A DNA stretch of 33,585 bases from a virus. Its lineage: Duplodnaviria; Heunggongvirae; Uroviricota; Caudoviricetes; Peduoviridae. Below the pieces are notes generated by a model that was not told the origin of the DNA, ran no database searches, and saw nothing but the letters and a program-made list of their open reading frames with translations. Location of the stretch: the IMG/VR virus record IMGVR_UViG_3300029650_000190; one strand, written 5' to 3'. Below are positions 1 to 33,585 of this stretch, piece by piece. The position numbers were made by a program, and so were the translations under genes. Position 1 is the stretch's first letter, and each line of letters opens with the position of its first letter.

Positions 1-903
1 TTATGAAAGCATAGACCGTTTACCCTCCCTGGGTACGACGGAACAGGGGTCCTGATGGATAATCACATCCGATCCCGGAAAACGCCGTAAAATAGCCTGC
101 TCTACCTGATCCGCCACCATATGTGCCTGAACCAAAGGCAGAGAGTCTTCCATTTCCAAATGAATCTGAATAAAGCGGGTCGGCCCTGACTGCCGCGTGC
201 GAAGATCGTGAGCGCCGCTAACACCCGGCCAGGAAGTCACGATATCAATAATTTCTTGCCGTTCCTCATCAGGTAATGCGCGATCCAGTAATGACTGTAC
301 CGCCTCATATCCCATGCGTAACGCGCTATATAAAATATAGATGCCGATTCCCAATGCAAACAGAGCATCGGCGCGATGCCAGCCGTACCAGGACAACCCC
401 AGCGCCAGCAGAATTGCGCCGTTCATCATAACATCAGACTGGTAATGTAGCATATCAGCCCGCACCGCCTGGCTTTGCGTCCGGCGCACCACCCACCGCT
501 GAAACGAGACAAGGATAATCGTACAAATTAGCGCCACAATTGTCACGATAACCCCGACGCCTGGATCTGTCATCGGTGTTGGAGATATCAGATGTTGAAT
601 ACCCGTCAAAAAGAGGAATAGTGCCGAACCGGAGATAAACATACTTTGCGCCAGCGCCGCGAGGGACTCAGCTTTACCGTGACCAAACGAGTGATTATCG
701 TCGGCAGGTTGCAGGGAATATCGCACCACCAGTAAATTCGTCAACGACGCGCCGATATCCACCAGCGAATCCACCAGCGCGGCGAGAATACTCACCGACC
801 CGGTATACCACCATGCAAAAATTTTAATCAGCAATAGCAGTGAAGCCATCGCCGTTGCAGCAATCGCCGCCCGACTGACCAGCCGTCCATAAGATTGATT
901 CAT
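1..903 (-). CDS. fieF: Cation diffusion facilitator family Fe/Zn efflux transporter FieF (YiiP); host chromosomal gene
   Basis: ORF 1..921 minus; the translation from [10 protein letters not shown]... (300 aa) matches E. coli FieF as I recall it; start moved to the internal Met at 903; stop TAA at 1..3. Confidence 0.9.
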
Positions 904-984
904 AAATACTCCCGCTATCAACTGACGCTAGTATAACGGAAGCAAATCATCTGCAATGCATTAAGCAGCAGGCAAATTGAGGAT

Positions 985-1011
985 AAAAAAAACCCCCACA
1001 TCATGTGGGGG
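985..1011 (-). terminator. Rho-independent terminator (8-9 bp GC-rich stem cccccaca/tgtggggg followed by a U8 run on the minus strand); possibly the host cpxP 3'UTR terminator
   Basis: Plus strand 985..992 is a8, 993..1011 is cccccacatcatgtggggg; on the minus strand this is hairpin then UUUUUUUU. Lies between the prophage end and the fieF promoter region. Confidence 0.6.
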
Positions 1012-1109
1012 AAGACAGGGATGGTGTCACAAAAAAGCACCTAACCTGATGATATAAATGGATTTATGTCAACCGCTGTCCACATAGCGTCCACATCGAC
1101 CATAAATAA

Positions 1110-1136
1110 AGCCCCTCAACTGAGGGGCTATTTTTG
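1110..1136 (-). terminator. Hairpin immediately downstream of ogr (agcccctca/tgaggggct stem) with flanking T-rich tracts; likely ogr/late-operon terminator at the prophage end
   Basis: Perfect 7-9 bp inverted repeat at 1110..1129, followed by atttttg on plus and ttatttatg on minus; starts 4 nt after the ogr stop. Confidence 0.5.
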
Positions 1137-1139
1137 TGA

Positions 1140-1358
1140 TCACATCCACATAATTTGCTGCCCTGACGGCAACGGGTGCGGCCTTACGGCGTGGACTTCT
1201 CCCGGCTTCACGATGTATCGCTGTACCGACTCATAAGTGATGAACGTGGCGCTGCAATTCACGTTCTGGCACTGGTGATAACGCTCTTTTGTCGTGTCAG
1301 TGATATAGCGACTTGTACGCGCATGTGCGGCATGCTGGCATAAAGGACAATGAAACAT
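1140..1358 (-). CDS. ogr: Late gene transcription activator Ogr (C4 zinc-finger, 72 aa)
   Basis: Translation MFHCPLCQHAAHARTSRYITDTTKERYHQCQNVNCSATFITYESVQRYIV... matches P2 Ogr; CxxC...CxxC zinc-binding pattern; start moved to Met22 of the 93-aa ORF. Confidence 0.9.
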   Translation of the reverse strand: MFHCPLCQHAAHARTSRYITDTTKERYHQCQNVNCSATFITYESVQRYIVKPGEVHAVRPHPLPSGQQIMWM

Positions 1359-1439
1359 CGCGAGCACCTCTTCCGGTTTTGTTGATGGTGCCATTTTAGT
1401 TAAATTACCCTTATAAAACAAACAGATAAAATAAAAACA

Positions 1440-2603
1440 TCACTCATCATCTTCTGTTTCGTACTCCACATCAGAAAGCCTTACCTCAAGCTCTAAGGAC
1501 GTCGTGAAGCCGCTATTATTCAGAAAATGTGTCACCTTAGTGATTGTCCAGTCCTGCTCGTCTATGACGCGCTTAAAGCCTGACACTTTGACCGGCGTTT
1601 CCGTGTAAATATCTGCCCGACCGGTAGCCAGACTGATGGAGAACTCCGCCACACCCCGTTGCAGTTTATCCCACTTCGCCTGAGCGGCGCGCATGGCCTG
1701 CGCTTTCGTGGCATATACCGTAGTCAGGGCAAAAACGTTGTCAGCCTCACCGGCCATGTATTCACCTTCGCGCGCTTCCGGTACTTTTGGCGCTTTCTTC
1801 TGCGTGACCGGTTTCGCTTTCGGGTGCTCCAGTGCGCGCAGGTGTTTTTCTTTCTTTTTGCGTTTCAGTTTTACCTTCTGCTTTTGCGGCTTCGGGTCTT
1901 TGGTATGTAACCACTTTGCCGTTACGCCGGTGTAAGCTCCACGGTCAGCAATCGCAAAATGATGACGGTCGCCGTCGCTGCGGGTGATGGTAATCTGCGG
2001 GATTTTTTTACCGCTGGCCGTCACCCCCTGCCCCGCTTTGAGAAACAACAGTTTTCCCATTTTTACCGACACCTCACCGCCGTTGCGTTCTGCAAGGCGG
2101 GTCAGGAATTTTGCATCAGACTCCTGCGACTGGTCGATGTGCGGAATTTTAATTCCGGCCAGTGACGGAGCGACACTGGCTTCCAGCCTGTTACGGGAGG
2201 CTATCGCCTCAACAATCGCACCGAGCGTGGTGTCATGCCATGAGCCTTCCCGGCGGGAATTGAGCGTCCCGCGAAAATCTGCACTCCGGGCGCGGATGGT
2301 GACCACATCCGGCGCGCCCCGGTGTTCAACCTCATCAACGGTGAATTTCCCTTTGCATACCAGGGCAAAACCTTTCCAGCCGATATACACCGTCAGGACA
2401 GCGCCACGAACCGGCAGCCCAACCTGCCCGTCGGCATCGTTCAGTTCAATATCAAGCTGATCAGCCTCAAAGCCCCGGTTATCCGTCAGGGTCATGCTCA
2501 TCAGACGGTCGCTGATATTGCCGGTAATATCCCTGCTGTCGAGCATCAGCATGTAATCCGGCGTCAGCGTACTGCCTGCATCAAATGTCAGCGCATCCAG
2601 CAT
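1440..2603 (-). CDS. D: Tail protein D (Phage_GPD / late control D family)
   Basis: 387-aa ORF in the P2 gpD position between ogr and U; sequence recognised as P2 gpD-like. Confidence 0.9.
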   Translation of the reverse strand: MLDALTFDAGSTLTPDYMLMLDSRDITGNISDRLMSMTLTDNRGFEADQLDIELNDADGQVGLPVRGAVLTVYIGWKGFALVCKGKFTVDEVEHRGAPDVVTIRARSADFRGTLNSRREGSWHDTTLGAIVEAIASRNRLEASVAPSLAGIKIPHIDQSQESDAKFLTRLAERNGGEVSVKMGKLLFLKAGQGVTASGKKIPQITITRSDGDRHHFAIADRGAYTGVTAKWLHTKDPKPQKQKVKLKRKKKEKHLRALEHPKAKPVTQKKAPKVPEAREGEYMAGEADNVFALTTVYATKAQAMRAAQAKWDKLQRGVAEFSISLATGRADIYTETPVKVSGFKRVIDEQDWTITKVTHFLNNSGFTTSLELEVRLSDVEYETEDDE

Positions 2604-3082
2604 TATCCCGCCCCCGTCATACCTGTGAATTTAGTCGCCATACTGCCAGCCTTACCGATGAGCGATTCCGCCTGTTTACCGATATCGCCATAAAGCGCGG
2701 CCAGTGATTCATCAACGCGGGTGAGCGACAGCGTAAAATCAATTTTTCGGGGTGTGCCGTCTGCAAAGAAAATACTCCCTGTTTCACTCACCCTGCTGAT
2801 GACATACATGCCGTAAATCATGCCGGTGCCATCCAGCAACGGCCACGCCCGGCCTTCCTCTGCCATCAGCCTGAGCGTGGTCATCGTCAGCTTTCCGCCG
2901 GTCAGTTCGGGATAAAGCACACCGGCAAGCGTGATGTTTTCCTCACCCACACCGAGAAACTGGTAGGCATCCCGTTTACCGATACGGGAATTTGACGGCC
3001 AGCGATAATCTGATTCACGCTGCATGGTCTGGTGTGGCAGCGTCTGGCGCATAAAAACAAACATACCTAACGCGAGCATCAT
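2603..3082 (-). CDS. U: Tail protein U
   Basis: 159-aa ORF, P2 gpU-like, start overlapping the T region and stop overlapping the D start (translational coupling). Confidence 0.9.
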   Translation of the reverse strand: MMLALGMFVFMRQTLPHQTMQRESDYRWPSNSRIGKRDAYQFLGVGEENITLAGVLYPELTGGKLTMTTLRLMAEEGRAWPLLDGTGMIYGMYVISRVSETGSIFFADGTPRKIDFTLSLTRVDESLAALYGDIGKQAESLIGKAGSMATKFTGMTGAG

Positions 3083-3096
3083 TTTTCGTCACCTCC

Positions 3097-5544
3097 TTAA
3101 CCGTCATGCATCATGCTGGCACGAGCGCGCGCACGTTTATCCCGCTCGTATTTTTCGAGCGCATCCTGTAACTGGCGGTCAAGCTGTGTCCCCGGCGCAG
3201 TACCACCCGTCAGGCTGATGTGATATTCGTTTTTACTCTGGTCCACATAAGAGCGGCCAGCCGGTGCCGTGACCGGCTGATAAGCCTGATAGCCTGCATA
3301 AGAGCTGGTCGCCGGAATATAACCACCGGTGCCATACGTGGCGGCATGAGTTCTGGCGGCGGTCTGGTCAAGTGTGTCTGACTCTTTGTTGATGACCCCG
3401 AGCTTTTCCAGTACCCAGTCAATACCGCTGCGCAGTTTGTTGAACGCATTAAGCGGCAGCATCAACGCGTCAGCCAGTGCCTGCCCGAACATGACACCCG
3501 TGTCACGACAACGGTTCAGGGTGTCCTGGGTGGCTTTGACGGGGGCAATCAGGTTTTTAAACCACTGCCACGCGGCCTGTAACTTTTCGCCCAGCCAGTC
3601 AAACACCGGTTTCAGTGGCGTGAACAGCTCCCCCACCGGCGCAAATGCCGCTTTCAGCCCTTTCACCACACCGCCAAAGAATGCGCTGACAGGCTCCCAG
3701 TATTTACGGATAAGCAACGCCCCGGCGACAATGGCGGCCACCACGGCCACAACCGGCCAGCTAATCGCCCCGATGGCCGTCATAACGGCACTACCAACCG
3801 TCGTGAAGATTGCCCCCATTGCGCCTGCTGCCGCGATGATGGCATTGATGCCGGTGATAACCGGCCAGGCTACAAGACCAATGGCACCGATGATGCCAGT
3901 AAGCGCCAGCGCGCCACCGGCAATGAGGCCAATGGTTGACGCCAGTGATTTGTTTTTCTGGATCCAGCCGTCGAGTTTTAACACATACTTTGTGGCCGTC
4001 TGCGTGAGCTTACGCAGTGCGCCTTCCTGCTGGTCAAACAGGTCAGTCCCCACCGCCTCATAAGCGGACTGAAACTCCTTAAAGTCACCGCCGAGGTTGT
4101 CCTGCATGATATTTACCAGCTCGGCGGTCTTCCCGTCTGAGGCTTTAAACGCAGCGGTCAGTTTGTCCAGCTTTCCGGTTGAGGCGGCAGTCATCAGCAC
4201 GGCGGCGGCTGAGCTGGCCTCCTCCCCGAAAATAGTTTTCATGTATTCAGCCTGCTGGGCAGTACCGAGCCGGTTTTTCTCAAAACTGGCCTGCATTTCT
4301 TTCAGAATGGTAAATATTGGCCGGGTGTTTCCCTTGCTGTCTGAGGTTTTCACTCCAAGCTCTTTGAGTGCATCCCATGCTTTTCCCGTCGGTGCCTGCA
4401 GGCGGCTTAACACGGCACGGCTTCCCGTCCCCGCCATTGAGCCTGTGATTTTTGCATCATGCAGAGCCCCGACCATTGCGGCGGTTTCTTCAATGCTGAC
4501 ACCGGCATTTTTTGCCACAGGTGCGGCATAGGTCAGCGCATCGCTCATGCCATCAAAATCGGCGGCGGTTTTGTTCATCGTCATGGAGAGAACATCCCCG
4601 ATATGAGCGACCTTATCGTTTGAAAGCTGAAAGGCGGATTTCATCCCCATCAGCAGGGCGGCGTTTTCTTCCATCGTGCGGCGGTTCGCCAGCGCCATAT
4701 TCAGCGTGACTGGCGTTGCCGCCTGAATGGCATCAACATCCCCACCCGCTTTCGCGATGATTATCTGTGCACCGGCCGCATCATCCGCCGAGGCGGCGGT
4801 ATTGTCGCCGAGCTGGCGCGCCTGTTTGCGTAGTGCGGTCATTTCGGCGGAGTCTTTTGCCACTCCGAGCACGGCCTGCAATTCTGAGTTTTTCTGCGCA
4901 AACTCATAACCGGGCATCAGCAACTTAACTCCGGCCATCGTTCCCGCCGCCGCAATCCCCACACCGGTAGCGCCCACTGAGGCCATATTTCCGGCCAGTT
5001 CCTTGCCTGCCTGATAACGCTGTTTTACTGCGTTAAGTTTTGCCTGTTGCGCACTGACACGCGCCAGCGCGTCACGCTGACGGTTAAGCTGTGCGGTGGT
5101 TTCACTGATACGGTTTTTCAGTCCCTGCTCATCATGTGCAAGATTGCGGGTATTAATTCCCACAACGGCCAGTTCCCGCTGCTGGCGTTTAACGGAATCC
5201 GTCAGGCGGTTATATTTCGCCTGTAAGTCCTCCGCCGCACGCTTCGCGGATTCCAGCACTTTCGCCTGAGCACGTGTCGGACGTTCGGTGTTTTTAAACT
5301 GTGTGGCAAGGGCTTCGGCCTCCTGCCGTGCCTTTTCAAGTGCATGACCAGTCACGGCGAGCTGTGCACTGGTCTTGCGAAATCCCTCAATACGGGATGC
5401 CTGACCGTTCAGCTCGCGCAGTGATTTTTGTGTTTCCCGGATATCCCCCGACAGCGATTTGCTCGCTGTGCGGATGGATTTAAACGGGCGGGATGCCTGG
5501 TCAACAGCCCTGAGCAATACCTGTAATTTTACATTGTTACTCAT
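3097..5544 (-). CDS. T: Tail tape measure protein T
   Basis: 815-aa ORF, Ala/Gly-rich with coiled-coil N-terminal half and hydrophobic glycine-zipper segment (…IGLIAGGALALTGIIGAIGLVAWPVITG…), typical of P2 gpT. Confidence 0.9.
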   Translation of the reverse strand: MSNNVKLQVLLRAVDQASRPFKSIRTASKSLSGDIRETQKSLRELNGQASRIEGFRKTSAQLAVTGHALEKARQEAEALATQFKNTERPTRAQAKVLESAKRAAEDLQAKYNRLTDSVKRQQRELAVVGINTRNLAHDEQGLKNRISETTAQLNRQRDALARVSAQQAKLNAVKQRYQAGKELAGNMASVGATGVGIAAAGTMAGVKLLMPGYEFAQKNSELQAVLGVAKDSAEMTALRKQARQLGDNTAASADDAAGAQIIIAKAGGDVDAIQAATPVTLNMALANRRTMEENAALLMGMKSAFQLSNDKVAHIGDVLSMTMNKTAADFDGMSDALTYAAPVAKNAGVSIEETAAMVGALHDAKITGSMAGTGSRAVLSRLQAPTGKAWDALKELGVKTSDSKGNTRPIFTILKEMQASFEKNRLGTAQQAEYMKTIFGEEASSAAAVLMTAASTGKLDKLTAAFKASDGKTAELVNIMQDNLGGDFKEFQSAYEAVGTDLFDQQEGALRKLTQTATKYVLKLDGWIQKNKSLASTIGLIAGGALALTGIIGAIGLVAWPVITGINAIIAAAGAMGAIFTTVGSAVMTAIGAISWPVVAVVAAIVAGALLIRKYWEPVSAFFGGVVKGLKAAFAPVGELFTPLKPVFDWLGEKLQAAWQWFKNLIAPVKATQDTLNRCRDTGVMFGQALADALMLPLNAFNKLRSGIDWVLEKLGVINKESDTLDQTAARTHAATYGTGGYIPATSSYAGYQAYQPVTAPAGRSYVDQSKNEYHISLTGGTAPGTQLDRQLQDALEKYERDKRARARASMMHDG

Positions 5545-5964
5545 TCGTGTTTCCGCTTCGCCGGAGCGCCTTTTCGCGCCATGTGATGAGTTCGGTCAGG
5601 CTCATGGGATACAGTTCTGATGGCGGCCAGTGAAATATCACTGCCACATCCGCCATCAGGTCATCGACCGAGAGATTTTTCGAAAACGTCACTGCACCGA
5701 GTTCGGAGACAAAAAACCGACCACCTTACCGGCCAGCGCCACAAGGTCAGGCAGTTCCAGCGCGGCGACCTCCTGCTCGGTCAGCATCGGTGCCGTCATG
5801 CGCGGCAGCACCTTAATCAGTGCATCGACTTCGGAGTTTGCGACCGCAGCCAGACTGACACCGCGCAGCGTCCCGGCATTAGGTTTCATCAGCGTGACCT
5901 GTTCGATAACCTGCTCACCACGCTTGACCGGATTGTCCAAGGTAATCACATTTTCTTTGTTCAT
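5537..5964 (-). CDS. E+E': Tail assembly chaperone E+E' produced by programmed -1 ribosomal frameshift (about 142 aa)
   Basis: Minus-strand mRNA reads GGU UUU UUG at 5710..5718 (slippery heptamer U UUU UUG). I translated the -1 frame by hand: it stays open from the slip site to TAA at 5537..5539, giving ...FVSELGAVTFSKNLSVDDLMADVAVIFHWPPSELYPMSLTELITWREKALRRSGNTNE and overlapping the T start, as in P2. Confidence 0.75.
5689..5964 (-). CDS. E: Tail assembly chaperone E (zero-frame product)
   Basis: 91-aa ORF MNKENVITLDNPVKRGEQ...GFLSPNSVQ; P2 gpE-like; located just upstream of T. Confidence 0.9.
   Translation of the reverse strand: MNKENVITLDNPVKRGEQVIEQVTLMKPNAGTLRGVSLAAVANSEVDALIKVLPRMTAPMLTEQEVAALELPDLVALAGKVVGFLSPNSVQ
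5709..5717 (-). promoter_or_regulatory. -1 programmed frameshift slippery site (T TTT TTG) for E/E+E'
   Basis: Run of six A on plus (5711..5716) = TTTTTTG on the coding strand, about 84 codons into E; same heptamer class as the lambda G/GT and P2 E/E' shift. Confidence 0.7.
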
Positions 5965-6020
5965 GGTTTTCTCACTTCTGAATCGGGGTTAACCGGTCAG
6001 CCAGGCTGACCGGATGAAAA

Positions 6021-6539
6021 TCACAGGCCGATATTGCGGCGGTGTTGCTCCAGCCGGTCGACGCCGTTCACCTTCTCAATCATGTTGATGGTGTCGATTT
6101 CGACCAGCTCCTTACCGTCCATCGTCAGCCGGAAATAGGTGCAGACCACGGAGATTTTCGACTCGGTGTCTTCTCCCTGTTTACCCTCGCCGGTGTCGAT
6201 TTCTTTCTGACGTCCACGCATGACCACTTCGACGGCCACCGTTTCGCCGGTATCGTCGCGCTGGTAAGAGCCTGCAAAACGAATCGGCACGGCATCCACA
6301 CCGGTTGCGGCGTAAAGCTCCCAGATAACCGAATCCGGGAAGCCACCGAGCGACCACTCCATTGACAGCGCATCGTCATCAAGGCCGAGGTCTACCGGTG
6401 CGCTGCCGTTCATCCCCGCACCGCGATAGTTTTCGAGCTTACGGGTCAGTTTTGGCAGCGTGACGGACTTTGCAACGCCCTGATAGCTGTAGCCGTTCAG
6501 AAAGACGTTCATTAACTTGAGTTTGCGCGGCATTGCCAT
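6021..6539 (-). CDS. FII: Tail tube protein FII
   Basis: 172-aa ORF in the P2 FII position; P2 gpFII-like sequence. Confidence 0.9.
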   Translation of the reverse strand: MAMPRKLKLMNVFLNGYSYQGVAKSVTLPKLTRKLENYRGAGMNGSAPVDLGLDDDALSMEWSLGGFPDSVIWELYAATGVDAVPIRFAGSYQRDDTGETVAVEVVMRGRQKEIDTGEGKQGEDTESKISVVCTYFRLTMDGKELVEIDTINMIEKVNGVDRLEQHRRNIGL

Positions 6540-6551
6540 CGGTCAGGCTCC

Positions 6552-7742
6552 TTAATTGCTGTTAACCGAGGTGACCAGACTTGCCAGGTATCTTGAAGTA
6601 ATACGCTGGCGCAGGGTCAGGTTTTCGAGAGGAGGCACCGGTGTATAGTCGTAGTCGATATACAGTTTTCCGGCCTTGAGGGTTTCCGCATCGTTGGCTT
6701 CTTCACTGAACCAGCATGTGCCATCCACGATATAACCGTTGTTTTTCAGTTCGCGGAATTTGGCATTGATGCCATCAATGATGTCGCGAATCAGCGTTGC
6801 GGTGATGGGCTTATCAATAGCCCACATGTGCGCCTCAGCCATCGTGTCGGCCAGTACCTGCGCGGTACGTGTGTAGCTTTCAAAGAGGAAAAGTGGGTCA
6901 TCGGAGCAGGTACGGTTACCCCAGAAACGGAAACCGTCGCGGCGAACCAGCGTTGTGACGCCTGCCTCGTTCAGCAGGTCAGCATCAGTGCCAGACTTCT
7001 GCAAATCCCAGAATACAGATGCGCTGATGCCGGTAACACCGTTTACCCCGACGTTGGACAGCGTTTTATGCCAGCCCTGCTCCTGGTCGATTTTGGCACG
7101 CAGCCCCAGCGCACGGGCGGTGGCATACGCGGTGGCGGTGGTACTGGTGACCGTATCCCATGCAAGGAAATCCGGCCAGATGACCATCAGCTCACGCTGA
7201 CTGAAATTCTGACGGTAGGCTTTTGCCTCGGAAATGGTTTTACAGCCCCATGCGCTGATATACCCGAAGGCATTCAGTTCCTGGCATACCGATGCCAGTG
7301 CAACCGCCACCTCTTTGGTGTCCAGTCCCGGTACGCCGAGAATGCGCGGTTTAACGCCGGTAACCGACTCTGCGCCCATCAGGGCTTTCAGTCCGGTGTA
7401 CTGACCGTTTTCGTCAGTGGTGCCGATGATATTGGAAACGGTCTGCGCGAGTTTCGTTTCTTCGTCGTCGCCGGTGCCGTCTTCCACGCGCACGACAACG
7501 GTGACCGGTTTTGACTGGTCAGCGATGGCCTGCAACGATGCCGCCAGCGTGCCTTTTTTACCGGCCTTTGCAATCGCGCTCTGCACATTGGTGATCAGCA
7601 CCGGTTTATTGACGGGGAAGGTTTCCGCATCCGCATCGCTGGCCGTGCAGACCATGCCAACAATGGCGGTGGATACGGTGGAAATGACGCGGGTGCCGTC
7701 GTTAATCTCCAGCACCTGCACGCCGTGATGATAGTCACTCAT
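6552..7742 (-). CDS. FI: Contractile tail sheath protein FI
   Basis: 396-aa ORF MSDYHHGVQVLEINDGTRVISTVSTAIVGMV...; P2 gpFI-like. Confidence 0.92.
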   Translation of the reverse strand: MSDYHHGVQVLEINDGTRVISTVSTAIVGMVCTASDADAETFPVNKPVLITNVQSAIAKAGKKGTLAASLQAIADQSKPVTVVVRVEDGTGDDEETKLAQTVSNIIGTTDENGQYTGLKALMGAESVTGVKPRILGVPGLDTKEVAVALASVCQELNAFGYISAWGCKTISEAKAYRQNFSQRELMVIWPDFLAWDTVTSTTATAYATARALGLRAKIDQEQGWHKTLSNVGVNGVTGISASVFWDLQKSGTDADLLNEAGVTTLVRRDGFRFWGNRTCSDDPLFLFESYTRTAQVLADTMAEAHMWAIDKPITATLIRDIIDGINAKFRELKNNGYIVDGTCWFSEEANDAETLKAGKLYIDYDYTPVPPLENLTLRQRITSRYLASLVTSVNSN

Positions 7743-7830
7743 CCGTTTAACTCCGTGGTTAATGGGTGCAACTATTTTCTGTTGTGCAGAGCATGAGACG
7801 CTATTTGACCTAGCTGGTCAGTGGATGAAA

Positions 7831-7861
7831 CAACAAACAAAGAAAAGGCGGGTAATCCGCC
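7831..7861 (-). terminator. Candidate intrinsic terminator (ggcgg/ccgcc stem, T-rich tail on the minus strand) between the cargo island and FI
   Basis: Plus 7847..7861 ggcgggtaatccgcc preceded by caacaaacaaagaaaa (7831..7846); on minus this is a stem followed by UUUUCUUUGUUUGUUG. Confidence 0.45.
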
Positions 7862-8527
7862 AGCCTGTCATGATTTGCACTCACTCCTTTTCCAACTGAC
7901 AATTTACATAGCCCAAACGCTATCAAATCTGACAGTCTGCTTTGAGGGAGTAGCGGACGTTGCTGTAGCCCTCCTCACCAAACTTTTAGGTTGCTTGTAC
8001 AGTTTTTGATTTGGTTGACTTCAGAAAATTTCTCGCAAGAAACAAATATAAGTGATCTAGAGGAACATCTATTGATTAACTGTAATTATAAATCTTAGAG
8101 TGACAAGTCATTCCAGAGACATCTAAACTAAAGAAAGATGTAATCTTCCTAATCATTAAGGGGGCTCTTTAATAAAGGTGTAAACCGCGAGGTTCATAGC
8201 AAGCCTATAGCTTTTGGTTCTAAGCCTAACGATGATACCCAGCAAGAGAAAATCATATCGGCACAGATTATTGGAAGAGCAGTGATTGTTACAACCAGAT
8301 TATCAAAGCGATACCACTACCTATAGATGAATAAATGCTATTTACATACTATCATGATGCAGACATCCGCAGTACCGATATGTCCGAGGTAAGGGTGCTC
8401 GGAAATCAAGATAATTTATTCTTATGTTAATAATTATGTTTGTGGATAATATTTAGATTGCCAACCATTTATGACTGGCAATCTAATGTTAATTAGGAAT
8501 AATCCGTTATTCATCAAGTCGCTTTAA

Positions 8528-25363: not shown

Positions 25364-27571
25364 ATGAAATTAAAACTCAAAAACGTAACAAGCTATCACA
25401 AAGAATATTTTACTGAGTTAGATTTGTCCAAAAAAATAAACATATTGTATGGACAAAATGGTTGTGGAAAATCTACCATATCAAATTATTTTTACAATCC
25501 TAAAGACACCGCCTATAAGGAATGTGTATGCGAACCCATCGATAATTATCGAACTCTAGTCTACAACTCAAAATATATAGAAGATAATTTTTATAATGCA
25601 AAAGAGCAAAAAGGTATATTTACCCTCAGTCAAAAAAATGCAGAAATTGAAAAAATACTATCTGAAAAAGAAGAGCTAAACAAATCACTAGCACATCAGC
25701 ATAAAGAAAAAAAAGAATTTATCGAAAAACTCCATGAAGCGAAAAACAAAAAAGAGCAAGAGTGCATAAATTCCATATGGAATAAGACCAAAGACATAAG
25801 AAGCTCAGAATTGAAACAATTAATGAAAGGTCAAATAGGAAGCAAAGCCACTTTCTATTACCATCTAAAAAAGTATACTCCACAAACTGATATTGATATA
25901 AAATCATTAATACAATCTTATAGCAAACTTCTCGAGTTTAAAGGAAAAGAAATACCTCTGATAACTCCTTATAAGGGATATATTTTATCTGAAGAAACTC
26001 AAAAAACATTATCCACACCAATTATTGACTCTAGCAACAGCTATTTATCTGAAGCAATAAAAGAGCTACAAAATATTGATTGGATTAAACAAGGCAAAGA
26101 GCAATATTTAAATGGAGAAATTTGTCCATTTTGCCAAAGGGACACAATAGATGATAATTTTATTAAAGCCATTGAATCTATCTTTGATGAAACATACTCA
26201 AGAAAAGTAGATCAAATACAACAAATAAAACTATCTTATGATAATGCCATTAAAAATCATCATGAAGAAATAAAGAGTAACATTTTATCATGTGAGGTGA
26301 TAAACCAAGACGAAAAAGATAAAAGCCTTTCATATGTTAAGGCATTAGAAACTATTGCAGAAAAAAACATTAAATTATTGGATAATAAAATAGAAAATCC
26401 ATCTATAAGCATTGTGCTGGAATTTGAAAAGTCGATAGAGGAAAAACTATTAGAAGATATAGAACAATACAACAATAAAATTAACGAGTTCAATGACAAA
26501 GTAAAAAGATTTAATAATAGCGAAATAGATATTCGCGAAAAGATGTGGGCAGCAATCAGAGACTTATGTAGCGCGGAATTTGAAATACTATCAGACTGCG
26601 AAAGAAACTTTCAAGAAAAATATGAAAACGCTGCATCCTTCATGCAGGAAATAAAAAGAAAAGAAGAGATCAACACAAATGAAATCAATGAACTAAGAAA
26701 TAAAACATCAAGTGTAGATGCAACAATAGATGCAATAAACTCACGACTTAAATTTCTTGGCATCTCTGGTTTTAGCATTGATAAACACGCCGAACTCAAA
26801 GATAAGTATATAATATCCCGCGATGGAAACAATAGAAAACAAGATGTATATCGGTCATTAAGCGAAGGTGAAAAAACATTAATAACGTTTCTATATTTTT
26901 TAGAATGTTGCAAGGGTAAAACAAATGAAAATGATACTGATATGCGTGATAAACTCATAGTTATAGATGATCCTATATCAAGTCTATCTCAAAACTATGT
27001 TTTCGACATAGCATCCATGATCCATCATGACATAATTGAAAAAGGCATTTCATCAAAAATAATAATCCTCACCCATAATCTTTATTTCTTCCATGAGTTA
27101 ATAAAACTCGCCTCTAAAAAAGGAATAAACTTTAAACGGGACTACTTTCTTGGCAGAATAAACAAAAATGAATTTAGCACCATTAGTGCTATAGATAAAA
27201 AAAGTGTGCAAAATGAATACCAATCCCTTTGGCAAGTATTAAAAGATGCAAAAGAGAAAAAAATCAACAAAATAATAATCCCAAATATTATGAGAAATAT
27301 ACTTGAGTATTACTTTGCATTTGTTCATAGAACTGACGCATTAGAGGCAAAGCTTACTGAATTAACAAATGATGAAAATAACAGCCATTTCCGTGCCTTT
27401 TACAGATATATAAACAGAGGCTCTCACTCCGACGCAATAAATATAACAGATATGGGCGATATTGAACCTGAGAAATACTTAGAACTCTTGCACAAAATAT
27501 TCAGAATGACAGGTGATGAGAAACATTACTTAACAATGATGGGTGAAGAAGAGGTAAATGTTACCGCTTAG
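25364..27571 (+). CDS. Cargo gene at the cos/A (tin-old) variable locus: 735-aa split ABC-type ATPase with long inserted region carrying a CxxC motif and a C-terminal putative nuclease domain; RloC/PrrC-like (AAA_13-type) candidate anti-phage abortive-infection protein
   Basis: Walker A GQNGCGKST (aa 30-38, nt 25451..25477); CPFC (aa 254-257, nt 26123..26134); signature-like LSEGEK (about aa 498-503); Walker B DKLIVIDD (aa 529-536, from nt 26948); H-loop IILTHN (about aa 565-570); C-terminal domain with RNILE (R-x3-E) and downstream His residues; strongly AT-rich relative to the phage backbone; opposite orientation to A, like P2 old. Confidence 0.8.
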   Translation: MKLKLKNVTSYHKEYFTELDLSKKINILYGQNGCGKSTISNYFYNPKDTAYKECVCEPIDNYRTLVYNSKYIEDNFYNAKEQKGIFTLSQKNAEIEKILSEKEELNKSLAHQHKEKKEFIEKLHEAKNKKEQECINSIWNKTKDIRSSELKQLMKGQIGSKATFYYHLKKYTPQTDIDIKSLIQSYSKLLEFKGKEIPLITPYKGYILSEETQKTLSTPIIDSSNSYLSEAIKELQNIDWIKQGKEQYLNGEICPFCQRDTIDDNFIKAIESIFDETYSRKVDQIQQIKLSYDNAIKNHHEEIKSNILSCEVINQDEKDKSLSYVKALETIAEKNIKLLDNKIENPSISIVLEFEKSIEEKLLEDIEQYNNKINEFNDKVKRFNNSEIDIREKMWAAIRDLCSAEFEILSDCERNFQEKYENAASFMQEIKRKEEINTNEINELRNKTSSVDATIDAINSRLKFLGISGFSIDKHAELKDKYIISRDGNNRKQDVYRSLSEGEKTLITFLYFLECCKGKTNENDTDMRDKLIVIDDPISSLSQNYVFDIASMIHHDIIEKGISSKIIILTHNLYFFHELIKLASKKGINFKRDYFLGRINKNEFSTISAIDKKSVQNEYQSLWQVLKDAKEKKINKIIIPNIMRNILEYYFAFVHRTDALEAKLTELTNDENNSHFRAFYRYINRGSHSDAINITDMGDIEPEKYLELLHKIFRMTGDEKHYLTMMGEEEVNVTA

Positions 27572-27798
27572 GCCGCATATTACCGATTCGGGTAAGAACG
27601 ACGGTGCTTACGCACCGTCTCCCAGCGCCCAAAGCGGTAGCGGTTGTACTGTCGTACATTCACTAACCTTAACATGAGATTATCTCCATGCCGGCACCAT
27701 TGTTGCCAATGGCAGCCTTTATACCCTTTGTATAAAGCTAATACTAAGAGCATTGCTAGGTAGATTTCCCAAGCGGTAACGTGGGTATTCTAAGACAA

Positions 27799-30087
27799 TT
27801 ACTTAAAAAGATCAAAGCCACTAAAAAACTGCTTCCACTCACCACTTATTGGATATATAAACTTTCGTCCGTCAAACTTTACCGTCGCGCCACGCGCCAG
27901 CGCCTCAAGCTCCCATCGCAGCGGCCTAATACCGTTCTGAGCAAGGTCAACGCGGATACGGGTAATTTGCATTCTTTCCGACCGGGTCAGCCTAGCGGAT
28001 GGCGCTATTTCATGTGGTTTTAACGGGCTTCCGTTTCTTTGCTGACGATTTGGTCTTCTCAGGCCGTGTTTTAATGCCCCCCTGAGCACCCTCACGACCT
28101 CCGGATCATTCCATTCAATAACACCGTCATCTACCAGATTAAGCACTGCTGCGGCGTGTTCAGAAGGCGTGGGAGCCGGTGACGAAGTATCACCACCGGT
28201 GAGCTTTCCACAGTTATTGACAGGACTCCGAGGCGCGGCGATGCCGCTTTTTAAAGTCAAAGGCTCAACGACCGGCACTTTCGGAACAATGCGCCAGTCC
28301 GTCGTTCTGGTGATATGAATATGACGCGCGCCGAGATGCGGCGCGTAAATGCCGACCACTCTCTCGACTTCTTCCTCGTACTCGTTAACTTCATCCGACG
28401 GACTACGGGCGACCCTGACAGTCTGACAATCGCGTGGGACATTTGCCCCGCCCTGCGCGCTGATATACAACGCAAAATCACCACTGTCTGCGGCGGCGCG
28501 TGCAGCTTCGACGCGTTCGTCAAACTCATCAGCAATGCTGACGCCGCGAGGCAATTTGCGTAGTTCACGGTAAGCCCCCATTGTCGGCAGACCAACCGTT
28601 TTAAATTGCGGGATACGCCACGTTGACGCCCATGCGGTAACAGCCGCTGCAGTGTCTTTCAGCGGTCTGCCGGTATCGTTATCGAGCTGCCCATCCAGTG
28701 CATAGCCGTCGATATTTTTTGAGATGTATTTCGCGATATACCCCGCAGCACCGCCCCGATTAAGATGTTTTGCCTGAAAACGGTTTCGCGCAGCTCCTCT
28801 TTCGTCGCCATCCTCTTTGAGCGCGTAGCGACGCATGATTTCGATAATCTGGTTACGCTGGCGTGGATTACAAAAAAGCATCATATGCCAGTGCGGCGTT
28901 CCGTCGTGGTGTGGCTCGACGACTCGCAAACCGTAGACCTGTAAATCATTATCCTTGAATGCCGTGCGCATCAGGCTCCAGATACGGCAGAGATAACGCT
29001 GCGCATCCTTTGGATTAAATGCCTCATCGTTCCAGCCGTGATTTAGCTGGACGGTTTTACTTTCGCCTTTTCCAACCTGACGTGTCGGGTGATACTTTGA
29101 CGGCGCGGTCAGCGTGATAAACATCCCCACATCACCTTCTGCGGCGGCGTAACGCTCAATACCGGCAATGGTGTTCATCAGCTCCATCCGGCGAATTTCA
29201 GGATTAGAAATACTGCCCATCACCTTACTGATAAGGTCGATGCGCTCGCCTGTTTCCCTGTTTTCGAGATCACACGATTTAAGAAATTCCAGATTTGCCT
29301 GGCGGCGTGCACGCACATCACGAATGGCATGTTTACTGGCATAAGGAGAACGGTCTTTATTGACCTCCCCGACAGCAATCAGTAACGCCTCATGCCAGCG
29401 CATACGCTGGCCTTTAAGCTGACTAATCCACCACTCATCGTTAAACAGACGGGCAATGGCAGAATATGCCTGCCTCGTGGTCATCTGTCCTTTACGGTAT
29501 TTTTTCCAGTAGAGAGGGGAAATATTGAAAGCACGTGCAGCGCCAGCAACATGACCATAGAGGTGAGCCTGCGCCTCATCCGTAAACAGCGATTCTTTTT
29601 CGCCATGCGCATCCACCCAGGCATCGCTGAGTTCCTCATACATCATGAAAAGCTGCGATGAGATACGGGCGGCAAACTTTTTCAGCTCCTTGTCATTCAT
29701 TCCCGGCAGGCGCGCATAGTGGTCACGCTCAGCCAGAAACAGCATCGACGCGTCGGTGTTCATTTCATGGCGCTGATTCACACGCTCAATGCGCGGCCAT
29801 AAACGACGCTGAAAAGTGGATGTGAGGAAATAAAACCCGTGCACCGGGCTTTTATTGCGCCGGATGTAGTCATAGCGTGACGTAAACAGCGAGCGCAAAA
29901 AGTAAGGCAGGCGGTTAATCGTGGATAAAACACCTTGCACCTGACGCATCTCGTCACGTGTAAGGGGTCTTTCGCGCCCGACAGCCTCGCGTGGCGCGTT
30001 CCATGCATAAGCACCGGTAAACGCCTTACCGGTGCCTGCAGCAAATGCTGACGGAGGGACAAAACGCCCGGAGGCTTTAACGGCCAT
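27799..30087 (-). CDS. A: Replication initiation protein A (rolling-circle nickase)
   Basis: 762-aa product from MAVKASGRFVPPSAFAAGTGKAFTGAYAWNAPREAVGRERPLTRDEMRQ... (internal Met of ORF 27799..30129); matches P2 gpA. Confidence 0.92.
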   Translation of the reverse strand: MAVKASGRFVPPSAFAAGTGKAFTGAYAWNAPREAVGRERPLTRDEMRQVQGVLSTINRLPYFLRSLFTSRYDYIRRNKSPVHGFYFLTSTFQRRLWPRIERVNQRHEMNTDASMLFLAERDHYARLPGMNDKELKKFAARISSQLFMMYEELSDAWVDAHGEKESLFTDEAQAHLYGHVAGAARAFNISPLYWKKYRKGQMTTRQAYSAIARLFNDEWWISQLKGQRMRWHEALLIAVGEVNKDRSPYASKHAIRDVRARRQANLEFLKSCDLENRETGERIDLISKVMGSISNPEIRRMELMNTIAGIERYAAAEGDVGMFITLTAPSKYHPTRQVGKGESKTVQLNHGWNDEAFNPKDAQRYLCRIWSLMRTAFKDNDLQVYGLRVVEPHHDGTPHWHMMLFCNPRQRNQIIEIMRRYALKEDGDERGAARNRFQAKHLNRGGAAGYIAKYISKNIDGYALDGQLDNDTGRPLKDTAAAVTAWASTWRIPQFKTVGLPTMGAYRELRKLPRGVSIADEFDERVEAARAAADSGDFALYISAQGGANVPRDCQTVRVARSPSDEVNEYEEEVERVVGIYAPHLGARHIHITRTTDWRIVPKVPVVEPLTLKSGIAAPRSPVNNCGKLTGGDTSSPAPTPSEHAAAVLNLVDDGVIEWNDPEVVRVLRGALKHGLRRPNRQQRNGSPLKPHEIAPSARLTRSERMQITRIRVDLAQNGIRPLRWELEALARGATVKFDGRKFIYPISGEWKQFFSGFDLFK

Positions 30088-30352
30088 ATGAGCCAAAAGC
30101 CTCTGAACAACGCTTGCTGAGTTGCTCAACCTGCGCGTTTAAATCAGCAAAAGACTTTGCGCTTCCGGTCAGAATATCGTGATGCATCAGGCCGGAAACG
30201 AGCTGGCTTAATTTCGGGTAATAACCAACCACCGCCAGCCATTCCTGACCGGCGTTTTTACCGCTTTCCGCTCTCTTTTTCTCGTGGAGAATAAACTGGA
30301 AGCTGTCACTGGTAACGACATAACGTTCGCCAATTTCAATACGAATACTCAT
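30077..30352 (-). CDS. Early-operon hypothetical protein (P2 Orf83-like)
   Basis: 91-aa ORF immediately upstream of A, overlapping the A start; position as in P2. Confidence 0.7.
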   Translation of the reverse strand: MSIRIEIGERYVVTSDSFQFILHEKKRAESGKNAGQEWLAVVGYYPKLSQLVSGLMHHDILTGSAKSFADLNAQVEQLSKRCSEAFGSYGR

Positions 30353-30573
30353 GCCGTTCTCCGGTAATGTTTGTTTTTTGCTTCAAAGACTGACTGACAG
30401 GAAACACAACGCGTGGCTGACGGGTAAGCCGCACGACGGGCAGCAGGTATTGGCGCGTCACACTCTTCGCAAACCAGCGCAGAAGCACCGCAATGTTTTA
30501 CCCTTGCCGCGTTAATCTGGCGCTCCAGTAATTCAGCCTGTTGTTCCTGAATAAAATCTACGTTGTCCGGCAT
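30349..30573 (-). CDS. DksA/TraR-type C4 zinc-finger protein (P2 Orf82-like)
   Basis: 74-aa ORF with CGASALVCEECDAPIPAARRAAYPSATRCVSCQ: four Cys in CxxxxxC...CxxC arrangement typical of TraR/DksA zinc fingers. Confidence 0.75.
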   Translation of the reverse strand: MPDNVDFIQEQQAELLERQINAARVKHCGASALVCEECDAPIPAARRAAYPSATRCVSCQSVFEAKNKHYRRTA

Positions 30574-30575
30574 TA

Positions 30576-30878
30576 TCAGCTCCTTTTATCGTTAAGTTGC
30601 CTGGATACATCAGCGCAATAACTGGCAAGTTCTGTCGTTAATTTTGTCAGTTCATCCACTGAGGAAATTTGCTTGTGGAATACAGCGCGTTTAACAAGTA
30701 AATTGACCACATCAGACAGGAGGTTTAATTCATTCTGATAAATCGCGATAACAGATTCAGTGATGTCGCGTTTTTCTTTATCAAGACAAAGTTGAATAAG
30801 AGACAAATCGCCATTTTTCATAACGGCGATTTTTAAGGCGTTATTCAGTAATACAACTGAATGAGAACAGGACATCAA
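30576..30878 (-). CDS. Early-operon hypothetical protein (P2 Orf81-like)
   Basis: 100-aa ORF, tightly packed with neighbours on the same strand; no recognisable motif. Confidence 0.6.
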
Positions 30879-31099
30879 AGCACCTCCCCGCGAGACAATC
30901 CGATATTGTGAAATTTTTCCGACTCCTGACTGAGCAGCTCGACTATCTCCACGCGGGATAACTCCGCCTTTGTGATATGGCGAATCATGGCGTCAAGATG
31001 AGAAGAAAAGCGCGTCGCAGCGTCGGCCTGTGCTTCGGTTCTGGCCTGTTGCAGCAGTAATGCGTATTTACCGCACTGATTTTCAGAAACTGTATGCAT
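30875..31099 (-). CDS. Early-operon hypothetical protein (P2 Orf80-like)
   Basis: 74-aa ORF, overlaps the next gene by 4 nt; position downstream of B as in P2. Confidence 0.6.
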
Positions 31100-31162
31100 G
31101 ACTTTCTCCAGGCAAAAAGAAGCCCCGCACGATTAAGTGCGTTAAAAACTCTGGTTAATTAT

Positions 31163-31663
31163 TTAATGCAAATATTGCTCTGGTTTTACCGACGTCAGAA
31201 TTGTCGGTGCATACTCAAACAGACTGAATAGTTCACGTAATGCACGGAATAAAGCATCACGCCAGTAACATGACTCTTCATTAATTCGCCAGTATGGCTG
31301 ATTGAATTCTTTTTCAGTCAATCCGGCATGCATAAATAAAGTACGACGCTGACTGACTGTTAAAAAACTAATATATGCATACTCACTTGCGCCAACCTGA
31401 CGGCGTTTTGAGAATGCCCCACGCAATTCATCAATTGCACAAACCAGCCGTTCACGTTCGACGTCGTTCATTTCTTCAAAACGCATCGTTGCGTGACGTT
31501 GTTTTAACTGCGCATGAAAGCAAACTGTTAGCCGTTCGCGCTCCATCATCTGATTATAATAATCACATGTATCCTGCCAACGAGGGACGGCAAGATGCTT
31601 ACCAATTATCCGGCGCATAGCTGCTGGCTGTTTTTCGACGAGATTGAGCGTCATCACTGTCAT
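31163..31663 (-). CDS. B: Replication protein B (helicase loader-like)
   Basis: 166-aa ORF MTVMTLNLVEKQPAAMRRIIGKHLAVPRWQDTCDYYNQ...; size and sequence P2 gpB-like. Confidence 0.88.
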   Translation of the reverse strand: MTVMTLNLVEKQPAAMRRIIGKHLAVPRWQDTCDYYNQMMERERLTVCFHAQLKQRHATMRFEEMNDVERERLVCAIDELRGAFSKRRQVGASEYAYISFLTVSQRRTLFMHAGLTEKEFNQPYWRINEESCYWRDALFRALRELFSLFEYAPTILTSVKPEQYLH

Positions 31664-31857
31664 TTCCAGACCCTCCGGCTTTTCAGAAAGGTCAGAGCCT
31701 TTTTTAACGGACTCTGTTTTTTGGTGCGGATAATGATTCCCTTGCGACCCTTCCCGTGGGTGATGGTGAAGTCAATCGCCCTGGGGCTTTCGTTACGCAA
31801 TAACTGAGCAATACAACGCGGCTCATTCATAATCACAACCCCATCCACAAAAGCCAT
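31660..31857 (-). CDS. Small early protein (P2 Orf78-like)
   Basis: 65-aa basic ORF between cox and B, overlapping both; position as P2 orf78. Confidence 0.55.
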   Translation of the reverse strand: MAFVDGVVIMNEPRCIAQLLRNESPRAIDFTITHGKGRKGIIIRTKKQSPLKKALTFLKSRRVWK

Positions 31858-32105
31858 GCATCACGCTGTTCAACCGGTCGGTTATAAAACGCCTCACGTA
31901 CAGCGCGATTAAACTCAGGAATGAAAACCCATTTTTCACCGGCACGAGCCTTCGGTTTGCAAGGATCACGCAATTCAATAATTGGTAATTTATTTGCCTT
32001 CACCATTTCACTGACGGCTGTCTTTGGCTTCCCTAATAAATCAGCAAATTTATCCACATGAACCGCATCAAGCGGATACTGAATCACATAATTTTCAGCG
32101 TCCAT
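31833..32105 (-). CDS. cox: Cox (excisionase / repressor of Pc; winged-helix DNA-binding protein)
   Basis: About 90-aa product ending ...RDAWLLWMGL; first gene of the early operon divergent from C; start placed at Met6 of ORF 31833..32120 because of a GAGGG RBS (alternative start at 32120). Confidence 0.75.
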   Translation of the reverse strand: MDAENYVIQYPLDAVHVDKFADLLGKPKTAVSEMVKANKLPIIELRDPCKPKARAGEKWVFIPEFNRAVREAFYNRPVEQRDAWLLWMGL

Positions 32106-32120
32106 ATATGGTACCCTCAT

Positions 32121-32241
32121 AGGATCCAGCCCTTTCTAAACCACTCAAAACCGTTTAGACGCTGGTTTATTCTCAAATCAATGGAACCTATATAGGTTCC
32201 AGTTTTGAGGGAATTTAGTCCCTATATAGGCACCATGTCAA
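32121..32241. promoter_or_regulatory. Divergent Pe/Pc immunity switch region with two copies of the 10-bp palindrome cctatatagg (candidate operators)
   Basis: ggaacctatataggttcc around 32183..32200 and tccctatataggcacc around 32219..32234; both embed TATA-rich -10-like sequence; lies between the divergent cox and C starts. Confidence 0.6.
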
Positions 32242-32535
32242 ATGAAATTAAGCGAAAAGATTAAGGCCTTGCGTGAGGCTGAAGGGCTAAGCCAATCAAA
32301 ATTCTGTGAAATCATAGAGTTACCGCTAAGCACACTAAAAAAATATGAAGGAGGAAACTTTGAACCCGGTGGCACAGCTTTGCTAAAAATCACTATGCAT
32401 CCCACATTCCAAAAATATGCTCTATGGCTTATGACAGATAAAACCGCGCCGGACGCAGGACAAATCGCACCGGCTCTCGCGCACATTGGGCCAGAGTCAA
32501 CAGAGTCCAACCACTCCGCGAAAAGGATTGGCTAA
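32242..32535 (+). CDS. C: Immunity repressor C
   Basis: 97-aa ORF MKLSEKIKALREAEGLSQSKFCEIIELPLSTLKKYEGG... with helix-turn-helix region; C-terminal ...GQIAPALAHIG... resembles P2 C as I recall it; divergent from cox. Confidence 0.85.
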   Translation: MKLSEKIKALREAEGLSQSKFCEIIELPLSTLKKYEGGNFEPGGTALLKITMHPTFQKYALWLMTDKTAPDAGQIAPALAHIGPESTESNHSAKRIG

Positions 32536-32604
32536 CTCTATATAAAGATTACATTTTCACCATTTGCTACCAAGATGGTGAATACAGCGCCGGAGGGCTT
32601 TCTT

Positions 32605-33585
32605 ATGGCAATTAAGAAGCTCGATGATGGTCGCTATGAAGTGGACATTAGACCTCGCGGTCGCGACGGAAAACGCATCCGCAGGAAATTCGAAAGAAAA
32701 GCTGAAGCACTAGCATTTGAGCGATACACAATCGCCAATGCCAGTCAGAAAGAATGGGGAGGCCAGCGAGCAGACCGCCGGACTTTGAGTGAGTTGCTGG
32801 ACATCTGGTGGAAATATCACGGGCAAAACCACGAGCATGGAACAAAAGAGTTTAATCATCTACTCAAAACCATCAGCGGCATAGGTGATATACCAGTGAG
32901 CAGGATGAGCAAAAGGGCTTTGATGGATTATCGTTCCATGCGACTACGTGATGGTATCAGTGCCGCAACGATAAACCGTGACATGTACAGATTATCCGGC
33001 ATGTTCACAAAATTAATTCAATTGGATGAATTTTCCGGGCAACACCCAATTCACGGACTGCCGCCACTGGCGGAGGCCAACCCTGAAATGACGTTCCTGG
33101 AAAAAGCAGAAATCGAAAAACTGTTAAATGTTTTGGCTGGTGATGACTTACTTGTCGCGCTTTTATGTCTGAGCACTGGAGGAAGATGGACGGAAGTTGC
33201 CACGCTAAAACCAGCACAGATTACAAATTGCAGGGTTACCTTCCTGAAAACCAAAAACGGTAAAAAGCGAACCGTGCCGATTTCTGAGGAACTGGAGAAA
33301 AAAGTTAAAGAGGAGGCCAGCGCCAAATTATTCAAAGTTGATTATGAGAAATTTTGCGGGATTTTACGCAGAGTGAAACCTGATATACCACCCAATCAGG
33401 CAACCCACATCCTGCGGCATACATTCGCAAGCCATTTCATGATGAATGGGGGCAATATAATCGCACTGCAACAGATTCTGGGACATGCGAGCATTCAGCA
33501 GACGATGGCCTATGCGCACCTTGCGCCTGACTATCTGCAAAATGCCGTCGCTCTGAATCCACTAAAAGGCGGAGTGACGTTATAA
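32605..33585 (+). CDS. int: Tyrosine-type site-specific integrase
   Basis: 326-aa product from MAIKKLDDGRYEVDIRPRG...; C-terminal catalytic region with ...HILRHTFASHFMMNGGNIIALQQILGHASIQQTMAYAHL (H-x-x-R and catalytic Tyr); GGAGGG RBS before ATG 32605 (alternative ATG at 32575); stop is the last codon of the window. Confidence 0.85.
   Translation: MAIKKLDDGRYEVDIRPRGRDGKRIRRKFERKAEALAFERYTIANASQKEWGGQRADRRTLSELLDIWWKYHGQNHEHGTKEFNHLLKTISGIGDIPVSRMSKRALMDYRSMRLRDGISAATINRDMYRLSGMFTKLIQLDEFSGQHPIHGLPPLAEANPEMTFLEKAEIEKLLNVLAGDDLLVALLCLSTGGRWTEVATLKPAQITNCRVTFLKTKNGKKRTVPISEELEKKVKEEASAKLFKVDYEKFCGILRRVKPDIPPNQATHILRHTFASHFMMNGGNIIALQQILGHASIQQTMAYAHLAPDYLQNAVALNPLKGGVTL

Follow-up and report, generated by a model that had tools for sequence, protein, structure and literature searches.

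A 5'-truncated copy of the small RNA gene cpxQ at the predicted fieF-side attachment junction of a Wphi-type P2-like prophage in Escherichia coli

Genes and hairpins at the fieF end of the prophage

The stretch of DNA analyzed here, referred to below as the window, is 33,585 nucleotides in length and begins with fieF, the gene for a CDF cation exporter, which is host DNA and is present as a full coding sequence on the minus strand (1..903, with the ATG at 903 and the stop codon at 1-3) according to both the list of open reading frames and the annotation of matching genomes. Over 1..903 the identity to prophage-free genomes is 100%. The adjoining segment, 904..981, comprises the native 5' and promoter region of fieF; it is identical in the empty integration site and in K-12, is absent from the attP of phage Wphi, and was left unaltered by the insertion. 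The first gene on the phage side is ogr (1140..1358, minus strand), a late-gene activator with a zinc finger (72 aa plus stop; Pfam Ogr_Delta, E 1e-21) that is annotated as ogrK or ogr in matching genomes. A tyrosine integrase gene (32575..33585, plus strand; Pfam Int_N and Phage_integrase) lies at the far prophage end, and the window ends with its stop codon. The longest open reading frame for the integrase is 336 aa, compared with a RefSeq product of 326 aa (981 nt), which leaves the start codon uncertain.

Read on the minus strand, the region between ogr and fieF has a simple order: ogr (1358-1140), a hairpin (1129-1110), a pair of repeats (1095-1077), the 17-mer GACACCATCCCTGTCTT (1028-1012), a second hairpin (1011-993), a T8 tract (992-985) and, 81 bp after that tract, the fieF ATG. 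The repeats at 1077-1095, TGTGGAC and TGTGGACA, are direct, lie 11 bp apart and match the published consensus for P2-type integrase arm sites; an AT-rich stretch separates them from the 17-mer. They fall within 1029..1109, minus strand, which is 98% identical to the P arm of the Wphi attP and which, in alignment, is missing from empty sites and found in attP. Its first part, 1029-1048, is specific to Wphi-type phages, and remnants of P2 elsewhere in the chromosome match only from 1049 on.

The hairpin nearer to fieF has the form CCCCCACA-TGA-TGTGGGGG and is followed directly by the T8 tract, so that 985..1011 of the minus strand contains a GC-rich stem (1004-1011 paired with 993-1000), a short loop (1001-1003) and a U8 tract (985-992), and is predicted to be an intrinsic terminator, namely that of cpxP and the small RNA CpxQ. 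The hairpin nearer to ogr, AGCCCCTC-AGTT-GAGGGGCT at 1129-1110 on the minus strand, begins 10 nt past the ogr stop codon and is kept in Wphi (L004 650-669, where L004 is the att region of that phage). It is terminator-like in both directions, with interrupted T tracts on both strands (TTTATTTAT after it on the minus strand and ATTTTTGTGA on the plus strand), and the T tract toward fieF is weak. A terminator scan of 700-1600 returned 3 sites, both hairpins among them, against 0.8 +/- 0.9 in shuffled sequences. The fold of 904-1139 has an energy of -80.6 kcal/mol (z = -4.2; 0 of 200 shuffles as good), and folds of the isolated hairpins gave z = -2.3 and z = -4.6 to -6.2. A scan of the minus strand from ogr to the 17-mer for sigma-70-like promoters found no site, and no evidence of an independent promoter for the sequence that follows.

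No tRNA or tmRNA gene was found in the window with ARAGORN, and integration into a gene of that type is thus not indicated. A search with Rfam at gathering thresholds, covering the window and both the empty and the occupied loci, left the cpxP 3' UTR without a match, for which reason the boundaries of CpxQ were taken from the K-12 annotation. The same database places naRNA4, a REP-like nucleoid-associated RNA, between yiiM and cpxA at 1340-1417 of L001, the sequence of the other prophage end introduced below; it is unrelated to the attachment site.

Elsewhere in the window, a plus-strand gene at 25364-27571 encodes a 735-aa AAA_13 ATPase, for which PADLOC gives a match to the candidate defence family PDC-S06 (E 3e-254) and a weaker one to PrrC. 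With the portal gene on one side and the replication gene on the other, it occupies the place of old/tin in P2 and is probably an anti-phage cargo gene. A minus-strand open reading frame of 345 aa at 8528-9565, between the tail sheath and tail-fibre assembly genes (the Z/fun position of P2), gave neither a match in PADLOC nor, above the curated cut-off, one in Pfam, and is left as unexplained cargo. In a sister prophage at the same site in strain WCHEC005215 (L003 3412-5567, L085 2050-6915), a gene for a 213-aa hypothetical protein and a copy of IS150 are found between the integrase arm sites and ogr, and the replication gene is split by an IS21-family element, that is, the prophage is decaying. 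The spacer between ogr and the attachment site serves as a second cargo slot.

The attachment core and its position in cpxQ

Window positions 700-1450 were compared by megablast with 5,426 complete E. coli genomes. For the genomes that lack the prophage, the match covers 700-1028 and goes no further, and 904..1139 is therefore not uninterrupted host DNA; the entire query is covered in 690 genomes. Free P2-like phages (Wphi, L-413C, fiAA91-ss and many others) match 982-1450. Host homology that extends to 1028 and phage homology that begins at 982 overlap over 982-1028, and this overlap defines the core.

The core was then compared with three further sequences: the other prophage end in strain SCU-102, whose genome is 100% identical to the window (L001), an empty cpxP-fieF site (L002), and L004. 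The same 47-mer, GACACCATCCCTGTCTTCCCCCACATGATGTGGGGGTTTTTTTTATC, is found unchanged in each of the four, at 982-1028 (minus strand) of the window, 4173-4219 of L001, 2283-2329 of L002 and 751-797 of L004. The sequences flanking it are exchanged as attB (B-O-B'), attP (P-O-P'), attL (B-O-P', on the side of cpxP and int) and attR (P-O-B', in the window), so that 904..981 corresponds to B', 982..1028 to O and 1029..1109 to P. The direct repeat at the other junction, which the preliminary description had proposed to look for beyond the integrase, is the L001 copy. It sits between cpxP and int, outside the window and 117-163 bp past its end, and in L001 the int stop codon is at 4336, which places int next to the cpxP-side junction. 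Arm repeats are present on both arms, at 1077-1095 in the window and as two copies of TGTGGACA at L001 4303-4322.

A core shared by four sites, an adjacent tyrosine integrase, arm sites of the P2 type and a location between cpxP and fieF together point to an attachment site, and sequence comparison places 904-1139 at its fieF-side junction. We regard it as very probable that 904-1139 is the attR (P-O-B') of a Wphi-type P2-like (Peduovirus) prophage integrated in cpxQ, where the tyrosine integrase would have recombined phage attP with a bacterial attB inside the small RNA gene. The 47-bp repeat gives exact borders for the prophage, which at this end lie at 982-1028. Much of the preliminary description, made from the window alone, agrees with these results: it had placed a prophage-host junction upstream of fieF, with integration in the cpxP 3' UTR and without a tRNA gene, and two hairpin terminators, one following ogr and the other, on the fieF strand, being that of cpxP and CpxQ, which the empty-site and K-12 sequences bear out.

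In K-12, cpxQ (b4716) is annotated by curators as a non-coding RNA of 58 nt, with its start 9 nt past the stop codon of cpxP and its end on the final T of the U tract. The core equals CpxQ nt 15-58 plus ATC. Among its bases are 17 that lie outside the hairpin and belong to the CpxQ seed region. CpxQ is processed by RNase E from the cpxP 3' UTR, depends on Hfq, and represses nhaB, skp and other mRNAs for inner-membrane proteins (PMC9438474, PMC4817254), in part by pairing through its 5' end, for example U7 with nhaB (PMC10250213).

Alignment with the prophage-free locus, suggested earlier as a way to see whether cpxQ is split or reconstituted, shows that it is reconstituted next to cpxP: at that junction host nt 1-14 are joined to the core, and the full 58-nt cpxQ and the cpxP terminator are rebuilt. 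In the window copy the terminator and nt 15-31 are present, nt 1-14, the 5' pairing region, are missing, and phage DNA stands in front, making it a 5'-truncated duplicate. This copy has neither the 5' end generated by RNase E nor the 5' pairing region, and it is 33 kb from the cpxP promoter. Only the cpxP-side copy lies directly 3' of the cpxP stop codon with the RNase E 5' end; the window copy is not a cpxQ gene. Both host genes are left intact by the insertion, and in lysogens a cpxQ fragment left behind, and no new regulatory element, accounts for the hairpin upstream of fieF.

Position of strand exchange

The terminator loop is polymorphic in E. coli, ATG(A/C)TG, and its variable base can be used as a marker for the crossover. 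The base is window position 1001 (minus strand), core position 28 and CpxQ nt 42; it is A in the window and C in K-12 (L172 770-775), which differs from the 47-mer at this one core base. The attR described above occurs in about 788 of the 5,426 complete E. coli genomes (14.5%), always at the identical junction position, the matching attL in 765, and an empty site in about 4,590. Counts of perfect matches, which are not phylogenetically independent, were 894 C and 3217 A among the roughly 4590 empty sites (C about 20%), 153 C and 413 A among the roughly 788 fieF-side junctions (P arm plus core), and 0 C and 358 A among the 765 cpxP-side junctions (core plus P' arm). None of the 62 phage records with core and P' arm has C, and Wphi has A. 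The frequency of C on the fieF side, approximately 19-27%, thus matches that of the host (approximately 20%), and the cpxP side always has the phage allele.

The BLAST search of complete E. coli genomes found no C allele among the 765 cpxP-side copies, a null result that depends on the seeding of the search: with the T8 run masked a 28-nt word is needed, and a C-bearing cpxP-side junction would have given a seed and an E-value within the threshold, as happened for other queries with the C allele. The pairing of both junctions within a genome was read directly in one strain, WCHEC005215, which has A on the cpxP side and C on the fieF side; elsewhere it is deduced from the marginal counts. Among IMG/VR contigs the C allele occurs in four, each of them a fieF-side junction, and roughly two dozen cpxP-side junctions there all have A.

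This asymmetry between the junctions places the crossover on the cpxP-proximal side of position 28, within GACACCATCCCTGTCTTCCCCCACATG. The interval that contains the strand exchange is window 1002..1028 (minus strand; core positions 1-27), which includes the invariant GACACCATCCCTGTCTT and a candidate inverted repeat, GACA-CCATCCC-TGTC (1014-1028). Strand exchange to the left of core position 28 is supported by the data and the exact cleavage sites are inferred; from geometry and conservation, the CCATCCC spacer between GACA and TGTC appears to be the most likely spot. With the crossover to the left of position 28, the window retains the host's original terminator hairpin, and the cpxP/CpxQ terminator of lysogens is the copy supplied by the phage. 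Wphi-type lysogeny converts nt 42 of the functional CpxQ to A. The hairpin sequence at 985..1011, which the preliminary description took as host DNA, occurs in attP as well as in attB; by the loop polymorphism, the window copy is host-descended and the copy attached to cpxP comes from the phage.

A scan of one genome per species found relatives of the integrase, with 47-100% identity by the figures of the scan, directly downstream of cpxP in Escherichia, Kosakonia, Citrobacter, Yokenella, Pseudocitrobacter, Serratia, Yersinia, Morganella, Rosenbergiella, Acerihabitans, Brenneria, Xenorhabdus and Photorhabdus, that is, in 13 named genera of Enterobacterales, with the same convergent arrangement and repeats of the TGTGGAC type. 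These genera, together with an unclassified Proteobacteria MAG, provide 18 loci, all 18 with an unchanged 17-mer GACACCATCCCTGTCTT and 17 with an unchanged 31-mer from CpxQ nt 1 onward, while the terminator hairpin has at least 9 different sequences, some of them related by compensatory changes. This pattern is consistent with an integrase that recognizes and recombines the invariant CpxQ segment, the hairpin being carried along as cargo that restores the gene.

Exchange could instead be sought within the stem-loop itself, where CCCCCA and TGGGGG would be the core-type sites and CATGATG a 7-bp overlap, and the window hairpin would be a chimera of phage and host. This inverted repeat, perfect over 6 bp and with 7 bp between its halves, does have a geometry typical of tyrosine-recombinase cores. 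The A/C base would, however, lie inside this overlap, where heterology should either block recombination or put either allele at both junctions, whereas C is found in 153 fieF-side copies and in 0 of 765 cpxP-side copies; moreover, it is the hairpin that varies between genera, and the 17-mer to its left that stays invariant beside related integrases. We consider a crossover inside the hairpin improbable and reject it on the allele asymmetry.

Considerably less credible still is the placement of the core between the two hairpins, at about 1012-1110, as the preliminary description had it, with the terminator at 985-1011 being pure host DNA outside the recombination site. The hairpin is the host cpxP terminator by sequence, and 1012-1028 does belong to the core, but only that part of the proposed interval stands: host homology ends at 1028, and the remainder, 1029-1109, is P arm, absent from empty sites and present in attP. 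The whole of 982-1028 with the hairpin is, besides, carried by Wphi and more than 60 other phage genomes, and the alignment of attB, attP, attL and attR excludes the interval 1012-1110. Least plausible of all, to the point of being negligible, is a phage terminator that resembles the host hairpin by convergence at a junction formed by illegitimate or homologous recombination, since short GC-rich terminator hairpins can resemble each other in part by chance but here 47 bp with 17 non-hairpin bases are exactly identical, the junctions are the same in about 788 genomes without varying in position between lysogens, and a tyrosine integrase is adjacent with arm-type sites on both sides.

Exchange to the left of position 28 has a consequence at each junction. 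At the cpxP side the phage supplies a replacement terminator, by which CpxQ is rebuilt and the cpxP terminator kept, and the host's own terminator stays with fieF as the 5'-truncated cpxQ copy, preceded by the P arm and the ogr terminator. Prophage transcripts of ogr and the late operon heading toward fieF would meet the ogr hairpin first and the strong CpxQ terminator second, and these two consecutive terminators may shield fieF from read-through; as fieF also retains 125 bp of unaltered upstream DNA, the insertion should be neutral for it. In the circular phage both hairpins would keep transcripts of ogr and the late genes from entering int antisense, and int transcription could end at the ogr hairpin, which has a T tract on the other strand too. 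On the cpxP side, int transcripts would reach the CpxQ hairpin in the non-terminating orientation.

About one E. coli strain in seven has the non-coding arm of its Cpx stress response partly encoded by a phage, and we see a slim chance that this is not neutral, by any of three routes. The truncated copy (nt 15-31 and the Hfq-type terminator), which is preceded by the U-rich phage sequence GC/UUUUUUGUG, could be released from read-through ogr or late transcripts as a CpxQ-like small RNA under phage control. C and int transcripts that start at the lysogenic promoter face no terminator in this orientation and could continue, antisense, into CpxQ and the 3' end of cpxP, dampening both. In hosts with the C allele, the alteration of CpxQ nt 42 by lysogeny could be a third route.

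Spread of cpxQ as a target and comparison with known systems

Some hairpins are common to distant hosts. At cpxP-side junctions, CCCCCTCATGATGAGGGGG is shared by Kosakonia and Serratia (L007 and L012), and CGCCCTCCATGATGGAGGGC by Yersinia and Brenneria (L011 and L017). Such identity across host families hints that the hairpin moves with the phage and not with the host. In IMG/VR the CpxQ core is also joined to several unrelated arms (L087 7400-7595, L090-L169), with identity to CpxQ beginning at CACCATCCC; examples are ...TTTCTTCA|CCATCCC, accompanied by TGTAGTC/TGTAGAC repeats, and ...TAAATCA|CCATCCC. These arms indicate that one or more further phage types also target cpxQ. Related integrases occupy this place in at least 13 genera of Enterobacterales, and what makes cpxQ a portable landing pad may be its extreme conservation.

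The feature is the long-known attB of Wphi and is ordinary as such; only the reading of it as cpxQ and the mapping of the crossover are new, and they are modest refinements, which will not surprise specialists in phage integration. Liu and Haggard-Ljungquist in 1999 reportedly described 47 nt of perfect identity between Wphi and K-12 at 88.6 min; K-12 as currently sequenced is one core base off, so that the reported figure may be inexact. The genome paper of E. coli W locates prophage Wphi1 (P2) at cpxP-fieF and further P2-type prophages at the cyaR RNA, the rybB ncRNA and the ssrA tmRNA (PMC3032704). The Wphi site is given by Nilsson and colleagues as K-12 coordinate 4104392, in a paper that also has the P2-type arm consensus tgTGGaCa and the core that L-413C shares with Wphi (PMC3448106). 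The Wphi descriptions consulted give cpxP-fieF or the K-12 coordinate and either predate CpxQ or omit it. We found no paper on CpxQ with prophages or attB that ties the RNA to a phage attachment site, and the mentions of attB in this literature, as in PMC10250213, are of lambda attB in reporter constructs. The use of a natural loop polymorphism to map the crossover to the invariant CpxQ segment goes beyond what we found in print.

Among known systems the closest are Wphi, Wphi1 and L-413C, all of which have the same 47-bp core; with the Wphi system the prophage described here also shares the P and P' arms (98% identity), the order ogr-att-int-C and the chromosomal site, and it differs in being a separate isolate with its own cargo genes. 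With respect to CpxQ itself, the core is nt 15-58 of the K-12 gene, which is intact in its full 58 nt at the cpxP-side junction.

Integration at the 3' ends of tRNA and tmRNA genes, as by 186 (tRNA-Ile) and by Fels-2 and SopEphi (ssrA), follows the same plan, that is, the target is a conserved gene for a structured RNA, attP holds the 3' part of the gene, and the gene is restored at one junction with a truncated duplicate at the other (PMC3448106). In cpxQ, by contrast, the target is an Hfq-type small RNA derived from a 3' UTR, and the duplicated part includes an intrinsic terminator. The P2-like sites at cyaR and rybB are likewise in small RNA genes, in keeping with a general preference of this phage group for the 3' ends of small RNAs, although their core sequences and integrase specificities are different. 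The classical Wphi site between cpxP and fieF is thus the small RNA gene cpxQ, and it joins the cyaR, rybB and ssrA sites of other P2-like phages.

Follow-up and report, generated by a model that had tools for sequence, protein, structure and literature searches.

The window analysed here is a stretch of 33,585 nucleotides of viral DNA from the Peduoviridae. On its plus strand, positions 25364..27571 are occupied by an open reading frame that starts with ATG and encodes a protein of 735 aa, in which a helical insert divides the ABC-ATPase head and a predicted anticodon-nuclease (ACNase) domain forms the C-terminus. We refer to it as the RloC-like gene. When the same bases were shuffled 500 times, stop-free runs reached at most 131 codons, with a mean of 66. 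The GC content of the gene is 0.30 (GC3 0.26) against 0.52 in the rest of the window, in agreement with the AT-rich composition noted in an earlier sequence-only reading of this DNA. A check of the sequence also placed all the motifs claimed in that reading for the 735-aa protein at the residues it had named.

On the minus strand, at 25058..25076, an exact 19-nt match to what we take to be the P2 cos cohesive-end sequence marks a boundary of the hotspot (0 of 100 shuffles). The gene upstream of the RloC-like gene (23854-24888) encodes the phage portal (Q), and the downstream, convergent gene (27799-30129, minus strand) matches Phage_GPA with an E-value of 2e-123. In RefSeq annotation, near-identical E. 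coli prophages carry a portal, an 'AAA family ATPase' and a replication endonuclease in the same order. The cos match, Q, the Phage_GPA match and this gene order bear out the proposal that the gene is a single-gene cargo in the P2 tin/old slot, convergent with A. Between the convergent RloC-like and A genes we found a GC-rich hairpin, GACGGTGC-TTAC-GCACCGTC (27600..27619, plus strand), and the 101-nt hairpin region folds at -46.8 kcal/mol (z -4.7). The hairpin, which no T run follows, is possibly a two-way terminator. No promoter-like site was detected in the 290 bp upstream of the gene, from cos to the start codon, and the total number of sites in the promoter scan was at shuffle level. The search also returned no tRNA genes within the window, no restriction-modification (R-M) genes in the prophage or beside the homologues examined, and no gene for a Mre11/SbcD-like partner at this single-gene locus.

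Conservation of individual residues was judged from 32 aligned homologues, with identities as low as 25%, and motifs were counted in 107 full-length family representatives (50% clusters). The motifs of an ABC ATPase were all found, with core residues present in 94-107 of the 107 representatives. The Walker A motif or P-loop, GQNGCGKST, which contains K36, spans aa 30-38 (25451..25477, plus strand, as for every feature of the protein given below), and its residues G30, N32, G33, G35, K36 and T38 are invariant in the alignment. The ABC signature LSEGE (aa 499-503, 26858..26872), invariant from S500 to E503, occurs in 107 of 107 representatives. It is followed by the Walker B motif LIVIDD (aa 531-536, 26954..26971) with invariant D535 and D536, then by a D-loop-like PISSLS, and by the H-loop or switch IILTHN (aa 567-572, 27062..27079), whose H571 is likewise invariant. 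In the enterobacterial subclade, the D-loop SSLD is replaced by SSLS, an exchange of Asp for Ser. In line with the Rad50/SMC head match that had been expected of a profile search, the best structural matches of the full-length AF2 model were Rad50 and SMC heads with coiled coils, and a profile search of the PDB returned only Rad50/SMC P-loop regions. The model thus supports a predicted fold consisting of a Rad50/SMC-like head with long helices.

According to the secondary structure of the AF2 model, the two lobes of the ATPase are separated by a helical, coiled-coil-like insert of aa 90-446 (25631..26701), with helices at aa 90-141, 276-309, 315-344, 356-401 and 403-446. The ATPase head is split, as first described, but the figure of about 460 aa given in that description measures how far the signature lies from Walker A, and the helical insert itself is about 357 aa long. 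The arms of the insert are the least conserved part of the protein (0.29-0.45 identity), whereas a block at aa 226-279 (26039..26200) between these helices reaches 0.69. The block is centred on CPFCQ (aa 254-258, nt 26123-26137), and I232, W240, G244, C254, P255, F256, C257, Q258 and F274 are invariant among the 32 homologues, which confirms the CPFC motif recognised inside the insert at aa 254-257. The pattern CP[FLYW]C was present in 106 of 107 full-length representatives. Rad50 carries a CPxC-type motif in its hook insert, and the block at aa 226-279 is a candidate zinc hook or dimerisation module. CPFC lies 14 residues off the midpoint of the insert, preceded by one 52-aa helix and short helices and followed by four long ones; the modelled secondary structure does not readily point to a plain hairpin of two helices that would have the CxxC at its end.

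The C-terminal predicted ACNase domain, of PrrC/RloC-type HEPN class, comprises aa 585-735 (27116..27568). Its identity among homologues (0.70) is on par with that of the ATPase lobes, and AF2 modelled the domain alone as a beta-hairpin and six helices. The PrrC model matched aa 434-716 with an E-value of 5e-16, that is, the C-terminal half of the protein with the nuclease domain included. The domain profile matched 1479 cluster representatives, and in nearly all full-length ones the domain forms the C-terminus of a protein of about 720-760 aa; matches of about 400 aa, considered as PrrC candidates, proved to be fragments and were rejected. Within the domain, the predicted catalytic triad takes its Arg and Glu from R644-N-I-L-E648 (27293..27307), and the predicted catalytic His, H688, preceded by S687 (27422..27427), stands 39 residues past E648. 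N641, R644, I646, E648, S687 and H688 are all invariant in the alignment, and the triad was present in 103 of 107 representatives. The arrangement R644-x3-E648-x39-S687-H688 fits the RloC signature, Arg-X3-Glu-X36-52-His with Ser often preceding the His (Davidov & Kaufmann 2008). This agrees with the suggestion that RNILE and downstream His residues are compatible with a triad of the PrrC/RloC type. In GkaRloC, the homologous residues R692, E696 and H737 have each been reported as essential to ACNase activity and toxicity, and Cys mutants of GkaRloC are hyperactive.

Searches of family databases gave a consistent picture. Pfam AAA_13, a match that had been foreseen, covers the protein almost end to end (aa 16-713, 4e-103), PADLOC PDC-S06 was matched at 3e-254 with sub-model PDLC04886 at 844 bits, and PHROG 2801 was also matched. 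In an hhalign comparison with a clade of proteins of about 800 aa annotated as RloC, the alignment ran over the full length (100%, E 3e-56, 713 columns) at about 21% identity; it paired RNILE with xRKFLE and CPFC with CxFC of that clade. Together with the PrrC match, this full-length homology agrees with the PrrC/RloC profile matches that had been expected. NCBI, UniRef and JGI call this clade 'wobble nucleotide-excising tRNase', and the PADLOC HMM set is common to both clades; in JGI, relatives with 28-31% identity across 99% of the length also bear the tRNase name. When compared by residue numbering, the RloC-named clade has its CxxC at about 294 and its R/E at about 690-720, close to C291, R692 and E696 of GkaRloC. 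The present protein, of 735 aa and encoded by a stand-alone gene unlinked to R-M genes, falls within the 658-897 aa of RloC proteins, whose stand-alone genes are seldom linked to R-M. From the conservation of catalytic and ATPase motifs across homologues and the full-length homology, the assignment of the gene product to the RloC family appears largely right. Neither Pfam nor PADLOC gave a Toprim or Old match, which upholds the earlier view that the protein is not Old, and an Old homologue was rejected for want of TOPRIM; a conjugative-transfer AAA_13 protein was rejected because of the phage context.

NCBIfam contained no model matching the RloC-like protein, phmmer gave no match among PDB sequences, and the PDB searches found no solved structure of a relative. 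Among phage records, Megablast against 50,697 entries returned no match, whereas with tblastn a single P2-like phage came up, Enterobacter phage ENT4, at 60% identity, besides distant prophage homologues; phage-borne homologues carry the annotation 'translation-disabling ACNase'. Of 5426 complete E. coli genomes, 113 or more contain an allele, and several allelic forms, about 69-70% identical to each other in nucleotide sequence, share one prophage slot. Some E. coli alleles are frameshifted or disrupted by IS5, as expected of a costly or toxic gene. Elsewhere, homologues lie in defence islands, their neighbours being a Pycsar-like cyclase, within an smpB-integrase island, and KwaB, Mrr and RES genes.

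The sequence-only reading had regarded a nuclease of this kind as a poorly described prophage module, and this view was overstated. The P2-hotspot locus has been described as a variable accessory slot outside core P2, and 'AAA_13, RloC-like' ranks there as the fifth commonest system, with 420 occurrences between Q and A (Rousset et al. 2022, Table S5B). The representative of that study is 47% identical over 399 aa to the protein described here. The family is also covered by PADLOC PDC-S06, and Anantharaman et al. (2013) noted prophage-borne ABC-HEPN proteins of the APECO1_4465 type; an APEC O1:K1:H7 strain carries an allele at this slot, for which APECO1_4465 is a candidate. The family and its occurrence in the P2 slot are therefore already catalogued, in sources that are catalogues or predictions. 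The RloC-like system is absent from the table of evaluated systems of Rousset et al. (2022), and our literature search found no experimental tests of PDC-S06 or of the P2 'RloC-like' gene.

Starting from the observed domain make-up, motif conservation, RloC-clade homology and genomic position, we derived the steps of a mechanism by homology to the RloC proteins of G. kaustophilus and A. baylyi. The gene probably encodes a single-polypeptide, self-regulated abortive-infection module of the RloC type, carried as cargo by a P2-like prophage in its cos-proximal defence hotspot. The protein's own Rad50-like ATPase head, together with its Cys-Pro-Phe-Cys module, would keep it inactive in the lysogen. 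A superinfecting phage would generate a DNA-related signal, for example DNA ends or breaks, that throws the ATPase switch, and the C-terminal PrrC/RloC-type RNase, HEPN-class and metal-independent, would then be released and would use R644, E648 and H688 to cleave one or several host tRNAs in the anticodon loop, perhaps excising the wobble base. The resulting stop of translation would abort the infection, to the gain of sister lysogens and of the resident prophage. RloC has been reported to contain an internal silencing and activating switch that needs no partner gene, which fits a single-gene cargo.

The SSLS of the enterobacterial subclade and the lack of a promoter-like site upstream of the gene weigh against this reading. 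Because identity to the canonical RloC clade is about 21%, substrate, cleavage mode and trigger may differ from those of RloC. This low identity also leaves room for an unlikely alternative, in which the same architecture serves another chemistry or target, the C-terminal RNase cutting mRNA, rRNA or another tRNA site, or in which a phage protein is the trigger. HEPN RNases are known from published work to vary widely in substrate, and a recent report describes P2 Old, which classically fills the slot, as a tRNase with a trigger logic of its own. In addition, the match to the PrrC model extends to profile position 340 of 372 here and to positions 240-283 in canonical RloC proteins, indicating that the nuclease domain is not simply RloC-like. 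However, both studied branches, PrrC and RloC, cut tRNA anticodon loops, and the triad and its spacing are kept, which favours the anticodon loop as the target of the RloC-type module. We consider it improbable that the protein is instead a PrrC-style guard, held in check in trans by a type I R-M enzyme of the host until an anti-restriction protein of a phage disables this enzyme. Its homology to PrrC, and the possible interaction in trans between RloC and R-M systems proposed by Davidov & Kaufmann, would agree with such a guard, but R-M genes are missing from the prophage and from the surroundings of homologues, the coiled-coil/CxxC insert has no counterpart in PrrC, and the internal switch of RloC explains transfer without a silencer. 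PrrC proper was rejected on the same grounds of the missing R-M locus and the insert.

The resemblance of the full model and of the PDB profile matches to Rad50 and SMC, and the name 'DNA repair ATPase' borne by one UniRef homologue, could be taken to indicate a Rad50/SMC/RecN-like repair or maintenance ATPase devoid of nuclease and serving phage replication or packaging. This is very improbable, since Rad50 and SMC have no such C-terminal domain, whereas here that domain is 0.70 conserved with an invariant R/E/SH triad; moreover, the Mre11/SbcD-like partner is lacking and the accessory slot is not part of core P2. A plain SMC/Rad50 repair protein was rejected in view of the conserved nuclease-type domain. 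An inactive relic, an intact frame that no longer works as cargo, would recall the frameshifted and IS-disrupted alleles of some other strains, but it too has very little probability: the present copy is intact with all its catalytic motifs, an identical protein represents a cluster with 133 member sequences, and 735 open codons at 30% GC are not kept by chance.

A further, rather doubtful reading takes the clade of about 735 aa (PDLC04886) as a branch that stands between PrrC and RloC with a function of its own and as the equivalent of Old at the P2 hotspot. Within it, the nuclease domain may be nearer to PrrC than that of canonical RloC is, the CPFCQ module, conserved over 55 residues, would serve specifically for sensing or dimerisation, and the ABC-ATPase would read phage replication intermediates or DNA ends and bring about the destruction of a defined set of tRNAs. 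If this were true, nucleases of two unrelated kinds, TOPRIM and HEPN, would have become joined to one sensing logic at a single locus.

As genome annotation the gene adds little, the family and its location having been catalogued before. If active, the RloC-type module would be a compact single-gene device protecting lysogens through tRNA cleavage. RloC proteins are annotated widely, but nearly all knowledge of the family comes from two proteins studied outside phage infection. An E. coli/P2 allele would offer a tractable host and phage panel for finding the trigger and the tRNA targets, and a comparison with Old at the same locus.

Among known systems, RloC (GkaRloC, AbaRloC; COG4694) resembles the present protein in its split ABC-ATPase head, its helical insert with CxxC, its C-terminal R-x3-E-x36-52-(S)H, its size range and its stand-alone gene without linked R-M. 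Compared with the canonical RloC clade, the P2-prophage protein is 60-90 residues shorter, mostly in the insert, shares about 21% of residues, belongs to a separate PADLOC sub-model (PDLC04886, not PDLC04887) and is carried by a P2-like prophage. The entries PDC-S06, the fifth system of Rousset et al. (2022) and the ABC-HEPN proteins of Anantharaman et al. (2013) represent the same family at the same locus, and our gene is one of several allelic groups. With Rad50, SbcC and SMC the protein has in common a split ABC head that bears long arms of helices; its insert is far shorter than theirs, and Rad50 has no C-terminal nuclease domain and works with the Mre11/SbcD partner that is absent from this locus. 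E. coli PrrC (R320/E324/H356) is alike at the motif level, an ABC-type NTPase being followed by a C-terminal ACNase domain with an Arg-Glu-His triad, but PrrC proteins have 341-416 aa without a coiled-coil/CxxC insert and are always embedded in a silencing type Ic R-M locus, in contrast to the 735 aa, the insert of about 357 aa and the P2 portal and replication neighbours found here. Finally, P2 Old, lately reported as a tRNase that surveys DNA defects, is a single-gene abortive module of the same slot in which an ABC-ATPase sensor is fused to a nuclease effector; that effector is TOPRIM and Old has no long CxxC-bearing insert, whereas the effector of the present protein is predicted to be a HEPN domain of the PrrC/RloC type.

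The stretch is a complete P2-like prophage, reversed in orientation with respect to the standard P2 map and with its integrase gene at 32575-33585. The genes for terminase (22052-23854) and portal protein Q (23854-24888, Phage_portal match) precede an exact copy of the 19-nt P2 cos sequence (25058-25076). Beyond it, an ATG-initiated cargo ORF of 735 codons on the plus strand (25364-27571) converges with replication gene A on the minus strand (27799-30129, Phage_GPA 2e-123). The sequence-only reading had proposed this position for an AT-rich RloC-like gene; both location and composition held (GC 0.30 and GC3 0.26, versus 0.52 across the remaining window), and each motif that it had named was found at its residue. 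Shuffles of the ORF's own bases gave stop-free runs of at most 131 codons. RefSeq annotation of near-identical prophages, whose integration neighbours are yegR/yegS, shows the same succession of portal, 'AAA family ATPase' and replication endonuclease. Where the RloC-like gene and A converge, the segment 27560-27660 has an unusually stable predicted fold (-46.8 kcal/mol, z -4.7), centred on a GC-rich hairpin without a T run (27600-27619), and PHROG 21154 (function unknown) is matched by a minus-strand ORF of 57 aa (27580-27753).

The tail sheath gene (6552-7742) and the gene for tail-fibre assembly (9931-10458) flank a second AT-rich island (7750-9900, GC ~0.35), in the slot equivalent to P2 Z/fun. 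Its sole ORF (345 aa, 8528-9565, minus strand) matched PHROG 5157 (function unknown) at 1.6e-29 and UPF0242 weakly, with no others and no match in PADLOC; it may represent a further cargo or defence gene.

Profile searches assigned the 735-aa protein to Pfam AAA_13 (4e-103, aa 16-713 against profile positions 9-712 of 713) and, over its full length, to PADLOC PDC-S06 (sub-model PDLC04886, 3e-254). As anticipated from the sequence, the PADLOC PrrC model also matched and extended through the C-terminal domain (5e-16, aa 434-716). PHROG 2801 (function unknown) covers the protein end to end, NCBIfam held no model for it, and PDB searches found no solved structure among its relatives. A homologue search gave 81 proteins, most of them enterobacterial and 40-64% identical. 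Distant homologues, 28-31% identical across 99% of the length, bear the JGI name 'wobble nucleotide-excising tRNase', and weak matches of ~800 aa carry CxFC at about residue 294 and, towards the C-terminus, 'NNxRKFLE...NE[YL]SH'. When the profile of this ~800-aa clade was aligned by hhalign with that of the query clade, the ~735-aa relatives of the protein, the match was 100% (E 3.2e-56, 713 columns) and placed CPFC over CxFC and MRNILE over xRKFLE. The ~800-aa clade is the 'wobble nucleotide-excising tRNase' of NCBI, UniRef and JGI; because PADLOC gives it the PDC-S06 name too (sub-model PDLC04887), PDC-S06 is in effect PADLOC's RloC superfamily. Our protein belongs to a separate sub-clade within it. 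Since the PrrC model reached profile position 340 of 372 in the query clade versus 240-283 in canonical tRNase proteins (P0118, P0079, P0073), the nuclease domain of the query clade appears to resemble PrrC more than the canonical RloC domain does.

In the definition of Davidov & Kaufmann (2008), RloC has the motifs of an ABC-ATPase, an insert of coiled-coil type with CxxC at its centre, Arg-X3-Glu-X36-52-His close to the C-terminus (often with Ser before the His) and a length of 658-897 aa. The protein reads R644-x3-E648-x39-S687-H688, and 32 homologues, some as low as 25% identity, showed no variation at these four positions or at N641 and I646. When a profile of the last 153 residues was run against 1.84 billion cluster representatives, 1479 proteins scored E <=1e-3 and 299 of them E <=1e-30; full-length proteins within the top 150 were nearly all 720-760 aa with the domain C-terminal. 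LSxGE was present in all 107 full-length representatives, CP[FLYW]C in 106 and R-x3-E...[S/G/T]H in 103. In GkaRloC of G. kaustophilus, each residue of the homologous triad (R692, E696, H737) is needed for anticodon nuclease (ACNase) activity and toxicity, and the zinc-hook mutant C291G is hyperactive. Our protein is linked to the characterised GkaRloC, AbaRloC and EcoPrrC indirectly, through annotated orthologues and motif numbering. The D-loop of the enterobacterial subclade is PISSLS (SSLS at 26978-26989, aa 539-542), with Ser replacing the usual Asp; both the canonical RloC clade and relatives farther off have PISSLD.

AF2 modelling of the full-length protein (mean pLDDT 81.6) gave an N-lobe (aa 1-89), a 52-residue helix (aa 90-141), a region of short helices (aa 143-248), the CPFC loop (aa 249-263), four long helices (aa 276-309, 315-344, 356-401 and 403-446), a C-lobe and then a small C-terminal domain. 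In the PDB, the model best matched coiled-coil-bearing heads of Rad50 and SMC/cohesin/condensin (E 5e-7 to 1e-4), and below these came Lamassu LmuB, retron ATPases and AriA. The expected Rad50/SMC-like head and long helices were recovered. CPFC lies 14 residues from the insert midpoint, but the helices predicted to flank it are unequal, and therefore the simple two-helix hairpin tipped by the Cys pair was not evident. Mean identity across enterobacterial homologues was 0.70 in the N-lobe, the C-lobe (aa 447-584) and the C-terminal domain (aa 585-725), 0.69 in the block around CPFCQ (aa 226-279) and 0.29-0.45 in the helical arms and intervening regions, as would be expected of a coiled coil bearing a functional module mid-way.

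Other E. coli, including an APEC O1:K1:H7 strain, carry different alleles in the Q-A slot, about 69-70% identical to one another in nucleotides, and blastn detected an allele in no fewer than 113 of the 5426 complete genomes of this species. Among phage records, a copy with 60% identity occurs in Enterobacter phage ENT4 (31 kb), and Streptococcus prophage homologues (26% identity) are annotated 'translation-disabling ACNase'. A 40%-identical E. coli homologue (L003 1-5921) resides in an integrase island at smpB/ssrA, downstream of a Guanylate_cyc + AGS_C protein (Pycsar-like cyclase) and a cluster of HxsD and two radical-SAM genes. A Peribacillus homologue adjoins Mrr, KwaB and RES genes; a marine gammaproteobacterial one is solitary.

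The suggestion that the gene may be a poorly described prophage module overstates its novelty. Rousset et al. (2022) surveyed exactly this hotspot in 18,150 loci, where 'AAA_13' ranks as system #5 (420 occurrences) and is labelled 'RloC-like' (Table S5B); their representative is 47% identical to our protein over 399 residues. The system appears neither in the tabulated set that they evaluated for defence nor in their main text. PADLOC flags PDC-S06 as a candidate defence family, and in a 2025 preprint an AAA-ATPase of the PDC-S06 type from E. coli is mentioned as probably a genuine defence protein. ABC-HEPN proteins encoded by prophages (prototype APECO1_4465) go back to Anantharaman et al. 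(2013), in whose proposal they keep out other phages by a route that does not depend on restriction-modification (R-M). The reading is thus a correct annotation of a divergent new member of an already catalogued family and offers no new computational insight. No published test of the query clade was found in the literature searched.

Established for the protein are its architecture, its conserved ATPase, Cys and triad residues, its homology to the RloC clade and its place as a single gene in a defence hotspot. By extension from RloC work, the ATPase and zinc hook would form an internal switch that holds the nuclease silent until ATP hydrolysis combined with broken DNA or DNA ends turns it on. 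The nuclease would then cleave tRNA anticodon loops, a reaction during which GkaRloC excises the wobble base; translation would halt and, in a lysogen, infection by a competing phage would be aborted. Such a self-contained switch would allow the gene to travel alone. Rival explanations keep an RloC-like protein with another RNA target or another trigger, or have it controlled in trans by an R-M enzyme in the manner of PrrC; no R-M system was found beside the homologues of E. coli (L003), Peribacillus and the marine gammaproteobacterium or beside the slot alleles. It might also be a repair ATPase without a nuclease. Finally, the gene could be a relic. In annotations, some E. coli copies have a frameshift, are broken into two parts or carry an IS5 insertion (for example JNE21-009, L001 7264-9470, and blastn matches H31, H45, H57 and H74), suggesting that a costly gene has repeatedly been inactivated.

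The RloC-like reading also bears comparison with Old, the classical occupant of the slot, which combines an ABC-ATPase with TOPRIM. Old has lately been reported as an abortive tRNase that surveys DNA defects, and it is therefore plausible that Old and the RloC-like gene are functional analogues at one locus.
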